Source: Escherichia coli (lineage in GTDB: Bacteria; Pseudomonadota; Gammaproteobacteria; Enterobacterales; Enterobacteriaceae). From it: a stretch of 64,000 nt of DNA. The stretch's first letter is position 1. The number at the start of each line of letters is the position of its first letter. The notes under the pieces are model-generated. The model had not been told where the DNA came from, searched no databases, and was given only the letters and a program-made list of their open reading frames with translations. Position numbers and translations under genes: made by a program. The stretch is taken from the NCBI RefSeq assembly GCF_046105845.1, contig NZ_CP151004.1. One strand, 5' to 3'. Positions 1 to 64,000 of the stretch are shown here, piece after piece.

Positions 1-276
1 AAACAGGATTGCGCCGATCATCAGGCTCTTTTTGCGCCCGAGTTTAAAGGAGAGCCAGCCGCTGCCCACCGCACCGACTGCCGCACCGAACATCATGGAG
101 CTTACGACCCATTCTTGCGTGTGCGAAGTAATCTGGAATTCATCTGCAATAAACGGCAGTGCGCCAGCAATTACACCGATATCCAGGCCAAAGAGTAATC
201 CCGCCAGAGCGGCAAGGAAGCAGACGAAAAACGTCATTGCCTTGTTTGACCGCCCCTGTTTTTTAGCGTCAGGCAT
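1..276 (-). CDS. galP: Galactose:H+ symporter GalP, N-terminal 92 codons (gene continues beyond window start)
   Basis: Reverse-strand translation from ATG at 274-276 reads [32 protein letters not shown]..., the sugar-transporter N-terminus; in frame to position 1. Not in ORF track because it is truncated by the window edge. Confidence 0.9.
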
Positions 277-339
277 GATGCCCTCCAATATGGTTATTTT
301 TTATTGTGAATTAAGATAGGTGAGTACGACGTAAAAAGA

Positions 340-355
340 TGTGAAGCAAATCACA
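340..355. promoter_or_regulatory. CRP-binding site, perfect TGTGA-N6-TCACA core, upstream of galP
   Basis: Sequence tgtgaagcaaatcaca at 340-355, 64-79 nt upstream of the galP start codon. Confidence 0.55.
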
Positions 356-358
356 TCA

Positions 359-374
359 GTGTAATCGCTTACAC
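359..374. promoter_or_regulatory. GalR/GalS operator upstream of galP
   Basis: Sequence gtgtaatcgcttacac matches the 16-bp GalR/GalS operator consensus GTGnAAnCGnTTnCAC at every constrained position. Confidence 0.6.
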
Positions 375-622
375 TAACATTTATCTTGGTTATGATTTAA
401 GTGCATGAAAATAATTGAGTTATATCATCATAGATTAAACGCTGTTATCTGCAATTAAGACTTTACTGAAAAGAAATGTAACAACTGTGAAAGCTGAATA
501 ATAATATGAAAATATTACAAATATTTGGCTGGCGTGGTTGGTGTAATCGGTTTCAGTAGTGATGGTAATTTGCGGTAAAACGTGTTGAGGAAGAATGATG
601 TTATTGTGCGGGCGGTTTTTTT

Positions 623-645
623 GCCGGATGCGGCGTGAATGCCTG
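623..645. repeat. REP-like sequence (gccggatgcggcgtgaatgcc)
   Basis: Matches the first half of the REP consensus GCCGGATGCGGCGTGAACGCC; lies downstream of metK. Confidence 0.45.
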
Positions 646-660
646 TCCACCGCGGTGAGG

Positions 661-693
661 TAAAAGAAAAAGGCCAGCGCGAGGCTGGCCTTT
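661..693 (-). terminator. Intrinsic terminator of metK
   Basis: GC-rich hairpin ggccagc/gctggcc (672-690) followed on the minus strand by a T-run, immediately 3' of the metK stop. Confidence 0.7.
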
Positions 694-712
694 GAAAGCA
701 GGTGAAGAAAGA

Positions 713-1867
713 TTACTTCAGACCGGCAGCATCACGCAGCAGCTGCGCTTTGTCGGTTTTTTCCCACGGGAAATGTTCACGACCAAAGTGACCGTATGCT
801 GCGGTTTCTTTGTAGATCGGGTGCAGCAGATCCAGCATCTGAATCAGACCGTATGGGCGCAGGTCGAAGAATTCACGTACCAGCAGAGTCAGTTGTTCAG
901 AAGGCACTTTCTCAGTACCGAAAGTTTCTACCATGATGGAAGTCGGTTCAGCCACGCCGATTGCGTAGGAAACCTGAATTTCACAACGATCGGCCAGGCC
1001 AGCAGCAACGATGTTTTTCGCGACATAACGTGCTGCGTAGGCTGCGGAACGGTCCACTTTTGATGGATCTTTACCAGAGAATGCACCGCCACCGTGACGC
1101 GCCATGCCGCCGTAGGTATCAACGATAATTTTACGACCAGTCAGACCGCAGTCACCCATCGGGCCACCGATAACAAAACGACCGGTCGGGTTGATGAAGA
1201 ATTTGGTGGCAGAAGTCAGCCATTCAGCCGGCAGAATCGGCTTGATGATCTCTTCCATTACCGCTTCTTGCAGCGATTTCTGGTCGATTTCTTCAGAGTG
1301 CTGAGTGGAAAGCACGACAGCATCGATACCAACGATTTTGCCGTCGTCATACTGGAAAGTCACCTGGCTTTTCGCGTCCGGGCGCAGCCACGGCAGAGTG
1401 CCGTTTTTACGCACTTCAGCCTGACGCTGTACCAGACGGTGTGCATAGGTGATAGGCGCTGGCATCAGCACGTCGGTTTCATTGGTTGCGTAGCCAAACA
1501 TCAGACCCTGGTCACCCGCGCCCTGTTCCAGCGGATCGGCACGGTCAACGCCCTGGTTGATGTCAGGAGACTGTTTACCGATGGCGCTCAGAACCGCACA
1601 GGAGTTAGCGTCAAAGCCCATGTCGGAATGTACATAGCCAATTTCGCGAACGGTGTTACGGGTGATCTCTTCGATGTCTACCCAGGCGCTGGTGGTGATT
1701 TCGCCGCCAACTAAAACCATGCCGGTTTTTACGTAGGTTTCGCAAGCAACGCGTGCTTTCGGATCCTGTTCGAGGATCGCGTCTAAAACGGCATCAGAGA
1801 TTTGGTCAGCAATTTTGTCAGGATGCCCTTCAGAGACGGACTCGGACGTAAAAAGGTGTTTTGCCAT
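713..1867 (-). CDS. metK: S-adenosylmethionine synthetase
   Basis: ORF 713..1879; product recognised from [29 protein letters not shown]...; start trimmed to the Met giving 384 aa. Confidence 0.97.
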
Positions 1868-1907
1868 ATTTAATATCACCTAAAGAGAATTTGGTTAGCT
1901 CAAACTG

Positions 1908-2174
1908 TTGTGTGGATTTTCTGTGGTAGCGGATCCTACCACGACTCTGCAGGTTAAAAACACTGGCAGTCTGAGTGTTAATCGGTATGGATGGATTAAC
2001 ATCTGGATGGCTATTTTAGGTCAGTTCTTCACCCAATTTCCACTTTTTTTTGAATCGTGTCTCATTCTGTTAAAAACGTGGCTGGAAATTTTTCCTGACA
2101 ATGCTGGCATTCTGCGTATTTATCTTTTGCAATTTTCTGCCATTGTGGGGTATAAAACGCGGCGCGCGGCTTAA
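1908..2174 (+). CDS. Small hypothetical ORF in the metK-speA intergenic region (possibly yqgD-equivalent)
   Basis: ORF-track entry of 88 aa with no recognisable domain; position matches where small y-genes are annotated in K-12. Weak support. Confidence 0.25.
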
Positions 2175-2386
2175 ATAAAAAGCACACGACGTTTCTTTCG
2201 TGTTGCCACTTCCAGCCGGGTTGAAATCAGAGTTTTGGCTTGTGGGTTCGTCTTAACAGGCGGCCGTGGAGGTGATACGAAATAATGAACCGTTGTCTGC
2301 TGCTTAACCTGTCTCACCGTTCTGGTGAAGATTCGTTCCCCGCACTCTGCATCTCTGCTTTGCATACCTGCCGATGTTATACCCAT
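2171..2386 (-). CDS. Small hypothetical ORF (possibly yqgC-equivalent, 71 aa)
   Basis: ORF-track entry of 71 aa; length matches my recollection of yqgC but I cannot verify the sequence. Confidence 0.25.
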
Positions 2387-2521
2387 CTCGGCGCTTCTCA
2401 GGATTCAAGAGCTGGTTACAGTTACTGAGGACTGAACAAGGGCGCTCTTGTAAAAACAAGAGTTTTCTCGTGGTTTCGCCGAACTGTCACACTTACGTTC
2501 GGTTATGTGCTTAATAATGTT

Positions 2522-2653
2522 ATGAAAAAGAAACCGGTTGCGCAGTTGGAGCGTCAGCATTCACTGCTGGAAAATCCATGTGCTTATGGGTTGTTATCGC
2601 AGTTCCAGGCTGCGATAGTCGTTAACTGTTTTACACTTAATAAAATAATTTGA
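2522..2653 (+). CDS. yqgB: Small protein YqgB (43 aa), immediately upstream of speA
   Basis: ATG at 2522; translation [43 protein letters not shown]; stop TGA at 2651-2653 lies inside the speA ribosome-binding region. Confidence 0.7.
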
Positions 2654-2661
2654 GGTTCGCT

Positions 2662-4638
2662 ATGTCTGACGACATGTCTATGGGTTTGCCTTCGTCAGCG
2701 GGCGAACACGGTGTACTACGCTCCATGCAGGAGGTTGCAATGAGCTCCCAGGAAGCCAGCAAGATGCTGCGTACTTACAATATTGCCTGGTGGGGCAATA
2801 ACTACTATGACGTTAACGAGCTGGGCCACATTAGCGTGTGCCCGGACCCGGACGTCCCGGAAGCTCGCGTCGATCTCGCGCAGTTAGTGAAAACTCGTGA
2901 AGCACAGGGCCAGCGTCTGCCTGCACTGTTCTGTTTCCCACAGATCCTGCAGCATCGTTTGCGTTCTATTAACGCCGCGTTCAAACGTGCGCGGGAATCC
3001 TACGGCTATAACGGCGATTACTTCCTCGTTTATCCGATCAAAGTTAACCAGCACCGCCGCGTGATTGAGTCCCTGATTCATTCGGGCGAACCGCTAGGCC
3101 TGGAAGCCGGTTCCAAAGCGGAGTTGATGGCGGTGCTGGCACATGCTGGCATGACCCGTAGCGTCATCGTCTGCAACGGTTATAAGGACCGCGAATATAT
3201 CCGCCTGGCATTAATTGGCGAGAAGATGGGCCACAAGGTCTATCTGGTCATTGAGAAGATGTCAGAAATTGCCATTGTGCTGGATGAAGCAGAACGTCTG
3301 AATGTCGTTCCTCGTCTGGGCGTGCGTGCGCGTCTGGCTTCGCAGGGCTCCGGTAAATGGCAGTCCTCCGGCGGGGAAAAATCGAAGTTCGGCCTGGCGG
3401 CGACTCAGGTACTGCAACTGGTTGAAACCCTGCGTGAAGCCGGGCGTCTCGACAGCCTGCAACTGCTGCACTTCCACCTCGGTTCGCAGATGGCGAATAT
3501 TCGCGATATCGCGACAGGCGTTCGTGAATCCGCGCGTTTCTATGTTGAGCTGCACAAGCTGGGCGTCAATATTCAGTGCTTCGACGTCGGCGGTGGTCTG
3601 GGCGTGGACTATGAAGGCACCCGTTCGCAGTCCGACTGTTCGGTGAACTACGGCCTCAATGAATACGCCAACAACATCATCTGGGCGATTGGTGATGCGT
3701 GTGAAGAAAATGGTCTGCCACATCCGACAGTAATCACCGAGTCGGGTCGTGCGGTGACTGCACATCACACCGTGCTGGTGTCGAATATCATCGGCGTGGA
3801 ACGTAACGAATACACGGTGCCGACTGCGCCTGCAGAAGACGCACCGCGCGCCCTGCAAAGCATGTGGGAAACCTGGCAGGAGATGCACGAACCGGGAACT
3901 CGCCGTTCTCTGCGTGAGTGGTTGCATGACAGCCAGATGGATCTGCACGATATTCATATCGGCTACTCTTCCGGCACCTTTAGCCTGCAAGAACGCGCAT
4001 GGGCTGAGCAGCTTTATTTGAGCATGTGCCATGAAGTGCAAAAGCAGCTGGATCCGCAAAACCGTGCTCATCGTCCGATTATCGACGAGCTGCAGGAACG
4101 TATGGCGGACAAAATGTACGTCAACTTCTCGCTGTTCCAGTCGATGCCGGATGCGTGGGGGATCGACCAGTTGTTCCCGGTTCTGCCGCTGGAAGGGTTG
4201 GATCAAGTGCCGGAACGTCGCGCTGTGCTGCTGGATATTACCTGTGACTCTGACGGTGCTATCGACCACTATATTGATGGTGATGGTATTGCCACGACAA
4301 TGCCAATGCCGGAGTACGATCCAGAGAATCCGCCGATGCTCGGTTTCTTTATGGTCGGCGCATATCAGGAGATCCTCGGCAATATGCACAACCTGTTCGG
4401 TGATACCGAAGCGGTTGACGTGTTCGTGTTCCCTGACGGTAGCGTAGAAGTAGAACTGTCTGACGAAGGCGATACCGTGGCGGACATGCTGCAATATGTA
4501 CAGCTCGATCCGAAAACGCTGTTAACCCAGTTCCGCGATCAAGTGAAGAAAACCGATCTTGATGCTGAACTGCAACAACAGTTCCTTGAAGAGTTCGAGG
4601 CAGGTTTGTACGGTTATACCTATCTTGAAGATGAATAA
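2662..4638 (+). CDS. speA: Biosynthetic arginine decarboxylase
   Basis: ORF 2650..4638; sequence from [25 protein letters not shown]... recognised as SpeA; ATG at 2662 with a gagg SD gives 658 aa. Confidence 0.96.
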
Positions 4639-4654
4639 TTAAGATTATTCCGCT

Positions 4655-4697
4655 GGCGGGTCGATTTATTTACGTAAATCGGCCCGCTTTCTTTTTA
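4655..4697 (+). terminator. Putative intrinsic terminator after speA
   Basis: Imperfect hairpin gcgggtcgattta / taaatcggcccgc followed by tttcttttt. Confidence 0.55.
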
Positions 4698-4783
4698 TAT
4701 ATTCTTAAAAATAATTTAGCTGCTTTTCTTATTAAATAATCCCCCTACAATCGCTGCATTAATTAAATACAGAGGGAACGGTT

Positions 4784-5515
4784 ATGAAAAAAGGGAAAGT
4801 ACGTAGCGCGTTGATAGCATTAGCCGTGCTGCTGGCCGGTTGTTCCAGTAATGCGCAGTATAATAGCAGTGCATCGGGCAATGTCGGCACCGCCTGGGGT
4901 GGGGATGTGCACTCATCGGTTCAGGGCGTATCTGCTGAGCGAGCCTGGCGCGATCCGGCAGAGATGATCGTTATTAGTTATTCGACTAATGTTCCTTCCG
5001 GCTATGATCGCGTTTATAGCATTCGTATTAACGAACTGGAATATGCTATTCGCGATGGTAATTTTAATTCTCTACCTATTACGCGTGTTTATGATTCATC
5101 CAATAATGAACCACGCTATATTGTCCATGCCAGAGTCGGAATGAATTATCAATTATATGTCCGTAATTACAGTCGTAACACCAACTACGAGATCGTTGCT
5201 ACGGTTGATGGCCTGGATGTGCTGAACGGCAAGCAAGGTTCGCTGAATAACAACGGCTATATTGTGAATGCCGGAGATTCGTTAGCGATTAAAGGATTTC
5301 GCAAAGATAAACATACCGAAGCGGCTTTTCAGTTCGCCAACGTTGCTGATTCCTACGCAGCCAATTCGGCGCAAGGCGATGTGCGTAATACCGGGGTAAT
5401 CGGCTTTGCCGCCTTTGAATTACAAGGCTCGGCGCAAAACGCGATGCCGCCGTGCTCTGGACAAGCCTTTCCGGCAGATAACAATGGCTATGCGCCGCCA
5501 CCGTGTCGGAAATAG
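4784..5515 (+). CDS. Predicted lipoprotein of unknown function (243 aa)
   Basis: ATG at 4784 with SD gaggga 5 nt upstream; N-terminus MKKGKVRSALIALAVLLAG-C has a signal peptide and LAGC lipobox; Asn/Tyr/Ser-rich mature part; gene visibly AT-richer than speA/speB; own terminator downstream. Confidence 0.75.
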   Translation: MKKGKVRSALIALAVLLAGCSSNAQYNSSASGNVGTAWGGDVHSSVQGVSAERAWRDPAEMIVISYSTNVPSGYDRVYSIRINELEYAIRDGNFNSLPITRVYDSSNNEPRYIVHARVGMNYQLYVRNYSRNTNYEIVATVDGLDVLNGKQGSLNNNGYIVNAGDSLAIKGFRKDKHTEAAFQFANVADSYAANSAQGDVRNTGVIGFAAFELQGSAQNAMPPCSGQAFPADNNGYAPPPCRK

Positions 5516-5582
5516 CAACCTCGCTTGATGCCTCGTCCATTTAAGGCGATAATTAGCGCAAACTTGTGTTTCGCAAATCCAA

Positions 5583-5622
5583 CCCTTCCTCGTCGGGCCT
5601 AACGACGCGGAAGGGTTTTTTT
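5583..5622 (+). terminator. Intrinsic terminator after the lipoprotein gene
   Basis: Hairpin cccttcctcgtcg ... cgacgcggaaggg followed by a run of seven T. Confidence 0.65.
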
Positions 5623-5650
5623 ATATCGACTTTGTAATAGGAGTCCATCC

Positions 5651-6571
5651 ATGAGCACCTTAGGTCATCAATACGATAACTCACTGGTTTCCAACGCCTT
5701 TGGTTTTTTACGCCTGCCGATGAACTTCCAGCCGTATGACAGCGATGCAGACTGGGTGATTACTGGCGTGCCGTTCGATATGGCCACTTCTGGTCGTGCG
5801 GGTGGTCGTCACGGTCCGGCAGCTATTCGTCAGGTTTCGACGAATCTGGCCTGGGAACACAACCGCTTCCCGTGGAATTTCGACATGCGTGAGCGTCTGA
5901 ACGTGGTGGACTGCGGCGATCTGGTATATGCCTTCGGCGATGCCCGTGAGATGAGCGAAAAACTGCAGGCACACGCCGAGAAGCTGCTGGCTGCCGGTAA
6001 GCGTATGCTCTCCTTCGGTGGTGACCACTTTGTTACGTTGCCGCTGCTGCGTGCACATGCGAAGCATTTCGGCAAAATGGCGCTGGTACACTTTGATGCC
6101 CACACCGATACCTACGCTAACGGTTGTGAATTTGACCACGGCACCATGTTCTATACCGCGCCGAAAGAAGGTCTGATCGACCCGAATCATTCCGTGCAGA
6201 TTGGTATTCGTACTGAGTTCGATAAAGACAACGGCTTTACCGTGCTGGACGCCTGCCAGGTGAACGATCGCAGCGTGGATGACGTTATCGCTCAGGTGAA
6301 ACAGATTGTAGGTGATATGCCGGTTTACCTGACTTTTGATATCGACTGCCTGGATCCTGCTTTCGCGCCGGGAACTGGTACGCCGGTGATTGGCGGCCTG
6401 ACCTCCGATCGCGCCATTAAACTGGTACGCGGCCTGAAAGATCTCAACATCGTTGGGATGGACGTAGTGGAAGTGGCTCCGGCATACGATCAGTCGGAAA
6501 TCACCGCTCTGGCTGCGGCGACGCTGGCGCTGGAGATGCTGTATATCCAGGCGGCGAAAAAGGGCGAGTAA
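5651..6571 (+). CDS. speB: Agmatinase (agmatine ureohydrolase)
   Basis: 306-aa [26 protein letters not shown]... recognised as SpeB (arginase family). Confidence 0.96.
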
Positions 6572-6607
6572 GCGCCGGATAAGATGCGTTATGCGTCAAA
6601 TCCGGCG
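6572..6607. repeat. REP-like palindrome / bidirectional terminator between convergent speB and loiP
   Basis: gcgccggat...atccggcg inverted repeat in the 47-bp gap between the two stop codons. Confidence 0.5.
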
Positions 6608-6618
6608 TAATAAAATGC

Positions 6619-7377
6619 TTACTTAATTCCATCCGCGCTCATACGATCGCGAATATGCTGGGCGCGTTCGGCGGATGCAGGATGGTCGTCAAACATTGAG
6701 CTTTGGCGGCCTTCTTCCAGTTTCGCCAGTTTTTCAAAGCTGGTGGCAAGACCTGCCGGGCTGATGCCGCGTTGACGCAGAAGATCGTAAGAATAATCAT
6801 CGGCTTCTGCTTCCTGGCGCTGGGAGAATTGCGAATTAACTAATTTCTCGCCCAGATCACCGAGTTGTGATTGAGATAAACTGCCGACAATCCCGCCCGC
6901 AGAGGCCGCAGCTACTCGCACGGCATTTGTACCAAGTGCCACCTGCATCCCTTTTTTCACATGGCCTAACGCCACGTGCCCCATTTCGTGACCGATCACC
7001 GCTTCGACTTCGTTATCCGTCATCATATCCATCAGCCCGCTATAGACGCGGATACAGCCGTTAGCCATTGCAAAGGCGTTCACATCCTTCGCCATATACA
7101 CTTTGTAATTCACCGGCTGACCGTTGATATTGTTGCCTAGCGCATTGGCAATAGTTGTCAGACGTTTAGCGTATTCGCTATTGGCTGGCGCAATCGTCGC
7201 CTTGCTGTCCATCTCCTGACATGCCTGATCGCTCAGGGTTTTCACCTGCGCATCACTCAAACTGTAAGCCTGAAAAGCTTCCGCTCCTGATGAGAGCAGT
7301 CCGTTGGAGTCCATATTCTGGCAACCGGTCAGTACCGTTGCCACGCTCATTGCTACCAATAAGGCGCGAATTTTCAT
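6619..7377 (-). CDS. loiP: Outer-membrane metalloprotease LoiP (YggG), M48 family lipoprotein
   Basis: ORF 6619..7596 trimmed to MKIRALLVAMSVATVLTGC (lipobox) at 7377; HEMGH zinc-binding motif present; 252 aa. Confidence 0.93.
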   Translation of the reverse strand: MKIRALLVAMSVATVLTGCQNMDSNGLLSSGAEAFQAYSLSDAQVKTLSDQACQEMDSKATIAPANSEYAKRLTTIANALGNNINGQPVNYKVYMAKDVNAFAMANGCIRVYSGLMDMMTDNEVEAVIGHEMGHVALGHVKKGMQVALGTNAVRVAAASAGGIVGSLSQSQLGDLGEKLVNSQFSQRQEAEADDYSYDLLRQRGISPAGLATSFEKLAKLEEGRQSSMFDDHPASAERAQHIRDRMSADGIK

Positions 7378-7654
7378 GTTTTCTCTTCCGCACAAGGTCA
7401 GGATTATTCTAAAAATGCGCCGTTTGCAGGTGAATCGACGCTCAGTCTCAGTATAAGGAAAAGCGCAGCGGACGGGCGAGCAGATTGCGCAACATGCGAG
7501 CATGATCCAGAGATTTCTGAAGCGGCAAAAGGATGTTCCATGTACATGACGCGCGGCTTGCGGTAAATTGTTGGCAAATTTTCCGGCGTAGCCCAAAACG
7601 CGCTGTCGTCAAGTCGTTAAGGGCGTGCCCTTCATCATCCGATCTGGAGTCAAA

Positions 7655-9646
7655 ATGTCCTCACGTAAAGAGCTTGCCAATGCTATTCGTGCGCTGAGCA
7701 TGGACGCAGTACAGAAAGCCAAATCCGGTCACCCGGGTGCCCCTATGGGGATGGCTGACATTGCCGAAGTCCTGTGGCGTGATTTCCTGAAACACAACCC
7801 GCAGAATCCGTCCTGGGCTGACCGTGACCGCTTCGTGCTGTCCAACGGCCACGGCTCCATGCTGATCTACAGCCTGCTGCACCTCACCGGTTACGATCTG
7901 CCGATGGAAGAACTGAAAAACTTCCGTCAGCTGCATTCCAAAACGCCGGGCCACCCGGAAGTGGGCTACACCGCAGGTGTGGAAACCACTACTGGTCCGC
8001 TGGGTCAGGGTATTGCCAACGCAGTCGGTATGGCGATTGCAGAAAAAACGCTGGCGGCGCAGTTTAACCGTCCGGGCCACGACATTGTCGACCACTACAC
8101 CTACGCCTTCATGGGTGACGGCTGCATGATGGAAGGCATCTCCCACGAAGTTTGCTCTCTGGCGGGTACGCTGAAGCTGGGTAAACTGATTGCGTTCTAC
8201 GATGACAACGGTATCTCTATCGATGGTCACGTTGAAGGCTGGTTCACCGACGACACCGCAATGCGTTTCGAAGCTTACGGCTGGCACGTTATTCGCGGCA
8301 TCGACGGTCATGACGCGGCATCCATCAAACGCGCAGTAGAAGAAGCGCGCGCAGTGACTGACAAACCGTCCCTGCTGATGTGCAAAACCATTATCGGTTT
8401 CGGTTCACCGAACAAAGCCGGTACGCACGACTCCCACGGTGCGCCGCTGGGCGACGCTGAAATCGCCCTGACCCGCGAACAGCTGGGCTGGAAATATGCA
8501 CCGTTCGAAATCCCGTCTGAAATCTATGCTCAGTGGGATGCGAAAGAAGCAGGCCAGGCGAAAGAATCCGCATGGAACGAGAAATTCGCTGCTTACGCGA
8601 AAGCTTATCCGCAGGAAGCCGCTGAATTTACCCGCCGTATGAAAGGCGAAATGCCGTCTGACTTCGACGCCAAAGCGAAAGAGTTCATCGCTAAACTGCA
8701 GGCTAATCCGGCGAAAATCGCCAGCCGTAAAGCGTCTCAGAATGCGATTGAAGCGTTCGGTCCGCTGTTGCCGGAATTCCTCGGCGGCTCTGCTGACCTG
8801 GCACCGTCTAACCTGACCCTGTGGTCTGGTTCTAAAGCAATTAACGAAGATGCTGCGGGTAACTACATCCACTACGGTGTTCGCGAGTTCGGTATGACCG
8901 CGATTGCTAACGGTATCTCCCTGCACGGTGGTTTCCTGCCGTACACCTCCACCTTCCTGATGTTCGTGGAATACGCACGTAACGCCGTACGTATGGCTGC
9001 GCTGATGAAACAGCGTCAGGTGATGGTTTACACCCACGACTCCATCGGTCTGGGCGAAGATGGCCCGACTCACCAGCCGGTTGAGCAGGTCGCTTCACTG
9101 CGCGTGACCCCGAACATGTCCACATGGCGTCCGTGTGACCAGGTTGAATCCGCGGTCGCGTGGAAATACGGCGTTGAGCGTCAAGACGGCCCGACTGCGC
9201 TTATCCTCTCCCGTCAGAACCTGGCGCAGCAGGAGCGTACTGAAGAGCAGCTGGCAAACATCGCGCGCGGTGGTTATGTGCTGAAAGACTGTGCCGGTCA
9301 GCCGGAACTGATTTTCATCGCGACCGGTTCTGAAGTTGAACTGGCGGTTGCTGCCTACGAAAAACTGACTGCCGAAGGCGTGAAGGCGCGCGTGGTTTCC
9401 ATGCCGTCTACCGATGCATTCGACAAGCAGGATGCGGCTTACCGTGAATCCGTACTGCCGAAAGCGGTTACTGCACGCGTTGCGGTAGAAGCGGGTATTG
9501 CTGACTACTGGTACAAGTATGTTGGCCTGAACGGCGCTATCGTCGGCATGACCACCTTTGGTGAATCTGCTCCGGCAGAGCTGCTGTTTGAAGAGTTCGG
9601 TTTCACCGTTGATAACGTTGTTGCGAAAGCCAAAGCGCTGCTGTAA
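7655..9646 (+). CDS. tktA: Transketolase 1
   Basis: ORF 7625..9646 trimmed to [22 protein letters not shown]... at 7655; 663 aa. Confidence 0.97.
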
Positions 9647-9668
9647 TCGGTAAGATGCTTTGTGAGAA

Positions 9669-9692
9669 GGGCCGCGAAAGCGGCCCTTTTTT
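9669..9692 (+). terminator. Intrinsic terminator of tktA
   Basis: gggccgc gaaa gcggccc hairpin followed by tttttt. Confidence 0.8.
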
Positions 9693-10591
9693 ACTTGGTG
9701 GAGATAAACGGAACTGTGCTGCCGGGGATCATGGTATCGGGTAGCTTACCGTCCCAACGCTCTGCAGTGGTTAGGGCAACAAGTCCGGGATTATCCCGCA
9801 GAGCTTCACCGCGCAGGCGGATAGCTTCTGCTTCAGCCGCACTTTTTAAACGAATAGTTTCAGCCTCTGCCGCGCCTCTTACGCGAATAGTCTCAGCTTC
9901 TGCTTTGGCTGCCGCCAGTTTACTGTCTGCTTCAGCCTGGGCCTGAGTTACTGCTATTTGCGCCTGGATTTTCTCTGTTTCCAGATTTTGCTTACGTGTG
10001 GCAATGGCGACTTCTGCTTTCATTCGATCTTCAATCGATTTTTCATAAGCGTCAGAAAAATCAATATTTTCAATCTGGACACCATCAATCACCACCGGGC
10101 CAACAACGGCTTTACGCATTGCATTTTGCAGATCCTGAACCAGTTTTGTACGATCCTGTACCGCGCTGATGGCGGTATATTGGCCGAAAACGTTCTCCAG
10201 TTGAGTTGGCAGCTGGCGGACGATCAGACGCTCTTTTAAAGATTCAATGGTGTTGTAGGTTGTATAAACTGCGCCAGCTTCTGAAGGTTTAATGTGGAAG
10301 CTGACTGATACTGTCATTTGTGCCGGTTGCTGGTCGCGGCTGTAGGCCCTGATAAACCACAGCCTGATTACGCGTGGAAATTTTCTCCACGCTTTCCATA
10401 AAAGGGATCTTAAAACCCAGACCCGGCTCGGCAACTTTTACGATTTTTCCGTAGCGCAGCAAAATGCCGCGTTCACCTTCATTAACGGTGTAATACGAGA
10501 GAAATGGCAGCACAACCACGGCAAGCACGCCAATGACGATAGCAATAGATTTTTGTGGGCGAAATGAGGTTATTGAAACAGGTGCTTTCAT
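9691..10591 (-). pseudogene. SPFH/band-7 (stomatin/prohibitin/HflC-like) membrane protein gene with disrupted reading frame
   Basis: N-terminal part (ORF 10289..10627; real start likely MKAPVSITSF at 10591 with SD aaggaag) and C-terminal part (ORF 9691..10434) are offset by one frame; junction near 10342-10354. N-terminal TM helix; C-terminal AEAETIR coiled-coil repeats and ...ERWDGKLP motif. Confidence 0.6.
9815..9905. repeat. Three imperfect ~27-nt tandem repeats inside the SPFH coding sequence
   Basis: Units like gcggatagcttctgcttcagccgc / acgaatagtttcagcctctgccgcgcc / acgcgaatagtctcagcttctgc encode AEAETIR(V/L)... repeats on the minus strand. Confidence 0.6.
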
Positions 10592-10627
10592 ATGAATCTT
10601 CCTTGAGTAAAGTGGGGAATATGTCAC

Positions 10628-10967
10628 ATGAGGTGAGGAGAAAATAGCCGACAGGTGAGAATTCAGAATCTATAAAGGGGTATAGCGAAAAAACATTGCA
10701 TTAAAAAAGTATGTTTTCGGACATTCAATAAATAAATGGCGATATGCATCACAAATACAACAACAATCAAAATGTTGATTTTGTGACAAACATAACAAAT
10801 ACAAAATTGACTTTAAAAATATCAATTTCATGTTGTTGTTATTTAAAGTTTTATTATTTTTGTTCATGGGGTTTTTCTTCTCGCGTACCCAATTGCTTTC
10901 ATTAAACCGCACGAGTATTTTATTTTTACCGCCGGACGGTACCCTAAAAATAAAATAAGGATAATTT
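10628..10967. promoter_or_regulatory. Very AT-rich intergenic region carrying the divergent promoters of the SPFH gene and cmtBA
   Basis: About 340 bp with long A/T tracts and short repeats (caaatacaa twice); a partial CRP-like tgtgacaaacataaca motif. Confidence 0.4.
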
Positions 10968-11411
10968 ATGCGGCTTAGTGATTATTTTCCAGAGTCATCA
11001 ATCTCAGTTATACATTCAGCAAAAGATTGGCAGGAAGCTATTGATTTCTCGATGGCATCATTGCTGGATAAAAACTATATCAGCGAGAATTACATTCAGG
11101 CAATTAAAGATTCCACCATTAACAATGGCCCTTATTATATTCTCGCACCAGGTGTGGCAATGCCTCATGCGCGACCGGAATGTGGGGCGCTTAAAACCGG
11201 GATGTCTTTGACGTTACTTAAACAAGGCGTTTATTTTCCGGGGAATGACGAACCGATTAAATTACTCATCGGGCTTTCTGCTGCCGATGCCGATTCGCAC
11301 ATTGGCGCTATTCAGGCGTTAAGTGAATTACTAAGCGAAGAAGAAATACTCGAACAACTCTTAACAGCATCATCAGAAAAACAATTAGCGGACATTATCA
11401 GCCGCGGATAA
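10968..11411 (+). CDS. cmtB: PTS mannitol-type enzyme IIA component (cryptic)
   Basis: 147-aa ORF with PTS EIIA(Mtl/Fru) fold features (...APGVAMPHARPE...); AT-rich gene. Confidence 0.9.
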   Translation: MRLSDYFPESSISVIHSAKDWQEAIDFSMASLLDKNYISENYIQAIKDSTINNGPYYILAPGVAMPHARPECGALKTGMSLTLLKQGVYFPGNDEPIKLLIGLSAADADSHIGAIQALSELLSEEEILEQLLTASSEKQLADIISRG

Positions 11412-11438
11412 TTACTCTCTCCTCTACAGGATAATATT

Positions 11439-12827
11439 ATGGAAAACAAGTCTGCTCGTGCAAAGGTCCAAGCTTTTGGGGGTTTTTTGACGGCAATGGT
11501 CATCCCCAATATCGGTGCTTTTATTGCCTGGGGCTTTATAACTGCGTTATTTATTCCCACCGGTTGGCTGCCGAATGAACATTTCGCCAAAATTGTCGGC
11601 CCGATGATTACCTATTTATTGCCCGTGATGATTGGTTCTACTGGTGGTCATCTGATCGGCGGCAAACGCGGCGCGGTCATGGGCGGAATAGGTACTATTG
11701 GTGTGATCGTCGGCGCAGAGATCCCGATGTTCCTTGGCTCAATGATCATGGGACCGCTCGGTGGGCTGGTCATAAAATATGTCGATAAGGCACTGGAAAA
11801 ACGCATACCTGCCGGTTTTGAGATGGTTATCAATAACTTCTCATTAGGTATCGCGGGGATGCTCCTTTGTCTGCTGGGTTTTGAAGTGATCGGCCCTGCG
11901 GTGTTAATTGCCAATACTTTCGTCAAAGAGTGTATTGAGGCGCTGGTACATGCGGGTTATCTGCCTTTGCTGTCAGTCATCAATGAACCGGCGAAAGTGC
12001 TTTTCCTTAATAATGCGATCGATCAGGGCGTCTATTATCCGCTGGGAATGCAACAGGCATCAGTTAACGGCAAATCCATCTTCTTTATGGTGGCCTCTAA
12101 CCCAGGTCCGGGCCTGGGGCTGCTGCTGGCGTTTACCTTGTTTGGTAAAGGGATGAGTAAACGTTCTGCGCCAGGGGCGATGATTATTCACTTCCTCGGT
12201 GGGATCCACGAACTGTATTTCCCATATGTGCTGATGAAGCCGCTGACCATTATTGCCATGATTGCGGGCGGTATGTCTGGCACCTGGATGTTTAACTTAC
12301 TGGACGGTGGTCTGGTGGCTGGCCCAAGTCCGGGGTCTATCTTTGCTTACCTGGCACTGACGCCGAAAGGCTCGTTCCTGGCGACAATTGCCGGTGTTAC
12401 GGTAGGTACCCTGGTGTCCTTTGCTATCACTTCGCTGATACTGAAGATGGAAAAAACGGTGGAAACGGAGAGCGAAGATGAGTTTGCTCAGTCAGCCAAT
12501 GCGGTTAAGGCGATGAAACAAGAGGGTGCATTCTCGTTAAGCCGGGTTAAGCGTATCGCCTTTGTTTGCGATGCGGGGATGGGCTCCAGCGCGATGGGCG
12601 CAACCACCTTCCGTAAACGTCTGGAAAAAGCGGGGCTGGCAATTGAAGTAAAACATTACGCGATAGAAAACGTGCCTGCGGATGCGGATATCGTTGTTAC
12701 TCATGCCAGTCTGGAAGGGCGCGTGAAACGTGTGACGGATAAACCGCTGATACTGATTAATAACTATATTGGCGATCCAAAACTCGACACTTTATTTAAT
12801 CAATTAACCGCCGAACATAAAAACTGA
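11439..12827 (+). CDS. cmtA: PTS mannitol-type enzyme IICB component (cryptic)
   Basis: 462-aa polytopic membrane protein with C-terminal EIIB domain (CDAGMGSS). Confidence 0.92.
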   Translation: MENKSARAKVQAFGGFLTAMVIPNIGAFIAWGFITALFIPTGWLPNEHFAKIVGPMITYLLPVMIGSTGGHLIGGKRGAVMGGIGTIGVIVGAEIPMFLGSMIMGPLGGLVIKYVDKALEKRIPAGFEMVINNFSLGIAGMLLCLLGFEVIGPAVLIANTFVKECIEALVHAGYLPLLSVINEPAKVLFLNNAIDQGVYYPLGMQQASVNGKSIFFMVASNPGPGLGLLLAFTLFGKGMSKRSAPGAMIIHFLGGIHELYFPYVLMKPLTIIAMIAGGMSGTWMFNLLDGGLVAGPSPGSIFAYLALTPKGSFLATIAGVTVGTLVSFAITSLILKMEKTVETESEDEFAQSANAVKAMKQEGAFSLSRVKRIAFVCDAGMGSSAMGATTFRKRLEKAGLAIEVKHYAIENVPADADIVVTHASLEGRVKRVTDKPLILINNYIGDPKLDTLFNQLTAEHKN

Positions 12828-12841
12828 TTGCCGAGGTAAAA

Positions 12842-14119
12842 ATGAAAACCAAAGTTGCTGCTATTTATGGCAAGCGGGATGTCCGTCTGCGCGAATTTGA
12901 ACTGCCAGAAATTACCGATAATGAACTGTTAGTGAGTGTGATTTCTGACAGCGTCTGTTTATCGACCTGGAAAGCGGCGTTACTCGGTAGTGAACATAAA
13001 CGCGTACCCGACGATTTAGAAAATCATCCGGTCATTACCGGGCATGAATGTGCCGGGGTTATTGTTGAAGTGGGTAAAAATCTCACCGACAAATATAAAA
13101 AAGGCCAGCGTTTTGTATTGCAACCGGCGATGGGGTTACCAAGCGGATATTCAGCGGGCTACAGCTACGAATATTTTGGCGGTAACGCCACCTATATGAT
13201 TATTCCCGAAATCGCCATTAATTTGGGCTGCGTATTACCGTATCACGGCTCTTATTTTGCTGCGGCGTCGCTGGCAGAGCCTATGTGCTGCATTATTGGC
13301 GCTTATCATGCCAATTATCACACCACGCAATATGTTTATGAGCATCGCATGGGCGTTAAACCTGGCGGCAGTATTGCGCTGCTGGCATGTGCTGGTCCGA
13401 TGGGCATTGGCGCTATCGATTATGCTATTAACGGCGGCATACAACCGTCGCGGGTGGTGGTGGTCGATATCGACGACAAACGCCTGGCGCAGGTACAAAA
13501 GCTGCTGCCGGTGGAACTGGCGGCCAGTAAAGGCATTGAGCTGGTGTATATGAATACCAAAGGGATGAGCGATCCGGTCCAGACGCTGCGGGCGCTGACG
13601 GATGATGCCGGATTTGATGACGTATTTGTCTATGCAGCGGTGCCTTCAGTCGTCGAGATGGCTGATGAATTACTGGCGGAAGATGGCTGCCTGAACTTCT
13701 TTGCCGGGCCGACGGATAAAAACTTCAAAGTGCCGTTTAATTTCTACAACGTCCATTACAACAGCACGCATGTCGTCGGTACGTCCGGCGGTTCAACGGA
13801 CGACATGAAAGAGGCGATTGCGCTTAGCGCCACAGGGCAGTTGCAGCCGTCGTTTATGGTGACCCATATCGGTGGGCTGGATGCGGTGCCTGATACCGTG
13901 CTCAATCTGCCGGATATCCCCGGCGGTAAAAAACTCATTTATAACGGTGTGACCATGCCGCTCACTGCCATTGCCGATTTTGCCGAAAAAGGCAAAACCG
14001 ATCCGCTGTTTAAAGAGCTGGCGCGGCTGGTTGAGGAAACGCACGGCATCTGGAATGAGCAGGCCGAGAAATATCTGCTGGCGCAATTTGGCGTTGATAT
14101 CGGGGAGGCCGCGCAATGA
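12842..14119 (+). CDS. yggP: Zn-dependent polyol/alcohol dehydrogenase-like protein
   Basis: 425-aa ORF recognised as YggP (MDR superfamily). Confidence 0.88.
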   Translation: MKTKVAAIYGKRDVRLREFELPEITDNELLVSVISDSVCLSTWKAALLGSEHKRVPDDLENHPVITGHECAGVIVEVGKNLTDKYKKGQRFVLQPAMGLPSGYSAGYSYEYFGGNATYMIIPEIAINLGCVLPYHGSYFAAASLAEPMCCIIGAYHANYHTTQYVYEHRMGVKPGGSIALLACAGPMGIGAIDYAINGGIQPSRVVVVDIDDKRLAQVQKLLPVELAASKGIELVYMNTKGMSDPVQTLRALTDDAGFDDVFVYAAVPSVVEMADELLAEDGCLNFFAGPTDKNFKVPFNFYNVHYNSTHVVGTSGGSTDDMKEAIALSATGQLQPSFMVTHIGGLDAVPDTVLNLPDIPGGKKLIYNGVTMPLTAIADFAEKGKTDPLFKELARLVEETHGIWNEQAEKYLLAQFGVDIGEAAQ

Positions 14120-15081
14120 TGTCCCTGGCGTGGCCATTATTTCGCGTTACGGAACAGGCAGCGTTGGCTGCCTGGCCGCAAACCGGATGTGGCGACAAAA
14201 ATAAAATTGATGGCCTGGCGGTCACCGCGATGCGCCAGGCATTAAACGACGTCGCTTTTCGTGGGCGAGTGGTTATCGGCGAGGGAGAGATTGACCATGC
14301 GCCGATGCTGTGGATTGGCGAAGAGGTGGGCAAAGGCGATGGGCCAGAAGTCGATATCGCGGTTGATCCCATTGAAGGTACGCGGATGGTGGCGATGGGG
14401 CAGAGCAATGCGCTGGCGGTCATGGCTTTCGCCCCTCGAGATAGCCTGTTACACGCGCCCGATATGTATATGAAAAAACTGGTTGTTAATCGGCTGGCGG
14501 CGGGCGCGATTGATCTGTCCATGCCTCTGGCGGACAACTTGCGCAACGTGGCGAAAGCGTTAGGCAAACCGCTGGACAAGCTGCGTATGGTTACGCTGGA
14601 TAAACCGCGCCTGAGTGCCGCAATTGAGGAAGCAACACAGCTGGGCGTGAAGGTTTTTGCCCTGCCGGATGGCGATGTCGCCGCCAGCGTGCTGACCTGC
14701 TGGCAGGATAATCCTTACGATGTGATGTACACCATCGGCGGTGCGCCAGAAGGCGTGATTTCTGCCTGTGCCGTTAAAGCATTAGGCGGGGATATGCAGG
14801 CCGAGCTGATTGACTTTTGTCAGGCTAAAGGGGATTACACGGAAAATCGGCAGATTGCAGAGCAGGAGCGCAAGCGTTGCAAGGCAATGGGCGTTGACGT
14901 TAACCGTGTGTACTCGCTCGATGAACTGGTGAGGGGGAACGATATCCTCTTTAGTGCTACGGGCGTGACGGGCGGCGAGTTGGTGAACGGTATCCAACAG
15001 ACGGCGAATGGGGTGCGGACGCAGACATTACTGATCGGCGGCGCGGACCAAACGTGTAATATAATAGACTCCCTGCATTGA
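14116..15081 (+). CDS. yggF: Class II (GlpX-like) fructose-1,6-bisphosphatase
   Basis: 321-aa ORF with GlpX-family sequence; start overlaps the yggP stop (ATGA). Confidence 0.9.
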   Translation: MMSLAWPLFRVTEQAALAAWPQTGCGDKNKIDGLAVTAMRQALNDVAFRGRVVIGEGEIDHAPMLWIGEEVGKGDGPEVDIAVDPIEGTRMVAMGQSNALAVMAFAPRDSLLHAPDMYMKKLVVNRLAAGAIDLSMPLADNLRNVAKALGKPLDKLRMVTLDKPRLSAAIEEATQLGVKVFALPDGDVAASVLTCWQDNPYDVMYTIGGAPEGVISACAVKALGGDMQAELIDFCQAKGDYTENRQIAEQERKRCKAMGVDVNRVYSLDELVRGNDILFSATGVTGGELVNGIQQTANGVRTQTLLIGGADQTCNIIDSLH

Positions 15082-15102
15082 TGGTGATCTATCGGAAGAC
15101 CA

Positions 15103-15612
15103 ATGGCGACGCTGACAGAAGATGATGTGCTTGAGCAACTGGATGCACAGGACAATTTATTTTCATTTATGAAAACTGCGCATTCTATTTTGCTCCAGGG
15201 GATACGCCAGTTTCTGCCGTCGCTGTTTGTCGATAATGATGAAGAGATCGTCGAATATGCAGTGAAGCCGTTACTCGCCCAAAGCGGCCCGCTTGACGAT
15301 ATTGATGTTGCACTGCGTTTGATTTATGCGCTGGGAAAAATGGATAAATGGCTGTACGCCGATATCACCCATTTTTCCCAGTTCTGGCATTACCTGAACG
15401 AACAGGATGAAACGCCCGGATTTGCCGATGACATGACCTGGGATTTTATCAGCAACGTCAATAGCATAACCCGCAATGCGACTCTCTATGACGCGTTGAA
15501 AGCGATGAAGTTCGCCGATTTCGCCGTCTGGTCAGAGGCGCGTTTTAGCGGGATGGTCAAAACGGCGCTGACGCTGGCAGTAACGACAACCTTAAAGGAA
15601 TTAACGCCGTGA
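15103..15612 (+). CDS. yggD: MtlR-family protein YggD (reported as fumarase E)
   Basis: 169-aa ORF MATLTEDDVLEQLDAQDNLFSFMKTAHSILLQG... Confidence 0.88.
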   Translation: MATLTEDDVLEQLDAQDNLFSFMKTAHSILLQGIRQFLPSLFVDNDEEIVEYAVKPLLAQSGPLDDIDVALRLIYALGKMDKWLYADITHFSQFWHYLNEQDETPGFADDMTWDFISNVNSITRNATLYDALKAMKFADFAVWSEARFSGMVKTALTLAVTTTLKELTP

Positions 15613-16322
15613 AAATCGAACTGACGGTGAATGGACTAAAGGTACAGGCGCAGTACTCTGATGATGAAATTGAGAATGTTCATAAACCGCTACTGCGTAT
15701 GCTGGCGGCCTTACAGACGGTAAATCCGCAGCGGCGTACGGTGGTTTTTCTTTGCGCTCCGCCGGGGACGGGTAAATCTACCCTAACCACCTTCTGGGAA
15801 TATCTCGCGCAACAAGACCCGGAACTACCCGCTATTCAGACACTCCCGATGGATGGTTTTCACCATTACAATAGCTGGCTGGATGCGCATCAATTGCGCC
15901 CCTTCAAAGGCGCACCAGAGACATTTGACGTTGCGAAACTGGCGGAAAATCTGCGCCAGGTCGTGGAAGGGGATTGTACGTGGCCGCAGTACGATCGACA
16001 AAAGCATGATCCTGTTGAAGATGCGTTGCACGTTACCGCACCACTCGTCATCGTCGAAGGAAACTGGCTATTACTGGATGATGAAAAGTGGCAGGAGTTG
16101 GCATCTTTCTGCGATTTTTCTATTTTTATTCATGCACCTGCTCAAATTCTGCGGGAGCGCTTGATTAGTCGTAAAATTGCGGGAGGATTATCGCGGCAAG
16201 AAGCCGAAGCTTTTTATGCCCGAACCGATGGTCCCAATGTCGAGCGTGTGCTGGTGAATAGTCGTCAGGCCAATCTGATATTAGAGATGACCGAAGAAGG
16301 CAGATATCACTTCAAAAGCTGA
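15609..16322 (+). CDS. yggC: P-loop nucleoside/pantothenate-kinase-like protein
   Basis: 237-aa ORF with Walker A motif APPGTGKST; start overlaps the yggD stop. Confidence 0.88.
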   Translation: MKIELTVNGLKVQAQYSDDEIENVHKPLLRMLAALQTVNPQRRTVVFLCAPPGTGKSTLTTFWEYLAQQDPELPAIQTLPMDGFHHYNSWLDAHQLRPFKGAPETFDVAKLAENLRQVVEGDCTWPQYDRQKHDPVEDALHVTAPLVIVEGNWLLLDDEKWQELASFCDFSIFIHAPAQILRERLISRKIAGGLSRQEAEAFYARTDGPNVERVLVNSRQANLILEMTEEGRYHFKS

Positions 16323-16606
16323 CAATTTATTCCAGTTATTGCAGGGGGATTATTACGCCAGCCTGGAATAAAGCTCCCTACAAAAGGGGATAAAAGTGTG
16401 ATGTAAGTCAGATAAATGTCTTCTTCGGCTGGACAATCATTCCTTTTATTCCACGTTTCGCTTATCCTAGCTGAAGCGTTTCAGTCGATTAAATGTTCGA
16501 CAATTAACCAATCAGTCGCAGTTTGCGACAGGTAAGGTTTCCCCGAACGATTTGCTGGATTACTCTGTCAGGCAAATTTGCTCAGGGAAAACCTTGCAGG
16601 AGATCT

Positions 16607-17626
16607 ATGACCGTACGCGTAGCGATAAATGGCTTCGGTCGCATCGGGCGTAATGTGGTTCGTGCTTTGTATGAATCCGGACGTCGGGCGGAAATTACCG
16701 TGGTGGCAATCAACGAACTGGCGGATGCTGCGGGCATGGCGCATTTGTTGAAATATGACACCAGCCATGGCCGTTTTGCATGGGAAGTACGACAGGAACG
16801 CGATCAACTTTTTGTTGGTGATGACGCCATCCGCGTATTGCATGAACGTTCACTGCAATCGCTCCCCTGGCGTGAACTTGGCGTTGATGTAGTCCTCGAC
16901 TGCACCGGCGTATATGGCTCCCGCGAACATGGCGAAGCGCATATTGCCGCCGGGGCTAAAAAAGTGCTCTTTTCACATCCTGGCAGTAACGATCTCGATG
17001 CGACCGTTGTTTACGGCGTCAATCAGGATCAACTTCGTGCGGAACACCGCATCGTTTCTAACGCTTCCTGTACCACGAATTGCATAATTCCCGTCATCAA
17101 ATTGTTAGATGATGCGTACGGTATTGAGTCCGGCACTGTGACCACAATTCACTCCGCCATGCACGATCAACAGGTTATTGATGCATACCATCCTGACCTG
17201 CGTCGCACCCGGGCAGCCAGCCAGTCGATCATTCCGGTCGATACTAAACTGGCCGCCGGTATCACACGATTTTTTCCGCAATTTAACGATCGCTTTGAAG
17301 CGATTGCGGTACGTGTGCCAACCATAAATGTGACGGCAATCGATTTAAGCGTGACGGTGAAGAAACCTGTAAAAGCCAATGAAGTCAACCTGTTGCTGCA
17401 AAAAGCAGCACAAGGTGCATTTCATGGTATAGTTGACTATACGGAATTGCCGTTGGTCTCTGTAGATTTTAACCACGATCCGCACAGTGCCATTGTCGAT
17501 GGCACCCAAACCCGGGTCAGTGGCGCACACCTGATCAAAACGTTGGTCTGGTGCGATAACGAATGGGGCTTTGCTAACCGAATGCTCGACACGACGTTAG
17601 CTATGGCTACTGTTGCTTTCAGGTAA
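16607..17626 (+). CDS. epd: D-erythrose-4-phosphate dehydrogenase
   Basis: ORF 16523..17626 trimmed to [15 protein letters not shown] (NAD-binding motif) at 16607, SD gcaggag; 339 aa. Confidence 0.95.
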
Positions 17627-17675
17627 GACGCAAGCAGCGTCTGCAAAACTTTTAGAATCAACGAGAGGATTCACC

Positions 17676-18839
17676 ATGTCTGTAATTAAGATGACCGATC
17701 TGGATCTTGCTGGGAAACGTGTATTTATCCGTGCGGATCTGAACGTACCAGTAAAAGACGGGAAAGTAACCAGCGACGCGCGTATCCGTGCTTCTCTGCC
17801 GACCATCGAACTGGCCCTGAAACAAGGCGCAAAAGTGATGGTAACTTCCCACCTGGGTCGTCCTACCGAAGGCGAGTACAACGAAGAATTCTCTCTGCTG
17901 CCGGTTGTTAACTACCTGAAAGACAAACTGTCTAACCCGGTTCGTTTGGTTAAAGATTACCTCGACGGCGTTGACGTTGCTGAAGGTGAACTGGTTGTTC
18001 TGGAAAACGTTCGCTTCAACAAAGGCGAGAAGAAAGACGACGAAACTCTGTCCAAAAAATACGCTGCACTGTGTGACGTGTTCGTAATGGACGCATTCGG
18101 TACTGCTCACCGCGCGCAGGCTTCTACTCACGGTATCGGTAAATTTGCTGATGTTGCGTGCGCAGGCCCGCTGCTGGCAGCTGAACTGGACGCGCTGGGT
18201 AAAGCACTGAAAGAACCTGCTCGCCCGATGGTGGCTATCGTTGGTGGTTCTAAAGTATCTACCAAACTGACCGTTCTGGACTCCCTGTCTAAAATCGCTG
18301 ACCAGCTGATTGTTGGTGGTGGTATCGCTAACACCTTTATCGCGGCACAAGGCCACGATGTGGGTAAATCTCTGTACGAAGCTGACCTGGTTGACGAAGC
18401 TAAACGTCTGCTGACCACCTGCAACATCCCGGTTCCGTCTGATGTTCGCGTAGCAACCGAGTTCTCTGAAACTGCACCGGCTACCCTGAAATCTGTTAAC
18501 GATGTGAAAGCTGACGAGCAGATCCTGGATATCGGTGATGCTTCCGCTCAGGAACTGGCTGAAATCCTGAAGAATGCGAAAACCATTCTGTGGAACGGTC
18601 CGGTTGGCGTGTTCGAATTCCCGAACTTCCGCAAAGGTACTGAAATCGTGGCTAACGCTATCGCAGACAGCGAAGCGTTCTCCATCGCTGGCGGCGGCGA
18701 CACTCTGGCAGCAATCGACCTGTTCGGCATTGCTGACAAAATCTCCTACATCTCCACTGGCGGCGGCGCATTCCTCGAATTCGTGGAAGGTAAAGTACTG
18801 CCTGCAGTAGCGATGCTCGAAGAGCGCGCTAAGAAGTAA
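17676..18839 (+). CDS. pgk: Phosphoglycerate kinase
   Basis: ORF 17613..18839 trimmed to [25 protein letters not shown] at 17676; 387 aa. Confidence 0.97.
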
Positions 18840-18929
18840 AAAATCACAGGGCAGGGAAACCTGCCCTTGTTGCAGCGCGCTTTTAAAGCACGCACTTTTT
18901 CATACTCTAAATAATTCGAGTTGCAGGAA

Positions 18930-19030
18930 GGCGACAAGAGAGTGAATCCCATGAGCTTACATAAGTAAGTGACTGGGGTGAGCGAACGCAGACGCAGCAC
19001 ATGCAACTTGAAGTATGACGAGTATAAGGC
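18930..19030. repeat. ERIC/IRU intergenic repeat between pgk and fbaA
   Basis: 18963-18984 aagtaagtgactggggtgagcg equals the ERIC2 primer sequence; the preceding gtgaatcccatgagcttacat is the near-complement of ERIC1R. Outer boundaries approximate. Confidence 0.75.
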
Positions 19031-19052
19031 CCGACGATACAGGACAAGAGAC

Positions 19053-20132
19053 ATGTCTAAGATTTTTGATTTCGTAAAACCTGGCGTAATCACTGGTGAT
19101 GACGTACAGAAAGTTTTCCAGGTAGCAAAAGAAAACAACTTCGCACTGCCAGCAGTAAACTGCGTCGGTACTGACTCCATCAACGCCGTGCTGGAAACCG
19201 CTGCTAAAGTTAAAGCGCCGGTTATCGTTCAGTTCTCCAACGGTGGTGCTTCCTTTATCGCTGGTAAAGGCGTGAAATCTGACGTTCCGCAGGGTGCTGC
19301 TATCCTGGGCGCGATCTCTGGTGCGCATCACGTTCACCAGATGGCTGAACATTATGGTGTTCCGGTTATCCTGCACACCGACCACTGCGCGAAGAAACTG
19401 CTGCCGTGGATCGACGGTCTGCTGGACGCGGGTGAAAAACACTTCGCTGCTACCGGTAAGCCGCTGTTCTCTTCTCACATGATCGACCTGTCTGAAGAAT
19501 CTCTGCAAGAGAACATCGAAATCTGCTCTAAATACCTGGAGCGCATGTCCAAAATCGGCATGACTCTGGAAATCGAACTGGGTTGCACCGGTGGTGAAGA
19601 AGACGGCGTAGACAACAGCCACATGGACGCTTCTGCACTGTACACCCAGCCGGAAGACGTTGATTACGCATACACCGAGCTGAGCAAAATCAGCCCGCGT
19701 TTCACCATCGCAGCGTCCTTCGGTAACGTACACGGTGTTTACAAGCCGGGTAACGTGGTTCTGACTCCGACCATCCTGCGTGATTCTCAGGAATATGTTT
19801 CTAAGAAACACAACCTGCCGCACAACAGCCTGAACTTCGTATTCCACGGTGGTTCCGGTTCTACTGCTCAGGAAATCAAAGACTCCGTAAGCTACGGCGT
19901 AGTGAAAATGAACATCGATACCGATACCCAATGGGCAACCTGGGAAGGCGTTCTGAACTACTACAAAGCGAACGAAGCTTATCTGCAGGGTCAGCTGGGT
20001 AACCCGAAAGGCGAAGATCAGCCGAACAAGAAATACTACGATCCGCGCGTATGGCTGCGTGCCGGTCAGACTTCGATGATCGCTCGTCTGGAAAAAGCAT
20101 TCCAGGAACTGAACGCGATCGACGTTCTGTAA
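19053..20132 (+). CDS. fbaA: Fructose-bisphosphate aldolase class II
   Basis: ORF 18969..20132 trimmed to MSKIFDFVKPGVITGDDVQKVFQVAKENNFALPAVN at 19053; 359 aa. The ORF-track extension runs through the ERIC repeat. Confidence 0.97.
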   Translation: MSKIFDFVKPGVITGDDVQKVFQVAKENNFALPAVNCVGTDSINAVLETAAKVKAPVIVQFSNGGASFIAGKGVKSDVPQGAAILGAISGAHHVHQMAEHYGVPVILHTDHCAKKLLPWIDGLLDAGEKHFAATGKPLFSSHMIDLSEESLQENIEICSKYLERMSKIGMTLEIELGCTGGEEDGVDNSHMDASALYTQPEDVDYAYTELSKISPRFTIAASFGNVHGVYKPGNVVLTPTILRDSQEYVSKKHNLPHNSLNFVFHGGSGSTAQEIKDSVSYGVVKMNIDTDTQWATWEGVLNYYKANEAYLQGQLGNPKGEDQPNKKYYDPRVWLRAGQTSMIARLEKAFQELNAIDVL

Positions 20133-20154
20133 GTCATTCCTTTCTGCTTATCTC

Positions 20155-20180
20155 AAGGCCCGCTCTGCGGGTCTTTTTTT
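20155..20180 (+). terminator. Intrinsic terminator of fbaA
   Basis: aaggcccgc tct gcgggtc hairpin followed by ttttttt. Confidence 0.8.
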
Positions 20181-20322
20181 CGCCAAAAGCAAGGTGATAC
20201 AGATGAGAAATCTGTGATCTATTTGGCAAAATTATGCTTTATTGTTTACCCTTGTCAGACTGCCCGTCATAAGGCGGCGGAGTGTATTTCTCCATTTTGA
20301 GTCAGTTGAAAAGGAATATTGA

Positions 20323-21183
<861 letters not shown>

Positions 21184-21321
21184 TCAACGCTGAGGCCAGA
21201 TAATACTCTCTGGCCTCTCTCTTATTAGTTTTTCTGATTGCCAATTAATATTATCAATTTCCGCTAATAACAATCCCGCGATATAGTCTCTGCATCAGAT
21301 ACTTAATTCGGAATATCCAAC

Positions 21322-21957
21322 GTGTTTTCTTATTACTTTCAAGGCCTTGCTCTTGGGGCAGCTATGATTCTGCCGCTCGGCCCACAAAATGCTTTTGTGA
21401 TGAATCAGGGCATTCGTCGTCAGTACCACATTATGATTGCCTTACTTTGCGCTATCAGCGATTTGGTCCTGATTTGCGCCGGGATTTTTGGTGGCAGCGC
21501 GTTATTGATGCAGTCGCCGTGGTTGCTGGCGCTGGTCACCTGGGGCGGCGTAGCCTTCTTGCTGTGGTATGGTTTTGGCGCTTTTAAAACAGCGATGAGC
21601 AGTAATATTGAGTTAGCCAGTGCCGAAGTCCTGAAGCAAGGCAGATGGAAAATTATCGCCACCATGTTGGCAGTGACCTGGCTGAATCCGCATGTTTACC
21701 TGGATACTTTTGTTGTACTGGGCAGCCTTGGCGGGCAACTTGATGTGGAACCAAAACGTTGGTTTGCGCTCGGGACTATTAGCGCCTCTTTCCTGTGGTT
21801 CTTTGGTCTGGCTATTCTCGCAGCCTGGCTGGCACCGCGCCTGCGCACGGCAAAATCACAACGCATTATCAATCTGGTTGTGGGATGTGTTATGTGGTTT
21901 ATTGCCTTGCAGCTGGCGAGAGACGGTATTGCTCATGCACAAGCCTTGTTCAGTTAG
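21322..21957 (+). CDS. argO: Arginine exporter (LysE family)
   Basis: 211-aa ORF with GTG start; [30 protein letters not shown]... Confidence 0.94.
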
Positions 21958-22049
21958 GCGCTATCTGATGGAAAAATAAAACAGAGGCGCTAAGCTTGCC
22001 TCCAGAGGTCCTGAATTTTAGGCAAGTCAATTAACACGGAGAGACTAAC

Positions 22050-22790
22050 GTGAAGTTCAAAGTTATCGCCCTGGCGGCATTAATGGGTATTAGCGGGATG
22101 GCAGCGCAGGCTAACGAATTGCCGGATGGACCGCATATTGTCACCTCCGGTACGGCAAGCGTGGATGCGGTGCCAGACATTGCCACTCTTGCGATTGAAG
22201 TTAACGTGGCCGCGAAGGATGCCGCTACTGCCAAGAAACAGGCGGATGAGCGCGTCGCACAATACATTTCCTTCCTTGAACTCAATCAGATCGCGAAAAA
22301 AGATATCAGCTCAGCGAACTTACGCACCCAGCCAGATTATGATTATCAGGATGGTAAAAGTATCCTGAAAGGCTACCGCGCTGTGAGAACGGTGGAAGTC
22401 ACGCTCCGTCAGTTAGACAAACTGAATTCCTTGCTGGATGGCGCGCTGAAGGCGGGTCTTAACGAAATTCGTTCTGTGTCGCTGGGCGTGGCGCAGCCGG
22501 ATGCCTATAAAGACAAAGCGCGTAAGGCAGCGATTGATAACGCGATTCATCAGGCGCAGGAACTGGCGAACGGCTTTCATCGTAAACTAGGGCCGGTATA
22601 TAGCGTGCGCTACCATGTTTCCAACTATCAGCCCAGCCCAATGGTGCGGATGATGAAAGCCGATGCCGCGCCGGTGTCCGCCCAGGAAACTTACGAGCAG
22701 GCCGCTATTCAGTTTGATGATCAGGTCGATGTGGTCTTCCAGTTAGAACCTGTGGATCAACAACCCGCTAAAACACCTGCCGCACAATAA
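22050..22790 (+). CDS. yggE: Periplasmic DUF541/SIMPL-family oxidative-stress protein
   Basis: 246-aa ORF with signal peptide MKFKVIALAALMGISGMAAQA; GTG start. Confidence 0.93.
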   Translation: MKFKVIALAALMGISGMAAQANELPDGPHIVTSGTASVDAVPDIATLAIEVNVAAKDAATAKKQADERVAQYISFLELNQIAKKDISSANLRTQPDYDYQDGKSILKGYRAVRTVEVTLRQLDKLNSLLDGALKAGLNEIRSVSLGVAQPDAYKDKARKAAIDNAIHQAQELANGFHRKLGPVYSVRYHVSNYQPSPMVRMMKADAAPVSAQETYEQAAIQFDDQVDVVFQLEPVDQQPAKTPAAQ

Positions 22791-22956
22791 TACTTGTAGC
22801 CCGACGTATTGGTCGGGCTAATGCCTTTACCCGATATTGCCTCCTTTTTCTGTAATTTTCTGTAAAACCATGACGTAATCACCTATCTTTGCTCGCGGTT
22901 TCATCAAGGATAGGCTGACTGAAACGGTTAAGCGGACAAGGATGCGGGGAGCGGGG

Positions 22957-23853
22957 ATGGACATTTTTATTTCGAAAAAGATGCGCAATTTCATTTTATT
23001 AGCGCAAACCAATAATATTGCCCGGGCGGCAGAAAAAATCCATATGACGGCTTCGCCATTTGGCAAAAGCATTGCCGCGCTGGAAGAACAAATTGGCTAT
23101 ACGCTATTTACCCGCAAAGATAATAATATCAGCCTCAATAAAGCCGGACAGGAACTGTATCAAAAACTGTTCCCGGTTTATCAACGACTTTCTGCGATTG
23201 ATAATGAAATCCATAACTCAGGGCGTCGTTCACGAGAAATTGTGATTGGCATAGATAATACTTATCCGACAATTATTTTCGATCAGTTGATTAGTCTCGG
23301 AGATAAGTATGAAGGCGTGACCGCCCAGCCAGTTGAGTTCAGCGAAAACGGCGTTATCGATAATCTTTTTGACCGTCAGTTAGATTTTATTATCTCCCCA
23401 CAGCATGTATCTGCACGAGTTCAGGAACTGGAAAACCTGACTATCAGTGAACTACCACCGCTGCGATTGGGCTTTCTCGTTTCTCGCCGTTATGAAGAGC
23501 GACAAGAGCAAGAGCTGCTTCAGGAGCTACCCTGGCTACAAATGCGCTTTCAGAACCGGGCCAACTTCGAAGCAATGATTGATGCGAATATGCGACCTTG
23601 TGGGATCAATCCAACCATTATTTATCGTCCCTACAGTTTTATGGCCAAAATCAGCGCCGTGGAGCGCGGACATTTTCTGACGGTGATCCCGCATTTTGCC
23701 TGGCGACTGGTGAATCCGGCAACGCTGAAATATTTTGATGCGCCGCACAGGCCGATGTATATGCAGGAATATCTTTATTCAATCAGAAATCATCGTTATA
23801 CCGCCACGATGCTTCAGCATATTGCTGAAGATCGTGACGGGACGAGTCATTAA
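22957..23853 (+). CDS. ygfI: LysR-family transcriptional regulator
   Basis: ORF 22942..23853; N-terminal HTH (NIARAAEKIHMTASPFGKSIAALEEQIG); start at 22957 or 22942. Confidence 0.88.
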   Translation: MDIFISKKMRNFILLAQTNNIARAAEKIHMTASPFGKSIAALEEQIGYTLFTRKDNNISLNKAGQELYQKLFPVYQRLSAIDNEIHNSGRRSREIVIGIDNTYPTIIFDQLISLGDKYEGVTAQPVEFSENGVIDNLFDRQLDFIISPQHVSARVQELENLTISELPPLRLGFLVSRRYEERQEQELLQELPWLQMRFQNRANFEAMIDANMRPCGINPTIIYRPYSFMAKISAVERGHFLTVIPHFAWRLVNPATLKYFDAPHRPMYMQEYLYSIRNHRYTATMLQHIAEDRDGTSH

Positions 23854-25328
23854 CCCAGCATCGAGCCGGTTGCAATTAAATTACGGTGTAAATCGAAGAC
23901 GTGGCTAAGATCGTGGTGAATATGTCCGCCGGGCGCATTTTCCAGATAGCGATGCAGATAATCCCGATACATAGGATGTGCACAATTATCAATGATAGTG
24001 CGGGCGCGTTGAAGCGGGGAAAGACCACGCAGATCGGCGATGCCTTGTTCGGTGATGATCACTTTGACGCTGTGTTCGCTGTGATCAACATGGCTGCACA
24101 TTGGCACGACGGTTGAGATCTTGCCTTCTTTAGCAATCGACGGGGCCATAAAGATCGACAGATACGCGTTGCGTTCAAAATCACCGCTGCCACCGATGCC
24201 GTTCATCAGATCGACCCCGGCTACGTGCGTTGAGTTGGCATGCCCGTAAATATCAAACTCCAGGCCGACGTTCAGAGCGATGACGCCCAGACGACGGATG
24301 ATTTCCGGGTTATTGGAAATCTCCTGCGGACGCAACACAATGCGGCTGGCAAAGTAATCCATATTGTCGTAAATCTTGCGCAGGGAATCGGCCGAGATAG
24401 TCAGGCTGGAGGCGCTGGCCCCGCTGATTTTGCCCGTTTCCAGTAAATGCACCACCGATTCCTGTAGCACTTCCGAATACATCATGAACGGAGGAATTTC
24501 CGGGTTTTCCCCTAGTCGCGCCATGACTGCATTATTGATATTGCCCACGCCACTTTGCAGCGGCAGAAATTCCGGCGGAATACGCCCATGCGCCATTTCC
24601 TGCAACAAGAACGTGACCACGTTATCGGCAATCTGCTGGCACATGGGATTTTGCTTATCCAGCATATTACCGGCGTCGGGCAAGTTGGTTTCCACGACGG
24701 CGACAATCTTTTTCGGATCGATTTGCACATAGCGGGTACCGACGCGATCCATTGCATGGAAGATCGACACGCTATTGCGCCGCGGTGGCGCGCCAGGAAT
24801 CACAATATCTGCCAGTTCTGCAACGCGCGGATCGTGATAGTGATTGAGTTCAATGATCACTTTCTTCGCCCGCAGCAGCCAGGTCGGCGCATTACCGATC
24901 CCGCTGGTTAACCAGACTCGACCATCCGGTGCCAGTGCCGATGCTTCAATGACGGCAACATCAATTTCGCCGAAGAAACCGTAATTGACCATTTGCGCCA
25001 CTTCGCTCAAATGCAGGTCAACGAAACTCACCGCGCCCTGATTGATCTTTTTACGTAAACCGGACGATGTTTGATATGGCGCACGCCAGGAAACAGCATC
25101 GGCGTCAGAAAGTACATCGTCAGCGGCGGCGCTGATTGACGCCCCCGTCAGCAGGCGGATTTGATACGGCTTTTGGGCCTCATGCTGTTCGTTAGCTCTG
25201 CGGGCAATGGCGGTGGGAAGGGCTTTCGGCGAACCCGCCGGGGTAAAGCCGCTAAATGCCACCATGTCGTTATGCTGGATAATTTCTGCCGCTTCATCGG
25301 CGGTCATCCTTGTCCACTGAGTTTCCAT
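23850..25328 (-). CDS. scpC: Propionyl-CoA:succinate CoA transferase
   Basis: 492-aa ORF recognised as ScpC/YgfH; 3' end overlaps the ygfI stop by 4 nt (convergent). Confidence 0.94.
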   Translation of the reverse strand: METQWTRMTADEAAEIIQHNDMVAFSGFTPAGSPKALPTAIARRANEQHEAQKPYQIRLLTGASISAAADDVLSDADAVSWRAPYQTSSGLRKKINQGAVSFVDLHLSEVAQMVNYGFFGEIDVAVIEASALAPDGRVWLTSGIGNAPTWLLRAKKVIIELNHYHDPRVAELADIVIPGAPPRRNSVSIFHAMDRVGTRYVQIDPKKIVAVVETNLPDAGNMLDKQNPMCQQIADNVVTFLLQEMAHGRIPPEFLPLQSGVGNINNAVMARLGENPEIPPFMMYSEVLQESVVHLLETGKISGASASSLTISADSLRKIYDNMDYFASRIVLRPQEISNNPEIIRRLGVIALNVGLEFDIYGHANSTHVAGVDLMNGIGGSGDFERNAYLSIFMAPSIAKEGKISTVVPMCSHVDHSEHSVKVIITEQGIADLRGLSPLQRARTIIDNCAHPMYRDYLHRYLENAPGGHIHHDLSHVFDLHRNLIATGSMLG

Positions 25329-25351
25329 TTTTACTCCTTCGTTCGTAGGGA

Positions 25352-26137
25352 TTAATGACCAACGAAATTAGGTTTACGTTTTTCGAGGAAAGCGTTCATC
25401 CCTTCCTGGTAATCTTCGCTGTCATAAACCGCGCGGCGCATCCCCTGAATACGTTCAAATTCATCGGAGTTCATGGTGTGCGCTTCGCCCAGTACACGCA
25501 GCTCTTCTTTGATAACGGCAATGGCTAACGGCGCTTTCTCAGAGATGTGGTGCGCCATTTGTAAGGTGAAATCTTCCAGTTCTTCCACTTCCACAACATG
25601 GTTGAGGATGCCGACAGCCAGCGCGCGCTGGGCTGTGATTGGCGAAGCGGTAAAAATCAGCTCTTTGACAATGTGGAAGCCCGCGTCGCGGGTCAGGTTG
25701 TGAATGCCGACCAGGTTATACGGGACACCGAGGTTTACAGGTGTCATTGAGAAGGTTGAGGTACTGGCGGCGATAATCAGATCGGAACTCATGATCATTT
25801 CAAATGCGCCACCCCAAACACTACCTTCCACCATCGAAATGATCGGTTTCGGGAATTTTTGGATCATGCGGGTGATTTGACGCAATGGATCATCATAGGA
25901 GAGCGGATCGCGACCGCCAGACGGCAGTTCGTGAATATCGTGACCTGCGGAGAAGACTTTGGAACCACTCGGCGCGCGCAAAATGATACAGCGAATTTCC
26001 GGCCGGTTGAGATCGCTTAATGCCTGCATAAGATCATCAATAAAGACTTTACTTAAGGCATTAAGTTTGCGGCCATAGTTAAACTCAATGACCGCCACTT
26101 TGTTGATAGTGACAACGTTCACATACTGATAAGACAT
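25352..26137 (-). CDS. scpB: Methylmalonyl-CoA decarboxylase (crotonase fold)
   Basis: ORF 25352..26179 trimmed to MSYQYVNVVTINKVAVIEFNYGRKLNAL at 26137; 261 aa. Confidence 0.93.
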   Translation of the reverse strand: MSYQYVNVVTINKVAVIEFNYGRKLNALSKVFIDDLMQALSDLNRPEIRCIILRAPSGSKVFSAGHDIHELPSGGRDPLSYDDPLRQITRMIQKFPKPIISMVEGSVWGGAFEMIMSSDLIIAASTSTFSMTPVNLGVPYNLVGIHNLTRDAGFHIVKELIFTASPITAQRALAVGILNHVVEVEELEDFTLQMAHHISEKAPLAIAVIKEELRVLGEAHTMNSDEFERIQGMRRAVYDSEDYQEGMNAFLEKRKPNFVGH

Positions 26138-26147
26138 AAAAATTCCT

Positions 26148-27143
26148 TTAATCAAAATATTGCGTCTGGATAAATTCACTGAGCTGCCGCAGGCCGGTGC
26201 GCGGTGAGAGCGTATTGTTTTTGACCGCTAAAAGCGTCTGGCGGTAATAGCGATCGAAATCTTCATTCGCGAACAGGTGATTCAGTACTTCTTCTTCGGT
26301 TTGTTTACGCAGCCATTCCACCGATTGTTGTTGCCGCACTTGTTGCAAACGACCACTGGCAGTTAGCGCGGTTTTGAAGTCGATGATGGCGTGCCAGATC
26401 TCATCGATTCCACGTTTTTCCAGTGCGCTACAAGTCAGAACTCGTGGCTGCCATTCGTCGTATTTATGTCGCAGAATATGCAGGGCACTCTCGTACATAT
26501 GCCGGGCAATGGCGACATTGGTATGGTTATCGCCATCGTCTTTGTTGATAACGATCAGATCTGCCACTTCCATCAGCCCCTTTTTAATGCCCTGCAGATC
26601 ATCGCCACCACCGGCAATTTGCAACGAGATAAAACAGTCAACCATGCGGGCGACTTCCGTTTCCGACTGCCCGACGCCAACCGTTTCGACAATCACTACG
26701 TCATAACCCGCCGCTTCGCATAACAGCATTAATTCCCGCGCTCGCTGACTGGCACCGCCCAGATGGCCGGAGGATGGTACCGGGCGAATAAACGCCGCCT
26801 CGGCACGCGCCAGGTCATTCATGCGGGTTTTATCCCCGAGAATGCTACCGCCAGTGACCGGGCTACTGGGATCGACCGCAACAACCGCAACCTTTAGTCC
26901 CTCACGAATCAACAACATGCCAAAGGCTTCAAGAAAGGTACTTTTCCCCGCGCCGGGTGTGCCGGTAACGCCCAGTCGCAGGGCGTTACCACAGAACGGC
27001 ATAATGGCATCAAGCAGCTGCGTACTTAGCGCCTGATGACGCGGGTGACGGCTTTCTACCAGTGTCATGGCCTGGGCGAGCGTGGCACGCTCACCCTGAC
27101 GTAAGCGGCGAATACTTTCTGCCAGCGTGGCTTCATTAATCAT
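26148..27143 (-). CDS. argK: MeaB/ArgK-type GTPase (methylmalonyl-CoA mutase accessory protein)
   Basis: 331-aa ORF with P-loop [12 protein letters not shown]. Confidence 0.94.
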
Positions 27144-29280
27144 GATGCTGGCTTATCAGATTCAGTACGTCGCGCACGCTGTCGAGCATAGGCGTACCAG
27201 GACCATAAATCGCCGCCACGCCGCGCTCCTGCAGGAAGGCGTAATCCTGTGGCGGGATGACGCCACCCGCGACCACGCAGATATCTTCGCGTCCCCATTT
27301 TTTCAGCGCTTCGACCAGTTCCGGGATCAGCGTTTTATGACCGGCAGCCAGTGAAGATGCGCCCACTACGTGAACGTCGTTTTCTACTGCCAGGCGGGCG
27401 ATCTCTTCAGGTGTAGAGAACATCGGGCTTAAATCTACGTCGAAACCGAGATCGGAATAGGCGCTGGCGATCACTTTCGCGCCGCGATCGTGCCCATCCT
27501 GGCCCATTTTGGCGATCAGAATGCGCGGGCGACGACCATTGTCGGCAAGGAACTGCTCCGTTTGCGCAACAATGGCATCGAACTCGGAAGCCGATTTCTC
27601 AGACTGATGATAGCTTTGCGCAATCACGCCGGTAACACACTGGCTTGGCACCAGATAACGGTCAAATGCCGCTTCCAGCGCATCGGAAATTTCACCAAGC
27701 GTTGCGCGAACGCGAGCGGCATTAACAGCGGCAGCCAGCAGGTTTTCGTTATGCTGTGCGGCGTGAGTCAGGGCGTTCAACGTGGCGGTTACGGCGGCAT
27801 CATCACGGGTGGCGCGAATGCGTTCCAGTGAAGCAATCTGCTCGTTACGCACCATCACGTTGTCGATCTCAAGTACATCGGTTTCGTCTTCGTGATCCAG
27901 TTTGTACTTGTTGACACCAACGATGACACGCTTGCCCTGGTCGATCAGCGACTGTTCGCGCGCTGAGGCCTCTTCGATCATTCGTTTTGGCAGACCTGCT
28001 TCGATCGCTTTCGCCATACCACCGGCTTCGTCGATCTGTTGGATAATAGCTCTGGCTTGTTTGACGATTTGATCGGTCAGCGACTCAACGTAATAGGATC
28101 CGGCCAGTGGATCGACGGTGCGGCAGAGTTCTGATTCTTCCTGAATGATGATCTGGGTATTGCGGGCAATGCGTGCTGAGAAATCGGTAGGCAAACCAAG
28201 CGCTTCATCAAAGGCGTTGGTATGCAGTGACTGAGTACCGCCCAGCGTTGCAGCCAGTGCTTCAATGGTGGTGCGGATAACGTTGTTATACGGATCCTGT
28301 TCAGTCAGGCTCCAGCCTGAGGTCTGGCAGTGGGTACGCAGCGCCAGTGATTTCGGATCCTGTGCGCCAAATCCACTGACCGCTTCGCTCCATAAATAAC
28401 GTGCCGCACGCAACATGGCGACGTTCATAAACAGATCCATGCCAATGCCGAAGAAGAACGACAGGCGAGGAGCGAAGTCATCAATTTTCAGCCCGGCGGA
28501 GATTGCTGCTTTGATGTACTCAATCCCATCAGCGAGCGTAAATGCTACCTGCTGCACGCAGTTGGCACCCGCTTCACCCATATGGTAACCGCTGATACTG
28601 ATGGTATTAAATCGCGGCATGTTGCCGGAACACCAGGCGATGATGTCTGCGATAATACGCATTGACGGTTTTGGCGGGTAAATATAGGTGTTGCGGCAAA
28701 GATACTCTTTGAGGATATCGTTTTGAATGGTGCCGGTCAGTTTATCGGGTGTAACACCTTGCTCTTCTGCGGCGACAATATAAAACGCCAGTACTGGTAG
28801 TACTGCGCCATTCATGGTCATCGAAACCGACATTTTATCCAGCGGGATCTGGTCGAACAGGACTTTCATATCTTCCACGGTGTCGATAGCAACGCCCGCT
28901 TTGCCGACGTCGCCCGCCACGCGCGGGTTATCGGAGTCGTAGCCTCGGTGGGTGGCAAGGTCAAACGCAACGGAAAGACCTTTTTGCCCGGCGGCCAGGT
29001 TACGGCGATAAAAAGCGTTGGACTCTTTTGCTGTTGAAAAACCAGCATACTGACGGATGGTCCACGGTTGGGCGGTATACATAGTGGCACGCGGGCCACG
29101 AACGTAGGGAGGCAAACCAGGAAGGGTACCTGTCACCTCCAGATTATCGAGATCGGCTTCGGTATACAGCGGCTTGATGGCGATCCCTTCCGCGGTTTGC
29201 TGAACCAGCGAGTCGACAGTTTTCTCCCGACGGCTCAATTCCTTGTTGGCAAGCTGTTGCCACTCCTGCACCTTAGACAT
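27136..29280 (-). CDS. scpA: Methylmalonyl-CoA mutase (sleeping beauty mutase), B12-dependent
   Basis: ORF 27136..29301 trimmed to [15 protein letters not shown] at 29280; 714 aa; C-terminal B12-binding domain (DGHDRGAKV). Confidence 0.95.
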
Positions 29281-29483
29281 TATTTGCTCCGTAAAACGCA
29301 ATCAAAATGAGGGTATTTGCGCCTACGGTGAGCTTTTTACGTGGGTTTGTCGCCAGCAAAAAAAATGCATTCAGACGTCGTTTTTTGCCGCCTGAGATTT
29401 GTCTATTTTGTGATGTGATTCAAGGAATACAAAAAGAAGTGAGGATAACGCCTGATATGTGCTATCAGGCATTATTTGATGGA

Positions 29484-30377
29484 TTAATCCTGACGAAGGA
29501 CTTTGTGACCATAATCGAGCAACGCATCAGTGACTTTACGCATCATGCGGCTTTCAGGAGCAAAGCGGTGCCAGTAGAGCATCCGGCGTTGAAATAGCCC
29601 TGGCGTTAAGTCAATCAGTTCACCGCTGGCCAGTTCTTTCTCGATTTGCAGGTGCGGGATCATACAGCAGGTGGTGCCCTGGCGAGCAAGTTGCACGAAC
29701 GCTTCTGAAGAATTAACGATATGGCACGGTACGCTGCCTGGGGGCAGATCGAAGTTTTGCTGCAAAAAGGCCTGGTGCATATCGTCAAGATGGTCAAAGG
29801 CGACCACAGGTGCTTTCAATAATGCCGAACGCGTTACGCCGTTAGGGAAATATTTTTCGGCAAACGGTTTTGAGCTGACGAACAGATAGTCAAGCGCACC
29901 GAGCTTATCGACAAGACAACTCGGCAGCGCCTGATGTTGAATACTCACCGCGCCGACCACTTCGCCGCGGCGCAGACGTTCCTGAGTGCGGGTTTCATCT
30001 TCTACCTGCAAGTTGAGGCGGATAGGCGAATCAGCCAACACAGGAGCCAGCGCCGGAAGCAACCACGTCGCCAGACTGTCAGCGTTGACCGCCAGTGAAA
30101 GCAGCAGCGGAGTTGAACCGGTTTGTTCATCGCCCAGCCACTCTTCTTCCAGTAACTCCACCTGGCGCAGCAGTGCCAGCAGTTTTTGCCCTTGTTCTGT
30201 CGGGCGCGGTGGTACGGTACGCACCAACAGTGGCTGCCCGAACATATTTTCCAGTTGCTTAATGCGCTGTGAGACGGCTGATTGTGTAATGCACAGCTTT
30301 TGTGCCGCGCGCTCAAATCCTCGTTCACGTATCACCGCATCCAGTGCCTGTAATGTTCTGTAGTCCGGGCGTTTCAT
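29484..30377 (-). CDS. argP: LysR-family regulator ArgP (IciA)
   Basis: ORF 29484..30443 trimmed to [43 protein letters not shown] at 30377; 297 aa. Confidence 0.95.
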
Positions 30378-30416
30378 TGCTGTTGTCTGCTCCTGGTAAA
30401 TGCTTTTTCCTGCACT

Positions 30417-30749
30417 ATGACACAATTTTGTGTCAGGTTGCATATACCGAAGCCGTCGGCGGGTAACATTTGTATTCGTGGTAAAACGCGCAGCTTAAAA
30501 GATCAGGGATTTGCGCTAATGCATTTCGCTCAGCGAGTTCGCGCCCTGGTTGTGTTGAATGGCGTGGCGCTATTGCCTCAATTTGCCTGTAAACAGGGGC
30601 TTGCGAACGGTGAACTGGTGCGCCTGTTTGCACCGTGGAGCGGCATACCCAGATTGTTGTATGCCTTATTTGCGGGGCGAAAGGGGATGCCTGCCATTGC
30701 GCGATATTTTATGGATGAGTTAACCACGCGGCTTGCCAACGGGGTCTGA
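30417..30749 (+). pseudogene. yqfE: Remnant of a LysR-family regulator (C-terminal substrate-binding fragment; yqfE-like)
   Basis: Translation ...VVLNGVALLPQFACKQGLANGELVRLFAPWSGIPRLLYALFAGRKGMPAIARYFMDEL... resembles only the C-terminal end of LysR effector domains; no HTH, no credible start. Confidence 0.6.
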
Positions 30750-30804
30750 ATCGCTTTTTTTGTATATAATGCGTGTGAAATTTCATACCACAGGCGAAAC
30801 GATC

Positions 30805-31464
30805 ATGACGCAGGATGAATTGAAAAAAGCAGTAGGATGGGCGGCACTTCAGTATGTTCAGCCCGGCACCATTGTTGGTGTAGGTACAGGTTCCACCGCC
30901 GCACACTTTATTGACGCGCTCGGCACGATGAAAGGCCAGATTGAAGGGGCCGTTTCCAGTTCAGATGCTTCCACTGAAAAACTGAAAAGCCTCGGCATTC
31001 ACGTTTTTGATCTCAACGAAGTCGACAGCCTTGGCATCTACGTTGATGGCGCAGATGAAATCAACGGCCACATGCAAATGATCAAAGGCGGCGGCGCGGC
31101 GCTGACCCGTGAAAAAATCATTGCTTCGGTTGCGGAAAAATTTATCTGTATTGCCGACGCCTCCAAGCAGGTTGATATTCTGGGCAAATTCCCGCTGCCA
31201 GTAGAAGTTATCCCGATGGCACGTAGTGCAGTGGCGCGCCAGCTGGTGAAACTGGGCGGTCGTCCGGAATACCGCCAGGGCGTGGTGACCGATAACGGCA
31301 ACGTGATCCTCGACGTCCACGGCATGGAAATCCTTGACCCGATAGCGATGGAAAACGCCATAAATGCGATTCCTGGCGTGGTGACTGTTGGCTTGTTTGC
31401 TAACCGTGGCGCGGACGTTGCGCTGATTGGCACACCTGACGGTGTCAAAACCATTGTGAAATGA
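30805..31464 (+). CDS. rpiA: Ribose-5-phosphate isomerase A
   Basis: ORF 30733..31464 trimmed to [31 protein letters not shown] at 30805; 219 aa. Confidence 0.96.
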
Positions 31465-31719
31465 TCTGACGGGGGAACCTCCCCCGTTAAAAAAATTCTC
31501 TTCATTAAATTTGGTGACATGTGTCACGTTTTTACCTGGCTATTGTCGATTGCTCTAAATAAACCCTCTAAACCAGCATATTCATCCAAGAAATACCTTT
31601 GCGTGATATTTCCTCAACATTGCGACGCAAACGTTCATATTGCCGCAATATTATTTTTTGATATGTTGAAAGGCGGATGCAAATCCGCACACAACATTTC
31701 AAAAGACAGGATTGGGTAA

Positions 31720-32952
31720 ATGGCAAAGGTATCGCTGGAGAAAGACAAGATTAAGTTTCTGCTGGTAGAAGGCGTGCACCAAAAGGCGCTTGAAAGCCTT
31801 CGTGCAGCGGGTTACACCAACATCGAATTTCACAAAGGCGCGCTGGATGATGAACAATTAAAAGAATCCATCCGCGATGCCCACTTCATCGGCCTGCGAT
31901 CCCGTACCCATCTGACTGAAGACGTGATCAACGCCGCAGAAAAACTGGTCGCTATTGGCTGTTTCTGTATCGGAACAAACCAGGTTGATCTGGATGCGGC
32001 GGCAAAACGCGGGATCCCGGTATTTAACGCACCGTTCTCAAATACGCGCTCTGTTGCGGAGCTGGTGATTGGCGAACTGCTGCTGCTATTGCGCGGCGTG
32101 CCGGAAGCCAATGCTAAAGCGCACCGTGGCGTGTGGAACAAACTGGCGGCGGGTTCTTTTGAAGCGCGCGGCAAAAAGCTGGGTATCATCGGCTACGGTC
32201 ATATTGGTACGCAATTGGGCATTCTGGCTGAATCGCTGGGAATGTATGTTTACTTTTATGATATTGAAAACAAACTGCCGCTGGGCAACGCCACTCAGGT
32301 ACAGCATCTTTCTGACCTGCTGAATATGAGCGATGTGGTGAGTCTGCATGTACCAGAGAATCCGTCCACCAAAAATATGATGGGTGCGAAAGAGATTTCA
32401 CTAATGAAGCCCGGCTCGCTGCTGATTAATGCTTCGCGCGGTACTGTGGTGGATATTCCGGCGCTGTGTGACGCGCTGGCGAGCAAACATCTGGCGGGGG
32501 CGGCAATCGACGTATTCCCGACGGAACCGGCAACCAATAGCGATCCATTTACCTCTCCGCTGTGTGAATTCGACAACGTCCTTCTGACGCCACACATTGG
32601 CGGTTCGACTCAGGAAGCGCAGGAGAATATCGGCCTGGAAGTTGCGGGTAAATTGATCAAGTATTCTGACAATGGCTCAACGCTCTCTGCGGTGAACTTC
32701 CCGGAAGTCTCGCTGCCACTGCACGGTGGGCGTCGTCTGATGCACATCCACGAAAACCGTCCGGGCGTGCTAACTGCGCTGAACAAAATCTTCGCCGAGC
32801 AGGGCGTCAACATCGCCGCGCAATATCTGCAAACTTCCGCCCAGATGGGTTATGTGGTTATTGATATTGAAGCCGACGAAGACGTTGCCGAAAAAGCGCT
32901 GCAGGCAATGAAAGCTATTCCGGGTACCATTCGCGCCCGCCTGCTGTACTAA
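31720..32952 (+). CDS. serA: D-3-phosphoglycerate dehydrogenase
   Basis: 410-aa ORF MAKVSLEKDKIKFLLVEGVHQKALESL... with NAD-binding GIIGYGHIG and C-terminal ACT domain. Confidence 0.97.
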   Translation: MAKVSLEKDKIKFLLVEGVHQKALESLRAAGYTNIEFHKGALDDEQLKESIRDAHFIGLRSRTHLTEDVINAAEKLVAIGCFCIGTNQVDLDAAAKRGIPVFNAPFSNTRSVAELVIGELLLLLRGVPEANAKAHRGVWNKLAAGSFEARGKKLGIIGYGHIGTQLGILAESLGMYVYFYDIENKLPLGNATQVQHLSDLLNMSDVVSLHVPENPSTKNMMGAKEISLMKPGSLLINASRGTVVDIPALCDALASKHLAGAAIDVFPTEPATNSDPFTSPLCEFDNVLLTPHIGGSTQEAQENIGLEVAGKLIKYSDNGSTLSAVNFPEVSLPLHGGRRLMHIHENRPGVLTALNKIFAEQGVNIAAQYLQTSAQMGYVVIDIEADEDVAEKALQAMKAIPGTIRARLLY

Positions 32953-32971
32953 TTCCCCTTCTCTGAAAATC

Positions 32972-33004
32972 AACGGGCAGGTCACTGACTTGCCCGTTTT
33001 TTTA
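32972..33004 (+). terminator. Intrinsic terminator of serA
   Basis: acgggcaggtcactgacttgcccg hairpin followed by ttttttt. Confidence 0.85.
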
Positions 33005-33149
33005 TCGCTTCTCCCGCGCATGTCGCTGCCATTTGTAGTGCGCTGCAATTGCCTTTGCGAGTCTGCTCGAAGAAATAAATCAAAGTCAGATCAATGCGTT
33101 GTGTTTATTTAATGGGGATTTACGATGGCAGGGCAGCATGGGGCTGTAA

Positions 33150-33291
33150 CGGTAAAGCCCTCACCGAAGCGAGGGCTTGAAGGAGAAGGGTTATGATGCG
33201 ACTTGTCATCATACTGATTGTACTGTTACTCATAAGTTTCCCAGCTTATTAACAGTCAGTCTCAGGGGAGGAGTCATCCTCCCTTACCCTT
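33150..33291 (-). ncRNA. sibC: SibC antisense sRNA (antitoxin to ibsC); boundaries approximate
   Basis: Opposite strand of ibsC; putative sigma70 promoter (TTGACA, 17-nt spacer, TAATTT) at 33299-33327 and a minus-strand GC hairpin (33165-33188) with T-rich tail at the other end. Confidence 0.6.
33193..33252 (+). CDS. ibsC: Type I toxin IbsC (19-aa hydrophobic peptide)
   Basis: SD aggagaaggg then ATGATG...; translation MMRLVIILIVLLLISFPAY, one residue different from the IbsC sequence I recall; not in ORF track because it is too short. Confidence 0.85.
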   Translation: MMRLVIILIVLLLISFPAY

Positions 33292-33298
33292 ACTCACT

Positions 33299-33327
33299 AA
33301 ATTAGGTTAAAGAATCAACGATGTCAA
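33299..33327 (-). promoter_or_regulatory. Putative sigma70 promoter of sibC
   Basis: Minus-strand TTGACA (33322-33327) with 17-nt spacer to TAATTT (33299-33304). Confidence 0.45.
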
Positions 33328-33352
33328 TCAGGGCGATGCAGGTGTGTCGCCC

Positions 33353-33901
33353 TCACCACTCCCAGACTTTCGACGGTGTAACCACCGCAGGAAGTGGGAT
33401 ATCCCACTCTTCAACGGGGAGTTTTTCCACCAACTGACAATCATGCGCATAACCCACCGGTTGCATTTTATAGTGCTGCCAGTTTTGTAAGGTTCGATCA
33501 TAAAAACCACCGCCCATTCCCAGGCGCTGACCGTACTCATCAAAGGCGACCAGCGGTGTGATCAACACGTCTAATCGGGAAAGGGGTAGCACGTCACGCA
33601 CATCCAGTTTTGGCTCATGGATCTTCAACCTGTTCATCACCAGTTCGCTTTGCGGATGGTAATTCAGGAACAGCAAATTACCGGCACTAAAGGGATGCAA
33701 AACTGGAAGATATACGCGCTTACCGGCGCGCCAGAGTTGTTCTATGAGTGGCTGGGTGTCGAGTTCGCCATCAAAAGAGAGGAATACAGCGACCGTATGC
33801 GCCATCACCACTGGGGGATAAGTCATCATCCGGGTAGCAGCTTGTTGACCCATTTCCTGCTGTTGTTCCGGCGTTAACGCACGACGACGTTGCCGAATCA
33901 T
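33353..33901 (-). CDS. ygfA: 5-formyltetrahydrofolate cyclo-ligase
   Basis: ORF 33353..34099 trimmed to MIRQRRRALTPEQQQ... at 33901 (182 aa). The ORF-track 248-aa version runs through ssrS; an alternative start MTQLPEL at 33955 cannot be excluded. Confidence 0.88.
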   Translation of the reverse strand: MIRQRRRALTPEQQQEMGQQAATRMMTYPPVVMAHTVAVFLSFDGELDTQPLIEQLWRAGKRVYLPVLHPFSAGNLLFLNYHPQSELVMNRLKIHEPKLDVRDVLPLSRLDVLITPLVAFDEYGQRLGMGGGFYDRTLQNWQHYKMQPVGYAHDCQLVEKLPVEEWDIPLPAVVTPSKVWEW

Positions 33902-33973
33902 TTTGCGGATTTCTTGTCGGGATAATGTCAGTGGGAGTTCTGGTAGTTGCGTCATGGCTGGTGCCAGATAAGA

Positions 33974-34159
33974 AGGGAATCTCCGAGATGCCGCCGCAGG
34001 CTGTAACCCTTGAACCCTTGGTTCAAGGTGAATGTGTCGTCGCAGTTTTAAGGCTTCTCGGACGGACCGAGCATGCTCACCAACCGCGGAGCGCCACATT
34101 CTTGTGGTATGAAATATCGGCTCAGGGGACTGGCCCGCTTGCGAACATCTCAGAGAAAT
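33974..34159 (-). ncRNA. ssrS: 6S RNA (RNA polymerase sigma70-holoenzyme regulator)
   Basis: Minus-strand sequence AUUUCUCUGAGAUGUUCGCAAGCGGGCCAGUCCCCUGAGCCGAUAUUUCAUACC...GGAGAUUCCCU matches the E. coli 6S RNA as I recall it; located between zapA and ygfA. Exact 3' end uncertain by a few nt. Confidence 0.93.
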
Positions 34160-34200
34160 TTTGTCTTCACGGTTACTCTACCACAGTAAACCGAAAAGTG

Positions 34201-34596
<396 letters not shown>

Positions 34597-34697
34597 CTAT
34601 AGCTACCCTGATGAGAAGAGACAAGCCCTTTTCTGGTCCACCAGGGCCCAAAGTGGTAGCATATCATGAATATTCCTCCCTTTGACGACGAATGCTT

Positions 34698-35276
34698 ATG
34701 TCTATACAGAACGAAATGCCTGGTTACAACGAAATGAACCAGTATCTGAACCAACAAGGGACGGGTCTGACCCCAGCTGAGATGCATGGTTTAATCAGCG
34801 GGATGATATGTGGCGGTAACGATGACAGCTCATGGCTGCCGCTACTTCACGACCTGACGAACGAAGGCATGGCTTTCGGTCATGAGCTGGCACAGGCACT
34901 GCGTAAAATGCACTCTGCCACCAGCGATGCCCTCCAGGATGACGGCTTCCTTTTTCAGCTTTATCTGCCTGATGGCGATGATGTCAGCGTTTTCGATCGG
35001 GCTGATGCGCTGGCAGGTTGGGTCAATCACTTCCTGCTTGGTCTTGGCGTTACGCAACCGAAGCTGGACAAAGTGACCGGCGAAACCGGTGAAGCCATCG
35101 ACGATCTGCGTAACATCGCGCAGTTGGGCTACGACGAAGACGAAGATCAGGAAGAGCTTGAAATGTCGCTTGAAGAGATCATCGAATACGTTCGTGTTGC
35201 CGCGCTGTTATGCCACGACACCTTTACTCATCCGCAACCGACCGCGCCAGAAGTACAAAAACCGACTCTACACTAA
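34698..35276 (+). CDS. ygfB: UPF0149-family protein YgfB
   Basis: ORF 34692..35276 ([20 protein letters not shown]...); start at 34698 or 34692. Confidence 0.9.
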
Positions 35277-35301
35277 AAACAAAAAACGTAAGGAGAGTGT
35301 T

Positions 35302-36627
35302 ATGAGTGAGATATCCCGGCAAGAGTTTCAGCGTCGCCGTCAGGCCCTGGTGGAGCAAATGCAACCCGGCAGCGCCGCGCTGATTTTTGCTGCACCAGAA
35401 GTAACACGTAGCGCCGACAGCGAATACCCCTATCGTCAGAACAGTGACTTCTGGTACTTCACCGGCTTTAACGAACCGGAAGCGGTGCTGGTGCTGATTA
35501 AAAGCGATGACACTCATAACCACAGCGTTTTGTTTAACCGCGTTCGCGACCTGACGGCAGAGATCTGGTTTGGTCGTCGCTTAGGCCAGGATGCCGCGCC
35601 AGAGAAACTGGGCGTTGACCGCGCACTGGCATTCAGCGAAATCAATCAGCAACTTTATCAACTGCTTAATGGTCTGGATGTGGTTTATCACGCTCAGGGC
35701 GAATATACCTATGCTGATGAAATCGTGAACAGCGCGCTGGAAAAGCTGCGTAAAGGCTCGCGACAGAATCTCACTGCCCCGGCTACGATGATCGACTGGC
35801 GTCCCATTGTTCATGAAATGCGCCTGTTCAAATCGCCGGAAGAGATTGCCGTACTTCGCCGCGCGGGAGAAATCACCGCCCTGGCGCATACCCGGGCGAT
35901 GGAAAAATGCCGTCCGGGAATGTTCGAGTACCATCTGGAAGGCGAAATTCACCACGAATTTAACCGCCACGGTGCGCGTTATCCGTCCTACAACACCATC
36001 GTCGGCAGCGGTGAAAACGGCTGCATTCTGCATTACACCGAAAACGAGTGTGAACTGCGTGACGGTGACCTGGTGTTGATTGATGCGGGTTGCGAATACA
36101 AAGGTTACGCTGGCGATATTACCCGCACCTTCCCGGTCAACGGCAAATTCACTCAGGCCCAGCGTGAAATCTACGACATTGTGCTGGAGTCTCTTGAAAC
36201 CAGCCTGCGCCTGTATCGTCCGGGAACTTCCATGCAGGAAGTCACTGGTGAAGTGGTGCGCATCATGGTTAGCGGCCTGGTAAAACTCGGCATCCTGAAA
36301 GGTGATGTTGATGAACTGATCGCTCAGAACGCCCATCGTCCTTTCTTTATGCATGGCCTTAGCCACTGGTTAGGACTGGATGTCCATGACGTTGGCGTTT
36401 ATGGTCAGGATCGCTCGCGCATTCTGGAACCTGGCATGGTACTGACCGTAGAGCCAGGTCTGTATATCGCGCCGGATGCAGATGTGCCAGAACAATATCG
36501 CGGTATCGGCATTCGTATTGAAGACGACATTGTGATTACCGAAACCGGCAACGAAAACCTCACCGCCAGCGTGGTGAAAAAGCCGGAAGAAATCGAAGCG
36601 TTGATGGCAGCTGCGAGAAAGCAATGA
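35302..36627 (+). CDS. pepP: Xaa-Pro aminopeptidase (aminopeptidase P II)
   Basis: ORF 35089..36627 trimmed to MSEISRQEFQRRRQALVEQMQPGSAALIFAAPE at 35302 with SD aaggagag; 441 aa. Confidence 0.96.
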   Translation: MSEISRQEFQRRRQALVEQMQPGSAALIFAAPEVTRSADSEYPYRQNSDFWYFTGFNEPEAVLVLIKSDDTHNHSVLFNRVRDLTAEIWFGRRLGQDAAPEKLGVDRALAFSEINQQLYQLLNGLDVVYHAQGEYTYADEIVNSALEKLRKGSRQNLTAPATMIDWRPIVHEMRLFKSPEEIAVLRRAGEITALAHTRAMEKCRPGMFEYHLEGEIHHEFNRHGARYPSYNTIVGSGENGCILHYTENECELRDGDLVLIDAGCEYKGYAGDITRTFPVNGKFTQAQREIYDIVLESLETSLRLYRPGTSMQEVTGEVVRIMVSGLVKLGILKGDVDELIAQNAHRPFFMHGLSHWLGLDVHDVGVYGQDRSRILEPGMVLTVEPGLYIAPDADVPEQYRGIGIRIEDDIVITETGNENLTASVVKKPEEIEALMAAARKQ

Positions 36628-37802
36628 GCGTAATCATCGTCGGTGGCGGCATGGCGGGCGCGACGCTGGCGCTGGCTATTTCCCGGTTAAGTCACGGGGC
36701 GCTGCCGGTACATTTGATTGAAGCGACAGCGCCAGAGTCACATGCTCATCCGGGCTTTGATGGACGAGCTATTGCGCTGGCGGCGGGCACTTGTCAGCAA
36801 CTGGCGCGCATCGGCGTCTGGCAATCTTTGGCTGATTGCGCAACCGCCATCACCAGCGTGCATGTCAGCGATCGTGGTCATGCCGGATTCGTCACTCTCA
36901 CCGCAGAAGATTACCAACTGGCGGCGCTGGGGCAGGTTGTCGAATTGCATAATGTCGGGCAACGGCTGTTTGCATTGCTGCGCAAAGCACCTGGCGTAAC
37001 GCTGCATTGCCCTGATCGCGTGGCTAACGTTGCCCGTACTCAGAGTCACGTTGAAGTGACGCTGGAGAGTGGCGAGACGCTGACGGGCTGCGTGCTGGTA
37101 GCCGCTGATGGCACCCATTCAGCGTTAGCCACTGTGTGCGGCGTTGACTGGCAGCAGGAGCCTTACGAACAACTGGCAGTGATTGCCAACGTTGCGACTT
37201 CCGTTGCGCATGAAGGGCGCGCTTTTGAACGCTTTACGCAACATGGCCCGCTGGCGATGTTGCCGATGTCTGACGGACGCTGTTCGCTGGTCTGGTGTCA
37301 TCCACTGGAACGGCGCGAAGAGGTGCTGTCGTGGAGCGACGAGAAGTTTTGCCGTGAACTCCAGTCGGCCTTTGGTTGGCGACTTGGGAAAATTACCCAC
37401 GCTGGTAAACGCAGTGCTTACCCGCTGGCGTTAACCCGCGCCGCCAGACCTGTTACCCATCGTACCGTGCTGGTGGGCAATGCGGCGCAAACTCTGCACC
37501 CGATTGCCGGGCAAGGATTTAATCTCGGTATGCGGGATGTCATGAGCCTTGCGGAAACCCTGACTCAGGCGCAGGAGCGCGGAGAAGACATAGGTGATTA
37601 CGGCGTATTGTGCCGTTATCAGCAGCGTCGACAGAGCGATCGCGAAGCAACCATCGGTGTCACGGACAGCCTTGTACATCTTTTTGCCAACCATTGGACG
37701 CCGCTGGTTGTCGGGCGCAACATCGGGCTGATGACGATGGAATTATTTACCCCGGCACGCGATGTGCTGGCGCAGCGCACCCTCGGTTGGGTGGCGCGTT
37801 GA
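36624..37802 (+). CDS. ubiH: 2-octaprenyl-6-methoxyphenol hydroxylase (FAD monooxygenase)
   Basis: 392-aa ORF MSVIIVGGGMAGATLALAI...; start overlaps the pepP stop. Confidence 0.95.
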   Translation: MSVIIVGGGMAGATLALAISRLSHGALPVHLIEATAPESHAHPGFDGRAIALAAGTCQQLARIGVWQSLADCATAITSVHVSDRGHAGFVTLTAEDYQLAALGQVVELHNVGQRLFALLRKAPGVTLHCPDRVANVARTQSHVEVTLESGETLTGCVLVAADGTHSALATVCGVDWQQEPYEQLAVIANVATSVAHEGRAFERFTQHGPLAMLPMSDGRCSLVWCHPLERREEVLSWSDEKFCRELQSAFGWRLGKITHAGKRSAYPLALTRAARPVTHRTVLVGNAAQTLHPIAGQGFNLGMRDVMSLAETLTQAQERGEDIGDYGVLCRYQQRRQSDREATIGVTDSLVHLFANHWTPLVVGRNIGLMTMELFTPARDVLAQRTLGWVAR

Positions 37803-37824
37803 AGGCGGTTTTAAGGAATAAACA

Positions 37825-39027
37825 ATGCAAAGTGTTGATGTAGCCATTGTTGGCGGCGGCATGGTGGGGCTGGCGGTTGCCTGTGGCTTACAGGGGAGCG
37901 GCTTACGCGTTGCCGTACTGGAGCAGCGCGTACCGGAACCTCTGGCGGCGAATGCACCACCACAACTGCGCGTTTCGGCTATCAATGCCGCCAGCGAAAA
38001 ATTACTCACCCGTCTTGGCGTCTGGCAGGACATTCTCTCTCGTAGGGCCAGCTGTTATCACGGTATGGAAGTGTGGGACAAAGACAGCTTTGGTCACATT
38101 TCGTTTGACGATCAAAGCATGGGCTATAGCCATCTTGGGCATATCGTTGAAAATTCAGTGATTCACTACGCGCTGTGGAACAAAGCGCATCAGTCGTCAG
38201 ATATCACTCTGTTAGCCCCCGCAGAATTACAGCAGGTCGCCTGGGGAGAAAATGAAACCTTCCTGACGCTGAAAGACGGCAGTATGTTAACGGCGCGTCT
38301 GGTGATTGGCGCGGACGGCGCTAATTCCTGGTTGCGCAACAAAGCCGATATTCCGCTGACCTTCTGGGATTATCAGCATCACGCGCTGGTAGCGACCATT
38401 CGCACTGAAGAACCGCATGATGCGGTGGCGCGGCAGGTTTTCCATGGCGAAGGCATTCTGGCCTTTTTACCGCTTAGCGATCCGCATCTTTGCTCGATTG
38501 TCTGGTCACTGTCGCCAGAGGAAGCGCAGCGGATGCAGCAGGCAGGTGAAGACGAATTTAATCGCGCGTTAAATATCGCTTTTGATAATCGCCTGGGCTT
38601 ATGCAAGGTTGAGAGCGAGCGTCAGGTGTTCCCGCTGACGGGGCGTTATGCCCGCCAGTTTGCCGCACACCGTCTGGCGTTGGTGGGCGACGCCGCGCAT
38701 ACTATTCACCCGCTCGCGGGGCAGGGCGTTAATCTCGGCTTTATGGATGCCGCAGAGCTGATTGCCGAACTGAAACGGTTGCATCGTCAGGGTAAAGACA
38801 TCGGGCAGTACATTTACCTGCGTCGCTATGAGCGTAGCCGTAAGCACAGTGCGGCGCTGATGCTGGCTGGTATGCAGGGATTTCGCGATCTGTTTTCCGG
38901 TACCAATCCGGCGAAAAAACTGCTGCGTGATATTGGTCTGAAACTGGCCGACACGCTTCCTGGCGTTAAACCACAACTTATCCGCCAGGCAATGGGATTA
39001 AACGATTTGCCTGAATGGCTGCGTTAA
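37825..39027 (+). CDS. ubiI: 2-octaprenylphenol hydroxylase (VisC/UbiI, FAD monooxygenase)
   Basis: 400-aa ORF MQSVDVAIVGGGMVGLAVACGLQGSGLRVAVLEQ... Confidence 0.95.
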   Translation: MQSVDVAIVGGGMVGLAVACGLQGSGLRVAVLEQRVPEPLAANAPPQLRVSAINAASEKLLTRLGVWQDILSRRASCYHGMEVWDKDSFGHISFDDQSMGYSHLGHIVENSVIHYALWNKAHQSSDITLLAPAELQQVAWGENETFLTLKDGSMLTARLVIGADGANSWLRNKADIPLTFWDYQHHALVATIRTEEPHDAVARQVFHGEGILAFLPLSDPHLCSIVWSLSPEEAQRMQQAGEDEFNRALNIAFDNRLGLCKVESERQVFPLTGRYARQFAAHRLALVGDAAHTIHPLAGQGVNLGFMDAAELIAELKRLHRQGKDIGQYIYLRRYERSRKHSAALMLAGMQGFRDLFSGTNPAKKLLRDIGLKLADTLPGVKPQLIRQAMGLNDLPEWLR

Positions 39028-39474
39028 AAATTTCTCATCTGTTGTTTATTTGATACCCATCACACTTTCATCTCCCGGTTTTTTCGCCGGGAGATTTTCC
39101 TCATTTGAAATAAACTAATTTCACCTCCGTTTTCGCATTATATTTTCTAATGTCATGATTTTTTGATTTAGTGTTTTTTGACAATTTTTTAGTTCTTAAT
39201 ATTGCATTAATCAAATTAACTTTCTCATCTGTTTATCTTTATATAGAGATTTGTTCATTTTTTGGTTTTTTATTCTGTTGTGATTTTGGCGTTTTTTAAC
39301 CATAAGCTAATGTGATGATCAATTTTACCTTATGGTTAACAGTCTGTTTCGGTGGTAAGTTCAGGCAAAAGAGAACGATTGCGTTGGGGACCGGGAGTGG
39401 CTCCGATGCTGGGTTTCGTGGTGATAATTTCGCCATGGAAAAGTTGTCAGCCCCGCTTATTCAATGAGGACAAG
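39028..39474. promoter_or_regulatory. Long AT-rich regulatory region upstream of the gcvTHP operon
   Basis: 447-bp non-coding stretch with multiple A/T tracts; the gcv operon is known to be controlled by GcvA/GcvR, Lrp, PurR and CRP. Individual sites not mapped here. Confidence 0.5.
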
Positions 39475-40569
39475 ATGGCACAACAGACTCCTTTGTACGA
39501 ACAACATACGCTTTGCGGCGCTCGCATGGTGGATTTCCACGGCTGGATGATGCCGCTGCATTACGGTTCGCAAATCGACGAACATCATGCGGTACGTACC
39601 GATGCCGGAATGTTTGATGTGTCACATATGACCATCGTCGATCTTCGCGGCAGCCGCACTCGGGAGTTTCTGCGTTATCTGCTGGCGAACGATGTGGCGA
39701 AACTCACCAAAAGCGGCAAAGCCCTTTACTCGGGGATGTTGAATGCCTCTGGCGGTGTGATAGATGACCTCATCGTCTACTACTTTACTGAAGATTTCTT
39801 CCGCCTCGTTGTTAACTCCGCCACCCGCGAAAAAGACCTCTCCTGGATTACCCAACACGCTGAACCTTTCGGCATCGAAATTACCGTTCGTGATGACCTT
39901 TCCATGATCGCCGTACAAGGGCCGAATGCGCAGGCAAAAGCTGCCACACTGTTTAATGACGCCCAGCGTCAGGCGGTGGAAGGGATGAAACCGTTCTTTG
40001 GCGTGCAGGCGGGCGATCTGTTTATTGCCACCACTGGTTATACCGGTGAAGCGGGCTATGAAATTGCGCTGCCCAATGAAAAAGCGGCCGATTTCTGGCG
40101 TGCGCTGGTGGAAGCGGGCGTTAAGCCATGCGGCCTGGGCGCGCGTGACACGCTGCGTCTGGAAGCGGGTATGAATCTTTATAGTCAGGAGATGGACGAA
40201 ACCATCTCTCCTTTAGCCGCCAATATGGGCTGGACTATCGCCTGGGAACCGGCAGATCGTGACTTCATCGGTCGTGAAGCCCTGGAAGTGCAGCGTGAGC
40301 ATGGCACAGAAAAACTGGTTGGTCTGGTGATGACCGAAAAAGGCGTGCTGCGTAATGAACTGCCGGTACGTTTTACCGATGCGCAGGGCAACCAGCATGA
40401 AGGCATTATCACCAGCGGGACTTTCTCCCCGACGCTGGGTTACAGCATTGCGCTGGCGCGCGTGCCGGAAGGTATTGGTGAAACAGCGATTGTGCAAATT
40501 CGCAACCGTGAAATGCCGGTTAAAGTGACGAAACCTGTTTTTGTGCGTAACGGTAAAGCCGTCGCGTGA
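39475..40569 (+). CDS. gcvT: Glycine cleavage system T protein (aminomethyltransferase)
   Basis: ORF 39352..40569 trimmed to [39 protein letters not shown] at 39475 with SD tgagga; 364 aa. Confidence 0.96.
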
Positions 40570-40592
40570 TTTACTTTTTTGGAGATTGATTG

Positions 40593-40982
40593 ATGAGCAA
40601 CGTACCAGCAGAACTCAAATACAGCAAAGAACACGAATGGCTGCGTAAAGAAGCCGACGGCACTTACACCGTTGGTATCACCGAACATGCCCAGGAGCTG
40701 TTAGGCGATATGGTGTTTGTTGACCTGCCGGAAGTGGGCGCAACGGTTAGCGCGGGCGATGACTGCGCGGTTGCCGAATCAGTAAAAGCGGCGTCAGACA
40801 TTTATGCGCCAGTAAGCGGTGAAATCGTGGCGGTAAACGACGCACTGAGCGATTCCCCGGAACTGGTGAACAGCGAACCGTATGCAGGCGGCTGGATCTT
40901 TAAAATCAAAGCCAGCGATGAAAGCGAACTGGAATCACTGCTGGATGCGACCGCATACGAAGCATTGTTAGAAGACGAGTAA
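40593..40982 (+). CDS. gcvH: Glycine cleavage system H protein (lipoyl carrier)
   Basis: 129-aa protein [34 protein letters not shown]... Confidence 0.96.
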
Positions 40983-40990
40983 CGGCTTTA

Positions 40991-41065
40991 TTCCTCTTCT
41001 GCGGGAGAGGATCAGGGTGAGGAACTTTTACGCCTCACCCTCACTCTCTTCGCAAGGAGAGAGGT
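40991..41065. repeat. GC-rich palindromic intergenic element between gcvH and gcvP
   Basis: cctcttctgcgggagagg...gggtgagg...cctcaccc...ctctcttcgcaaggagagagg; nested inverted repeats sharing motifs with the element at 44054-44156. Confidence 0.5.
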
Positions 41066-41100
41066 TCACAATTCACTGCACGTTTCAGGAACCATCGCTC

Positions 41101-43974
41101 ATGACACAGACGTTAAGCCAGCTTGAAAACAGCGGCGCTTTTATTGAACGCCATATCGGACCGGACGCCGCGCAACAGCAAGAAATGCTGAATGCCGTTG
41201 GCGCACAATCGTTAAACGCGCTGACCGGCCAGATTGTGCCGAAAGATATTCAGCTTGCGACCCCGCCGCAGGTTGGCGCACCGGCGACCGAATACGCCGC
41301 GCTGGCGGAACTCAAGGCTATTGCCAGTCGCAATAAACGCTTCACGTCTTACATCGGCATGGGTTACACCGCCGTGCAGCTACCGCCGGTTATTCTGCGT
41401 AACATGCTGGAAAATCCGGGCTGGTATACCGCGTATACTCCGTATCAACCTGAAGTCTCCCAGGGCCGCCTTGAAGCACTGCTCAACTTCCAGCAGGTAA
41501 CGTTGGATTTAACCGGGCTGGATATGGCCTCTGCTTCTCTTCTGGACGAAGCCACCGCTGCCGCCGAAGCAATGGCGATGGCTAAACGCGTCAGCAAACT
41601 GAAAAATGCCAACCGCTTCTTCGTGGCTTCCGATGTGCATCCGCAAACGCTGGATGTGGTCCGTACTCGTGCCGAAACCTTTGGTTTTGAAGTGATTGTC
41701 GATGACGCGCAAAAAGTGCTCGACCATCAGGACGTCTTCGGCGTGCTGTTTCAGCAGGTCGGCACTACCGGTGAAATTCATGACTACACTGCGCTTATCA
41801 GCGAACTGAAATCACGCAAAATTGTGGTCAGCGTCGCCGCCGATATTATGGCGCTGGTGCTGTTAACTGCGCCGGGTAAACAGGGCGCGGATATTGTCTT
41901 TGGTTCGGCGCAACGCTTTGGCGTACCGATGGGCTACGGTGGCCCACATGCGGCATTCTTTGCGGCGAAAGATGAATACAAACGCTCAATGCCGGGCCGT
42001 ATTATCGGTGTATCGAAAGATGCAGCTGGCAATACCGCTCTGCGCATGGCGATGCAGACTCGCGAGCAACATATTCGCCGTGAGAAAGCGAACTCCAACA
42101 TTTGTACTTCCCAGGTACTGCTGGCAAACATCGCCAGCCTGTATGCCGTTTATCACGGCCCGGTTGGCCTGAAACGTATCGCTAACCGCATCCACCGTCT
42201 GACCGATATCCTGGCGGCGGGCCTGCAACAAAAAGGTCTGAAGCTGCGTCATGCGCACTATTTCGACACCTTGTGTGTGGAAGTGGCCGACAAAGCGGGC
42301 GTACTGACGCGTGCCGAAGCGGCTGAAATCAACCTGCGTAGCGATATCCTGAACGCGGTTGGGATCACCCTTGATGAAACCACCACGCGTGAAAACGTGA
42401 TGCAGCTTTTCAGCGTGCTGCTGGGCGATAACCACGGGCTGGAGATCGACACGCTGGATAAAGACGTGGCTCACGACAGCCGCTCTATTCAGCCTGCGAT
42501 GCTGCGCGACGACGAAATCCTCACCCATCCGGTGTTTAATCGCTACCACAGCGAAACCGAAATGATGCGCTATATGCACTCGCTGGAGCGTAAAGATCTG
42601 GCGCTGAATCAGGCGATGATCCCGCTGGGTTCCTGCACCATGAAACTGAACGCCGCCGCCGAGATGATCCCAATCACCTGGCCGGAATTTGCTGAACTGC
42701 ACCCGTTCTGCCCGCCAGAACAGGCCGAAGGTTATCAGCAGATGATTGCGCAGCTGGCTGACTGGCTGGTGAAACTGACCGGTTACGACGCCGTTTGTAT
42801 GCAGCCGAACTCTGGCGCACAGGGCGAATACGCGGGCCTGCTGGCGATTCGTCATTATCATGAAAGCCGCAACGAAGGGCATCGTGATATCTGCCTGATC
42901 CCGGCATCTGCCCACGGCACTAACCCCGCTTCCGCGCATATGGCGGGGATGCAGGTGGTGGTTGTGGCGTGTGATAAAAACGGCAATATCGATTTGACTG
43001 ATCTGCGCGCGAAAGCGGAACAGGCGGGCGATAACCTCTCCTGTATCATGGTGACCTATCCTTCCACCCACGGCGTGTATGAAGAAACGATCCGTGAGGT
43101 GTGTGAAGTCGTGCATCAGTTCGGTGGTCAGGTTTACCTTGATGGCGCGAACATGAACGCTCAGGTTGGCATCACCTCGCCGGGCTTTATTGGTGCGGAC
43201 GTCTCGCACCTTAACCTGCATAAAACTTTCTGCATTCCGCACGGTGGTGGTGGTCCGGGTATGGGACCGATCGGCGTGAAAGCGCATCTGGCACCGTTTG
43301 TACCGGGTCATAGCGTGGTGCAAATCGAAGGCATGTTAACCCGTCAGGGCGCGGTTTCTGCGGCACCGTTCGGTAGCGCATCTATTCTGCCAATCAGCTG
43401 GATGTACATCCGCATGATGGGCGCAGAAGGGCTGAAAAAAGCAAGCCAGGTGGCAATTCTTAACGCCAACTATATTGCCAGCCGCCTGCAGGATGCTTTC
43501 CCGGTGCTGTATACCGGTCGCGACGGTCGCGTGGCGCACGAATGTATTCTTGATATTCGTCCGCTGAAAGAAGAAACCGGCATCAGCGAACTGGATATTG
43601 CCAAGCGTCTGATCGACTACGGTTTCCACGCGCCGACCATGTCATTCCCGGTGGCGGGTACGCTGATGGTTGAACCGACCGAATCCGAAAGCAAAGTGGA
43701 ACTGGATCGCTTTATCGACGCGATGCTGGCTATCCGCGCAGAAATTGACCAGGTGAAAGCCGGTGTCTGGCCGCTGGAAGATAACCCGCTGGTGAACGCG
43801 CCACACATTCAGAGCGAACTGGTCGCCGAGTGGGCGCATCCGTACAGCCGCGAAGTTGCAGTATTCCCGGCAGGCGTGGCAGACAAATACTGGCCAACAG
43901 TGAAACGTCTGGATGATGTTTACGGCGACCGTAACCTGTTCTGCTCCTGCGTACCGATTAGCGAATACCAGTAA
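41101..43974 (+). CDS. gcvP: Glycine dehydrogenase (decarboxylating), glycine cleavage system P protein
   Basis: ORF 41017..43974 trimmed to [22 protein letters not shown] at 41101; 957 aa. Confidence 0.97.
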
Positions 43975-43996
43975 TTTACTGATTCGACTATCTTCT

Positions 43997-44018
43997 AAAG
44001 GCGCTTCGGCGCCTTTTT
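43997..44018 (+). terminator. Intrinsic terminator of gcvP
   Basis: aaaggcgc ttcg gcgccttttt: perfect 8-bp GC stem, tetraloop, T-run. Confidence 0.88.
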
Positions 44019-44053
44019 AGTCAGATGACAAAGTACAAAAGTGCTCAGACAGT

Positions 44054-44156
44054 CCCCTCGCCCCTTTGGGGAGAGGGTTAGGGTGAGGGGAACAGGCCGG
44101 CACTGGCGCGAATATTTACCCTCACCCCGGCCCTCTCCCTGAAAGGGCGAGGGGGA
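44054..44156. repeat. GC-rich imperfect palindromic repeat element (boxC-like; family assignment uncertain)
   Basis: cccctcgcccctttggggagagggttagggtgagggg ... ccctcaccccggccctctccctgaaagggcgaggggg: the two halves are near reverse complements around a ~28-nt centre. Confidence 0.6.
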
Positions 44157-44240
44157 AAAGCGTGCCAACATTGAAGATTGAGCCAGTTTGTTAGCAATCT
44201 AAAAGATACGTCAACGAATTAATTTTTCCAGGAAAAACAA

Positions 44241-44984
44241 TTGGCTATAGCACTTGTGACCGGTGGCAGTCGCGGCATCGGGCGGGCAACTGCATTACTG
44301 TTGGCGCAAGAAGGGTATACGGTGGCGGTTAATTATCAGCAAAACCTCCACGCGGCGCAGGAAGTGGTGAACTTAATCACGCAAGCCGGTGGCAAGGCAT
44401 TCGTGCTCCAGGCGGATATCAGCGACGAAAATCAGGTCGTCGAGATGTTTACCGCAATCGATCTGCACGATGAACCGCTAGCTGCACTGGTCAATAACGC
44501 CGGGATCTTGTTTACCCAGTGCACCGTAGAAAACCTTACCGCAGAGCGAATCAACCGGGTACTTTCCACCAATGTGACGGGACATTTTCTCTGTTGCCGC
44601 GAGGCGGTAAAACGCATGGCGCTGAAAAATGGCGGTAATGGCGGTGCTATCGTCAACGTCTCTTCAGTGGCCTCACGGCTGGGATCTCCGGGGGAATACG
44701 TTGATTATGCGGCATCGAAAGGGGCGATTGATACGTTAACCACAGGGCTGTCGCTGGAAGTCGCTGCGCAAGGAATTCGCGTTAATGGCGTGCGGCCCGG
44801 TTTTATCTATACCGGAATGCACGCCAGCGGTGGCGAACCTGGACGCGTTGATCGCGTTAAGTCGAACATCCCCATGCAGCGCGGTGGGCAGGCGGAAGAG
44901 GTCGCGCAGGCCATCGTCTGGCTGTTAAGTGATAAAGCCTCTTATGTCACGGGAAGTTTTATCGATTTGGCGGGCGGAAAATAA
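44241..44984 (+). CDS. ygfF: Short-chain dehydrogenase/reductase
   Basis: 247-aa ORF with SDR Rossmann motif TGGSRGIGRA and catalytic Y-x3-K. Confidence 0.92.
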   Translation: MAIALVTGGSRGIGRATALLLAQEGYTVAVNYQQNLHAAQEVVNLITQAGGKAFVLQADISDENQVVEMFTAIDLHDEPLAALVNNAGILFTQCTVENLTAERINRVLSTNVTGHFLCCREAVKRMALKNGGNGGAIVNVSSVASRLGSPGEYVDYAASKGAIDTLTTGLSLEVAAQGIRVNGVRPGFIYTGMHASGGEPGRVDRVKSNIPMQRGGQAEEVAQAIVWLLSDKASYVTGSFIDLAGGK

Positions 44985-45045
44985 GATGGGAAAGTTATCT
45001 GACCGGATGCAACACAATTGGCGTTGCATCCGGCACATCAGATAA

Positions 45046-46506
<1,461 letters not shown>

Positions 46507-46523
46507 TTACAGGAAATAGTACC

Positions 46524-46835
46524 ATGCAGCCAAACGACATCACTTTTTTTCAACGTTTCCAGGATGACATTCTGGCTGGGCGTAAAACCATCACCATCCG
46601 CGACGAGTCTGAATCGCACTTCAAAACGGGTGATGTGCTTCGTGTCGGGCGTTTTGAAGATGACGGTTATTTTTGCACGATTGAAGTCACCGCAACCTCA
46701 ACCGTAACGCTGGATACACTGACGGAAAAACATGCAGAGCAGGAAAATATGACCCTGCCTGAACTGAAAAAGGTCATTGCCGACATCTATCCCGGCCAGA
46801 CACAGTTTTATGTGATTGAATTTAAATGCCTTTAA
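46524..46835 (+). CDS. yqfB: ASCH-domain protein YqfB
   Basis: 103-aa [33 protein letters not shown]... Confidence 0.9.
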
Positions 46836-46995
46836 ATTGAACTTACGCCTGTTAGTTGAAATTTTGCATTTAATTTCATGATTTTTAGGAGATTAGTCCC
46901 AAATCAGAATTTATTTTAGCTAACAGGTGTTCACTGGAACTATTCTCAGTTACGCTGGAGAGGTATACATGTGCGTGTACGTTTCTCCGGAGTAA

Positions 46996-47658
<663 letters not shown>

Positions 47659-47695
47659 TGGGTGTGCCTTTGTAGGCCTGAAAAGACACACCCTT

Positions 47696-47726
47696 GTCGC
47701 ATCAGGCGATAAATGCATGATGCGAC
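47696..47726. repeat. REP-like palindrome between convergent yqfA and ygfZ
   Basis: gtcgcatcaggcg...tgatgcgac; contains the REP motif GCCTGATGCG on the complement. Confidence 0.5.
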
Positions 47727-47734
47727 ACAGAGAT

Positions 47735-48715
47735 TTACTCTTCGAGTGAATACGGCAGCGGCTCGATACGCAATGTATTCGCATCGTCACGCACGCGGAA
47801 GATGCTGTCCGGTTCCATATCGTTATTCATGACAACCTGTACCACGACCTGACCATCTTCCAGTTTTACCGCAGCCAGCACGGTTCCGGTACGACGCCAG
47901 TTCTCGCCCATTTTCAGCTCTAAGTCTTCACCGGCTTCCGGCAGTCGGCTGGCGCTACCCGTCAGCAACCAGAGCGCGCGTTTGTTGGCACCACGGAATT
48001 TAGCTCGCGCCACCATCTCTTGTCCGGTATAGCAGCCTTTTTTAAAGCTAATGCCGCCCAGCGCCTGGAGGTTGGTCGCCTGTGGGATAAACTGCCCGCT
48101 GTTGGCGGCATCAATCACCGGGAAACCCGCTTCAATGTTTAATGCCAGCCACTGTTGGCTATTGTTCAGTTCCGCTTCACCGCGCAGTTTATCGGTCAGC
48201 ATATTGGCAGTGGCTTCATCGGTTACGATCAGGAAACGTTCTGCCGGGTGTTCAAACCATAGCAAAGCGGTCGCGCCTTCTTTAACTACCTGTTTTTCTT
48301 TCGAAGGCAGTTCACTAAAGAGATTTGCCAGCGCGGCGCGCGCCTGAAAACCGGCAACACCAAGCAGCACACGCTCGTCGTCTGGCGCGATGGTCACTTT
48401 AGAGAACACCGCATATTTTTTCAGTTCAGTCAGCTGCGGTTCACGCACGCTGCGCCGTTCAATCCATGCAAAGCCATCGCCGTCGCGGAACAGACGTAAA
48501 TTGCTCCACATTTTACCTTTGGCGTCGCAATGGGCGGCGAGCAGGTGCTGATCTTCAGTCATCTGGCTGACATCTGCTGTCACCTGGCCTTGCATATATT
48601 TTTCGCTGTCCGCGCCAGTAATAGTGGCAAGCGCCCAGTCATCAAGCGTCATCAGCGTCAGCGGTAAACGGGCAGAAGCCGTAGGCTGACGGGGAGGAAA
48701 AGGTGTAAAAGCCAT
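47735..48715 (-). CDS. ygfZ: Folate-binding Fe-S cluster repair protein YgfZ
   Basis: 326-aa [52 protein letters not shown]... Confidence 0.94.
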
Positions 48716-48945
48716 AATAGAGTCCTGAGTTGCTTAACGGCGTATTAATAACTAATGGTAAAAGAGCTATGAGGCAATGCAAGTGCTTTCACTACGCGAT
48801 CTGTGCCTTCTGCGAGGCGACTTCCAAAAAAATGAAGCCCTTGAATTGTTGTGAATTAATTTCGCGATCGTGATGGTGTTTACTGATATTCCCGTAAAAG
48901 AAGTCGAAAAACACGTTACAATAGCGGGGTACTGGATTTTCGTGA

Positions 48946-49612
<667 letters not shown>

Positions 49613-49651
49613 AGATGACGGCAAAGCATATGCGCTAAGCCGTCAGTGACA

Positions 49652-50173
49652 TCAGGCGTAATGCTCTGCCATTTCGTTGAGGATTTGCTCGCACCAGTTC
49701 TGAATACGCTCGTCGCTAAGGTCATACTGATTGGTTTCGTCCAGCGCCAGGCCCACGAACAGTTGCCCGTCAGCTATCACCGGTTTCGGGCTGGTAAACT
49801 CATATCCTTCCGTTGGCCAGTAGCCGACGAACTTCACGCCTTTGGTCGAGAGCTTGTCATGCAGCATACCGAGCGCATCGAGGAACCACTCGCCGTATCC
49901 CAGTTGATCGCCAAGCCCATACAGCGCAACAATTTTACCTTCGAGGTTCAGGTCGTCGAGCTGATCCCAGATGGCTTCCCAGTCTTCCTGGATTTCACCA
50001 AAATCCCAGGTCGGGATACCCAGAATGAGCACATCGTACTGCTCCATTAATTTCGGGGAGTCGTCCTTGAGGTTATGTAAGGTCACCAGTTCTGGGCCGA
50101 TAATATCGCGGATTTTTTCTGCCGCCATTTCGGTGTAACAGGTGCTGGAACCGTAAAAAAGACCCATATTCAT
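49652..50173 (-). CDS. fldB: Flavodoxin 2
   Basis: 173-aa [26 protein letters not shown]... Confidence 0.95.
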
Positions 50174-50284
50174 AACGTAAGCTTCTCGATTCTGCTGTGG
50201 CTTTTGTGGCTAGTGTATCAGAATCGCTTTAGTCACGGCACAATAAGGCATAATGGATCAAATGAGTGACCATAAGGGGCGCAA

Positions 50285-51181
50285 GTGAAACAGGATCTGG
50301 CACGCATCGAGCAGTTTCTTGATGCTCTGTGGCTGGAAAAAAATCTGGCTGAAAATACGTTGAACGCTTACCGTCGCGATCTGTCAATGATGGTGGAGTG
50401 GTTGCATCACCGCGGGTTGACGCTGGCGACGGCGCAAAGTGACGATTTGCAGGCATTACTGGCAGAAAGGCTGGAGGGCGGGTATAAAGCCACCAGCTCA
50501 GCGCGTTTGCTGAGTGCAGTGCGCCGATTGTTCCAGTATCTTTATCGCGAAAAGTTTCGTGAAGACGATCCCAGTGCGCATCTCGCTTCACCGAAATTGC
50601 CACAGCGTTTGCCAAAAGATTTAAGCGAAGCGCAGGTCGAACGTTTATTACAGGCACCATTAATTGATCAGCCACTGGAGCTACGCGATAAAGCCATGCT
50701 TGAAGTGTTGTATGCTACAGGGCTGCGTGTCTCTGAACTGGTCGGGCTGACAATGAGTGATATCAGTCTGCGTCAGGGCGTAGTGCGGGTCATTGGTAAA
50801 GGCAACAAAGAGCGCCTGGTGCCGTTAGGTGAAGAGGCGGTTTACTGGCTGGAAACGTATCTCGAGCATGGGCGACCTTGGTTGTTGAACGGTGTCTCTA
50901 TTGATGTGTTGTTCCCCAGCCAGCGTGCGCAGCAGATGACGCGACAGACCTTCTGGCACCGCATTAAACATTATGCCGTGCTGGCGGGTATCGACAGCGA
51001 AAAGCTGTCACCGCATGTGTTGCGTCACGCTTTTGCCACTCATTTATTAAATCATGGTGCGGATTTACGCGTGGTGCAGATGCTACTGGGCCACAGCGAT
51101 CTCTCCACCACGCAAATTTATACGCATGTCGCTACCGAGCGTCTGCGGCAACTTCATCAACAGCATCACCCGCGGGCGTGA
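50285..51181 (+). CDS. xerD: Site-specific tyrosine recombinase XerD
   Basis: 298-aa ORF with GTG start; catalytic RHxxR...Y residues (LRHAFATHLL, IYTHV). Confidence 0.96.
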   Translation: MKQDLARIEQFLDALWLEKNLAENTLNAYRRDLSMMVEWLHHRGLTLATAQSDDLQALLAERLEGGYKATSSARLLSAVRRLFQYLYREKFREDDPSAHLASPKLPQRLPKDLSEAQVERLLQAPLIDQPLELRDKAMLEVLYATGLRVSELVGLTMSDISLRQGVVRVIGKGNKERLVPLGEEAVYWLETYLEHGRPWLLNGVSIDVLFPSQRAQQMTRQTFWHRIKHYAVLAGIDSEKLSPHVLRHAFATHLLNHGADLRVVQMLLGHSDLSTTQIYTHVATERLRQLHQQHHPRA

Positions 51182-51205
51182 TGTCTGAAAAGAACGGGAA
51201 GATTT

Positions 51206-51916
51206 ATGAAGAAAGGTTTTATGTTGTTTACTTTGTTAGCGGCGTTTTCAGGCTTTGCTCAGGCTGATGACGCGGCAATTCAACAAACGTTAGCCAAAAT
51301 GGGCATCAAAAGCAGCGATATTCAGCCTGCGCCCGTAGCGGGCATGAAGACAGTTCTGACTAACAGCGGTGTGTTGTACATCACCGATGATGGTAAACAT
51401 ATCATTCAGGGGCCAATGTATGACGTTAGTGGCACGGCTCCGGTCAATGTCACCAATAAGATGCTGTTAAAGCAGTTGAATGCGCTTGAAAAAGAGATGA
51501 TCGTTTATAAAGCGCCGCAGGAAAAACACGTCATCACCGTGTTTACTGATATTACCTGTGGTTACTGCCACAAACTGCATGAGCAAATGGCAGACTATAA
51601 CGCGCTGGGGATCACCGTGCGTTATCTTGCTTTCCCGCGCCAGGGGCTGGATAGCGATGCAGAGAAAGAAATGAAAGCTATCTGGTGTGCGAAAGATAAA
51701 AACAAAGCGTTTGATGATGTGATGGCAGGTAAAAGCGTCGCACCAGCCAGCTGCGACGTGGATATTGCCGACCATTACGCACTTGGCGTCCAGCTTGGCG
51801 TTAGCGGTACTCCGGCAGTTGTGCTGAGCAATGGCACACTTGTTCCGGGTTACCAGCCGCCGAAAGAGATGAAAGAATTCCTCGACGAACACCAAAAAAT
51901 GACCAGCGGTAAATAA
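51206..51916 (+). CDS. dsbC: Periplasmic disulfide isomerase DsbC
   Basis: 236-aa ORF with signal peptide and CGYC active site. Confidence 0.96.
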   Translation: MKKGFMLFTLLAAFSGFAQADDAAIQQTLAKMGIKSSDIQPAPVAGMKTVLTNSGVLYITDDGKHIIQGPMYDVSGTAPVNVTNKMLLKQLNALEKEMIVYKAPQEKHVITVFTDITCGYCHKLHEQMADYNALGITVRYLAFPRQGLDSDAEKEMKAIWCAKDKNKAFDDVMAGKSVAPASCDVDIADHYALGVQLGVSGTPAVVLSNGTLVPGYQPPKEMKEFLDEHQKMTSGK

Positions 51917-51921
51917 TTCGC

Positions 51922-53655
51922 GTGAAACAACAGATACAACTTCGTCGCCGTGAAGTCGATGAAACGGCCGACTTGCCCGCTGAATTGCCTCCCTTGCTGC
52001 GCCGTTTATATGCCAGCCGGGGTGTGCGTAGCGCGCAGGAACTGGAACGCAGTGTTAAAGGCATGCTGCCCTGGCAGCAACTGAGCGGCGTCGAAAAGGC
52101 CGTTGAGATCCTTTACAACGCTTTTCGCGAAGGAACGCGGATTATTGTGGTCGGTGATTTCGACGCCGACGGTGCCACCAGCACGGCTCTAAGCGTGCTG
52201 GCGATGCGCTCGCTTGGTTGCAGCAATATCGACTACCTGGTTCCAAACCGTTTCGAAGACGGTTACGGCTTAAGCCCGGAAGTGGTCGATCAGGCCCATG
52301 CCCGTGGCGCGCAGTTAATTGTTACCGTGGATAACGGTATTTCCTCCCATGTGGGGGTTGAACACGCTCGTTCGTTGGGCATTCCGGTTATTGTTACCGA
52401 TCACCATTTGCCGGGCGACACATTACCCGCAGCGGAAGCGATCATTAACCCTAACTTGCGCGACTGTAATTTCCCGTCGAAATCACTGGCAGGCGTGGGT
52501 GTGGCGTTTTATCTGATGCTGGCGCTGCGCACCTTTTTGCGCGATCAGGGCTGGTTTGATGAGCGCGGCATCGCAATTCCTAATCTGGCAGAACTGCTGG
52601 ATCTGGTAGCGTTGGGGACAGTGGCGGACGTCGTGCCGCTGGACGCTAATAATCGCATTCTGACCTGGCAGGGGATGAGTCGCATCCGTGCCGGAAAGTG
52701 CCGTCCAGGGATTAAAGCGCTGCTGGAAGTGGCAAACCGTGATGCACAAAAACTCGCCGCCAGCGATTTAGGTTTTGCGCTGGGGCCACGTCTCAATGCT
52801 GCCGGGCGACTGGACGATATGTCCGTCGGTGTGGCGCTGTTGCTGTGCGACAACATCGGCGAAGCGCGCGTGCTGGCAAATGAACTCGATGCGCTAAACC
52901 AGACGCGAAAAGAGATCGAACAAGGAATGCAAGTTGAAGCCCTGACCCTGTGCGAGAAACTGGAGCGCAGCCGTGACACGCTACCCGGCGGGCTGGCAAT
53001 GTATCACCCCGAATGGCATCAGGGCGTTGTCGGCATTCTGGCTTCGCGCATCAAAGAGCGTTTTCACCGTCCGGTTATCGCGTTTGCGCCAGCAGGTGAC
53101 GGTACGCTGAAAGGTTCCGGTCGCTCCATTCAGGGGCTGCATATGCGTGATGCGCTGGAGCGATTAGACACACTCTACCCCGGCATGATGCTCAAGTTTG
53201 GCGGTCATGCGATGGCGGCGGGTTTGTCGCTGGAAGAGGATAAATTCGAACTCTTTCAACAACGGTTTGGCGAACTGGTTACTGAGTGGCTGGACCCTTC
53301 GCTATTGCAAGGCGAAGTGGTGTCAGACGGTCCGTTAAGTCCAGCCGAAATGACCATGGAAGTGGCGCAGCTGCTGCGCGATGCTGGCCCGTGGGGGCAG
53401 ATGTTCCCGGAGCCGCTGTTTGACGGTCATTTCCGCCTTCTGCAACAACGACTGGTAGGCGAACGCCATTTGAAGGTCATGGTTGAACCGGTCGGCGGCG
53501 GCCCGCTGCTGGACGGCATTGCCTTTAACGTTGATACCGCCCTTTGGCCGGATAACGGCGTGCGCGAAGTGCAACTGGCTTATAAGCTTGATATCAACGA
53601 GTTTCGCGGCAATCGCAGCCTGCAAATTATCATCGACAATATCTGGCCAATTTAG
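51922..53655 (+). CDS. recJ: Single-stranded-DNA-specific 5'-3' exonuclease RecJ
   Basis: 577-aa ORF with GTG start; DHH motifs (DFDADGATS, DHH). Confidence 0.96.
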   Translation: MKQQIQLRRREVDETADLPAELPPLLRRLYASRGVRSAQELERSVKGMLPWQQLSGVEKAVEILYNAFREGTRIIVVGDFDADGATSTALSVLAMRSLGCSNIDYLVPNRFEDGYGLSPEVVDQAHARGAQLIVTVDNGISSHVGVEHARSLGIPVIVTDHHLPGDTLPAAEAIINPNLRDCNFPSKSLAGVGVAFYLMLALRTFLRDQGWFDERGIAIPNLAELLDLVALGTVADVVPLDANNRILTWQGMSRIRAGKCRPGIKALLEVANRDAQKLAASDLGFALGPRLNAAGRLDDMSVGVALLLCDNIGEARVLANELDALNQTRKEIEQGMQVEALTLCEKLERSRDTLPGGLAMYHPEWHQGVVGILASRIKERFHRPVIAFAPAGDGTLKGSGRSIQGLHMRDALERLDTLYPGMMLKFGGHAMAAGLSLEEDKFELFQQRFGELVTEWLDPSLLQGEVVSDGPLSPAEMTMEVAQLLRDAGPWGQMFPEPLFDGHFRLLQQRLVGERHLKVMVEPVGGGPLLDGIAFNVDTALWPDNGVREVQLAYKLDINEFRGNRSLQIIIDNIWPI

Positions 53656-53745
53656 CGTCATCTTCTCTATAAAAAAGAGCGTGGATTGGGTACAATCCCG
53701 CTCTTATCACCGCATTTTGACTAGCTCAAGAAAAGAAATCAGACC

Positions 53746-54844
53746 ATGTTTGAAATTAATCCGGTAAATAATCGCATTCAGGACCTCACGGAACGCTCCG
53801 ACGTTCTTAGGGGGTATCTTTGACTATGACGCCAAGAAAGAGCGTCTGGAAGAAGTAAACGCCGAGCTGGAACAGCCGGATGTCTGGAACGAACCCGAAC
53901 GCGCACAGGCGCTGGGTAAAGAGCGTTCCTCCCTCGAAGCCGTTGTCGACACCCTTGACCAAATGAAACAGGGGCTGGAAGATGTTTCTGGTCTGCTGGA
54001 ACTGGCTGTAGAAGCTGACGACGAAGAAACCTTTAACGAAGCCGTTGCTGAACTCGACGCTCTGGAAGAAAAACTGGCGCAGCTTGAGTTCCGCCGTATG
54101 TTCTCTGGCGAATATGACAGCGCCGACTGCTACCTCGATATTCAGGCGGGGTCTGGTGGTACGGAAGCACAGGACTGGGCGAGCATGCTTGAGCGTATGT
54201 ATCTGCGCTGGGCAGAATCGCGTGGTTTCAAAACTGAAATCATCGAAGAGTCGGAAGGTGAAGTGGCGGGTATTAAATCCGTGACGATCAAAATCTCCGG
54301 CGATTACGCTTACGGCTGGCTGCGTACAGAAACTGGCGTTCACCGCCTGGTGCGTAAGAGCCCGTTTGACTCCGGCGGTCGTCGCCACACGTCGTTCAGC
54401 TCCGCGTTTGTTTACCCGGAAGTTGATGACGATATTGATATCGAAATCAACCCGGCGGATCTGCGCATCGACGTTTATCGCGCGTCCGGCGCGGGCGGTC
54501 AGCACGTTAACCGTACCGAATCTGCGGTGCGTATTACCCACATCCCGACCGGGATCGTGACCCAGTGCCAGAACGACCGTTCCCAGCACAAGAACAAAGA
54601 CCAGGCCATGAAGCAGATGAAAGCGAAGCTTTATGAACTGGAGATGCAGAAGAAAAATGCCGAGAAACAGGCGATGGAAGATAATAAATCTGATATCGGC
54701 TGGGGCAGCCAGATTCGTTCTTATGTCCTTGATGACTCCCGCATTAAAGATCTGCGTACCGGGGTAGAAACCCGCAACACGCAGGCCGTGCTGGACGGCA
54801 GCCTGGATCAATTTATCGAAGCAAGTTTGAAAGCAGGGTTATGA
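53746..54844 (+). CDS. prfB: Peptide chain release factor 2, expressed through a programmed +1 frameshift
   Basis: Frame 0: ATG 53746 to codon 25 CUU (53818-53820) then in-frame UGA (53821-53823), giving [25 protein letters not shown]; +1 frame from GAC at 53822 continues [22 protein letters not shown]... to 54844 (ORF track 53963..54844). Total 365 aa; GGQ motif present. Confidence 0.95.
53806..53824 (+). promoter_or_regulatory. prfB autoregulatory frameshift site (internal SD + CUU UGA C)
   Basis: cttagggggtatctttgac: SD-like AGGGGG three nt upstream of the slippery CUU-UGA-C. Confidence 0.9.
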
Positions 54845-54853
54845 GGAACCAAC

Positions 54854-56371
54854 ATGTCTGAACAACACGCACAGGGCGCTGACGCGGTAGTCGATCTTAA
54901 CAATGAACTGAAAACGCGTCGTGAGAAGCTGGCGAACCTGCGCGAGCAGGGGATTGCCTTCCCGAACGATTTCCGTCGCGATCATACCTCTGACCAATTG
55001 CACGCAGAATTCGACGGTAAAGAGAACGAAGAACTGGAAGCGCTGAACATCGAAGTTGCCGTTGCTGGCCGCATGATGACCCGTCGTATTATGGGTAAAG
55101 CGTCTTTCGTTACCCTGCAGGACGTGGGGGGCCGCATTCAGCTGTACGTTGCCCGTGACGATCTGCCGGAAGGCATTTACAACGAGCAGTTCAAAAAATG
55201 GGACCTCGGCGACATCCTCGGCGCGAAAGGTAAACTGTTCAAAACCAAAACTGGCGAACTGTCTATCCACTGCACCGAGCTGCGTCTGCTGACCAAAGCA
55301 CTGCGTCCGCTGCCGGACAAATTCCACGGCTTGCAGGATCAGGAAGCGCGCTATCGTCAGCGTTATTTGGATCTCATCTCTAACGATGAATCCCGCAACA
55401 CCTTTAAAGTGCGCTCGCAGATCCTCTCTGGTATTCGCCAGTTCATGGTGAACCGCGGCTTTATGGAAGTTGAAACGCCGATGATGCAGGTGATCCCAGG
55501 CGGTGCCGCTGCGCGTCCGTTTATCACCCACCATAATGCGCTGGATCTCGACATGTACCTGCGTATCGCGCCGGAACTGTACCTCAAGCGTCTGGTGGTC
55601 GGTGGCTTCGAGCGTGTATTCGAAATCAACCGTAACTTCCGTAACGAAGGTATCTCCGTACGTCATAACCCAGAGTTCACCATGATGGAACTCTATATGG
55701 CTTACGCGGATTACAAAGATCTGATCGAGCTGACCGAATCGCTGTTCCGTACTCTGGCACAGGATATTCTCGGTAAGACGGAAGTGACCTACGGCGACGT
55801 GACGCTGGACTTCGGTAAACCGTTCGAAAAACTGACCATGCGTGAAGCGATCAAGAAATATCGCCCGGAAACCGACATGGCAGATCTGGACAACTTCGAC
55901 TCTGCGAAAGCGATTGCTGAATCTATCGGTATCCACGTTGAGAAGAGCTGGGGTCTGGGCCGTATCGTTACCGAGATCTTCGAAGAAGTGGCAGAAGCAC
56001 ATCTGATTCAGCCGACCTTCATTACTGAATATCCGGCAGAAGTTTCTCCGCTGGCGCGTCGTAACGACGTTAACCCGGAAATCACAGACCGCTTTGAGTT
56101 CTTCATTGGTGGTCGTGAAATCGGTAACGGCTTTAGCGAGCTGAATGACGCGGAAGATCAGGCGCAGCGCTTCCTGGATCAGGTTGCCGCGAAAGACGCA
56201 GGCGACGACGAAGCGATGTTCTACGACGAAGATTATGTCACCGCACTGGAACATGGCTTACCGCCGACAGCAGGTCTGGGAATTGGTATCGACCGTATGG
56301 TAATGCTGTTCACCAACAGCCATACCATCCGCGACGTTATTCTGTTCCCGGCGATGCGTCCGGTGAAATAA
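54854..56371 (+). CDS. lysS: Lysyl-tRNA synthetase, constitutive
   Basis: 505-aa [36 protein letters not shown]...; class II aaRS motifs. Confidence 0.97.
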
Positions 56372-56389
56372 GCATTACGTTATGCTCAC

Positions 56390-56415
56390 AACCCCGGCAA
56401 ATGTCGGGGTTTTTT
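56390..56415 (+). terminator. Terminator between convergent lysS and idi
   Basis: aaccccggcaaatgtcggggtttttt hairpin plus T-run; overlaps the idi stop codon. Confidence 0.7.
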
Positions 56416-56962
56416 AATTGTGCTGCGCGAAAGCAGACAACAATTTTCTTGCTTCACTATTGGCTGCCTGCATCACCATCCACGGACTGAACGCCCACGG
56501 TGTGGCATCAATACCGTGTAATACATCTGCTAAATCACACCATTGATAATCCATCACTTCATCATCGTTGATCTGTAATGCACTGGTCGTGCGTGCGGCA
56601 AATACCGGACACACTTCATTTTCCACAATGCCATTCGGATCGGTGGCGCGATAGCGAAAGTCAGGATAGATAGATTCAGGAGGCGTAATTTCCACGCCAA
56701 GCTCATAACGGCAACGGCGGATCACCGCGTCTTCGTTGCTTTCGCCCAGTTGTGGGTGCCCACAAACCGAGTTAGTCCACACGCCCGGCCACGCTTTTTT
56801 GCTAAGGGCGCGGCGAGTAACTAATAATTGCCCTTTGGCATTAAACAGCCAACTGGAGAACGCGAGATGTAAGAGAGTGTCTGCCGTGTGTGCGGCATAC
56901 TTTTCCAGCGTACCCGTGGGAACTCCCTGTGCATTCAATAAAATGACGTGTTCCGTTTGCAT
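56414..56962 (-). CDS. idi: Isopentenyl-diphosphate delta-isomerase (type 1, Nudix fold)
   Basis: 182-aa [44 protein letters not shown]... Confidence 0.95.
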
Positions 56963-57211
56963 AATTTCTCACATGTAATTCTGATCACTCATCATTATAG
57001 ATAATTGAAGAGTGAAATGATTAACCAAGTGAGCGTTTATCGACAACCGCCCGTTTTGAGCGGATGCCGACAGGTAAAAACCATTTAAAAAAGTAGCATC
57101 ATATATTTGAAGCGACTTTCAATGGCCATTGCAACACAGTCAGAAATGACAGGAATAGAGAGAGTAAAAAGCAACAACAGACTGAATATAGCGCGCATTA
57201 AAAGATTCATA

Positions 57212-58660
57212 TTATTCTCCATGCTCATTTTTCTTCAGCTTGCGCATCAGAAGCCACATACGTACTGTCCTGACTTTTAAATCTTTATCAGAGACGGATT
57301 CCTTCACCAGATCAGCATGATGCTGATAGCCATTAAAGAAGACGTTCAGCACAACGGCGCTAAGGGTTGCGAGCATAATGCCGCTATGCAGCAACGGTTG
57401 CAGTACGGCCGGTAACTTAGAAAAGAAATCGTGAGAGAGCGTCGGAGTCATGCCAACGCCGAGACTGATCGCCACAATATAGAGGTTGTAACGGTTAGTG
57501 GTGTAGTTACAGCGCGACAGAATTCGAATCCCTGTCGCCAGTACCATGCCGAACATCACCAGCCCAGCACCGCCCAGCACAAATTGCGGAATGGAGGCGA
57601 CCAGCACCGCCATTTTTGGCACCATGCCAAACAGGATTAATATAATTCCCGAAGAAATACACACCCAGCGGCTATGAACGCGCGTCACGCTAACCAGGCC
57701 AACGTTTTGTGAAAATGACGTGTGGGGGAAGCTGTTAAACGTTCCGCCTATCATTGTCCCTATGCCATCGACACGCAGCCCGCGAATAATATCGTGTGAA
57801 GAGAGTTTACGACCGACTATTTCACCCAGTGCCAGGAACATCCCCATCGACTCGATAAACACGATGATTAACACGGCAGTCATGGTCAGAATGGAAACGG
57901 GATCGAAAATCGGCATACCAAATGACATCGGCGTGACAATCGCAAACCATGAAGCATCATGTAGCCCGGATAAATTGACTTCATTCATCATCCACGAAAG
58001 TAAAAAGCCAAATACAATCCCCAGTAATACGGCGACGTTGGACATAAATCCTTTCGCATAGCGAGTAATGAGCAAGATAAAAATTAAGACGGCAAAGGAG
58101 ATCCCCAAATAAACGGGATTACCATATTGCGGATTCCCTTTACCTCCGGCGGCCCAGTCAATACCCACCTGAATGATGCTAAGTCCGATAGAAGTAATAA
58201 CCACACCGGTAACCAGTGGCGGGAATAAAGGCATCAAGCGACCGATAAGTGGCGCTAATAATGTGGTGATAAAACCCGCGGCGATAGTGGCACCAAATAT
58301 CCCCAGCAGGCCGATATCCGGGTTCATCCCAATGGCTATCATTGGTGTTACAGCGGCGAAGGTCACCGACATAATCACCGGCAGGCGGATCCCCATAAAG
58401 CGGCCGATACCGATACATTGCAATAATGTGACGATCCCGCAGCAAAAGAGATCCGAGCTAATGAGCATCGCAATAGCTTCTTTTGAGAGGCCCAGTCGGT
58501 CACCAATCATAAGTGGAACAGCGACTGCACCTGCGTACATGACAAGGACGTGTTGCAGACCGAGTATGATCAGCTTTCCTGGTGATAATATGCGGTCAAC
58601 CTCATCAGTTGGGCGGTCTTGCCCTGAAGATGAGGAAAGTTGGGAATCTATGGCGCTCAT
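57212..58660 (-). CDS. uacT: Nucleobase:cation symporter (NCS2) uric acid/xanthine permease
   Basis: ORF 57212..58789 trimmed to MSAIDSQLSSSSGQDRPTDEVDRILSPGKLIILGLQHVLVMYAGAV at 58660 with SD aaggag; 482 aa. Confidence 0.92.
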   Translation of the reverse strand: MSAIDSQLSSSSGQDRPTDEVDRILSPGKLIILGLQHVLVMYAGAVAVPLMIGDRLGLSKEAIAMLISSDLFCCGIVTLLQCIGIGRFMGIRLPVIMSVTFAAVTPMIAIGMNPDIGLLGIFGATIAAGFITTLLAPLIGRLMPLFPPLVTGVVITSIGLSIIQVGIDWAAGGKGNPQYGNPVYLGISFAVLIFILLITRYAKGFMSNVAVLLGIVFGFLLSWMMNEVNLSGLHDASWFAIVTPMSFGMPIFDPVSILTMTAVLIIVFIESMGMFLALGEIVGRKLSSHDIIRGLRVDGIGTMIGGTFNSFPHTSFSQNVGLVSVTRVHSRWVCISSGIILILFGMVPKMAVLVASIPQFVLGGAGLVMFGMVLATGIRILSRCNYTTNRYNLYIVAISLGVGMTPTLSHDFFSKLPAVLQPLLHSGIMLATLSAVVLNVFFNGYQHHADLVKESVSDKDLKVRTVRMWLLMRKLKKNEHGE

Positions 58661-59095
58661 CAGTGTTTCTCCTTTCGCCCGCCAGAGTAAAAAGCAACCG
58701 TTTACGTTAATGAAACTGTCTAAACACATGCTCGTGGAGTGCCAGTTTTTGCGAGGAAGGGGAGTTAGAGACAGGAATTGCGGAGGCAATCACATAATCG
58801 TGGTTAAACCACGAAAATGAGAAGAGAACCTGACAATGGAATTATCTGTAATTTTCTCATATTGATATTTCATTAATCATTCTGGCATGTCGCACTCTCG
58901 CTTTTAATCGTTTTTATCTGGATAGCGCTCTTTTGGTCGGCAATGTTGAAATAATGAAAGCGGCACAGATTGAGGGGCAATAATTTGAACTCAGTCGCAA
59001 AATTATAATTAAAACGGTCATGCTACCTAATATATGCCCGTTTATTGCATCGCGAAATTTGAGAAGACATAACTCATTAAATGAAAGGGATGCAA

Positions 59096-61015
59096 ATGAA
59101 TAAGTTTATCGCTGCTGAAGCTGCGGAATGTATAGGCTGTCATGCTTGTGAAATTGCCTGTGCGGTGGCACATAATCAAGAAAACTGGCCGCTGAGTCAC
59201 AGTGACTTTCGACCGCGTATCCACGTTGTAGGGAAAGGCCAGGCTGCGAATCCGGTGGCCTGCCATCACTGCAACAATGCTCCTTGCGTTACGGTTTGTC
59301 CGGTTAATGCTCTGACTTTCCAGCCCGATAGCGTACAACTGGACGAGCAAAAATGTATTGGTTGTAAAAGATGCGCAATCGCTTGCCCCTTTGGCGTCGT
59401 TGAGATGGTCGATACGATTGCGCAGAAATGCGACCTTTGTAACCAGCGCAGTTCCGGCACGCAAGCCTGTATTGAAGTCTGCCCAACACAGGCGTTACGG
59501 CTGATGGACGATAAAGTGTTGCAGCAGATAAAGGTGGCCCGCCAGCGCAAAACGGCAGCAGGAAAAGCGTCATCAGACGCTCAGCCATCTCGCAGTGCAG
59601 CGTTGCTCCCCGTTAACTCGCGTAAAGGCGCAGATAAAATTTCAGCGAGTGAACGGAAAACCCACTTTGGCGAAATCTATTGCGGGTTGGATCCACAACA
59701 AGCGACTTATGAGAGTGACCGCTGTGTTTATTGTGCCGAAAAAGCTAACTGCAACTGGCATTGCCCGCTGCATAACGCTATTCCGGATTACATCCGTCTG
59801 GTGCAGGAAGGAAAGATTATTGAAGCGGCAGAACTTTGCCACCAGACCAGTTCCTTACCAGAAATTTGCGGCAGAGTTTGCCCACAGGACCGTCTTTGTG
59901 AAGGCGCATGTACTTTGAAAGATCACTCTGGCGCAGTCACTATCGGTAATCTGGAACGCTACATCACCGATACCGCGCTGGCGATGGGCTGGCGTCCCGA
60001 TGTCAGCAAAGTTGTTCCCCGTAGCGAAAAAGTGGCGGTGATTGGCGCTGGGCCAGCAGGGTTAGGGTGTGCTGATATTCTGGCGCGCGCAGGAGTTCAG
60101 GTTGATGTCTTTGATCGCCATCCAGAAATTGGCGGTATGCTGACTTTTGGCATTCCTCCTTTCAAACTCGATAAAACGGTATTAAGCCAGCGGCGAGAGA
60201 TATTCACCGCAATGGGAATCGACTTTCATCTCAACTGTGAAATTGGCCGCGATATTACCTTTAGCGATTTAACTTCTGAATATGATGCAGTTTTCATCGG
60301 CGTGGGGACTTACGGGATGATGCGAGCAGATCTGCCGCATGAAGATGCGCCCGGTGTCATTCAGGCTCTACCGTTCCTGACTGCCCATACCCGCCAGCTC
60401 ATGGGATTGCCGGAGTCTGAAGAGTATCCGCTGACGGACGTGGAAGGTAAGCGAGTCGTGGTATTGGGCGGTGGCGATACGACAATGGATTGTTTGCGGA
60501 CTTCCATCCGCCTCAATGCCGCCAGCGTGACCTGCGCGTATCGTCGTGATGAAGTCAGTATGCCGGGCTCGCGCAAAGAGGTGGTTAATGCGCGCGAGGA
60601 AGGTGTCGAGTTTCAGTTCAATGTTCAACCGCAATATATCGCTTGTGACGAAGATGGGCGTTTAACTGCGGTGGGCCTGATTCGTACCGCCATGGGTGAG
60701 CCGGGGCCGGATGGTCGCCGTCGTCCTCGTCCGGTAGCGGGTTCAGAGTTTGAATTGCCCGCCGATGTTCTCATTATGGCCTTTGGTTTCCAGGCGCATG
60801 CCATGCCGTGGTTGCAGGGCAGCGGAATTAAACTCGATAAATGGGGCCTGATTCAAACCGGCGACGTTGGGTATTTACCTACCCAGACGCATCTGAAAAA
60901 AGTCTTTGCTGGTGGTGATGCAGTTCATGGCGCGGATCTGGTTGTCACTGCAATGGCCGCAGGAAGGCAGGCGGCGCGCGATATGTTAACTCTGTTTGAT
61001 ACGAAGGCATCGTGA
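59096..61015 (+). CDS. ygfT: Fused 4Fe-4S ferredoxin / FAD-NAD(P) oxidoreductase (glutamate synthase small-subunit-like)
   Basis: ORF 59081..61015 trimmed to [26 protein letters not shown] at 59096; Cys clusters N-terminally, [11 protein letters not shown] dinucleotide motif; 639 aa. Confidence 0.92.
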
Positions 61016-61503
61016 TGAAATCGTTAATTATCGTTAATCCGGCTGACTGTATTGGCTGCCGTACTTGTGAAGTAGCCTGTGTGGTCGCTCACCCTTCAGA
61101 ACAGGAGTTGAATGCCGATGTCTTTTTACCCCGGCTGAAGGTACAGCGACTGGACAGCATCAGTGCGCCGGTGATGTGCCATCAGTGTGAAAACGCCCCT
61201 TGTGTTGGCGCTTGCCCCGTGGGGGCGCTGACGATGGGCGAGCAGGTGGTGCAGACCAATTCTGCCCGTTGTATTGGCTGTCAGAGTTGCGTCAGTGCGT
61301 GCCCGTTTGGAATGATCACCATTCAGTCGTTGCCGGGGGATACCCGGCAACAAATCGTGAAATGCGATCTCTGTGAACAGCGGGAAGAGGGGCCAGCCTG
61401 CGTTGAATCTTGCCCGACACAGGCGCTGCAGTTGCTTACTGAAAGAGAACTCAGGCGAGTCCGCCAGCAGCGTATTGTTGCCAGCGGTGAGAATCCTCTG
61501 TGA
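61015..61503 (+). CDS. ygfS: 4Fe-4S ferredoxin-like protein
   Basis: ORF 61012..61503; ATG at 61015 overlaps the ygfT TGA; four CxxCxxCxxxCP-type clusters. Confidence 0.9.
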
Positions 61504-61538
61504 AAGAAATCTCCGCGCTGAAAGGCGCGGAGAATCTA

Positions 61539-62906
61539 TTAGATTGCCCAACCACCCGCGTAAAATGCGACCAGTGCGGCAGTAATGATCACCGTACCAA
61601 TATTCAACTTTTGCCATTCGCGAGCAAAGACACGGCCTACGACCAGTGTCACAAAGCCCAGCATAATACCGGTAACGATATTACAAGTCAGAACGATGAA
61701 CACGGCACACACCAGGCCAGCCATTGCGTCAATAAAATCGTTGAAATCCAGCTTCGAGACGTTACTTAACATCAGCAAACCCACGTACATCAGAGCGGGT
61801 GCAGTGGCGTAACCAGGGATCAAAAATGACAGCGGTGATAAGAACAGAATCAGCAGGAATAACGCCCCCACTACGGTTGCGGTCAACCCTGTTTTACCCC
61901 CGGCGGCGGTTCCTGCCGCTGATTCGATATAAACCGCTGCGGGCGCTGCGCCCACCAGGCCGGAGAATATTGAACTTACTGAGTCACTGGTCAGGGCTTT
62001 GCCGCCGTTGATGATCTGGTTGTCTTTATCCAACAAATTCGCCTGACCGGCGACGGCACGGATGGTGCCAGTGGCGTCGAACACTGCGGTCATCACCAAT
62101 GCCAGTACACTCGGAAGTACAGTTGGCTGGAGTGCGCCCATAATATCGAGGCTGAAAATCAGAGACTTACCATCTTCGCCAGTCAGGCTTGGCATCGCCA
62201 CCAGACCGTGGTACTTCACCGCTGGGTCAAAGATTAAGCCGATGATCGAAATTGCGATAATTACCAACAAGATCCCGCCTGGTACGCGGCACTTTTCCAG
62301 ACCGAAGATGACCGCCAGGCCCAGTAAGCTCATCATCACCGGGAAGGAGGTAAACGCACCGAGCGCCACCGGCAAGCCTTCAATCGGGTTTTTGATAACC
62401 ATTCCCACACCGTTAGCAGCAATCAGCAGCAGAAACAGGCCGATACCGATACCAGTACCGTGAGCGATACCCATCGGCAAATTACGTAAGATCCAGGTAC
62501 GCACACCGGTTACGGAAATGGCGGTGAAGATGACGCCCATCAGAAAGACCGCGCCCAGTGCGACAGGAACGCTAATTTGTTGCCCGAGTACCAGACTGAA
62601 TGCGGTAAACGCCGTCAAGGAAATCGCGCAACCAATCGCCATTGGCAAATTGGCCCACAACCCCATCAGCAACGAGCCGAAGCCCGCGACCAGACAGGTG
62701 GCAACAAACACAGCTGCGGGAGGAAAACCTGCTTTGCCCAGCATTCCCGGAACGACGATAACGGAATAAACCATGGCCAGAAAGGTCGTTAAGCCAGCCA
62801 GTACTTCCTGACGAACGGTACTGCCACGAGCGGTAATTTTAAAATAATTATCCAGCGCGCCCTGTGGCTTTGGTGCGTCCGGTGTTTGTAGGATGTCTCC
62901 AGACAT
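61539..62906 (-). CDS. ghxQ: Guanine/hypoxanthine permease (AzgA-like NCS2)
   Basis: 455-aa [51 protein letters not shown]... Confidence 0.92.
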
Positions 62907-62941
62907 AATGATGTCCTCACGAGGATGTTAAAGTTTTATTA

Positions 62942-64000
62942 TTAGTTGCGTTCGTACACCAGACGACCATCAACGTAGGTGCGGTAGATCGAACGGTCAT
63001 CGCCCAACGTCATCATCACGAACAATTTGTCGACTAAAGAAACAGAGTTGTCATAGCGCAGCTGCTGTAGCGGAGTGGCGGTGGGTTCCATCACCACGAA
63101 ATCAGCCTCTTTGCCAGGTAAAAAGTTGCCAATCAAATCGTCAAGGCCCAGAGATTTCGCTCCGCCGAGCGTGGCCAGGTAAAACGCTTCATATGCCGAG
63201 AGGCGATAGCCTTGTAATTGCAATACTTTGTAGGCTTCGTTCAGCGTTTGCAGCATGTTGAAAGTGGTTCCGGCACCGATATCCGTTCCCATGCCCACTT
63301 TAACTTTCTTCTGCCATGCTTTTTTCAAGTTGAATAAGCCGCTGCCGAGGTAAAGGTTGGAGGTCGGACAGAAAGCAATGCTGGATTTGGTTTCGCTGAG
63401 ACGATCCCACTCTTTTTCTTCGAGATGGACGCAGTGAGCAAAGACACAGTTTTTACCGGTCAGGCCGTACTGATGGTAAACATCCAGATAACCATCATGG
63501 TCAGGATAAAGCGATTTCACCCAGGCAATTTCATCTTTGTTTTCACAGAGATGGGTATGTACCCACGTATCCGGATATTCTTCTTTCAGGCGTTGCGCCA
63601 TCGCCATCTGTTCAGGAGATGAGGTAGGGGCGAAGCGTGGCGTAATCGCATACAACAGACGACCATTTTTGTGCCAGCGTTCGATCAGTTCTTTGCTTTG
63701 GTGATAGCTGCTTTCGGCAGTGTCTAGCAGATAATCCGGTGCGTTGCGGTCCATCATCACCTTACCGGCAATCATACGCATATTGATATGACTGGCGGCT
63801 TCAAACAGCGCATCAACGGATTGCGGATGAACAGTGCCAAACACCAGAGCCGTGGTGGTTCCGTTACGTAAAAGCTGCTTGATGAAGAACGCCGACATTT
63901 CGCGGGCGTACTCTAAATCCTCATAACGACGTTCAGTAGGGAAGGTGTGTTTATTCAACCACTCCAGCAATTGTTCACCATAGGCCCCCACCATTTCACT
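62942..64000 (-). CDS. guaD: Guanine deaminase, C-terminal part (N-terminus beyond window end)
   Basis: Minus-strand frame open to the window edge; amidohydrolase-fold sequence ending ...YRTYVDGRLVYERN; the ORF-track Met at 63994 is internal. Confidence 0.88.
   Translation of the reverse strand, partial: SEMVGAYGEQLLEWLNKHTFPTERRYEDLEYAREMSAFFIKQLLRNGTTTALVFGTVHPQSVDALFEAASHINMRMIAGKVMMDRNAPDYLLDTAESSYHQSKELIERWHKNGRLLYAITPRFAPTSSPEQMAMAQRLKEEYPDTWVHTHLCENKDEIAWVKSLYPDHDGYLDVYHQYGLTGKNCVFAHCVHLEEKEWDRLSETKSSIAFCPTSNLYLGSGLFNLKKAWQKKVKVGMGTDIGAGTTFNMLQTLNEAYKVLQLQGYRLSAYEAFYLATLGGAKSLGLDDLIGNFLPGKEADFVVMEPTATPLQQLRYDNSVSLVDKLFVMMTLGDDRSIYRTYVDGRLVYERN

Follow-up and report, generated by a model that had tools for sequence, protein, structure and literature searches.

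The spacer between pgk and fbaA in the window, i.e., the whole stretch of 64,000 nt of Escherichia coli DNA that was analyzed, contains one complete copy of the ERIC repeat (called also IRU or RU-1), which occupies positions 18901-19026 of the plus strand; this identification can be regarded as practically certain. The assignment is correct but ordinary, and already known. Taken as a whole, the explanation which we find highly probable is that of a complete ERIC, fixed in the species and transcribed together with pgk and fbaA, whose hairpin would be at most a passive, stabilizing or insulating structure of the operon mRNA.

ERIC is a 127-bp miniature inverted-repeat transposable element of Enterobacteriaceae. 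Wilson and Sharp reportedly worked on this family in 2006, and the ERICs of strain K-12 are said to have been catalogued. Knowledge of the family goes back to 1990-91 (Sharples & Lloyd 1990; Hulton et al. 1991).

Results

Identity and extent of the repeat

An earlier note on this DNA had pointed to a sequence identical to the ERIC2 primer (AAGTAAGTGACTGGGGTGAGCG) at 18963-18984, and the match is indeed exact. It is the sole one in the window when up to 3 mismatches are allowed, and none of 100 shuffled sequences (0/100) contained a match, even with 3 mismatches. A near match to the complement of the ERIC1R primer, announced directly upstream, was likewise found in its place: the reverse complement of ERIC1R aligns with 18942-18962 over 20/22 matched positions, the departures being a 1-nt deletion (a missing C) and one G>T mismatch. 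When the window was searched for ERIC1R without gaps and with a tolerance of 3 mismatches, no match was obtained because of this deletion, which was revealed by the gapped alignment. In K-12, the ERIC1R complement is exact and the element is 127 nt long.

Positions 2-127 of the 127-nt E. coli consensus, taken from a paper which quotes Wilson & Sharp (PMC2759123, Table 1a), align with 18902-19026 of the window at 87.6% identity (113/129 columns); such an alignment is far above the limit of ~40 nt at which the earlier note had set the refutation of its proposal. Identity of the window copy to the Salmonella SeRU-1 copy is 91%. The ERIC consensus was recovered in the window with E = 2e-40 by blastn and E = 1.5e-24 by nhmmer, and an ERIC covariance model scored the copy at 133.5 bits, a value that is partly circular, as the window sequence was included in the model. 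The element aligns with independent ERIC copies and is present in other E. coli.

The claim that the core of an ERIC lies in this spacer was right as to the element and its location, but too narrow, as the whole 126-nt repeat is present; the start proposed at position 18930 had to be abandoned, being ~30 nt too far right and cutting off the left terminal repeat. No further ERIC copy was detected in the 64-kb window by blastn, nhmmer or the covariance model with filters off. The next best match of the covariance model, at 44051-44158 (18 bits, E ~0.05), has 65% G+C and is matched on either strand; rather than an ERIC, this is probably a palindromic repeat of another kind, REP/BIME-like.

The left end of the element (18901-18902) reads CA where the consensus has TA, and its right end (19025-19026) reads TA. 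These dinucleotides would fit a TA target-site duplication followed by one later substitution, the left copy not being intact and the duplication therefore imperfect. The right arm (GCAGACGCAGCACATGCAAC) of the E. coli pgk-fbaA ERIC is nearer to Salmonella SeRU-1 than to the E. coli consensus. Between the window and K-12 the spacers differ at five positions, two of which, the missing C and the G>T substitution, fall inside the repeat. The resulting deletion and mismatch in the ERIC1R binding site of the window allele are of relevance to ERIC-PCR.

Organization of the pgk-fbaA spacer

According to the ORF list and to annotated matches in K-12 and SK1144, this segment of the window is the E. coli epd-pgk-fbaA-mscS-argO region, on the plus strand (the features of its central part are collected in the table below). 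Elsewhere in the window, two minus-strand RNAs scored above their Rfam gathering thresholds, 6S RNA (ssrS) at 33976-34159 with 139.8 bits and a Sib antitoxin RNA at 33177-33327 with 136.5 bits; both are ordinary E. coli features and confirm the chromosomal neighborhood.

Features of the pgk-fbaA region in the window
Feature	Positions	Strand	Remarks
pgk CDS, 387 aa + stop	17676-18839	+	from the ORF list; length and position as annotated for pgk in K-12 and SK1144
Hairpin 1, 3' of pgk	18848-18867	+	perfect 8-bp G+C-rich stem AGGGCAGG/CCTGCCCT, GAAA loop; forms in the predicted whole-spacer fold
Hairpin 2 and T run	18875-18900	+	GCGCGC (18875-18880)/GCACGC (18888-18893) with one C-A mismatch; TTTTT at 18896-18900
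Full-length ERIC/IRU	18901-19026	+	126 nt; consensus orientation relative to the pgk-fbaA sense strand
Left terminal inverted repeat	18902-18925	+	24 nt, 79% complementary to 19002-19025
ERIC1R primer-site complement, left half of the central core	18942-18962	+	1-nt deletion and G>T relative to K-12 and the consensus
ERIC2 sequence, right half of the central core	18963-18984	+	exact match
Spurious fbaA N-terminal extension, 28 codons	18969-19052	+	58/84 nt within the ERIC
Right terminal inverted repeat	19002-19026	+	terminal TA at 19025-19026
fbaA leader (AGGCCCGACGATACAGGACAAGAGAC)	19027-19052	+	Shine-Dalgarno AGGA at 19041-19044, 8 nt before the ATG
fbaA CDS, class II fructose-bisphosphate aldolase, 359 aa + stop	19053-20132	+	from the ORF list; annotated matches

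The spacer extends over 18840-19052 and has 213 nt (214 nt in K-12). It is ~125 nt longer than in most relatives, and this excess is explained by the ERIC copy, although the RefSeq record of K-12 lists no repeat feature in the pgk-fbaA spacer. The repeat starts 61 nt beyond the pgk stop codon (18837-18839), behind two hairpins, and its right end lies 26 nt before the fbaA ATG (19053). The block GGCCGA(A/C)GATACAGGAC of the fbaA leader is kept in all aligned Enterobacteriaceae spacers.

Hairpin 1 is kept across enterobacterial genera with compensatory changes in its stem (GGGCAGGG/CCCTGCCC versus CAGGCGGGG/CCCCGCCTG in the cross-genus alignment; spacers L003-L013 and L039). A proper T run follows it in several genera, where it resembles an intrinsic terminator; the run of E. 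coli is interrupted (TTGTTG). Hairpin 2 is present in the whole-spacer fold and conserved among the relatives with empty sites, and with its T run it may be considered a weak terminator-like element directly before the insertion point of the ERIC. On the plus strand it fell below the criteria of the terminator scan. The sole terminator-like call in the scan of 18700-19200 was hairpin 1, read on the minus strand.

Predicted structure of the ERIC RNA

Folding of the spacer RNA, put forward earlier as a check of the assignment, spoke in its favor. The sense strand of the ERIC is predicted to form one long imperfect hairpin of ~125 nt (-44.1 kcal/mol, z = -5.95), which is unchanged when the whole spacer is folded. 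The corresponding predictions are -32.9 (z = -3.61) for the opposite strand and -48.4 (z = -7.15) for the K-12 allele. Owing to its deletion, the window allele has a predicted apical helix in shifted register, with six pairs kept, and deletion and substitution together cost this helix ~4 kcal/mol.

Covariation was assessed with seven ERICs, namely those of the window and K-12, two published sequences, two copies from other taxa located at this site and one copy from Hafnia. RNAalifold predicted 41 pairs in this set, and in 11 of these both sides have changed. The fraction of paired cells in the alignment was 94.4%, versus 31-37% when the partners were slid by 1-3 columns, and the observed values were reached in 0/500 shuffles; controls of these kinds have known limits with related sequences, and their outcome agrees with the description of ERIC in the literature. 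Pairing within the computed hairpin would thus seem to be upheld across the copies by compensatory changes.

Distribution within E. coli

With a query coverage of at least 80%, the ERIC-containing spacer was found in 5417 of the 5426 complete E. coli genomes, K-12 included; eight of the remaining genomes had less than 80% of the spacer covered, and one gave no match at all, for which an insertion, a deletion or a break in the assembly may be responsible. Of 5445 matching E. coli records, all except two have a spacer identity of at least 95%, and ~479 are at least 99% identical to the allele of the window. The ERIC copy at pgk-fbaA is fixed in E. coli. The same query met further megablast places in each E. 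coli genome (median 6, up to 11), which probably reflect other ERIC copies and are consistent with a multi-copy family.

Empty and occupied sites in other lineages

The loci of relatives come from one genome scan with FbaA, which yielded 80 loci of other species; Salmonella and further Escherichia species were not among them. Where pgk and fbaA are adjacent in these relatives, the spacer usually measures 58-160 nt and has no ERIC, and at least ten related genera have the same operon with spacers of 66-109 nt devoid of the repeat. Spacers of 83-109 nt align on both sides of the ERIC and have one TA at the junction. Clean empty sites of this kind are present in Citrobacter werkmanii, Kluyvera, Enterobacter cloacae, Pseudocitrobacter, Pluralibacter and others. 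Their sequence is hairpin 2-TTTTC-TA-ACGGCCGAAGATACAGGAC...ATG, and the single TA coincides with the E. coli junctions to within 1 nt; in the empty sites of Enterobacter and Pseudocitrobacter, TTTTC-TA-ACGGCC stands exactly at the point of the ERIC. The insertion took place at, or no more than 1 nt from, a TA of the ancestral Escherichia spacer, just past the T run of hairpin 2. Comparison of the spacers among Enterobacteriaceae, with ERIC in E. coli and clean empty sites in its relatives, thus came out as expected for an embedded repeat. The presence or absence of the repeat at one site among genera is indirect evidence for the mobility of ERIC, i.e., for transposition by a transposase supplied in trans.

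In E. albertii NBRC 107761 (L074, 1920-1974), the junctions of E. coli are kept, the central 72 nt are lost and fbaA is intact. The remnant of ~54 nt is predicted to form the basal stem still. Since both junctions are common to the two species, the insertion predates the split of E. coli and E. albertii. The deletion junction of E. albertii type was found in 0/5426 complete E. coli genomes. Three differences separate the two species over the ~54 retained ERIC positions, to be compared, with few sites available, with 8.5-10.8% at fourfold-degenerate sites of fbaA and pgk; divergence at this level gives no clear sign of extra constraint on the retained part of the repeat.

Two further full-length ERICs occupy the same TA of the pgk-fbaA spacer and are oriented like that of E. 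coli, one in Citrobacter sp. FP75 (L004, 1848-1974) and one in the uncultured soil genome CTSoil_132 (L014, 1848-1973). The FP75 copy is 81% identical to the generic consensus versus 75% to the pgk-fbaA copy of E. coli, and its right arm is of the consensus type (GCAGCCAACG...), unlike the SeRU-1-type arm in E. coli. As the subtype of the Escherichia copy differs from those of FP75 and CTSoil_132, and as at least ten intervening genera have clean empty sites, independent insertions at the same TA are suggested. It nevertheless seems rather improbable to us that the pgk-fbaA junction is a recurrent, orientation-specific landing site of ERIC in three lineages. A full-length ERIC is present also in Hafnia paralvei ATCC 29927 (L018, 3282-3408, minus strand; 132 bits), ~200 nt downstream of fbaA and on the opposite strand, and the pgk-fbaA spacer of this strain has none.

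Transcription of the spacer

A scan of 18700-19200 on both strands revealed no sigma-70-like hexamer pairs. It was shown previously by 5'RACE with fbaA primers, under the growth conditions of that study, that no transcription start site is located in the 214-nt spacer (Olvera et al. 2009; PMC2759082), and transcription of fbaA was attributed to the upstream epd and pgk promoters (PMC2759082). With no promoter-like site and no 5'RACE start in the spacer, the ERIC is very probably part of the operon mRNA, so that the spacer may indeed be called transcribed, as the earlier note did; our confidence in co-transcription with pgk and fbaA, which is taken from the published 5'RACE, is accordingly high. 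Judged from its sequence, the copy carries no gene and no promoter-like site.

Degradational control of the pgk and fbaA transcripts was reported at some growth rates (PMC3936743). The literature searched, on ERIC with pgk or fbaA (fda), on RNase E and on RNase III with fbaA, contained no mention of this copy and no mapped cleavage in the spacer.

Discussion

The sequence of events that we consider most plausible would begin with the insertion of an ERIC at the TA after the T run of hairpin 2, 26 nt before the fbaA start, in a position where the repeat is now fixed. Once transcribed, it would fold on its own between the 3' hairpins of pgk and the ribosome-binding site of fbaA. Its effect, if any, would most likely be passive: the hairpin may be a barrier to 3'-to-5' exonucleases on pgk transcripts arising by read-through, and it could keep the translation-initiation region of fbaA structurally independent of the 3' end of pgk. 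To a measurable effect of the ERIC on pgk or fbaA expression, as opposed to effective neutrality, we would assign somewhat less than an even chance, the influence on the mRNA being one that we infer.

One has to consider, with near-equal weight, that the repeat is a neutral relic, i.e., a fixed and immobile ERIC whose presence in the transcript has no measurable consequence for pgk or fbaA expression or for fitness; the probability of this falls only just short of one half. The loss of the central 72 nt in E. albertii, where the flanks are undisturbed and fbaA is intact, speaks against a need for the full hairpin, and the divergence of the retained part is not clearly under the level of fourfold sites. 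At least ten genera express the operon with short spacers and no ERIC, and the apical helix of the window allele carries a deletion and a substitution, at the predicted cost given above. Neutrality is, on the other hand, less easily reconciled with the full length of the repeat in 5417/5426 E. coli genomes, none of which has a deletion of the E. albertii type, with the compensatory changes that seem to uphold pairing across copies, and with the ERICs of two other lineages that share site and orientation with this one, although these three observations are compatible also with low deletion rates and with constraints acting on the family as a whole. An active role of the kind proposed for Yersinia is very unlikely. 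Ribosomes terminating on pgk would then block folding of the ERIC and unmask an RNase E site in its 3' repeat, and the pgk segment would decay relative to fbaA. Such a mechanism was described, as summarized in reviews, for co-transcribed ERICs of Y. enterocolitica (PMC2229807, PMC10969869), and the degradational control of pgk and fbaA transcripts mentioned above could be accommodated by it. However, with 61 nt and two hairpins between the pgk stop codon and the repeat, terminating ribosomes would not reach the ERIC, and orientation is crucial according to reviews (PMC2229807). The RNase E-type motif would lie on the wrong strand as well. This motif is defined as RN|WUU; none occurs in the sense strand of the ERIC, and of the two in the antisense strand one (GAAUU) is located in the 3' terminal repeat of that strand. 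Both the distance and the strand of the motif thus lead us to see in this copy a repeat of probably non-destabilizing orientation.

A function at the level of DNA, with the ERIC as an internal promoter or protein-binding site driving fbaA independently of pgk, has still less to recommend it. A spacer of 213 nt is unusually long for an operon, but the region lacks sigma-70-like hexamer pairs on both strands, the spacer yielded no 5'RACE product with fbaA primers (PMC2759082), and the table of a review lists no ERIC DNA motif beyond the terminal repeats (PMC2229807). A coding role is the least credible of all and may be dismissed with near certainty, even though two ORFs exist mechanically. The call for fbaA (18969-20132) starts with GTG 18969, inside the ERIC core and right behind an in-frame TAA (18966-18968), so that its naive over-extension by 28 codons is explained by the ERIC copy, just as the earlier note had maintained. 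An N-terminal extension of FbaA from this GTG is contradicted by RefSeq, where FbaA of a strain whose spacer is identical is annotated as 359 aa, starting at the ATG, and by the N-terminus MSKIFDFVKP, which is conserved in the 80 loci at an ATG preceded by AGGA in every relative, whether an ERIC is present or not. The other ORF, of 46 aa (...YTRHTSSCMCCVCVRSPQSLTYVSSW...), runs on the minus strand (18907-19047) and corresponds to the 42-aa reading frame noted in the reverse complement of ERIC/RU-1 (PMC2759123), but the 1-nt deletion shifts it here out of the frame of the consensus peptide.

A co-transcribed and at most passive hairpin therefore remains our preferred reading. Beyond correct annotation, the finding matters little. 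What may be called new, and only mildly so, is that the same TA appears to have been occupied recurrently, in three lineages; should the junction truly be a recurrent landing site, selection may repeatedly favor a large RNA hairpin there, as an insulator or processing module setting the Pgk:FbaA ratio. Studies of ERIC function have up to now dealt mainly with Yersinia, and if the repeat modulates segmental stability of the epd-pgk-fbaA mRNA, this highly expressed operon of central metabolism would be a convenient test case in E. coli.

Comparison with known systems

The premise of the earlier note that transcribed ERIC copies can form structured RNA with an influence on processing and stability is sound as a general statement from the Yersinia work, as summarized in reviews (PMC2229807, PMC10969869). 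According to the reviews, the single functional study of ERIC was carried out in Yersinia, and in its model an ERIC that adjoins the stop codon of the upstream gene lowers the stability of that gene's mRNA when it lies in the one orientation by which an RNase E site of the 3' terminal repeat becomes exposed (PMC2229807, PMC3184786, PMC10969869). In this model, the upstream transcript would be the less abundant of the two, and chloramphenicol would abolish the difference. The regulatory ERICs of Y. enterocolitica reported by De Gregorio et al. (2005), as summarized in reviews, belong to the same family, are also placed between two genes of one transcript and form an RNA hairpin (PMC2229807, PMC10969869). 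The destabilizing copies described there are situated at or next to the upstream stop and have the RNase E site in the 3' repeat, whereas the pgk-fbaA copy is set off from the stop behind two hairpins and has a sense strand free of the motif as defined above.

None of the Rfam families reached its gathering score in the scan of the spacer, and no family in Rfam bears the name ERIC. Below the threshold, RF02818 V_AS5 (Vibrio RNA AS5) matched 18900-19018 of the plus strand with positions 1-129 of its model (E = 6.3e-06). Its aligned core (GUGA.UCC...GUGACUGGGGUG.GCGAACGC) is the ERIC core, but the 36.2 bits obtained, against a gathering score of 96, do not make the spacer a member, and many stem positions are non-canonical. 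RF02818 appears to have been built on a Vibrio ERIC-like sequence.

With REP/BIME and Correia/NEMIS elements the ERIC shares the nature of a small, non-coding palindromic repeat in an intercistronic or 3' position; the RNA hairpins of such repeats can modify mRNA stability segment by segment. REP hairpins measure ~35 nt, and Correia elements bear promoter and IHF motifs; both are unrelated in sequence to ERIC. Cutting of Correia RNA by RNase III is also mentioned in the literature (PMC10969869).

To the ERIC/IRU/RU-1 family itself the copy corresponds in its length (126 versus 127 nt), in similarity over the full length, in both core primer sites and in the 24-nt terminal inverted repeats. It shares with the family also the TA at its end and at the empty target site, the intergenic position within an operon, the long imperfect hairpin and the occurrence in many copies. 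Nothing essential differs: the window allele has the deletion and G>T change in the ERIC1R site, CA at its left end and a SeRU-1-like right arm. Every defining feature of ERIC that we tested is present in this copy, with the exception of an intact left TA.

Follow-up and report, generated by a model that had tools for sequence, protein, structure and literature searches.

We conclude with high confidence that the 64,000-nucleotide stretch of Escherichia coli DNA analysed here (the window) carries an intact, gene-for-gene orthologue of the K-12 scpA-argK-scpB-scpC operon, to which the established model of the catalytic cycle applies. The ORF map places this chromosomal four-gene operon entirely on the minus strand, at 23850-29280. 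It comprises scpA (also sbm; 27136-29280, 714 aa), encoding an adenosylcobalamin-dependent methylmalonyl-CoA mutase; argK (ygfD/meaB; 26148-27143, 331 aa), encoding the G-protein chaperone of the mutase; scpB (ygfG; 25352-26137, 261 aa), encoding a crotonase-fold methylmalonyl-CoA decarboxylase; and scpC (ygfH; 23850-25328, 492 aa), encoding a propionyl-CoA:succinate CoA-transferase. All four genes begin with ATG, end with TAA and contain no internal stops or frameshifts. The first-pass annotation had read them as four intact minus-strand genes, and we found its coordinates and strand to be exact and the gene lengths to equal those of K-12, with none of the internal frameshifts or truncations relative to K-12 that would have told against it. 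The gene identities, the gene order and the neighbours that it proposed (argP upstream, and srsR, also called ygfI, convergent downstream) likewise match K-12, NCBIfam models and solved structures. The ‘sleeping beauty mutase’ system to which these genes belong has been in the literature since 2000, and both its biochemistry and its structures have been worked out. It is in wide use in metabolic engineering, where the operon has been exploited for propionate, 1-propanol and 3-hydroxyvalerate polymers. The finding is therefore correct but ordinary, and the view that an intact cryptic pathway is notable did not survive comparison with other genomes, since 4273 of 5426 complete E. coli genomes (about 79%) carry this textbook operon essentially whole.

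The correspondence with K-12 MG1655 (b2917-b2920) extends to gene order, gene lengths, the three internal junctions (-8, 10 and 23 nt), the flanking argP and the 4-nt overlap with convergent srsR. The annotated strain K_EC180 and annotated RefSeq genomes likewise have this gene order and these two flanks. Across the four genes there are 110 nucleotide differences from K-12 (97.3-98.6% identity), which give rise to 13 amino-acid substitutions (five in ScpA, four in ArgK, none in ScpB and four in ScpC), none of them inside the motifs that we located. With dS at 0.06-0.10, the dN/dS ratios are 0.035 for scpA, 0.052 for argK, 0.000 for scpB and 0.059 for scpC, values that show purifying selection on the operon genes. 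An allele that is intact and under purifying selection should be usable. The annotated ATG starts agree with K-12 and with the crystallised ScpB protein; the longer versions in the mechanical ORF list (TTG at 29301, GTG at 26179) add upstream codons in the same frame.

At the protein level, all four products exceed the curated cut-offs of NCBIfam equivalog or subfamily models with end-to-end coverage, and full-length alignment, the check put forward in the first-pass annotation, showed that each has a solved structure to which it aligns along its whole length. In the case of the mutase, ScpA scores 1251.7 bits against the equivalog NF006944 (cut-off 876, residues 4-713); its residues 6-707 align with human MUT, and residues 26-703 with the alpha chain of the Propionibacterium shermanii mutase (MCM). 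Both parts of an adenosylcobalamin-dependent mutase, the N-terminal substrate barrel and the C-terminal B12-binding domain, are present, with TIGR00641 matching residues 28-547 and TIGR00640 residues 583-713, and the B12-binding motif DxHxxG is found as DGHDRG at residues 595-600. The stretches RQYAGF, RNTYI and SISGYHM, which we take to carry active-site residues, show no difference from human MUT in the alignment. The B12-dependent fold, the His-on DxHxxG motif and a partner P-loop GTPase are shared with the Propionibacterium, Methylobacterium and human mitochondrial mutases that work with MeaB or MMAA. Like the human enzyme, the E. coli mutase consists of one chain (714 aa), whereas that of P. 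shermanii is an alpha/beta heterodimer.

ScpB and PDB 1EF8 are identical throughout residues 1-261, and ScpB scores 487 bits against NF008506 (cut-off 257). ScpC meets its own subfamily model, TIGR03458 (YgfH), at 754 bits (cut-off 658.7), and residues 8-491 align with the solved CoA-transferases 2NVV and AarC 4EU3 (residues 10-491 for the latter). Together with this full-length match, the motifs YSEV at 284, whose glutamate is presumably the catalytic one, and GIGGSGD at 377 (the GxGGxxD loop) identify ScpC as a class I CoA-transferase of the YgfH subfamily. Propionibacteria reach propionate by way of an epimerase and a biotin transcarboxylase; here the crotonase-fold decarboxylase ScpB takes the place of the transcarboxylase step, and the operon encodes no epimerase.

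ArgK matches the E. coli structure 2P67 along residues 1-331 and scores 494 bits against the MeaB equivalog NF006958 (cut-off 329). It is a P-loop GTPase with a Walker A motif (GTPGAGKS, 61-68) and an NKxD motif (NKDD, 200-203), and its gene adjoins that of the mutase, as expected of a MeaB/MMAA chaperone. Under an older annotation, the same protein would be a lysine/arginine/ornithine (LAO) transport kinase unrelated to the mutase, and 2P67 and several homologues still bear the label ‘LAO/AO transport system kinase/ATPase’. We regard this older assignment as scarcely credible, because the best families for ArgK are MeaB equivalogs (494 and 453 bits), its alignment with Methylobacterium extorquens MeaB (2QM7) is nearly full-length and that with human MMAA (2WWW, 8GJU) spans residues 14-292, it has the motifs of a G protein, its gene starts 8 nt before the mutase gene ends, and its present RefSeq name is that of a mutase-interacting GTPase.

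That overlap, ATGATTAA, joins the end of scpA to the beginning of argK and lies at 27136-27143 on the minus strand, with the 8-nt length given in the first-pass annotation. The argK ATG is not preceded by a Shine-Dalgarno sequence, and translational coupling of argK to scpA is likely. A description of the junctions as tightly overlapping holds for scpA/argK only; argK and scpB are separated by a 10-nt spacer with its own Shine-Dalgarno sequence (AAGGA), and scpB and scpC by a 23-nt spacer with another (AAGGAG). At its downstream end, the operon meets srsR convergently as had been proposed, the minus-strand scpC and plus-strand srsR stop codons having the four nucleotides TTAA at 23850-23853 in common. 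The region contains 13 terminator-like matches, a chance-level number (9.3 ± 3.3 expected). These tight junctions and chance-level matches are consistent with a single transcription unit, and we infer co-transcription of the four genes from the literature.

Upstream, the operon is separated from argP by a 203-nt spacer at 29281-29483. Read on the minus strand, it begins after the argP stop with a 13-bp hairpin (29445-29475; fold z-score -4.1) and continues into the leader and the GGAG Shine-Dalgarno sequence of scpA. With 1 nt of difference from K-12, the spacer probably leaves the operon as silent here as it is there. Its identity to K-12 (99.5%) and to ST131 (98.0%) does not amount to unusual conservation, given that neighbouring spacers are 98.2-98.8% identical. 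A search of this interval for a promoter and for sites of the convergent regulator, also suggested beforehand, returned no good match for either. On the operon strand, a consensus scan, which by its nature does not prove a promoter absent, gave no sigma-70 match of at least 9/12 in 29281-29483, the best candidates picked out by eye reaching about 5-7 of 12. No SrsR box (TCAGATTTTGC) occurs in the same interval with up to 2 mismatches, and matches to this box over the whole window are at chance level (31 found, 24.2 ± 4.7 expected). Rfam gave no cobalamin riboswitch at the gathering threshold anywhere in the window, and a search of 29150-29600 with E-values up to 10 gave neither a cobalamin riboswitch nor any other family, only sub-threshold noise. 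When repeats and dyads in the spacer were considered as possible LysR or ArgP sites (the ArgP consensus is not sharp enough for scanning), the only clear dyad was the 13-bp hairpin, accompanied by short repeats at chance level. The lack of a good sigma-70 promoter match, SrsR box or riboswitch in the spacer fits the published picture of a nearly silent operon.

Both neighbours encode LysR-family regulators whose proteins are identical to those of K-12. The co-directional upstream gene argP (iciA; 29484-30377, minus strand, 297 aa) yields a product scoring 418 bits against NF002964, and the convergent srsR (22957-23853, plus strand, 298 aa) one that scores 635 bits against the equivalog NF047842 (cut-off 425). 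The published work on SrsR targets does not mention the scpA-argK-scpB-scpC operon in its text and does not have it among its 10 predicted target genes (PMC9181523).

In the established model, ScpA with adenosylcobalamin would convert succinyl-CoA to methylmalonyl-CoA, while ArgK/YgfD, as a MeaB-type GTPase, would bind the mutase and, by analogy with MeaB and MMAA, be expected to assist or protect its cofactor. ScpB would then decarboxylate methylmalonyl-CoA to propionyl-CoA, and ScpC would move CoA from propionyl-CoA to a new succinate, freeing propionate and regenerating succinyl-CoA, so that the net reaction of the cycle would be succinate to propionate and CO2. The B12 cofactor would need to come from import or salvage, and the native upstream region would drive very little transcription, which together would keep the pathway normally silent in the laboratory. 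The enzyme activities, the B12 dependence and the low expression we infer from the literature on K-12 (PMC3850637, PMC5512728). E. coli imports B12 and does not make it (PMC3850637), in agreement with the first-pass annotation, which noted that the species lacks de novo synthesis.

Whether these four genes suffice for a complete succinate-to-propionate pathway, as was first supposed, is disputed; the genes are intact, but in one study the expressed operon required an added methylmalonyl-CoA epimerase to yield propionate from glucose, and the authors reasoned that ScpA yields the (R)-form of methylmalonyl-CoA, whereas decarboxylases reportedly use the (S)-form (PMC5512728). From this difference in stereochemistry, the four genes may not be self-sufficient in vivo. 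It is conceivable, if distinctly less probable than the model, that the enzymes instead handle methylmalonyl-CoA or propionyl-CoA derived from amino-acid or odd-chain breakdown, or partly run in reverse, and that alone, lacking an epimerase, they form an incomplete route. In line with such a role, the operon enhanced the degradation of amino acids to propionate and allowed isoleucine degradation (PMC5512728), its metabolic context has been called ‘ambiguous’ (PMC3850637), and no epimerase gene lies in or beside it within the window. Against it, Haller et al., as summarised in the background of PMC5512728, coupled ScpA to ScpB in vitro and obtained propionyl-CoA from succinyl-CoA, and several engineering studies have obtained propionate or 1-propanol from operon genes with B12 (PMC3850637).

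A different question is whether the operon is under selection at all, since it is dispensable, as judged from the loss of most of it through one common 4.3-kb deletion in 1113 of the 5426 complete genomes (about 20.5-21%), ST131 included. The deleted allele lacks the equivalent of window positions 24004-28261, between an imperfect 15-nt direct repeat, and retains pseudogene remnants of scpC (153 nt) and scpA (about 0.93-1.03 kb). The flanks (yggE-srsR ... argP-rpiA) and the upstream spacer are the same in both alleles, and the window carries the undeleted form, and ST131 and related genomes the deleted form, of one locus. In some other E. coli genomes, the operon was lost through an IS1-associated deletion. 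If these losses are set beside the lack of a recognisable promoter and the silence of the operon in the literature (PMC3850637), the operon might be taken for an evolutionary relic nearing loss, with no function under selection and intact here by chance. We consider this very improbable: dN/dS ratios of 0-0.06 at this level of divergence from K-12 indicate that amino-acid changes have been removed by selection, and all reading frames and checked motifs are intact. The scpA remnant left in deletion carriers, on the other hand, goes on losing sequence through further deletions. The strength of this purifying selection could also be read in the opposite direction, as a sign of expression and use in some niche. 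The operon would then not be truly cryptic, being expressed and useful in a corrinoid-rich natural niche such as the gut, with transcription that reads through the argP hairpin or starts at a condition-specific promoter that escapes recognition. No intergenic terminator fits within the 4-nt scpC/srsR overlap, so that transcription of the operon and that of srsR could interfere with each other, and the single ancient deletion in ST131-like lineages would mark a niche shift. We think such an active operon unlikely, if less so than a relic, and retain the established model of an intact but normally silent pathway.

The presence or absence of the operon is a polymorphism within the species that could serve as a lineage marker, and it bears on what the pathway is for. 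A literature search for a lineage-specific deletion of the operon found nothing relevant, and one apparent match was set aside because it concerned the microcin gene mcmA. Two premature stops interrupt srsR in the ST131 strain examined, and the S92* allele is present in 552 genomes. Joint decay of srsR and the operon would suggest that SrsR regulates the operon, an idea that we rejected when srsR proved intact in three other genomes with the same deletion.

An ORF listing of positions 22000-31500 revealed four long open reading frames in succession on the minus strand, with a convergent plus-strand ORF on one flank and a co-directional ORF upstream. When 23000-30500 was compared by megablast with complete E. 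coli genomes, 5425 of 5426 matched, and the features annotated beneath the match were scpA, meaB (argK), scpB, scpC, argP and srsR. Using the annotated loci of strain K_EC180 and K-12 MG1655 to set gene positions, we placed scpA at 27136-29280, argK at 26148-27143, scpB at 25352-26137 and scpC at 23850-25328, all on the minus strand, between srsR/ygfI (22957-23853, plus) and argP (29484-30377, minus). The TTG (29301) and GTG (26179) starts in the ORF listing represent slightly longer in-frame extensions 5' of the annotated starts; the ATG starts agree with the K-12 annotation and, for ScpB, also with the crystallised protein.

All four proteins fell end to end into their expected NCBIfam families, with scores above the curated cut-offs: ScpA as methylmalonyl-CoA mutase (1251.7 bits, cut-off 876), ArgK as MeaB (494 bits, cut-off 329), ScpB as methylmalonyl-CoA decarboxylase (487 bits, cut-off 257) and ScpC as a YgfH-subfamily succinate CoA-transferase (754 bits, cut-off 658.7). 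Comparison with PDB entries aligned ScpA with human MUT (residues 6-707) and the P. shermanii alpha chain (26-703), ArgK with the E. coli structure 2P67 (residues 1-331), MeaB (nearly full-length) and MMAA (14-292), and ScpC with 2NVV and AarC-type succinyl-CoA:acetate CoA-transferases (8-491), while ScpB is identical in sequence to PDB 1EF8. The B12 His-on ligand motif DGHDRG is present at ScpA 595-600, as are the Walker A GTPGAGKS and NKDD motifs of ArgK and the YSEV and GIGGSGD motifs of ScpC. We therefore regard the identity of the locus as a K-12-type scpA-argK-scpBC operon as near certain. It belongs with the K-12 operon on all features tested, with activity, B12 dependence and co-transcription inferred from the literature, and it is a locus already known.

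The first-pass annotation had described a complete operon, and this description proved accurate: the genes are as named, in K-12 order, and a gene-by-gene check for frameshifts and truncations against K-12 found each with K-12 length, an ATG start, a TAA stop and no internal stops. There were 48 nucleotide differences in scpA (five amino-acid changes: N3K, H27Q, I398V, A500T, V537A), 27 in argK (four: Y50F, T54A, I88V, R226H), 11 in scpB (none) and 24 in scpC (four: N11D, K52Q, D121E, V277E), with none of the 13 substitutions falling inside the checked ScpA, ArgK and ScpC motifs. Since Nei-Gojobori dN/dS values against K-12 were 0.035 for scpA, 0.052 for argK, 0.000 for scpB and 0.059 for scpC, at a dS of 0.06-0.10, the comparison indicates an operon under purifying selection, rather than one drifting as a dead operon. 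The view that an intact operon is notable in a species that does not make B12 does not stand: B12-dependent enzymes are a well-understood feature of non-producers that import the cofactor, and work on this operon, engineering included, goes back more than two decades.

The junctions had been described, in the plural, as tightly overlapping. This holds for the 8-nt overlap between the scpA stop and the argK start (ATGATTAA) and for the convergent end, where TTAA at 23850-23853 is common to the stop codons of scpC and srsR, but not for argK-scpB and scpB-scpC, which are separated by spacers of 10 and 23 nt with AAGGA and AAGGAG 5' of the respective starts. No Shine-Dalgarno sequence was found upstream of the argK start; this arrangement usually marks translational coupling, which is likely between scpA and argK.

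In the most likely cycle, drawn from the K-12 literature, ScpA with adenosylcobalamin would interconvert succinyl-CoA and methylmalonyl-CoA, ScpB would decarboxylate the latter to propionyl-CoA, and ScpC would close the cycle by passing CoA to succinate, for a net conversion of succinate to propionate and CO2; ArgK/YgfD would serve as the mutase's MeaB-type GTPase partner. E. coli does not make B12, and the formation of active Sbm depends on added cyanocobalamin, for which one study (PMC3850637) gives a threshold near 0.2 uM. The single real controversy over the pathway is stereochemistry. Propionate was obtained from glucose only after adding methylmalonyl-CoA epimerase, and the native operon has been termed 'an incomplete pathway' (PMC5512728). 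Because of this requirement, and because no epimerase gene lies in or adjoining the operon within the window, we rate the pathway's self-sufficiency and physiological direction as far less certain than the identity of the locus.

The intact operon is the majority state in E. coli: at least 80% of 23850-29483 is present in 4273 of the 5426 complete genomes, and most genomes below 80% have only about 23% covered. In an ST131 genome, the equivalent of 24004-28261 is absent, removing most of the operon, as in ST131-like genomes, and fusing 153 nt of scpC to about 0.93 kb of scpA. The end points of this 4.3-kb deletion correspond to an imperfect 15-nt direct repeat (23989-24003 and 28262-28276; TCAATGATAGTGCGG and TCAATGGTGGTGCGG). 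A 71-nt junction query was fully covered in 1113 of the 5426 genomes, and this identical junction argues for one ancestral event; a literature search found no paper describing the deletion. Among sampled carriers the scpA remnant shows further erosion, with successive lengths of 1029, 966 and 927 nt. Strain MB51 lost the srsR-to-scpA stretch independently, and an IS1A element now separates its truncated srsR from the initial 576 nt of scpA (L004, its copy of the region, 3070-4576). The srsR gene of the ST131 genome (1608-2504 of its srsR-argP locus, L003, equivalent to 22957-23853) has two premature stops, S92* and W193*, the S92* allele occurring in 552 complete genomes. Coupling of srsR loss to operon loss was ruled out, since srsR is intact in three further deletion carriers.

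A check of 29281-29483 for a promoter and YgfI sites had been suggested. This 203-nt argP-scpA spacer differs from K-12 by one base, and scanning it yielded neither, by consensus on the operon strand, a sigma-70-like site scoring 9/12 or better nor, with up to two mismatches, the published SrsR box TCAGATTTTGC (PMC9181523), whose counts over the whole window were at chance. The operon is also absent from the text of that study and from its 10 predicted SrsR target genes. Terminator-like matches across the region were at chance level (13, against 9.3 +/- 3.3 expected). A 13-bp hairpin at 29445-29475, directly 3' of the argP stop and with a U-rich stretch some distance further on, is probably the argP terminator. 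The 220-nt leader (29281-29500, minus) folds more stably than shuffled controls (z = -4.1), and the scpA leader matched no Rfam family, cobalamin riboswitch included. Conditional expression of the operon and selection for it in nature, perhaps accompanied by argP read-through and convergent interference with srsR, seem to us quite improbable; if true, this would be of modest interest.

The G+C content of srsR (44.7%) is lower than that of the adjacent operon (53.2%), argP (54.0%) or the window (51.5%), a possible sign that this regulator gene has a different origin. Upstream of argP, 30378-30880, which in K-12 contains the yqfE LysR-fragment pseudogene, is indel-rich across strains (84% identity with 46 gap positions against K_EC180, 98.6% against K-12), and its annotated small ORFs vary from genome to genome. 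The window is collinear with the chromosome of E. coli (speA, tkt, pgk, fbaA ... gcvP, lysS, recJ), with Rfam matches to 6S RNA (ssrS; 33976-34159, minus, 139.8 bits) and the Sib antitoxin RNA SibC (33177-33327, minus, 136.5 bits) where K-12 synteny predicts. Its best identity among the 5426 complete RefSeq genomes is only 98.5-99.0%, and the source lineage is therefore without a close representative among them.

Follow-up and report, generated by a model that had tools for sequence, protein, structure and literature searches.

What is the open reading frame between argP and rpiA of Escherichia coli that resembles only the very end of a LysR-type transcriptional regulator, and how did it come to lie there? 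In the DNA analyzed here, a 64,000-nt stretch of an E. coli chromosome (NZ_CP151004.1) referred to as the window, the neighborhood consists of scpA, argP, a 427-nt spacer, rpiA, and serA. The spacer contains a 110-aa ORF with an ATG start (30417..30749, plus strand), which an earlier note had described as a yqfE-like gene remnant encoding the last ~80 residues of a LysR effector-binding domain without a helix-turn-helix (HTH) motif, adjacent to argP and possibly left by an ancient duplication or deletion. The feature is yqfE (b2915) itself, already known and catalogued as a pseudogene in K-12, and it is very probably the non-functional 3' stump of a LysR-type regulator gene that was left by the deletion of a gene cassette.

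Composition of the argP–rpiA spacer

The spacer is flanked on the left by argP (29484..30377, minus strand; 297 aa plus stop codon), which is indeed an intact LysR-family gene as the earlier note had it, and on the right by rpiA (30805..31464, plus strand; 219 aa plus stop codon). A match to the region 30300-30850 was present in 5,425 of 5,426 complete E. coli genomes. The frame of scpA, the methylmalonyl-CoA mutase gene next to argP, is open in the window. In the annotations of six related strains (ST131, MS1170, APEC O1, O104:H4, RM14516, and HS-02), scpA is a truncated or frameshifted gene or has an internal stop.

In the MG1655 record, yqfE is flagged as a pseudogene at 3059381-3059611, between rpiA and argP. 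It has the same position and the same 231-nt ORF as the feature in the window, and the two spacers are 98.4% identical, but the window allele encodes the replacement P268L (LysR numbering) and lacks an upstream TAA, which results in the 110-aa ORF. This longer frame is open only in the allele type of the window, whereas K-12 and most other strains have the TAA at window positions 30483-30485, and the ORF usually annotated is therefore the 76-aa form (30519..30749, plus strand; 231 nt), of which the 110-aa ORF is a chance 5' extension. The identical K-12 protein bears the UniProt-derived name "Uncharacterized protein YqfE", and the NCBI pipeline PGAP calls the 76-aa CDS a "LysR substrate-binding domain-containing", "type 2 periplasmic-binding domain-containing", or "hypothetical" protein.

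Residues 49-106 of the 110-aa ORF match positions 151-208 of the 209-position Pfam profile LysR_substrate (PF03466; E=2e-5, 24.5 bits, just below the gathering score of 28), and the 76-aa stump matches positions 237-297 of PRK14997 in NCBIfam. When the intact 298-aa ortholog was used as a tblastn query, its residues 236-298 aligned at 30558-30746 with 98.4% identity (E=1e-36). In comparison with the intact protein WP_097742346.1 of strain RM14516, 62 of the 63 residues are the same, P268L being the sole replacement, and in alignments with intact E. coli alleles the remnant has 97-98% identity. The end of a LysR effector domain had thus been correctly recognized from the sequence, with a length of 63 residues rather than ~80. 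The tblastn search for further upstream LysR pieces, which the earlier note had proposed, found no match to residues 1-235 in any frame of the argP–rpiA spacer; Pfam found no HTH_1 domain (PF00126) in the ORF, and an HTH in another frame was looked for and was absent as well. Elsewhere in the 64-kb window, tblastn gave only family-level matches, in argP and in another LysR gene near 22990. The stump has neither the winged HTH nor the complete ~200-aa effector-binding domain of a functional LysR protein; what it has is in-frame C-terminal homology at a syntenic position, as in a pseudogene fragment of a LysR gene. The intact regulator WP_097742346.1, in contrast, combines HTH_1 with a full LysR_substrate domain (profile positions 2-208, 116 bits) and a divergent operon, all of which the window lacks.

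The spacer could be dissected into segments of different origin. The LysR remnant proper (30558..30749, plus strand) comprises codons 236-298 and the stop codon of the 298-aa gene, and it begins at the deletion junction 30556|30557, where base 30557 is the third base of LysR codon 235. On the other side of this junction lies the 3' fragment of a gene for an FMN-dependent NADH-azoreductase paralog (30478..30556, minus strand; residues 182-207 of 209), which is antisense to the yqfE ORF and supplies the first 13 codons of the 76-aa form. It is adjoined by a 44-nt filler (30434..30477, without assigned strand) that occurs only in the deleted allele, in place of genes for a ferric reductase and a DUF1471 protein, and then by 56 nt of the argP upstream region (30378..30433, minus strand; 5' UTR and promoter side), which hardly vary and occur in intact and deleted alleles alike. 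Accordingly, codons 1-47 of the 110-aa ORF are of non-LysR type, being made of argP upstream DNA, filler, and antisense azoreductase DNA. Judged by these alignments, the yqfE ORF is a chimera in which only the last 63 codons are of LysR origin.

Several further features of the spacer concern its neighbors. An 18-bp perfect palindrome (TGACACAATTTTGTGTCA) is located at 30418-30435, 41-58 nt upstream of the argP start codon, with most of it in the argP-proximal region 30378-30433. Its right arm is completed by sequence specific to the short allele, and the cassette-bearing (island) alleles read TGACACAATTTTGCGTTG; the palindrome could be a candidate regulatory site that was made or altered by the deletion. 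A Pho box reported upstream of iciA (argP) would fall in the spacer. PhoB control of argP was set aside, as a genome-wide study records no PhoB binding or regulation there (PMC10294691). A published computational screen (InvenireSRNA, cited in PMC8144298) gave the yqfE–argP spacer 30378-30518 a score of 0.64 as a predicted CsrA-binding transcript. No RNA family of Rfam matched the region, and a scan for consensus promoters and terminators, which is insensitive for promoters, found nothing there.

The intact cassette and the deleted allele

Strain RM14516 was first seen through spacer matches in which only the 3' 249 nt were matched, and under this match lay a full-length LysR gene. Its locus (L004) contains four genes between argP and rpiA, which were assigned by Pfam domains: a 441-aa ferric-reductase-like protein with Ferric_reduct, FAD-binding, and NAD-binding domains (L004 2903-4228), an 86-aa DUF1471/BhsA-like protein, a 209-aa FMN-dependent NADH-azoreductase, and, divergent from these three, the 298-aa LysR regulator, whose gene ends 55 nt before rpiA, as it also does in E. 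whittamii and others. The 441-aa protein belongs to the bacterial NOX family, with 8qt6/8qq7 (E=4e-26) and NOX5 (6sz5) as the best solved relatives. The name "EcNOX" occurs in a 2017 mBio paper (PMC5676040) and may denote the cassette gene. Many carriers have a defective ferric reductase gene: it is interrupted by IS1 in the MS6198 class, frameshifted in ETEC6335, and affected by deletions in E. whittamii and MOD1-EC7003.

Alignment of the window to this locus by blastn localized the losses. Window positions 29400-30433 correspond to L004 1855-2888, 30500-30556 to L004 4598-4654 (91%), and 30557-31000 to L004 6001-6444, with the LysR frame kept; azoreductase residues 182-207 were found by tblastn at window 30555-30478 (77%, E=2e-8). 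Relative to RM14516, the short allele thus lacks L004 4655-6000 (1,346 nt) and approximately L004 2889-4575 (~1.7 kb). The 44-nt filler at the second gap has no counterpart in island alleles or outgroups, and a 66-nt query (30434-30499) produced local alignments to island alleles, outgroups, and IS1 that were no better than those of shuffled controls. A Citrobacter azoreductase gave a borderline score of 14 against a null maximum of 13 and was rejected as a filler source because the match was taken as chance. No E. coli genome contained a second copy of the filler segment. Microhomology was absent at the azoreductase|LysR junction, the nearest repeat being TTGG at a distance of 3 nt.

We propose that the ancestral argP–rpiA interval would have been a four-gene redox cassette, in which an operon for the FMN azoreductase, the DUF1471/BhsA-like protein, and the NOX-like ferric reductase was accompanied by the divergent LysR gene ending 55 nt before rpiA. 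Illegitimate recombination would then have removed two stretches in the lineage leading to ~95% of present E. coli. The 1,346-nt stretch would have comprised the first 542 nt of the azoreductase gene and LysR codons 1-235, along with the 100-nt divergent promoter region between them. The ~1.7-kb stretch, which held the genes for the ferric reductase and the DUF1471 protein as well as the two final codons and the stop of the azoreductase gene, would have been replaced by the 44-nt filler; the order and number of these deletion events are what we infer. The lost regulator presumably controlled the divergent redox operon. The stump that stayed behind has neither an HTH nor a full effector domain and would lack a promoter of its own, so that it should be unable to act as a regulator; it is presumably not expressed, and it is decaying.

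Distribution of the cassette and direction of change

At least 80% of the island is carried by 233 of the 5,426 complete E. coli genomes, and the part from DUF1471 to the azoreductase by 248. A 74-nt query across the filler (30430-30503) gave one match each in 5,176 of the 5,426 genomes, which complements the ~248 island carriers. The intact cassette is accordingly found at the argP–rpiA site in ~4.5% of complete E. coli genomes, and the deleted allele in ~95%. Outside the species, the cassette or decayed versions of it occupy the same site in E. whittamii, Escherichia sp. E1V33, Escherichia sp. MOD1-EC7003, and Pseudocitrobacter, and Citrobacter portucalensis has a two-gene form with azoreductase and LysR. 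The outgroups have the intact LysR gene as a gene in its own right, with an azoreductase operon divergent to it. In Salmonella enterica (L010-L012, 3594-6915), the same four genes, with a LysR protein of 70% identity, are located away from argP, between a gene for a GerE-type regulator and the genes for a DUF554 protein and ornithine decarboxylase. As this is a different locus, the cassette has moved as a unit. In C. portucalensis (L013, 5214-5300), the end of the azoreductase gene is homologous to the 3' end of the RM14516 ferric reductase gene and the sequence downstream of it, which implies that an independent deletion of the ferric reductase and DUF1471 genes gave the azoreductase a new C-terminus there.

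The rarity of the cassette in E. coli and its different locus in Salmonella, which shows that it moved at least once, might suggest that the short arrangement is ancestral and that the four genes were inserted later in a minority of strains. We consider this highly improbable. The short allele holds 3' pieces from two cassette genes, in frame and with order and orientation as in the cassette, for which only a deletion provides an explanation; an empty site would be free of such pieces, and none of this kind was seen between argP and rpiA of the relatives examined. Moreover, the same site is occupied in three other Escherichia species, in Pseudocitrobacter, and in Citrobacter. The adjoining position of two LysR-family genes could also be taken to mean that the remnant goes back to an old tandem duplication of argP, but this idea, which has the shared family and neighborhood in its favor, is almost certainly wrong. 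In a single BLASTP comparison, the intact regulator was only 28% identical to ArgP over 36 aa (E=0.003), the two genes are divergent instead of tandem, and the outgroup gene is part of a separate cassette that in Salmonella lies away from argP. In NCBIfam, PRK14997, YafC, and AaeR were the top matches of the intact regulator (171-125 bits), and the ArgP models ranked only about 21st with 55 bits, so that the regulator is not closer to ArgP than to other LysR subfamilies. By similarity, then, the lost regulator is no duplicate of argP, and ArgP (IciA), which has the superfamily and the neighboring position in common with the remnant, is not its source.

The PRK14997/YafC/AaeR group provides the best family-level matches of the intact ortholog, of which the stump is only a fragment. 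These scores are far under the equivalog cut-offs (171 versus 380 bits), and the intact gene is therefore a family member without a name. The best solved relatives of the intact regulator are 3szp/3t1b, deposited as "Transcriptional regulator, LysR family", and 3hhg; the first two are presumably Vibrio cholerae AphB.

Of the two origins suggested in the earlier note, it is thus the deletion that agrees with the intact gene in other strains and sister species, while the duplication finds no basis in the similarity to ArgP. The attribute "ancient" is appropriate on the species scale only, as the remnant has remained nearly identical to the intact alleles and the species still segregates for the intact form. 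On this scale, the azoreductase fragment of the short allele has several states in common with E. whittamii and E1V33 that are not present in the E. coli island alleles, which makes the deleted lineage old when measured against the diversity of the species. What yqfE marks is the loss of the redox cassette with its NOX-like ferric reductase, BhsA-like protein, azoreductase, and LysR regulator, and the presence/absence polymorphism of this cassette in E. coli could be used to ask what the cassette does.

Decay and constraint of the stump

To see whether the stump is functional, we aligned 17 short alleles, and six alleles were compared for argP and rpiA. A 45-nt deletion, flanked by a GCCT repeat, removes 15 codons in 7 of the 17 alleles. 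It is present in ~30% of genomes, as estimated from evenly spaced rows (12 of 40 and 11 of 40); a junction-specific query for this allele was dropped, as two half-matches were joined and the count was confounded. In the O157/O104-type allele, the ATG at 30519 is changed to TTG and a TAG is created at 30531, with a new in-frame ATG at 30551-30553 in the O157-type allele. Strain E09 has deletions of 89 and 24 nt. In protein-database variants of yqfE, 2, 4, or 7 more residues are deleted, the frame is shifted, or the stop codon is lost. Some alleles also carry replacements at residues that are invariant in the sampled intact alleles. With the frequent 45-nt deletion, the loss of the start codon together with the new stop in the O157 type, and the larger deletions, the ORF is not conserved species-wide, and PGAP calls no yqfE CDS in O157, O104, AST19, FDAARGOS_944, and E09, five of the strains sampled. 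A 150-aa "longer" homolog (P0043) was discarded, as it came from a frameshift-ridden assembly.

The substitutions give a more differentiated picture. In the 63 codons of the LysR tail, 7 nonsynonymous and 18 synonymous events were counted among the 17 alleles, compared with 0 nonsynonymous versus 60 synonymous variable codons in argP and rpiA (six alleles), and the RpiA protein accession is identical in all sampled strains. The mutation density of the LysR tail (26 per 189 nt; 0.14/site) equals that of the filler and azoreductase fragment (18 per 123 nt; 0.15/site). About a quarter of the density of the tail was observed in the argP-proximal 56 nt, which have 2 variable sites among the 17 alleles. 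A six-allele comparison had suggested that the LysR tail evolves more slowly than the filler, but this difference disappeared with 17 alleles, in which the total densities are equal. Counts of protein variants per cluster were uninformative as a measure of constraint, as the RpiA, ArgP, and ZapA clusters span several genera. All 7 nonsynonymous events are in codons 236-270, and codons 271-298 have 7 synonymous and no nonsynonymous events. The pattern is therefore not fully neutral, and there is a real excess of synonymous changes. Of the 18 synonymous states, however, 11 are also found in intact alleles or outgroups, which points to inherited or recombined variation rather than to selection on the stump, and a weak constraint on the last 28 codons is unlikely.

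According to a rival view, yqfE would encode a small protein with a function of its own: the C-terminal part of a LysR effector domain would stand alone, be kept by selection and, for example, modulate another regulator. In support of this, most genomes retain a callable ORF of 61-76 aa, which PGAP annotates as a CDS, the remnants of K-12 and ST131 differ by 5 synonymous and 0 nonsynonymous changes, codons 271-298 are free of replacements in all 17 alleles, and the O157-type allele, which lost the upstream ATG, gained an in-frame one. Nevertheless, we regard a functional product as very unlikely: nearly a third of the genomes have lost the 15 codons, other alleles have in-frame or out-of-frame deletions, a lost stop codon, or replacements at invariant residues, the first 13 codons are antisense azoreductase DNA, only positions 151-208 of the 209-position domain profile are represented, five sampled strains have no PGAP CDS, the MG1655 curators treat the gene as a pseudogene, and most of the synonymous variation is common to intact alleles. 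In addition, the deletions that gave the viable reduced-genome strain DGF-298 include yqfE (PMC10652928), which is thus dispensable in that strain. We therefore keep to the reading of yqfE as a non-functional stump. It is of little biological weight because it is a recognized pseudogene, but many RefSeq E. coli genomes carry this chimeric relic as a real CDS, and its origin is now explicit.

One genome does not fit a single ancient deletion. HS-02 (GCF_044647545.1, NZ_CP172818) has the azoreductase|LysR junction exactly as in the short alleles (L009 3869-3930), but in an island-type background: of the MS6198-type island it keeps the ferric reductase gene with its IS1 disruption, DUF1471, and the 3' end of the azoreductase gene, its identity to that island is 99.5% on the left and 100% on the right, and the island-type SNPs extend as far as the junction. 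No other of the 5,426 genomes is like this, and a single ancient deletion does not explain it; a recurrent deletion, gene conversion, or an assembly artefact could be the cause. That selection still acts on the last ~28 codons (30663-30746), on a short peptide or another element read in this frame, or, as a separate matter, that the HS-02 junction reflects a recurrent deletion at a preferred site, appears quite improbable to us.

Downstream of the stump, the rpiA leader and putative core promoter region (30750..30804, plus strand), assigned by the TATAAT at 30765-30770, shows no differences across the alleles, with the exception of two that have an ERIC-like insertion. This repeat of ~120 nt (core GCTCACCCCAGTCACTTACTTCTGTAAGCTCCTGGGGATTCAC) is located in or beside the TATAAT -10 box of rpiA in E. 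coli E09 and in R32_14_1F, and also in Escherichia sp. MOD1-EC7003, and TATAAT occurs again after the insert.

What the first reader, a model, noticed from the sequence alone, without database searches (positions are those of the whole stretch)
33150..33330. Type I toxin-antitoxin pair ibsC/sibC in the serA-ygfA intergenic region
A 19-codon ORF with a strong SD encodes MMRLVIILIVLLLISFPAY, a membrane-toxic Ibs-type peptide differing by one residue (P for S near the C-terminus) from the IbsC sequence I recall. A putative sigma70 promoter on the opposite strand just downstream would drive an antisense RNA (SibC) covering the whole ORF. The ORF track misses the peptide because of its size.
Basis: partly seen in the sequence, partly recalled or inferred. 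Interest (0 to 1): 0.55.

Follow-up and report, generated by a model that had tools for sequence, protein, structure and literature searches.

The report
Known ibsC/sibC toxin-antitoxin locus
This is the well-known E. coli ibsC/sibC type I toxin-antitoxin pair, a 19-residue membrane toxin gene fully covered by an antisense antitoxin RNA, at its usual place between serA and fau (ygfA). The one-residue difference from strain K-12 is the commonest natural allele, so the finding is correct but ordinary.

Summary
Window 33193-33252 (+) encodes MMRLVIILIVLLLISFPAY behind an AAGGAG Shine-Dalgarno sequence. The opposite strand matches Rfam SIB_RNA (RF00113) end to end at 136.5 bits against a gathering score of 56. 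The K-12 annotation of sibC (141 nt) maps to window 33291->33151 (-), so the RNA covers the ORF and its ribosome-binding site. Flanking genes are serA and fau (ygfA), as in K-12.

Across 33150-33330 the window differs from K-12 at only 6 bases. None of them changes the predicted SibC fold. RefSeq already annotates this exact allele as IbsC (WP_071525914.1, strain PCN033).

The Ser17->Pro change replaces the whole codon (AGC->CCA). It falls on SibC +49..+51, the triplet Han et al. 2010 swapped to retarget SibC from ibsC to ibsD (TRD1). The Pro allele is in 2790 of 5426 complete E. coli genomes and the K-12 Ser allele in 2165. TRD2, the anti-SD element, is unchanged.

The locus is already known and interest is low. 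The only open point is whether this TRD1 allele loosens discrimination against ibsD.

The parts
33193..33252 (+). ibsC coding sequence: 19 codons plus stop, MMRLVIILIVLLLISFPAY*
   Evidence: Translation. 18 of 19 residues match K-12 IbsC. The identical ORF is annotated as ibsC (WP_071525914.1) in PCN033.
33179..33185 (+). ibsC Shine-Dalgarno sequence (GAAGGAG), which is the target of SibC TRD2
   Evidence: Sequence. It is unpaired in the predicted ibsC mRNA fold. In Han 2010 numbering, G50/G51/G53 of ibsC mRNA pair with SibC C110/C109/C107, and these map to 33182, 33183 and 33185.
33099..33133 (+). Inferred ibsC promoter: -35 TTGTGT 33099-33104, 16-nt spacer, -10 TACGAT 33121-33126, start site near 33133
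   Evidence: Inferred. Han 2010 reports an 18-nt 5' overhang of ibsC mRNA beyond the SibC 3' end and a 159-nt transcript. 33151-18 = 33133, and the paper's G50/51/53 numbering then fits the SD. The stretch is 100% identical to K-12. The generic scan does not detect it.
33133..33291 (+). ibsC mRNA as defined in vitro by Han 2010 (159 nt). The 3' end in vivo is not mapped.
   Evidence: The fold has z = -5.0 against shuffles.
33151..33291 (-). SibC antitoxin RNA, 141 nt (5' end at 33291, 3' end at 33151)
   Evidence: K-12 annotation of sibC b4446 transferred through alignment A1. Rfam hit. Fold -55.3 kcal/mol, z = -4.9, same architecture as K-12 SibC.
33299..33327 (-). SibC promoter: -35 TTGACA (33327-33322), 17-nt spacer, -10 TAATTT (33304-33299)
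   Evidence: Sequence. These positions are the conserved first 30 columns of the Rfam SIB model. There is one spacer difference from K-12, at 33308.
33155..33178 (-). SibC terminator hairpin (P7; SibC +114..+137), followed by UUUACC
   Evidence: Fold. Compensatory pair changes occur among paralogs. The generic terminator scan does not report it because the U-tract is short.
33224..33246 (-). TRD1 of SibC (+46..+68). The P5 loop is +48..+55, and the essential core +46..+53 is 33239-33246.
   Evidence: Domain limits from Han 2010. Loop position from the fold.
33241..33243 (.). Variant triplet: ibsC codon 17 is CCA (Pro) where K-12 has AGC (Ser). This is SibC +49..+51, UGG where K-12 has GCU.
   Evidence: Alignment. 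It is the same triplet that Han 2010 mutated (G49CU51->UGC) to retarget SibC to ibsD.
33177..33193 (-). TRD2 of SibC (+99..+115). The single-stranded J1/7 core CUCCUUC (+107..+113) is 33179-33185, the anti-SD.
   Evidence: 17 of 17 bases identical to K-12 SibC. Unpaired in the fold. Domain limits from Han 2010.
33274..33275 (.). Two-base difference from K-12 in the SibC P2 hairpin loop (+17, +18)
   Evidence: SibC +1..+29 is dispensable for ibsC repression.

Best explanation
This is the chromosomal ibsC/sibC type I toxin-antitoxin module of Escherichia coli.

On the + strand, a weak promoter near 33099-33126 produces a roughly 160-nt mRNA. It encodes the 19-residue hydrophobic peptide IbsC, which depolarises the inner membrane and is lethal when overproduced.

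On the - strand, a promoter with a perfect -35 (33327-33322) produces the 141-nt SibC RNA (33291->33151). SibC is perfectly complementary to the ibsC ribosome-binding site and to the whole ORF.

SibC contacts the mRNA through two independent single-stranded elements. One is the P5 loop (TRD1, inside the ORF at codons 16-18). The other is the J1/7 anti-SD segment (TRD2). Pairing spreads from these contacts, and the mRNA is degraded and its translation blocked, so no toxin is made while SibC is present.

What is shown here is the sequence, the RNA-family membership, the synteny, the predicted folds and the allele frequencies. What is inferred by near-identity to K-12 is transcription, toxicity, and the TRD1/TRD2 mechanism established by Fozo 2008 and Han 2010.
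For: - Rfam SIB_RNA: 136.5 bits against a gathering score of 56, full length.
- The ORF translates to an Ibs peptide, 18 of 19 residues identical to K-12 IbsC.
- K-12 annotates sibC and ibsC at the orthologous place between fau and serA.
- Only 6 base differences from K-12 across 33150-33330, all in loops or the promoter spacer.
- The identical ORF is annotated as ibsC by PGAP in PCN033.
- The locus is present in 5425 of 5426 complete E. coli genomes.
- The predicted SibC fold puts TRD1 in a hairpin loop and TRD2 in a single-stranded junction, as in Han 2010.
- Nine base pairs show compensatory changes among eight Sib copies.
- The 18-19-codon ORF is kept in every paralog examined.
- Toxicity, membrane depolarisation and SibC-dependent repression in K-12 come from PMC2943612 and PMC8309996.
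Against: Nothing in the sequence argues against it. There are three caveats.

- No expression or toxicity data exist for this particular genome.
- The SibC -10 hexamer matches only 3 of 6 consensus positions, and neither promoter passes a generic sigma-70 scan.
- The Pro17 variant of IbsC itself was not found tested in any paper I could read. The mutagenesis paper, Mok 2010, is not held.
Confidence: 0.95

Rival explanations
1. The locus is a decayed copy. The Ser17->Pro change near the C-terminus, a region reported as needed for toxicity, inactivates the toxin, and SibC then regulates nothing.
For: A review of the Mok 2010 mutagenesis says residues 6-19, including the C-terminal residues, are needed for IbsC toxicity. 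Proline can break a helix.
Against: - Pro at the equivalent position is found in K-12 IbsB (SFPAY) and IbsE (SFPTY), the latter annotated 'toxic peptide IbsE'.
- The Rfam family consensus carries the Pro codon (GCuGgGaAaC).
- The CCA allele is in 2790 of 5426 genomes, more than the K-12 allele.
- The SD, start codon, stop codon, both promoters and the SibC fold are all intact.
Confidence: 0.04
2. The small ORF is incidental. The element is only a structured small RNA (SibC) with other, trans-encoded targets.
For: The ORF is tiny, and any ~140-nt sequence can contain a 19-codon frame. SibC is abundant and its promoter is bound by sigma-S RNA polymerase in K-12.
Against: - An 18-19-codon frame with the MM(K/R)...(F/L/Y)x(A/T)Y* pattern and an SD is kept in all ten copies examined across four strains.
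- Published K-12 work shows that the ibsC plasmid cannot be established without SibC.
Confidence: 0.01

Closest known systems
E. coli K-12 ibsC (b4665) / sibC (b4446; formerly rygC, QUAD1c)
   Same: It is the same genomic position (serA-fau intergenic), with the same 141-nt RNA and 19-codon ORF. The SD, the TRD2 (17 of 17), the terminator and the ibsC promoter region are identical. The predicted SibC architecture and MFE (-55.3 kcal/mol) are also identical.
   Different: - Codon 17 is CCA (Pro) instead of AGC (Ser), which makes SibC +49..+51 UGG instead of GCU, inside the TRD1 loop.
- Two bases differ in the P2 loop and one in the SibC promoter spacer.
- The predicted target hairpin in ibsC mRNA has a 4-nt loop rather than a 6-nt loop. 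The UUCA (YUNR) motif that Han 2010 pointed to reads UUCC here.
- The 33007-33070 patch upstream of the ibsC promoter is diverged, with two indels.
Paralogous Ibs/Sib pairs of K-12 (ibsA/sibA, ibsB/sibB, ibsD/sibD, ibsE/sibE)
   Same: They belong to the same RNA family and have the same layout. IbsB and IbsE also carry Pro at the equivalent residue. The TRD1 stretch +46..+68 of the window's SibC matches K-12 SibD at 21 of 23 positions, with a single mismatch in the loop core.
   Different: They sit at different loci (yegL-mdtA and yqiK-hldE). The SibC-type TRD2 (CUUCUCCUUC) is unique to the serA-fau copy. Overall identity among the copies is about 82%.
Other type I toxin-antitoxin systems (hok/sok, ldr/rdl, tisB/istR-1, shoB/ohsC, symE/symR)
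   Same: Each pairs a small toxin gene (in most a hydrophobic membrane peptide) with an antisense RNA antitoxin that blocks translation or triggers mRNA decay.
   Different: In Sib/Ibs the antisense RNA spans the whole functional mRNA, both translation initiation region and ORF, and uses two independent recognition domains. There is no sequence relationship to the other systems.

Membership tests
Rfam RF00113 SIB_RNA | Covariance-model score at or above the curated gathering score (56 bits) | tested here: met
   136.5 bits, E = 5.4e-28, model positions 1-147 of 147, at 33177-33327 (-).
Ibs/Sib type I toxin-antitoxin | An 18-19-codon, highly hydrophobic ORF with its own SD, on the strand opposite the Sib RNA | tested here: met
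   MMRLVIILIVLLLISFPAY, with AAGGAG 7 nt upstream. 18 of 19 residues match K-12 IbsC.
Ibs/Sib type I toxin-antitoxin | The antisense RNA covers the entire ORF and the translation initiation region | tested here: met
   SibC at 33151-33291 contains the SD (33179-33185) and the ORF (33193-33252). Coordinates were transferred from the K-12 annotation.
ibsC/sibC (the specific ortholog) | Location between serA and fau (ygfA) | tested here: met
   serA at 31720-32952 (+) and fau from 33353 (-) flank it. K-12 and PCN033 have the same order.
ibsC/sibC (the specific ortholog) | SibC-type TRD2 (C107UCCUUC113 within +99..+115) | tested here: met
   17 of 17 bases identical to K-12 SibC. It differs from all other paralogs (9-12 of 17).
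ibsC/sibC (the specific ortholog) | K-12-type TRD1 core (G49CU51 in the P5 loop) | tested here: not met
   The window has U49GG51. This is allelic variation within the ortholog. The allele is in 2790 of 5426 E. coli genomes at this locus and PGAP names it ibsC. Cis-complementarity to its own mRNA is kept by construction.
Ibs/Sib type I toxin-antitoxin | Conserved Sib secondary structure (P1, P2, P4/P5, P6, terminator P7) | tested here: met
   The MFE fold is identical to that of K-12 SibC. In the consensus of eight copies, 9 of 42 pairs are kept through changes on both sides.
Ibs/Sib type I toxin-antitoxin | Both RNAs are transcribed, the peptide is toxic on overexpression, and the cognate Sib represses it | not testable with these tools
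   Shown for K-12 only (PMC2943612; PMC8309996). It is inferred here from near-identity.

The most novel reading that the evidence does not exclude
The Ser/Pro difference is really an RNA-level polymorphism of the TRD1 specificity triplet. With UGG at +49..+51, SibC is one G-G mismatch away from a 23-bp helix with K-12-type ibsD mRNA (14 + 8 matched bases). Han 2010 showed that a contiguous 22-bp TRD1 helix is enough to repress ibsD.

By inclusion-exclusion, at least 1309 complete E. coli genomes carry both this SibC allele and the K-12-type ibsD allele. So the strict cognate-only wiring described for K-12 may be looser in about half of E. coli.

Codon 17 of Ibs may also be a hot spot of diversification driven by antisense-RNA specificity rather than by the peptide. 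At this locus it is Ser, Pro or Gly between strains, and it differs between the two tandem copies in O157:H7.
Probability: 0.15. Interest if true: 0.3.

Novelty: already known. Interest (0 to 1): 0.08.

Why it matters
It matters little beyond correct annotation. ibsC/sibC has been characterised since 2008, sits in Rfam and EcoCyc, and PGAP annotates this very allele. The finding does show that the first-stage reader can recover a 19-codon gene that ORF tracks miss.

One point is of mild specialist interest. The difference from K-12 falls exactly on the experimentally defined specificity triplet of the antitoxin RNA, and the K-12 version is the minority allele. Conclusions about Sib/Ibs orthogonality drawn from K-12 may therefore not hold across the species.

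Tried and rejected
- **Generic promoter/terminator scan.** It found no promoter and only the serA terminator. I did not take this as evidence against the element. The scan needs at least 4 of 6 matches in each hexamer and at least 5 T after the stem. The SibC -10 (TAATTT), the ibsC -35 (TTGTGT) and the SibC terminator tail (UUUACC) all fall below those cut-offs, yet they are conserved with K-12.
- **NCBIfam scan of the peptide.** The Pfam scan has a 30-residue minimum, so I did not attempt it.
- **Primary papers.** Fozo 2008 (PMC2597788) and Mok 2010 (PMC3009890 and its DOI) are not held. Their content is cited only through Han 2010 and a 2021 review.
- **Minus-strand ORF 33120-33233 (37 aa).** It runs past the SibC 3' end at 33151, so SibC could not encode it whole. 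I treated it as a mechanical ORF.
- **SibC TRD1 allele co-varying with paralog alleles to avoid near-identical TRD1s.** Rejected as a strict rule: at least 1309 genomes must carry both the window-type SibC and the K-12-type SibD alleles. In the best-matching strain, PCN033, no paralog shares more than 11 contiguous bases with the window SibC reaching the TRD1 core.
- **Rare or strain-specific Pro17 allele.** Rejected: it is in 2790 of 5426 genomes. The low count of genomes at 99% identity or more over the 421-nt query (61) probably reflects mainly the variable 33007-33070 patch, not the TA module.

Full report
**What is in the sequence**

Window 33193-33252 (+) is a 19-codon ORF plus stop, translating to MMRLVIILIVLLLISFPAY*. 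AAGGAG at 33180-33185 lies 7 nt before the ATG.

A scan of the whole 64-kb window against Rfam at gathering thresholds gives two hits. One is 6S RNA at 33976-34159 (-). The other is SIB_RNA (RF00113) at 33177-33327 (-), scoring 136.5 bits against a gathering score of 56, E = 5.4e-28, covering model positions 1-147 of 147. The antisense element is therefore real and far beyond chance.

**Context and orthology**

The flanking ORFs are rpiA and serA (31720-32952, +) on one side. On the other side are fau/ygfA (from 33353, -), ssrS, zapA, ygfB and pepP.

In K-12 MG1655 the same interval is annotated with sibC (b4446, 141 nt) and ibsC (b4665, 'toxic peptide IbsC') between fau and serA.

The 421-nt interval 32940-33360 is 100% identical to E. 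coli PCN033, where PGAP annotates the ORF as ibsC, WP_071525914.1. 3.4 kb around the locus is 99.94% identical to PCN033. The locus has a match in 5425 of 5426 complete E. coli genomes.

**Anatomy in window coordinates**

I transferred the K-12 annotation through the pairwise alignment. This places SibC at 33291 (5' end) to 33151 (3' end) on the minus strand, so SibC position n is window 33292 - n.

- **SibC promoter.** Upstream are a perfect -35 TTGACA (33327-33322), a 17-nt spacer and a -10 TAATTT (33304-33299). These positions are the conserved first 30 columns of the Rfam model.
- **SibC terminator.** The 3' end is a GC-rich hairpin (33178-33155) followed by UUUACC.
- **ibsC transcript.** Han et al. 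2010 (PMC2943612) report that ibsC mRNA overhangs the SibC 3' end by 18 nt and used a 159-nt transcript. That puts the ibsC start near 33133, behind TTGTGT-16 nt-TACGAT (33099-33126).
- **Check on the mapping.** The paper's G50, G51 and G53 of ibsC mRNA, which pair with SibC C110, C109 and C107, fall on the G residues of the SD at 33182, 33183 and 33185. This confirms the coordinate transfer.

The generic promoter/terminator scan reported none of these signals except the serA terminator. Its thresholds exclude weak hexamers and short U-tracts.

**Structure**

The window's SibC folds to -55.3 kcal/mol, z = -4.9 against dinucleotide shuffles. Its dot-bracket structure and MFE are the same as for K-12 SibC.

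In that fold, +48..+55 is the P5 hairpin loop and +107..+113 (CUCCUUC, the anti-SD) is a single-stranded junction. These are the two target-recognition domains defined experimentally by Han et al.: TRD1 (+46..+68, essential core +46..+53) and TRD2 (+99..+115).

A consensus fold of eight Sib copies from K-12, PCN033 and the window keeps 42 pairs. Nine of them are kept through changes on both sides.

**Differences from K-12**

Across 33150-33330 there are six base differences.

- All three bases of ibsC codon 17 differ: AGC->CCA at 33241-33243.
- Two bases differ in the SibC P2 loop: 33274-33275, SibC +17 and +18.
- One base differs in the SibC promoter spacer: 33308.

SibC +1..+29 is dispensable for repression. 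TRD2 is 17 of 17 identical.

The codon-17 triplet is SibC +49..+51, reading UGG here and GCU in K-12. It is exactly the triplet that Han et al. changed (G49CU51->UGC) to give SibC the TRD1 of SibD and make it repress ibsD. Because toxin and antitoxin are read from the same DNA, complementarity within the pair is automatically preserved.

Two small consequences appear on the mRNA side. The predicted target hairpin has a 4-nt loop instead of a 6-nt loop. The UUCA (YUNR) motif mentioned by Han et al. becomes UUCC. On the SibC side, the P5 loop still contains a YUNR, CUGG.

**How common is the allele**

I used 41-nt queries centred on codon 17, so that every 28-nt megablast seed must span the codon.

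| Allele queried | Genomes with a match (of 5426) |
|---|---|
| Window CCA/Pro allele of ibsC | 2790 |
| K-12 AGC/Ser allele of ibsC | 2165 |
| K-12-type ibsD allele (GCA) | 3945 |

The Pro allele is therefore the majority form. It also matches the Rfam family consensus at this point.

Position 17 is the variable residue across paralogs: Q in IbsA, P in IbsB, A in IbsD and P in IbsE. It also varies at this locus between strains. O157:H7 SS52 carries two tandem copies between serA and fau that differ from each other only at codons 16-17, FG against LP.

**Cross-talk check**

PCN033 has four copies: sibA, a sibB-like copy, a single D/E-like copy and this sibC. None of the others shares more than 11 contiguous bases with the window's SibC reaching the TRD1 core. 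The SibC-type TRD2 is unique to this copy.

Against K-12-type SibD, the window's TRD1 differs by one base in the loop, giving runs of 14 and 8 matched bases. By inclusion-exclusion, at least 2790 + 3945 - 5426 = 1309 genomes carry both alleles. There is therefore no strict avoidance of near-identical TRD1s. Whether partial cross-repression occurs is untested.

**Mechanism**

These steps are established for K-12 and inferred here. IbsC is a hydrophobic alpha-helical peptide that depolarises the inner membrane and kills on overproduction (review PMC8309996). SibC is made constitutively, and its promoter is bound by sigma-S RNA polymerase in K-12 (PMC4447067).

SibC contacts ibsC mRNA through TRD1 and TRD2. 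Pairing then spreads, and the mRNA is degraded and its initiation region is occluded. Either TRD alone suffices for repression. The biological role of the module remains unsettled in the literature.

**Verdict**

The feature is already known and already annotated in RefSeq for this exact allele, so interest is low.

The rival that the Pro17 toxin is dead is unlikely. Pro occurs at this position in other Ibs toxins and in half of all E. coli ibsC genes. The rival that the ORF is incidental is contradicted by its conservation in every copy examined and by published genetics.

I could not read Fozo 2008 or Mok 2010. I also could not run a protein-family scan on a 19-residue peptide.

Noticed in passing
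window 33976-34159 (-): 6S RNA (ssrS): Rfam RF00013 at 139.8 bits, full length. It lies immediately upstream of fau/ygfA on the same strand, as in K-12.
   Followed up: partly
window 33007-33070: There is a short hypervariable patch between the serA terminator (32972-32998) and the conserved ibsC promoter region. It has two indels (5 and 7 nt) and many substitutions relative to K-12, while the flanks are identical. It probably accounts for most of why 5323 of 5425 genomes are only 90-95% identical over the 421-nt interval. Its cause is unknown.
   Followed up: partly
L008 1741-1800 and 2134-2193 (E. coli O157:H7 SS52, serA-fau interval): Some lineages (O157:H7, O111, O113, O145 and others, those with '2 places') carry two tandem ibs/sib copies at this locus. 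In SS52 the two peptides differ only at residues 16-17 (SFGAY against SLPAY), which is the TRD1 triplet region. That pattern fits duplication followed by divergence of the specificity element.
   Followed up: partly
L006 19592-19651 (E. coli PCN033, yqiK-hldE interval): PCN033 has a single Ibs/Sib copy (Gln17; Rfam SIB 138.7 bits) where K-12 has two (ibsD/sibD and ibsE/sibE). Copy number at that locus varies too.
   Followed up: partly
window 21000-45000: The 24-kb neighbourhood is at most 98.4% identical to any full-length match among 5426 complete E. coli genomes. In contrast, 3.4 kb around ibsC is 99.94% identical to PCN033. The window may come from a lineage outside that collection (for example Shigella or an uncommon phylogroup), or it may be a mosaic.
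   Followed up: no
window 33353-34099 (-): The mechanical ORF for fau extends to an upstream ATG (248 aa) and runs through the 6S RNA gene. RefSeq annotates 200 aa in PCN033, which corresponds to window 33353-33955. The longer ORF is an artefact of ORF calling.
   Followed up: no

Follow-up and report, generated by a model that had tools for sequence, protein, structure and literature searches.

The ssrS-fau (ygfA) transcription unit of Escherichia coli: 6S RNA boundaries, the start codon of 5-formyltetrahydrofolate cyclo-ligase and a C-rich leader

The 6S RNA of Escherichia coli K-12 binds the sigma-70 RNA polymerase holoenzyme and acts as a template for pRNA synthesis (e.g. PMC3299989). Its gene, ssrS, belongs to a zapA-ssrS-fau array that has been described as conserved (PMC7641849), and its linkage to ygfA (fau) has been published as a conserved trait of the γ-proteobacteria. 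Transcription of ssrS involves two promoters, P1 and P2, and the mature RNA is generated from the resulting precursors by RNase E/G and exonucleases (PMC12152304). Co-transcription of ssrS and ygfA, Rho-dependent termination within ygfA (Chae et al. 2011, as cited in PMC3299989) and a translation start for ygfA mapped by ribosome profiling are likewise results of other groups.

The locus examined here lies in a 64,000-nt stretch of E. coli DNA (hereafter, the window) and is an ordinary instance of this system. The minus strand carries the array zapA, ssrS, fau and sibC/ibsC, with serA next on the plus strand (ORF listing, PGAP). The ssrS gene shares its sequence, neighbours and orientation with K-12 ssrS in the zapA-ssrS-ygfA array, the sole difference being a 1-nt discrepancy between databases at the 3' end. 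Similarly, the protein-coding gene is a full-length equivalog match to the Fau/MTHFS family, in which only the annotated start varies (182, 200 or 248 aa). We are therefore confident in reading the locus as the classical dual-function ssrS-fau transcription unit of E. coli, with 6S RNA followed by a 200-aa Fau translated from position 33955. A promoter just upstream of 6S and a distal one inside zapA would drive a precursor RNA, from which the 184-nt 6S RNA (34159..33976), folding as an independent domain, would be trimmed. Rho-dependent termination would end most transcripts a short way into fau, and those reading through would encode 5-formyltetrahydrofolate cyclo-ligase. Translation would begin at the AUG located at +21 after the 6S 3' end and yield 200 residues, with Met19 (33901) as an internal residue.

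All the elements of this unit (6S RNA, fau/ygfA, their co-transcription and the Rho terminator) are already known, and the 200-aa start is already found both in RefSeq and in a ribosome-profiling paper of 2016. The present analysis adds a consolidated case that the K-12/Swiss-Prot model of Fau lacks 18 residues and that the 248-aa model arises from an accident specific to Escherichia, together with the conservation across Enterobacterales of a C-rich leader devoid of a Shine-Dalgarno (SD) sequence. Its significance is mainly one of annotation hygiene, given that a 248-aa protein overlapping a well-known RNA gene occurs in mechanical ORF tracks and in some of the proteomes on deposit.

Table 1. 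Features of the zapA-ssrS-fau-sibC region, in window coordinates.
Feature	Position	Strand	Basis and remarks
zapA	34201..34530	-	ORF listing, PGAP; gene upstream of ssrS
Sigma-70 promoter-like site: ATGACA, 18-nt spacer, TG-extended TAGAGT	34175..34204	-	Consensus scan
ssrS, 6S RNA gene, 184 nt	33976..34159	-	Rfam RF00013; PGAP ncRNA with the same coordinates
Spurious 48-codon N-terminal extension of the 248-aa ORF	33956..34099	-	ORF listing; overlaps 6S
Pyrimidine-rich spacer of 20 nt, 6S 3' end to fau ATG	33956..33975	-	Sequence cttcttatctggcaccagcc, without SD
C-rich, G-poor segment, candidate rut	33898..33975	-	Spacer plus first 19 codons; 33% C, 14% G
fau (ygfA), 5-formyltetrahydrofolate cyclo-ligase, 200 aa	33353..33955	-	PGAP CDS; best-supported CDS
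Internal ATG, Met19 (start of the 182-aa model)	33899..33901	-	NC_000913.3 b2912; 5FCL_ECOLI; probably not the main start
sibC antitoxin, SIB RNA	33177-33327	-	Rfam RF00113, 136.5 bits, full length; directly downstream of fau
ibsC toxin gene, 19 aa	33193-33252	+	PGAP; opposite strand to sibC

The 6S RNA gene and its promoter region

A covariance-model search with Rfam RF00013 matched the 6S interval over its whole length (model positions 1-187 of 187), with a score of 139.8 bits and an E-value of 2.7e-29 against a gathering score of 46.4 bits, and the gene is identical to MG1655 ssrS at 183/183 nt. An earlier reading of the window made from the letters alone (the first-pass annotation) had recognized 6S RNA on the minus strand at 33974-34159, and this identification is confirmed by both the full-length match and the identity with K-12. 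Its 34159 end was also correct, but its 3' end reached 2 nt too far, the proper position being 33976. This end itself differs by one nucleotide among databases, since the gene is 183 nt long in MG1655 (3' end at 33977) and 184 nt long in PGAP and Rfam (33976). Alignment to the RF00013 consensus structure (cmscan) leaves only two non-canonical pairs, the closing stem, central bubble and terminal stem-loop of the 6S architecture are all present, and in the minimum free energy fold of the precursor 6S stays as one long interrupted hairpin.

The arrangement is widely shared. A 951-nt stretch around the locus matches E. coli strain Ecol_316 at 100% identity and can be found, at 95% identity or more, in 5,425 of 5,426 complete E. 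coli genomes; as a query, it hits 6,058 places spread over 5,425 records, including one place on a plasmid. The PGAP annotation used throughout was taken from a 100%-identical genome. For comparison beyond the window, 80 orthologous loci, all of them from Enterobacterales, were assembled, and the 3' ends of their 6S genes were placed by extrapolation, on the basis of nhmmer alignments with E. coli 6S. In 78 of these 80 loci, 6S lies directly upstream of fau and on the same strand.

A consensus promoter scan returned two sites where 1.4 were expected, a yield at chance level overall. The promoter-like site listed in Table 1 fits a transcription start approximately 9 nt ahead of the 5' end of mature 6S, and on the grounds of this position it is likely to be the ssrS P1 promoter. 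We take this assignment to agree with Kim & Lee 2004. Between 6S and the candidate starts of fau, scanning detected no promoter-like or terminator-like site.

The reading frame that opens within ssrS

A mechanical reading of the minus strand yields an ATG-initiated ORF of 248 codons (34099..33353) that starts inside ssrS and has its first 48 codons within or adjoining 6S. Taken at face value, this ORF would encode a Fau protein with its N-terminus specified by the 6S gene, in an overlap of coding and non-coding functions. In Escherichia the frame is indeed open from the ATG at 34099, and at least 1,000 contigs carry the identical 248-aa protein as a deposited entry, ABG70888.1 (E. coli 536) being one example. 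The remaining evidence, however, renders a genuine 248-aa protein vanishingly improbable. Outside Escherichia, stop codons located within 6S or immediately behind it interrupt the fau frame in essentially all loci, most often at positions -49, -66 or -74 as counted from the 3' end of 6S. In the long ORF, PF01812 and TIGR02727 both start at residue 61 (profile position 1) and the NF007661 match starts at residue 52, leaving residues 1-51 outside every family profile. Furthermore, pairing within the 6S fold takes up the start AUG completely (unpaired probability of approximately 0), this AUG lacks an SD, and both the curated and the PGAP annotation reject it. The 248-aa ORF is thus an artefact, which exists because the 6S sequence of Escherichia happens to lack stops in this frame.

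This outcome agrees with the first-pass annotation, which had noted that the ygfA ORF begins inside 6S and had deemed its N-terminus artefactual; in the profiles, no protein homology reaches upstream of 33955. The number of spurious codons had been put at 48 to 66. Given that the start at 33955 is favoured over that at 33901 (see below), the lower figure stands and the upper one does not. The artefact itself is real in the databases and has been propagated, with the 248-aa Fau appearing in some GenBank entries and automated calls. Separately, Fau sequences of Escherichia or Enterobacteriaceae type appear in public databases with the labels 'Staphylococcus aureus' and 'Vagococcus sp. WN89Y', most likely as a result of contaminated or mislabelled assemblies.

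The fau start codon

Full-length scores of the 200-aa protein exceed the equivalog or family cut-offs for NF007661 (447.7 bits against 343), TIGR02727 (179.7 against 84.9) and PF01812 (163 against 27), and a single substitution, T164M (codon at approximately 33464-33466), separates it from K-12 Fau. By analogy with the annotation of this near-identical K-12 protein, it would be the ATP-dependent enzyme converting 5-formyl-THF into 5,10-methenyl-THF. Two ATG codons downstream of 6S were left open as starts by the first-pass annotation. Both are in use: PGAP and RefSeq adopt 33955 (200 aa, MTQLPE..., for which MTQLPELPLTLSR and (M)TQLPELPLTLSR would be the distinguishing peptides), whereas the curated MG1655 annotation (b2912, NP_417387.3) and Swiss-Prot 5FCL_ECOLI (P0AC28 lineage) adopt the equivalent of 33901 (182 aa, MIRQRR...). 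The two codons, for which the MG1655 positions are 3056187 and 3056241, do give proteins of 200 and 182 residues, as had been stated, but the evidence does not leave them on an equal footing. Five independent lines, comprising profiles, structures, protein alignment, DNA comparison and ribosome profiling, favour 33955 over 33901.

The main competing reading holds that the 182-aa model is correct as it stands, with Met19 as the sole start and the preceding 54 nt as an untranslated leader. It has the authority of the K-12 reference annotation and of Swiss-Prot, at least 1,000 contigs carry the short form, and its profile scores remain well above the family cut-offs even though it loses positions 1-7 of PF01812 and TIGR02727 and positions 1-16 of NF007661. 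Against it, the first position of PF01812 and TIGR02727 coincides with residue 13 of the 200-aa form, and a complete domain, including the N-terminal helix with R13 and R17, is present only in the 200-aa reading. Residues 12-14 are also where the alignments with solved MTHFS structures set in (2jcb from B. anthracis, 1ydm from B. subtilis, 1sou and the human 3hxt), and an Arg stands opposite R17 in four cases out of four. The human equivalents of these N-terminal basic residues, K10 and R14, presumably contact ATP; a literature search on the role of the N-terminal Lys/Arg of MTHFS returned nothing relevant.

The comparison of orthologues points in the same direction. Among 23 orthologous proteins, M1, R13, Q14, I16 and R17 are conserved in at least 90% of cases, whereas position 19 can be M, L (the natural residue in Citrobacter), V, Q, H, I, T or E. 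At the DNA level, an ATG is located exactly 10 codons before R13 in 69 of the 77 loci with a full 6S (12 codons in Escherichia), while at the codon equivalent to Met19 only 10 of 78 loci have ATG, and none has GTG or TTG. Over codons R13-K18 of the 69 loci with the 10-codon spacing, position entropies are 0.58/0.27/1.44 and 63% of the codon differences are synonymous, a share that falls to 8% and 2% when the two wrong frames are read; conservation of R13, Q14 and R17 is 100%, with codon variation at the wobble position only. This pattern implies that the stretch upstream of Met19 is translated and that codons 13-18 are under clear purifying selection at the protein level. The protein lengths of the orthologues stem from gene callers that may share the same bias, but the comparison of R13-K18 codons does not depend on them.

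Direct evidence on initiation comes from the tetracycline-inhibited ribosome profiling (TetRP) of Nakahigashi et al. 2016 (PMC4909307), who report for ygfA a new ATG at -54, assigned to their class '1. new site', and list in a second table a 200-aa product whose DNA sequence equals the window read from 33955. At the -54 site the TetRP signal amounts to 150.5/4.68/0.62, compared with 0/1.75/0.33 at the annotated start; these are values of low depth in which one of the three samples is dominant and two show a weak signal at Met19 (PMC4909307). The published profile thus places the ygfA start at the ATG at 33955. Other sources were uninformative: the supplements of the TRAINSPOTTER N-terminomics and INRI-seq studies do not mention ygfA, fau or b2912, and a literature text search combining ygfA with ribosome profiling gave no results. 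Accessibility predicted from the partition function does not discriminate between the two AUGs (unpaired probabilities around 33955 and 33901 of 0.51 and 0.52 in the precursor and 0.58 and 0.52 in a processed fragment), and neither does SD strength, all candidates being SD-less and Met19 faring no better in this respect (-0.7 kcal/mol). With the main TetRP signal at -54, an unconserved Met19 and coding constraint upstream of it, we consider it very improbable that the 182-aa model is correct.

An intermediate arrangement, with 33955 as the main start and Met19 giving rise to a minor 182-aa isoform in E. coli, deserves separate consideration. Escherichia, Salmonella and a few further lineages do have Met19, the two AUGs are similarly accessible and equally SD-less, dual sites were reported for other genes in the same TetRP study (PMC4909307), and in two of its three samples the signal at the annotated site is small but not zero (1.75 and 0.33, against 4.68 and 0.62 at the new one). 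The low depth and the single dominant sample hence leave some room for a minor contribution of Met19 in E. coli. Nonetheless, the authors did not class ygfA as dual, the short form would be deprived of the invariant Arg, and the absence of Met19 from most relatives indicates that a short isoform is not a conserved feature. Such dual initiation appears unlikely, and initiation at 33955 stands as the preferred reading.

In consequence, the MG1655/Swiss-Prot P0AC28 reference probably truncates Fau by 18 residues, and the RefSeq PGAP model is probably the correct one. If so, the 182-aa model is missing an Arg that is invariant in the family, and studies based on a 182-aa construct may concern a crippled enzyme. 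The +21 start seems advisable when expressing or modelling Fau/YgfA, or when interpreting ssrS mutations that might touch fau.

The SD-less, C-rich leader and the flanking genes

With the 6S 3' end at 33976, the spacer amounts to 20 bases and the ATG of fau begins at +21; the first-pass annotation had the position of this start right, but not its distance from 6S, given as 19 nt. It had also remarked that neither start possesses a strong SD, and this is borne out by comparison with the neighbouring genes. No SD was detected at any of the three candidate starts, for which anti-SD duplex energies are -0.7, -1.5 (33955) and -0.7 kcal/mol (33901), whereas those of zapA, serA and pepP range from -5.8 to -9.2 kcal/mol. 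The orthologous leaders are likewise SD-less pyrimidine tracts, and the first ATG after 6S lies at +16 to +29 in 62 of 77 loci. The suggestion that the missing SD reflects translation from the processed ssrS-ygfA co-transcript is plausible.

The composition of this leader is unusual. In the 78 nt that follow 6S, the C/G ratio of 2.25 ranks at the 99.4th percentile among all segments of this length in the 64-kb stretch, and the C-rich, G-poor character is kept in 78 of 79 loci, with a median C/G of 2.31 as compared to 0.99 in the body of the gene. By composition only, the segment has the make-up of a rut site (approximately 70-80 nt or more, C-rich and G-poor), and it fits the published Rho-dependent termination as a candidate. 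In relation to the ssrS Rho terminator of Chae et al. 2011, what can be described here is a C-rich, G-poor stretch of some 80 nt that comes right after 6S and spans an SD-less start; on the other hand, both the rut element and its competition with translation are deduced from base composition. Weak, SD-independent initiation at the +21 AUG would probably expose the rut-like stretch to Rho, so that most transcripts would terminate and become 6S RNA and a ribosome-loaded minority would yield Fau. The competition between ribosome loading and Rho might then set the ratio of 6S RNA to Fau. A conserved leader of this kind would provide a simple and testable rationale for how one promoter can deliver much 6S RNA and little enzyme. 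The combined proposition, that the leader is a deliberate ribosome/Rho switch and that the K-12/Swiss-Prot model is also missing 18 real residues, is put forward tentatively, as we regard it as possible but somewhat doubtful when both parts are required to hold.

Several lineages depart from the usual spacing. In Klebsiella, Raoultella, Yersinia and a few others, the 6S-fau spacer spans 60-126 nt instead of approximately 20 nt; folding of these longer spacers from Klebsiella, Raoultella and Yersinia brought up no obvious intrinsic terminator or other element, and those of Yersinia are not C-rich.

Mechanical ORF calls also differ from PGAP in two genes of the vicinity. The ygfB ORF starts at 34692 (194 aa, plus strand), as against a PGAP start at 34698 (579 nt, 192 aa), and a 512-aa GTG-initiated ORF at 35089 over-extends pepP, annotated by PGAP as a gene of 1,326 nt. 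On the other side of fau lies sibC/ibsC, already known as a type I toxin-antitoxin locus. The 951-nt query is spread in two pieces over approximately 1,343 bp in certain strains of E. coli (e.g. NZ_CP101305.1, 970203-971545), and strains with such split matches have an additional 'Ibs family toxin' annotated; taken together, these two observations suggest an insertion of approximately 390 bp, or a duplication of the sib/ibs unit, downstream of fau.

Follow-up and report, generated by a model that had tools for sequence, protein, structure and literature searches.

The 447-bp AT-rich gap ahead of gcvT in Escherichia coli as the probable gcvTHP control region, with a conserved stem-loop in its leader

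The ubiI–gcvT gap

In the 64,000-nucleotide stretch of Escherichia coli DNA considered here (the window; contig NZ_CP151004.1), the stop codon (TAA) of ubiI (also known as visC) occupies 39025–39027 and the gcvT ATG lies at 39475, leaving a gap of 447 bp (39028–39474). The gene order ubiH-ubiI-gap-gcvT-gcvH-gcvP is the same in the window and in K-12, where the gap also measures 447 bp. Among the roughly 60 intergenic gaps annotated in the matching 65 kb of K-12, none is longer than the ubiI–gcvT gap; the runners-up measure 435 and 423 bp. An initial annotation of the window had described an unusually long AT-rich region ahead of gcvT, and this description holds: the GC content of the gap is 0.349 overall compared with 0.515 for the window, and that of its core (39101–39300) is 0.235, with 53.5% T and 23% A on the plus strand. 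The last 105 bp of the gap, which form the leader, have a GC content of 0.52 and are thus not AT-rich. About one-third of the gap is something other than upstream control DNA, namely the ubiI terminator, the minus-strand gene yqfI, and the leader of about 105 nt.

The many A/T tracts that had been noticed in the gap are borne out by counting. There are 14 A/T homopolymer tracts of at least 4 nt, which places the gap in the top 1.2% of 447-bp windows. Seven tracts reach at least 5 nt, each of them exactly T6, compared with 1.4 expected, and a count of seven was reached in none of 2000 composition-matched shuffles. Short direct repeats, also reported by the initial annotation, survive in part. 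The pentamer CTAAT is present three times, always on the plus strand (39115, 39147, and 39307), with 0.35 copies expected (P = 0.009), and CTAATGTSATGAT is found at 39147 and 39307, with 0.12 expected and no other copy in the 64 kb; repeated 8-mers overall, however, are not enriched in the gap (P = 0.23). An exact 13-mer, TTTCTCATCTGTT, occurs at 39031 and 39221 (P = 0.013). This repeat is probably a strain-specific coincidence, as it is absent from K-12.

The gap begins with the end of the ubiI transcription unit and closes with the start of gcvT. The ubiI intrinsic terminator (39070–39099, plus strand) has a 10-bp stem (ATCTCCCGGT/GCCGGGAGAT), a 6-nt loop, and a TTTT tail. Its RNA fold of −17.6 kcal/mol (z = −4.7) was matched by none of 200 shuffles, and its stem covaries across genera. 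A simple terminator scan missed this element because the T run is only four residues long. At the other end, the Shine–Dalgarno sequence GAGGA (39466–39470) and the true gcvT ATG at 39475 (plus strand) are invariant in aligned leaders, and the N terminus of GcvT is conserved across aligned species. The RefSeq ATG is at the equivalent position in all 11 E. coli records inspected, and the advice that the extended gcvT open reading frame be ignored was sound. The GTG-extended start at 39352 was rejected as spurious: the putative extension varies from 62 to 177 nt across species, with insertions and deletions that are not multiples of three.

Operators and promoter elements

All but one of 5426 complete E. 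coli genomes carry the segment; its best match is strain EC931 (99.6%), and K-12 MG1655 stands at 95.9% (over 701 bp). The operator and promoter blocks (39100–39152 and 39296–39386) are the same as in K-12 at 144 of 144 positions, and the locus, the CRP site, GcvA sites 3, 2, and 1, the promoter, the PUR box, and the distances between these elements are shared as well. The differences from K-12 comprise 22 of 143 positions in the spacer to which Lrp maps in K-12, two positions in the leader, and the start codon of yqfI. Control of gcvTHP by GcvA/GcvR, Lrp, PurR, and CRP is known from work of the Stauffer laboratory. The 447-bp gap is most likely the E. coli gcvTHP control region, working as described for K-12. 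As such the region is not new, and the finding, though real, is an ordinary one. The multifactor control of the glycine-cleavage operon that the initial annotation had suggested gains support from this orthology and from recognizable GcvA, CRP, and PurR sites; the genes for the regulators themselves (gcvA, gcvR, lrp, purR, and crp) all lie outside the window. In a published model of the system, GcvA activates, GcvA and GcvR together repress via a loop aided by Lrp-induced bending, and glycine releases GcvR (PMC13104608).

For comparison across species, a GcvT search with one genome per species yielded 80 loci, with ubiI upstream in nearly all of them and a ubiI–gcvT gap of 376–537 bp in the Enterobacteriaceae. 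Conservation was read from an alignment of 45 Enterobacteriaceae upstream regions. Conservation in these 45 species is concentrated in the two upstream CTAAT blocks, the promoter-proximal dyad, the extended −10 element, and the PUR box; of the CRP site, the right half is conserved. These footprints coincide with the sites expected from the mapped gcvT promoter elements, which counts in favor of the gcvTHP control region, as does the identity of the operator and promoter blocks with those of K-12. Spacing between the blocks is fixed as well. The distance from the CTAAT of GcvA site 3 to that of site 2 is 32 bp in 59 of 59 species, and GcvA site 1 lies 50 bp from the −10 block in 68 of 69. A conserved-block spacing of 226–227 bp is kept in those Erwinia, Winslowiella, Pantoea, Rahnella, and Edaphovirga loci in which both blocks were located.

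From the geometry of the elements and their agreement with K-12 footprint coordinates, we infer that gcvT transcription starts at 39368–39370. The footprints that we take to apply in K-12 are −271/−242, −241/−214, and −69/−34 for GcvA, −229/−92 for Lrp, −3/+17 for PurR, and −313 for CRP; with the start set at 39368–39370, every element falls within a few base pairs of them. The sequences themselves show that the region is orthologous, that its sites are conserved and rigidly spaced, and that a riboswitch is lacking; the assignment of proteins to sites, like the regulatory logic, is drawn from the literature.

Two GcvA sites lie upstream. Site 3, the putative upstream activating site (39100–39125, with the CTAAT core at 39115–39119), is near-invariant in the 45 species and identical to K-12; counted from an assumed start at 39370, the block spans −270 to −245, next to a presumed footprint of −271/−242. 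Part of this site, AAACTAAT, recurs in the K-12 gcvA-gcvB control region, which is the other known GcvA target. The presence of AAACTAAT at this independent region counts in favor of reading the gap as the gcvTHP control region. Site 2 (39130–39152, with the core at 39147–39151) is a conserved block at −240 to −218. The third, promoter-proximal GcvA site, site 1, which would serve repression (39296–39339, with CTAAT at 39307–39311), is a conserved block identical to K-12. It is a 15-nt inverted repeat, TTAACCATAAGCTAA/TTACCTTATGGTTAA, with 93% complementarity, and lies at −74 to −31, where the footprint is presumably −69/−34. The restriction of CTAATGTSATGAT to sites 2 and 1 again speaks for a gcvTHP control region. 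The GcvA consensus has been quoted as "T-N11-A containing CTAAT" (PMC3658693).

The gcvT promoter is represented by an extended −10 element, TGGTAAGTT (39353–39361, plus strand), and the surrounding block (39348–39365) is near-invariant in the 45 species. No conserved −35 hexamer was found in the 45-species alignment, and a generic sigma-70 scan found no plus-strand promoter in the gap; both observations fit an activator-dependent gcvT promoter. The PUR box, a putative PurR operator (AAGAGAACGATTGCGT, 39369–39384), overlaps the predicted start site. It matches the PurR consensus, as we assume it to be, at 12 of 16 positions, and with 10 such matches in the 64 kb, this match is weak when taken alone. 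The box is conserved in 39 of 39 aligned leaders. In genera other than Escherichia it reads AACGTTTGCGT (13 of 16); the two aligned Escherichia sequences, those of the window and K-12, carry an A at 39378, which puts them one step farther from the PurR consensus.

A CRP-like site, TTTGATACCCATCACA (39049–39064), is centered at about −312 from the predicted start; it follows the ubiI stop codon and precedes the ubiI terminator. It has one mismatch to TGTGA-N6-TCACA and is the same in K-12. Five CRP-type matches are present in the whole window compared with 2.15 expected, so this match too is weak alone. Its right half, GTCACACTT, is near-invariant in the 45 species, whereas the left half is kept only in Escherichia, Citrobacter, Salmonella, and some Enterobacter. 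We take this site to be the −313 CRP site mapped by Wonderling and Stauffer in 1999. Binding-site searches for the proposed regulators thus returned matches for GcvA, PurR, and CRP, but the Lrp consensus did not rise above chance.

The gcvT leader RNA

The window leader, which extends from the predicted start to the gcvT ATG, folds into two hairpins (39381–39409 and 39415–39439) with a total energy of −40.3 kcal/mol (z = −2.0). Stem-loop 1 (39381–39409, plus strand, about +12 to +40) has a 5′ arm that opens with GCGT, the last four bases of the PUR box. RNAalifold assigns it nine pairs and finds compensatory changes at four. Pairing reaches 90% and 79% in its helices, and six of the seven inner pairs change on both sides. 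This covariation was reached by none of 500 shuffles and was far lower in slid-partner controls. Among 76 distinct leaders, most of those from Enterobacteriaceae form a hairpin that starts at or within two bases of the PUR-box GCGT, and the mean hairpin energy is −15.2 kcal/mol for the sense strand compared with −10.7 kcal/mol for the reverse complement. The better folding of the sense strand points to RNA rather than to a DNA palindrome. Stem-loop 2 (39415–39439, plus strand) has weaker support. It is present in both the minimum-free-energy and the centroid folds, with 68% of cells paired and nine of ten pairs changing on both sides in an alignment that is not structure-aware.

Stem-loop 1 is followed by a conserved sequence, TGGGTTTCGT (39410–39419, plus strand), and GGGTTTCGT 3′ of the stem is conserved in aligned species. 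The end of this stretch is the position equivalent to an RNA 3′ end in K-12. The Term-seq study of Adams 2021 lists a 3′ end at 3050723(−) in cells grown in LB to an OD of 2.0, labeled as upstream of an ORF ("upstream ORF −56 gcvT") (PMC7815308). This coordinate maps to 39419 of the window, 10 nt past stem-loop 1. A second 3′ end listed in the same study, 3050602, was scored as not Rho-dependent (PMC7815308); it corresponds to 39540, 65 nt into the gcvT ORF, and served as a check of the coordinate mapping. gcvT is not discussed in that paper (Adams 2021, PMC7815308).

In addition to the operators, it is possible, although we hold the proposal only tentatively, that the leader contains a cis-acting RNA element composed of stem-loop 1 and GGGUUUCGU, which would cause premature termination, pausing, or the accumulation of a stable 5′ fragment of about 50 nt. 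Such an element would add to the gcvTHP control region as described above and would not replace it. The covariation of the stem, the recurrence of the hairpin at or near GCGT with the stronger sense fold, and the K-12 3′ end 56 nt upstream of the ATG all favor it, and some genera (leaders L015, L022, L051, and L052) have U5–U6 after the stem. In E. coli, however, the tail is UGGGUUUCGU, with no U-tract directly after the stem and just UUU starting 5 nt past it, and the terminator scan was negative. Only one of three growth conditions gave this 3′ end, its authors took it no further, and a decay intermediate could account for it. Shuffle controls can also be beaten by related sequences that have no structure, and neither a ligand nor a protein or small RNA partner is indicated. 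A search of Rfam families, RF00504 included, gave no match in 38500–40000 even at E values up to 10. Compared with the catalogued 5′ UTR sites of premature termination (PMC7815308), gcvT is alike in having a K-12 3′ end just past a stable hairpin but differs in its U-poor tail; termination, pausing, and processing are all possible.

Two other leader candidates were rejected. An upstream ORF at 39436–39468 has its ATG only in E. coli and a few others and is not conserved. A hairpin enclosing the Shine–Dalgarno sequence and the ATG, seen in a single-sequence fold, has no consensus structure in 49 species.

The T-rich spacer, yqfI, and the regulation of gcvT

Between GcvA sites 2 and 1 lies a T-rich spacer (39153–39295) that corresponds to the mapped Lrp-binding region of K-12 and combines a drifting sequence with a fixed length. 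The distance from the CTAAT of site 2 to that of site 1 is 160 bp in 12 species and 161 bp in 44, and thus within 1 bp in all 56 species in which it was located; E. coli sequences were left out of this tally, and their distance is also 160 bp. The stretch aligned to 39153–39300 is 148–149 bp long in 45 of 45 species and poorly conserved in sequence. E. coli represents an AT-rich extreme: its spacer has a GC content of 0.22, and across species the median is 0.38 and the highest value 0.51. An excess of T over A is general (median T 0.40 compared with A 0.21).

Within E. coli, the allele in the window is rare and divergent from K-12. Of 5402 genomes compared over 39150–39300, 4298 are only 80–90% identical to the window and 30 are at least 99% identical. 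Relative to K-12, the spacer differs at 15.4% of positions (22 of 143, in the region where Lrp was footprinted), four-fold degenerate sites differ at 6.2%, and the operators do not differ (0%). Among 13 E. coli haplotypes, which were picked by spacer identity so that spacer diversity is inflated, the spacer has 54 segregating sites among 143, a π of 0.126, and no insertion or deletion; π is 0.003–0.019 in the operator and promoter blocks and about 0.07 at third codon positions of ubiI and gcvT. We read the spacer variation as roughly neutral drift under a length constraint. The idea that this is an exceptional hypervariable locus was rejected: the spacer ranks among the top 0.4% of 143-bp windows in divergence from K-12, but four further segments within the 64 kb are equally divergent and the sample is biased. 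As a separate observation, a fourth CTAATG has been gained within the spacer in haplotypes L087–L089.

The spacer sequence itself gives few clues to a bound protein. The Lrp consensus, YAGHAWATTWTDCTR, is not enriched, with one match of at least 12 of 15 positions compared with 1.4 expected (P = 0.73 from shuffles). Helically phased A-tracts or AA/TT periodicity at 10–11.5 bp were not found in the spacer (P = 0.52), so intrinsic curvature is unsupported. A 9-bp periodicity peak (z = 6.5) is present and unexplained; it may reflect a TGATTTTT-like repeat of period 8. Binding of Lrp to the allele in the window is assumed.

Could the spacer be unconstrained filler, or AT-rich DNA of the H-NS type, that plays no architectural role and keeps its length merely by descent? 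Its low sequence conservation would fit, as would the missing enrichment of the Lrp consensus, the missing A-tract phasing, and a divergence within E. coli that is about equal to or greater than that of four-fold degenerate sites (0.126 compared with a mean of 0.087 among the haplotypes and 0.154 compared with 0.062 against K-12). Descent alone is nevertheless hard to reconcile with a length that varies by no more than 1 bp among all 56 species, drawn from many genera, with the lack of any insertion or deletion in 13 haplotypes despite seven slippage-prone T6 runs, with a neighboring leader that ranges from 62 to 177 nt, and with the retained bias of T over A. We consider filler very improbable. 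The alignments instead support a spacer that would act as a ruler, its length constrained and its exact sequence free, although the sequence alone does not identify Lrp. Looped or wrapped promoters that pair a remote LysR-type activator site with an architectural protein (for example, Lrp at ilvIH or IHF/Lrp-assisted loops) likewise have operators about 160 bp apart and a fixed-length spacer under low constraint. The gcvT spacer differs from these in having no recognizable Lrp consensus or phased A-tracts, and the likeness is architectural only.

The same AT-rich stretch carries yqfI (39101–39184, minus strand; 27 codons), which is antisense to gcvT, overlaps GcvA sites 3 and 2, and has a RefSeq annotation at the corresponding position of K-12 and of ten further strains. 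The translation in the window is LSKNTKSKNHDIRKYNAKTEVKLVYFK followed by a stop, that is, (M)SKNTKSKNHDIRKYNAKTEVKLVYFK, and differs from K-12 at two residues. Both the window and EC931 start the gene with TTG, where K-12 has ATG, and RefSeq still annotates the EC931 allele. Tagged YqfI has been detected in K-12 (VanOrsdel 2018, PMC6001520). This detection, the position of the gene on the minus strand of 39101–39184, and a Lys/Asn-rich protein that suits A-rich minus-strand codons would be expected if the region existed mainly to encode a divergent small gene and its promoter, with gcv control secondary. We think this hardly credible. An intact reading frame is confined to Escherichia and two Citrobacter; in most genera the ORF is interrupted or runs on, and the underlying DNA is conserved like an operator. 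Beneath the C-terminal half of yqfI, the sequence barely varies at any of the three codon positions, since it is also GcvA operator DNA. In addition, only 32 bp of the 143-bp spacer fall within yqfI, the allele in the window has not only the TTG start but also a weaker Shine–Dalgarno-like sequence, and a sigma-70 scan gave no convincing minus-strand promoter upstream of the gene. The pattern argues that yqfI is a young ORF superimposed on old operators and not the reason for the region.

Finally, a glycine riboswitch (RF00504), which often precedes gcvT in other bacteria (PMC13104608), as in Bacillus, Vibrio, and Neisseria, and likewise provides glycine-responsive control of the operon, is absent from this leader and can be dismissed: there is no Rfam match, the AT-rich part lies upstream of the predicted start, and the leader is only about 105 nt long with two simple hairpins.

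We therefore return to the gcvTHP control region, for which the following scheme can be proposed. The gcvT promoter would be weak and activator-dependent, with its extended −10 element (TGGTAAGTT), no conserved −35, and a start at about 39368–39370. Glycine sensing in enterobacteria is protein-based, via GcvR and GcvA. GcvA, a LysR-type protein, would activate gcvT from the two upstream sites (39100–39152), and the promoter-proximal dyad (39296–39339) would mediate repression by GcvA and GcvR when glycine is absent. The two clusters of GcvA sites, about 160 bp apart, could be joined by bending or wrapping of the T-rich spacer, as by Lrp in K-12, with the spacer serving as a ruler in which length matters and exact sequence does not. 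PurR would impose purine repression at the PUR box over the start site, and CRP would act from its site about 312 bp upstream.

Beyond this scheme, a joint proposal can be made with considerable doubt: that the Enterobacteriaceae gcvT leader holds an undescribed cis-regulatory RNA, in which a covarying stem-loop is joined to the PurR operator at its 3′ edge and followed by GGGUUUCGU, and which would arrest or pause part of the transcripts or set free a stable 5′ fragment; and that the spacer of about 160 bp is a length-only ruler throughout Enterobacterales, with divergent alleles in E. coli that tune expression. A spacing requirement has been reported experimentally for K-12, and the spacer would be a natural illustration of it: an enhancer-like bacterial spacer whose length is kept within 1 bp over many genera while its sequence changes at a roughly neutral rate.

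Overall, the main result confirms a textbook regulatory region, and both the call made by the initial annotation and its correction of the gcvT start were sound. The coincidence of the leader hairpin with a published but unexamined 3′ end is the only real lead to something new. Together, the conserved hairpin and the 3′ end offer a testable hypothesis of post-initiation control of glycine cleavage. If true, the leader element would add a post-initiation layer, about 50 nt past the start, to an operon thought to be controlled at initiation only.

The upstream part of the ubiI–gcvT gap

The two halves of the CRP-like site near the ubiI stop codon (39049–39064) differ in how widely they are retained. 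The right half, GTCACACTT (39058–39069), is near-invariant among 45 species, whereas conservation of the left half is limited to the closest genera. Because GTCACACTT lies directly 3′ of the ubiI stop codon in most genera, it may have a role beyond that of a full CRP dyad.

The small-protein gene yqfI (39101–39184, minus strand) shares its DNA with GcvA sites 3 and 2. Its start codon is TTG rather than ATG in both the window and EC931, the E. coli strain that best matches this region, and in both two substitutions change NG to HD. The open reading frame is unbroken only in Escherichia and in two Citrobacter.

The T-rich spacer that separates GcvA sites 2 and 1 (39153–39295) is an allele rare in E. 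coli. At least 99% identity to the window was found in 30 of 5402 E. coli genomes, and the majority of the 5402 carry a spacer that is 80–90% identical to it. We found no spacer indels among 13 E. coli haplotypes. Haplotypes L087–L089 contain an additional CTAATG at a position equivalent to about 39225. AA/TT dinucleotides recur in 39153–39300 with a period of 9 bp (z = 6.5 in the window), as they do in the species average, and not with the 10–11 bp expected of helical phasing.

Divergence from K-12 elsewhere in the window

Divergence of 15–19% from K-12, which matches that of the gcv spacer, is also seen in 143-bp segments at 521–663, 15568–15710, 32937–33079, and 44910–45052; the mean across the 64 kb is 2.3%. 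Two further segments have no K-12 counterpart. The first (4639–5573), between speA and speB, holds a lipoprotein-like open reading frame of 243 residues (4784–5515). The second (9648–10889), adjoining tkt, holds a 247-residue frame (9691–10434, minus strand), which a second open reading frame overlaps in a different frame.

The PurR operator and RNA 3′ ends

In an alignment of 39 leaders, the center of the PUR box, the predicted PurR operator at 39369–39384, is A at 39378 (AACGATTGCGT) in both Escherichia sequences (window and K-12), whereas the remaining 37, from other genera, read AACGTTTGCGT. On sequence comparison, this difference suggests that the operator is weaker in E. coli. The sole match to the 16-bp PurR consensus with three or fewer mismatches in the 64 kb is AAGCAACCGTTTACGT (58692–58707), which is no better than chance, with at least one match in 37 of 100 shuffles.

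The final four nucleotides of the PUR box form the 5′ start of a stem-loop with covariation in the gcvT leader (within 39381–39419), which is followed by a conserved GGGTTTCGT. Term-seq in K-12 places RNA 3′ ends at the equivalents of 39419 and of 39540, the latter 65 nt inside gcvT (Adams 2021 supplements, PMC7815308). The same study reports a strong "orphan" 3′ end between gcvH and gcvP, at K-12 position 3049097 on the minus strand (Adams 2021, PMC7815308). A hairpin, GGGTGAGG...CCTCACCC, precedes this end, which falls in the gap corresponding to 40983–41100 of the window and may represent an intra-operon terminator or processing site.
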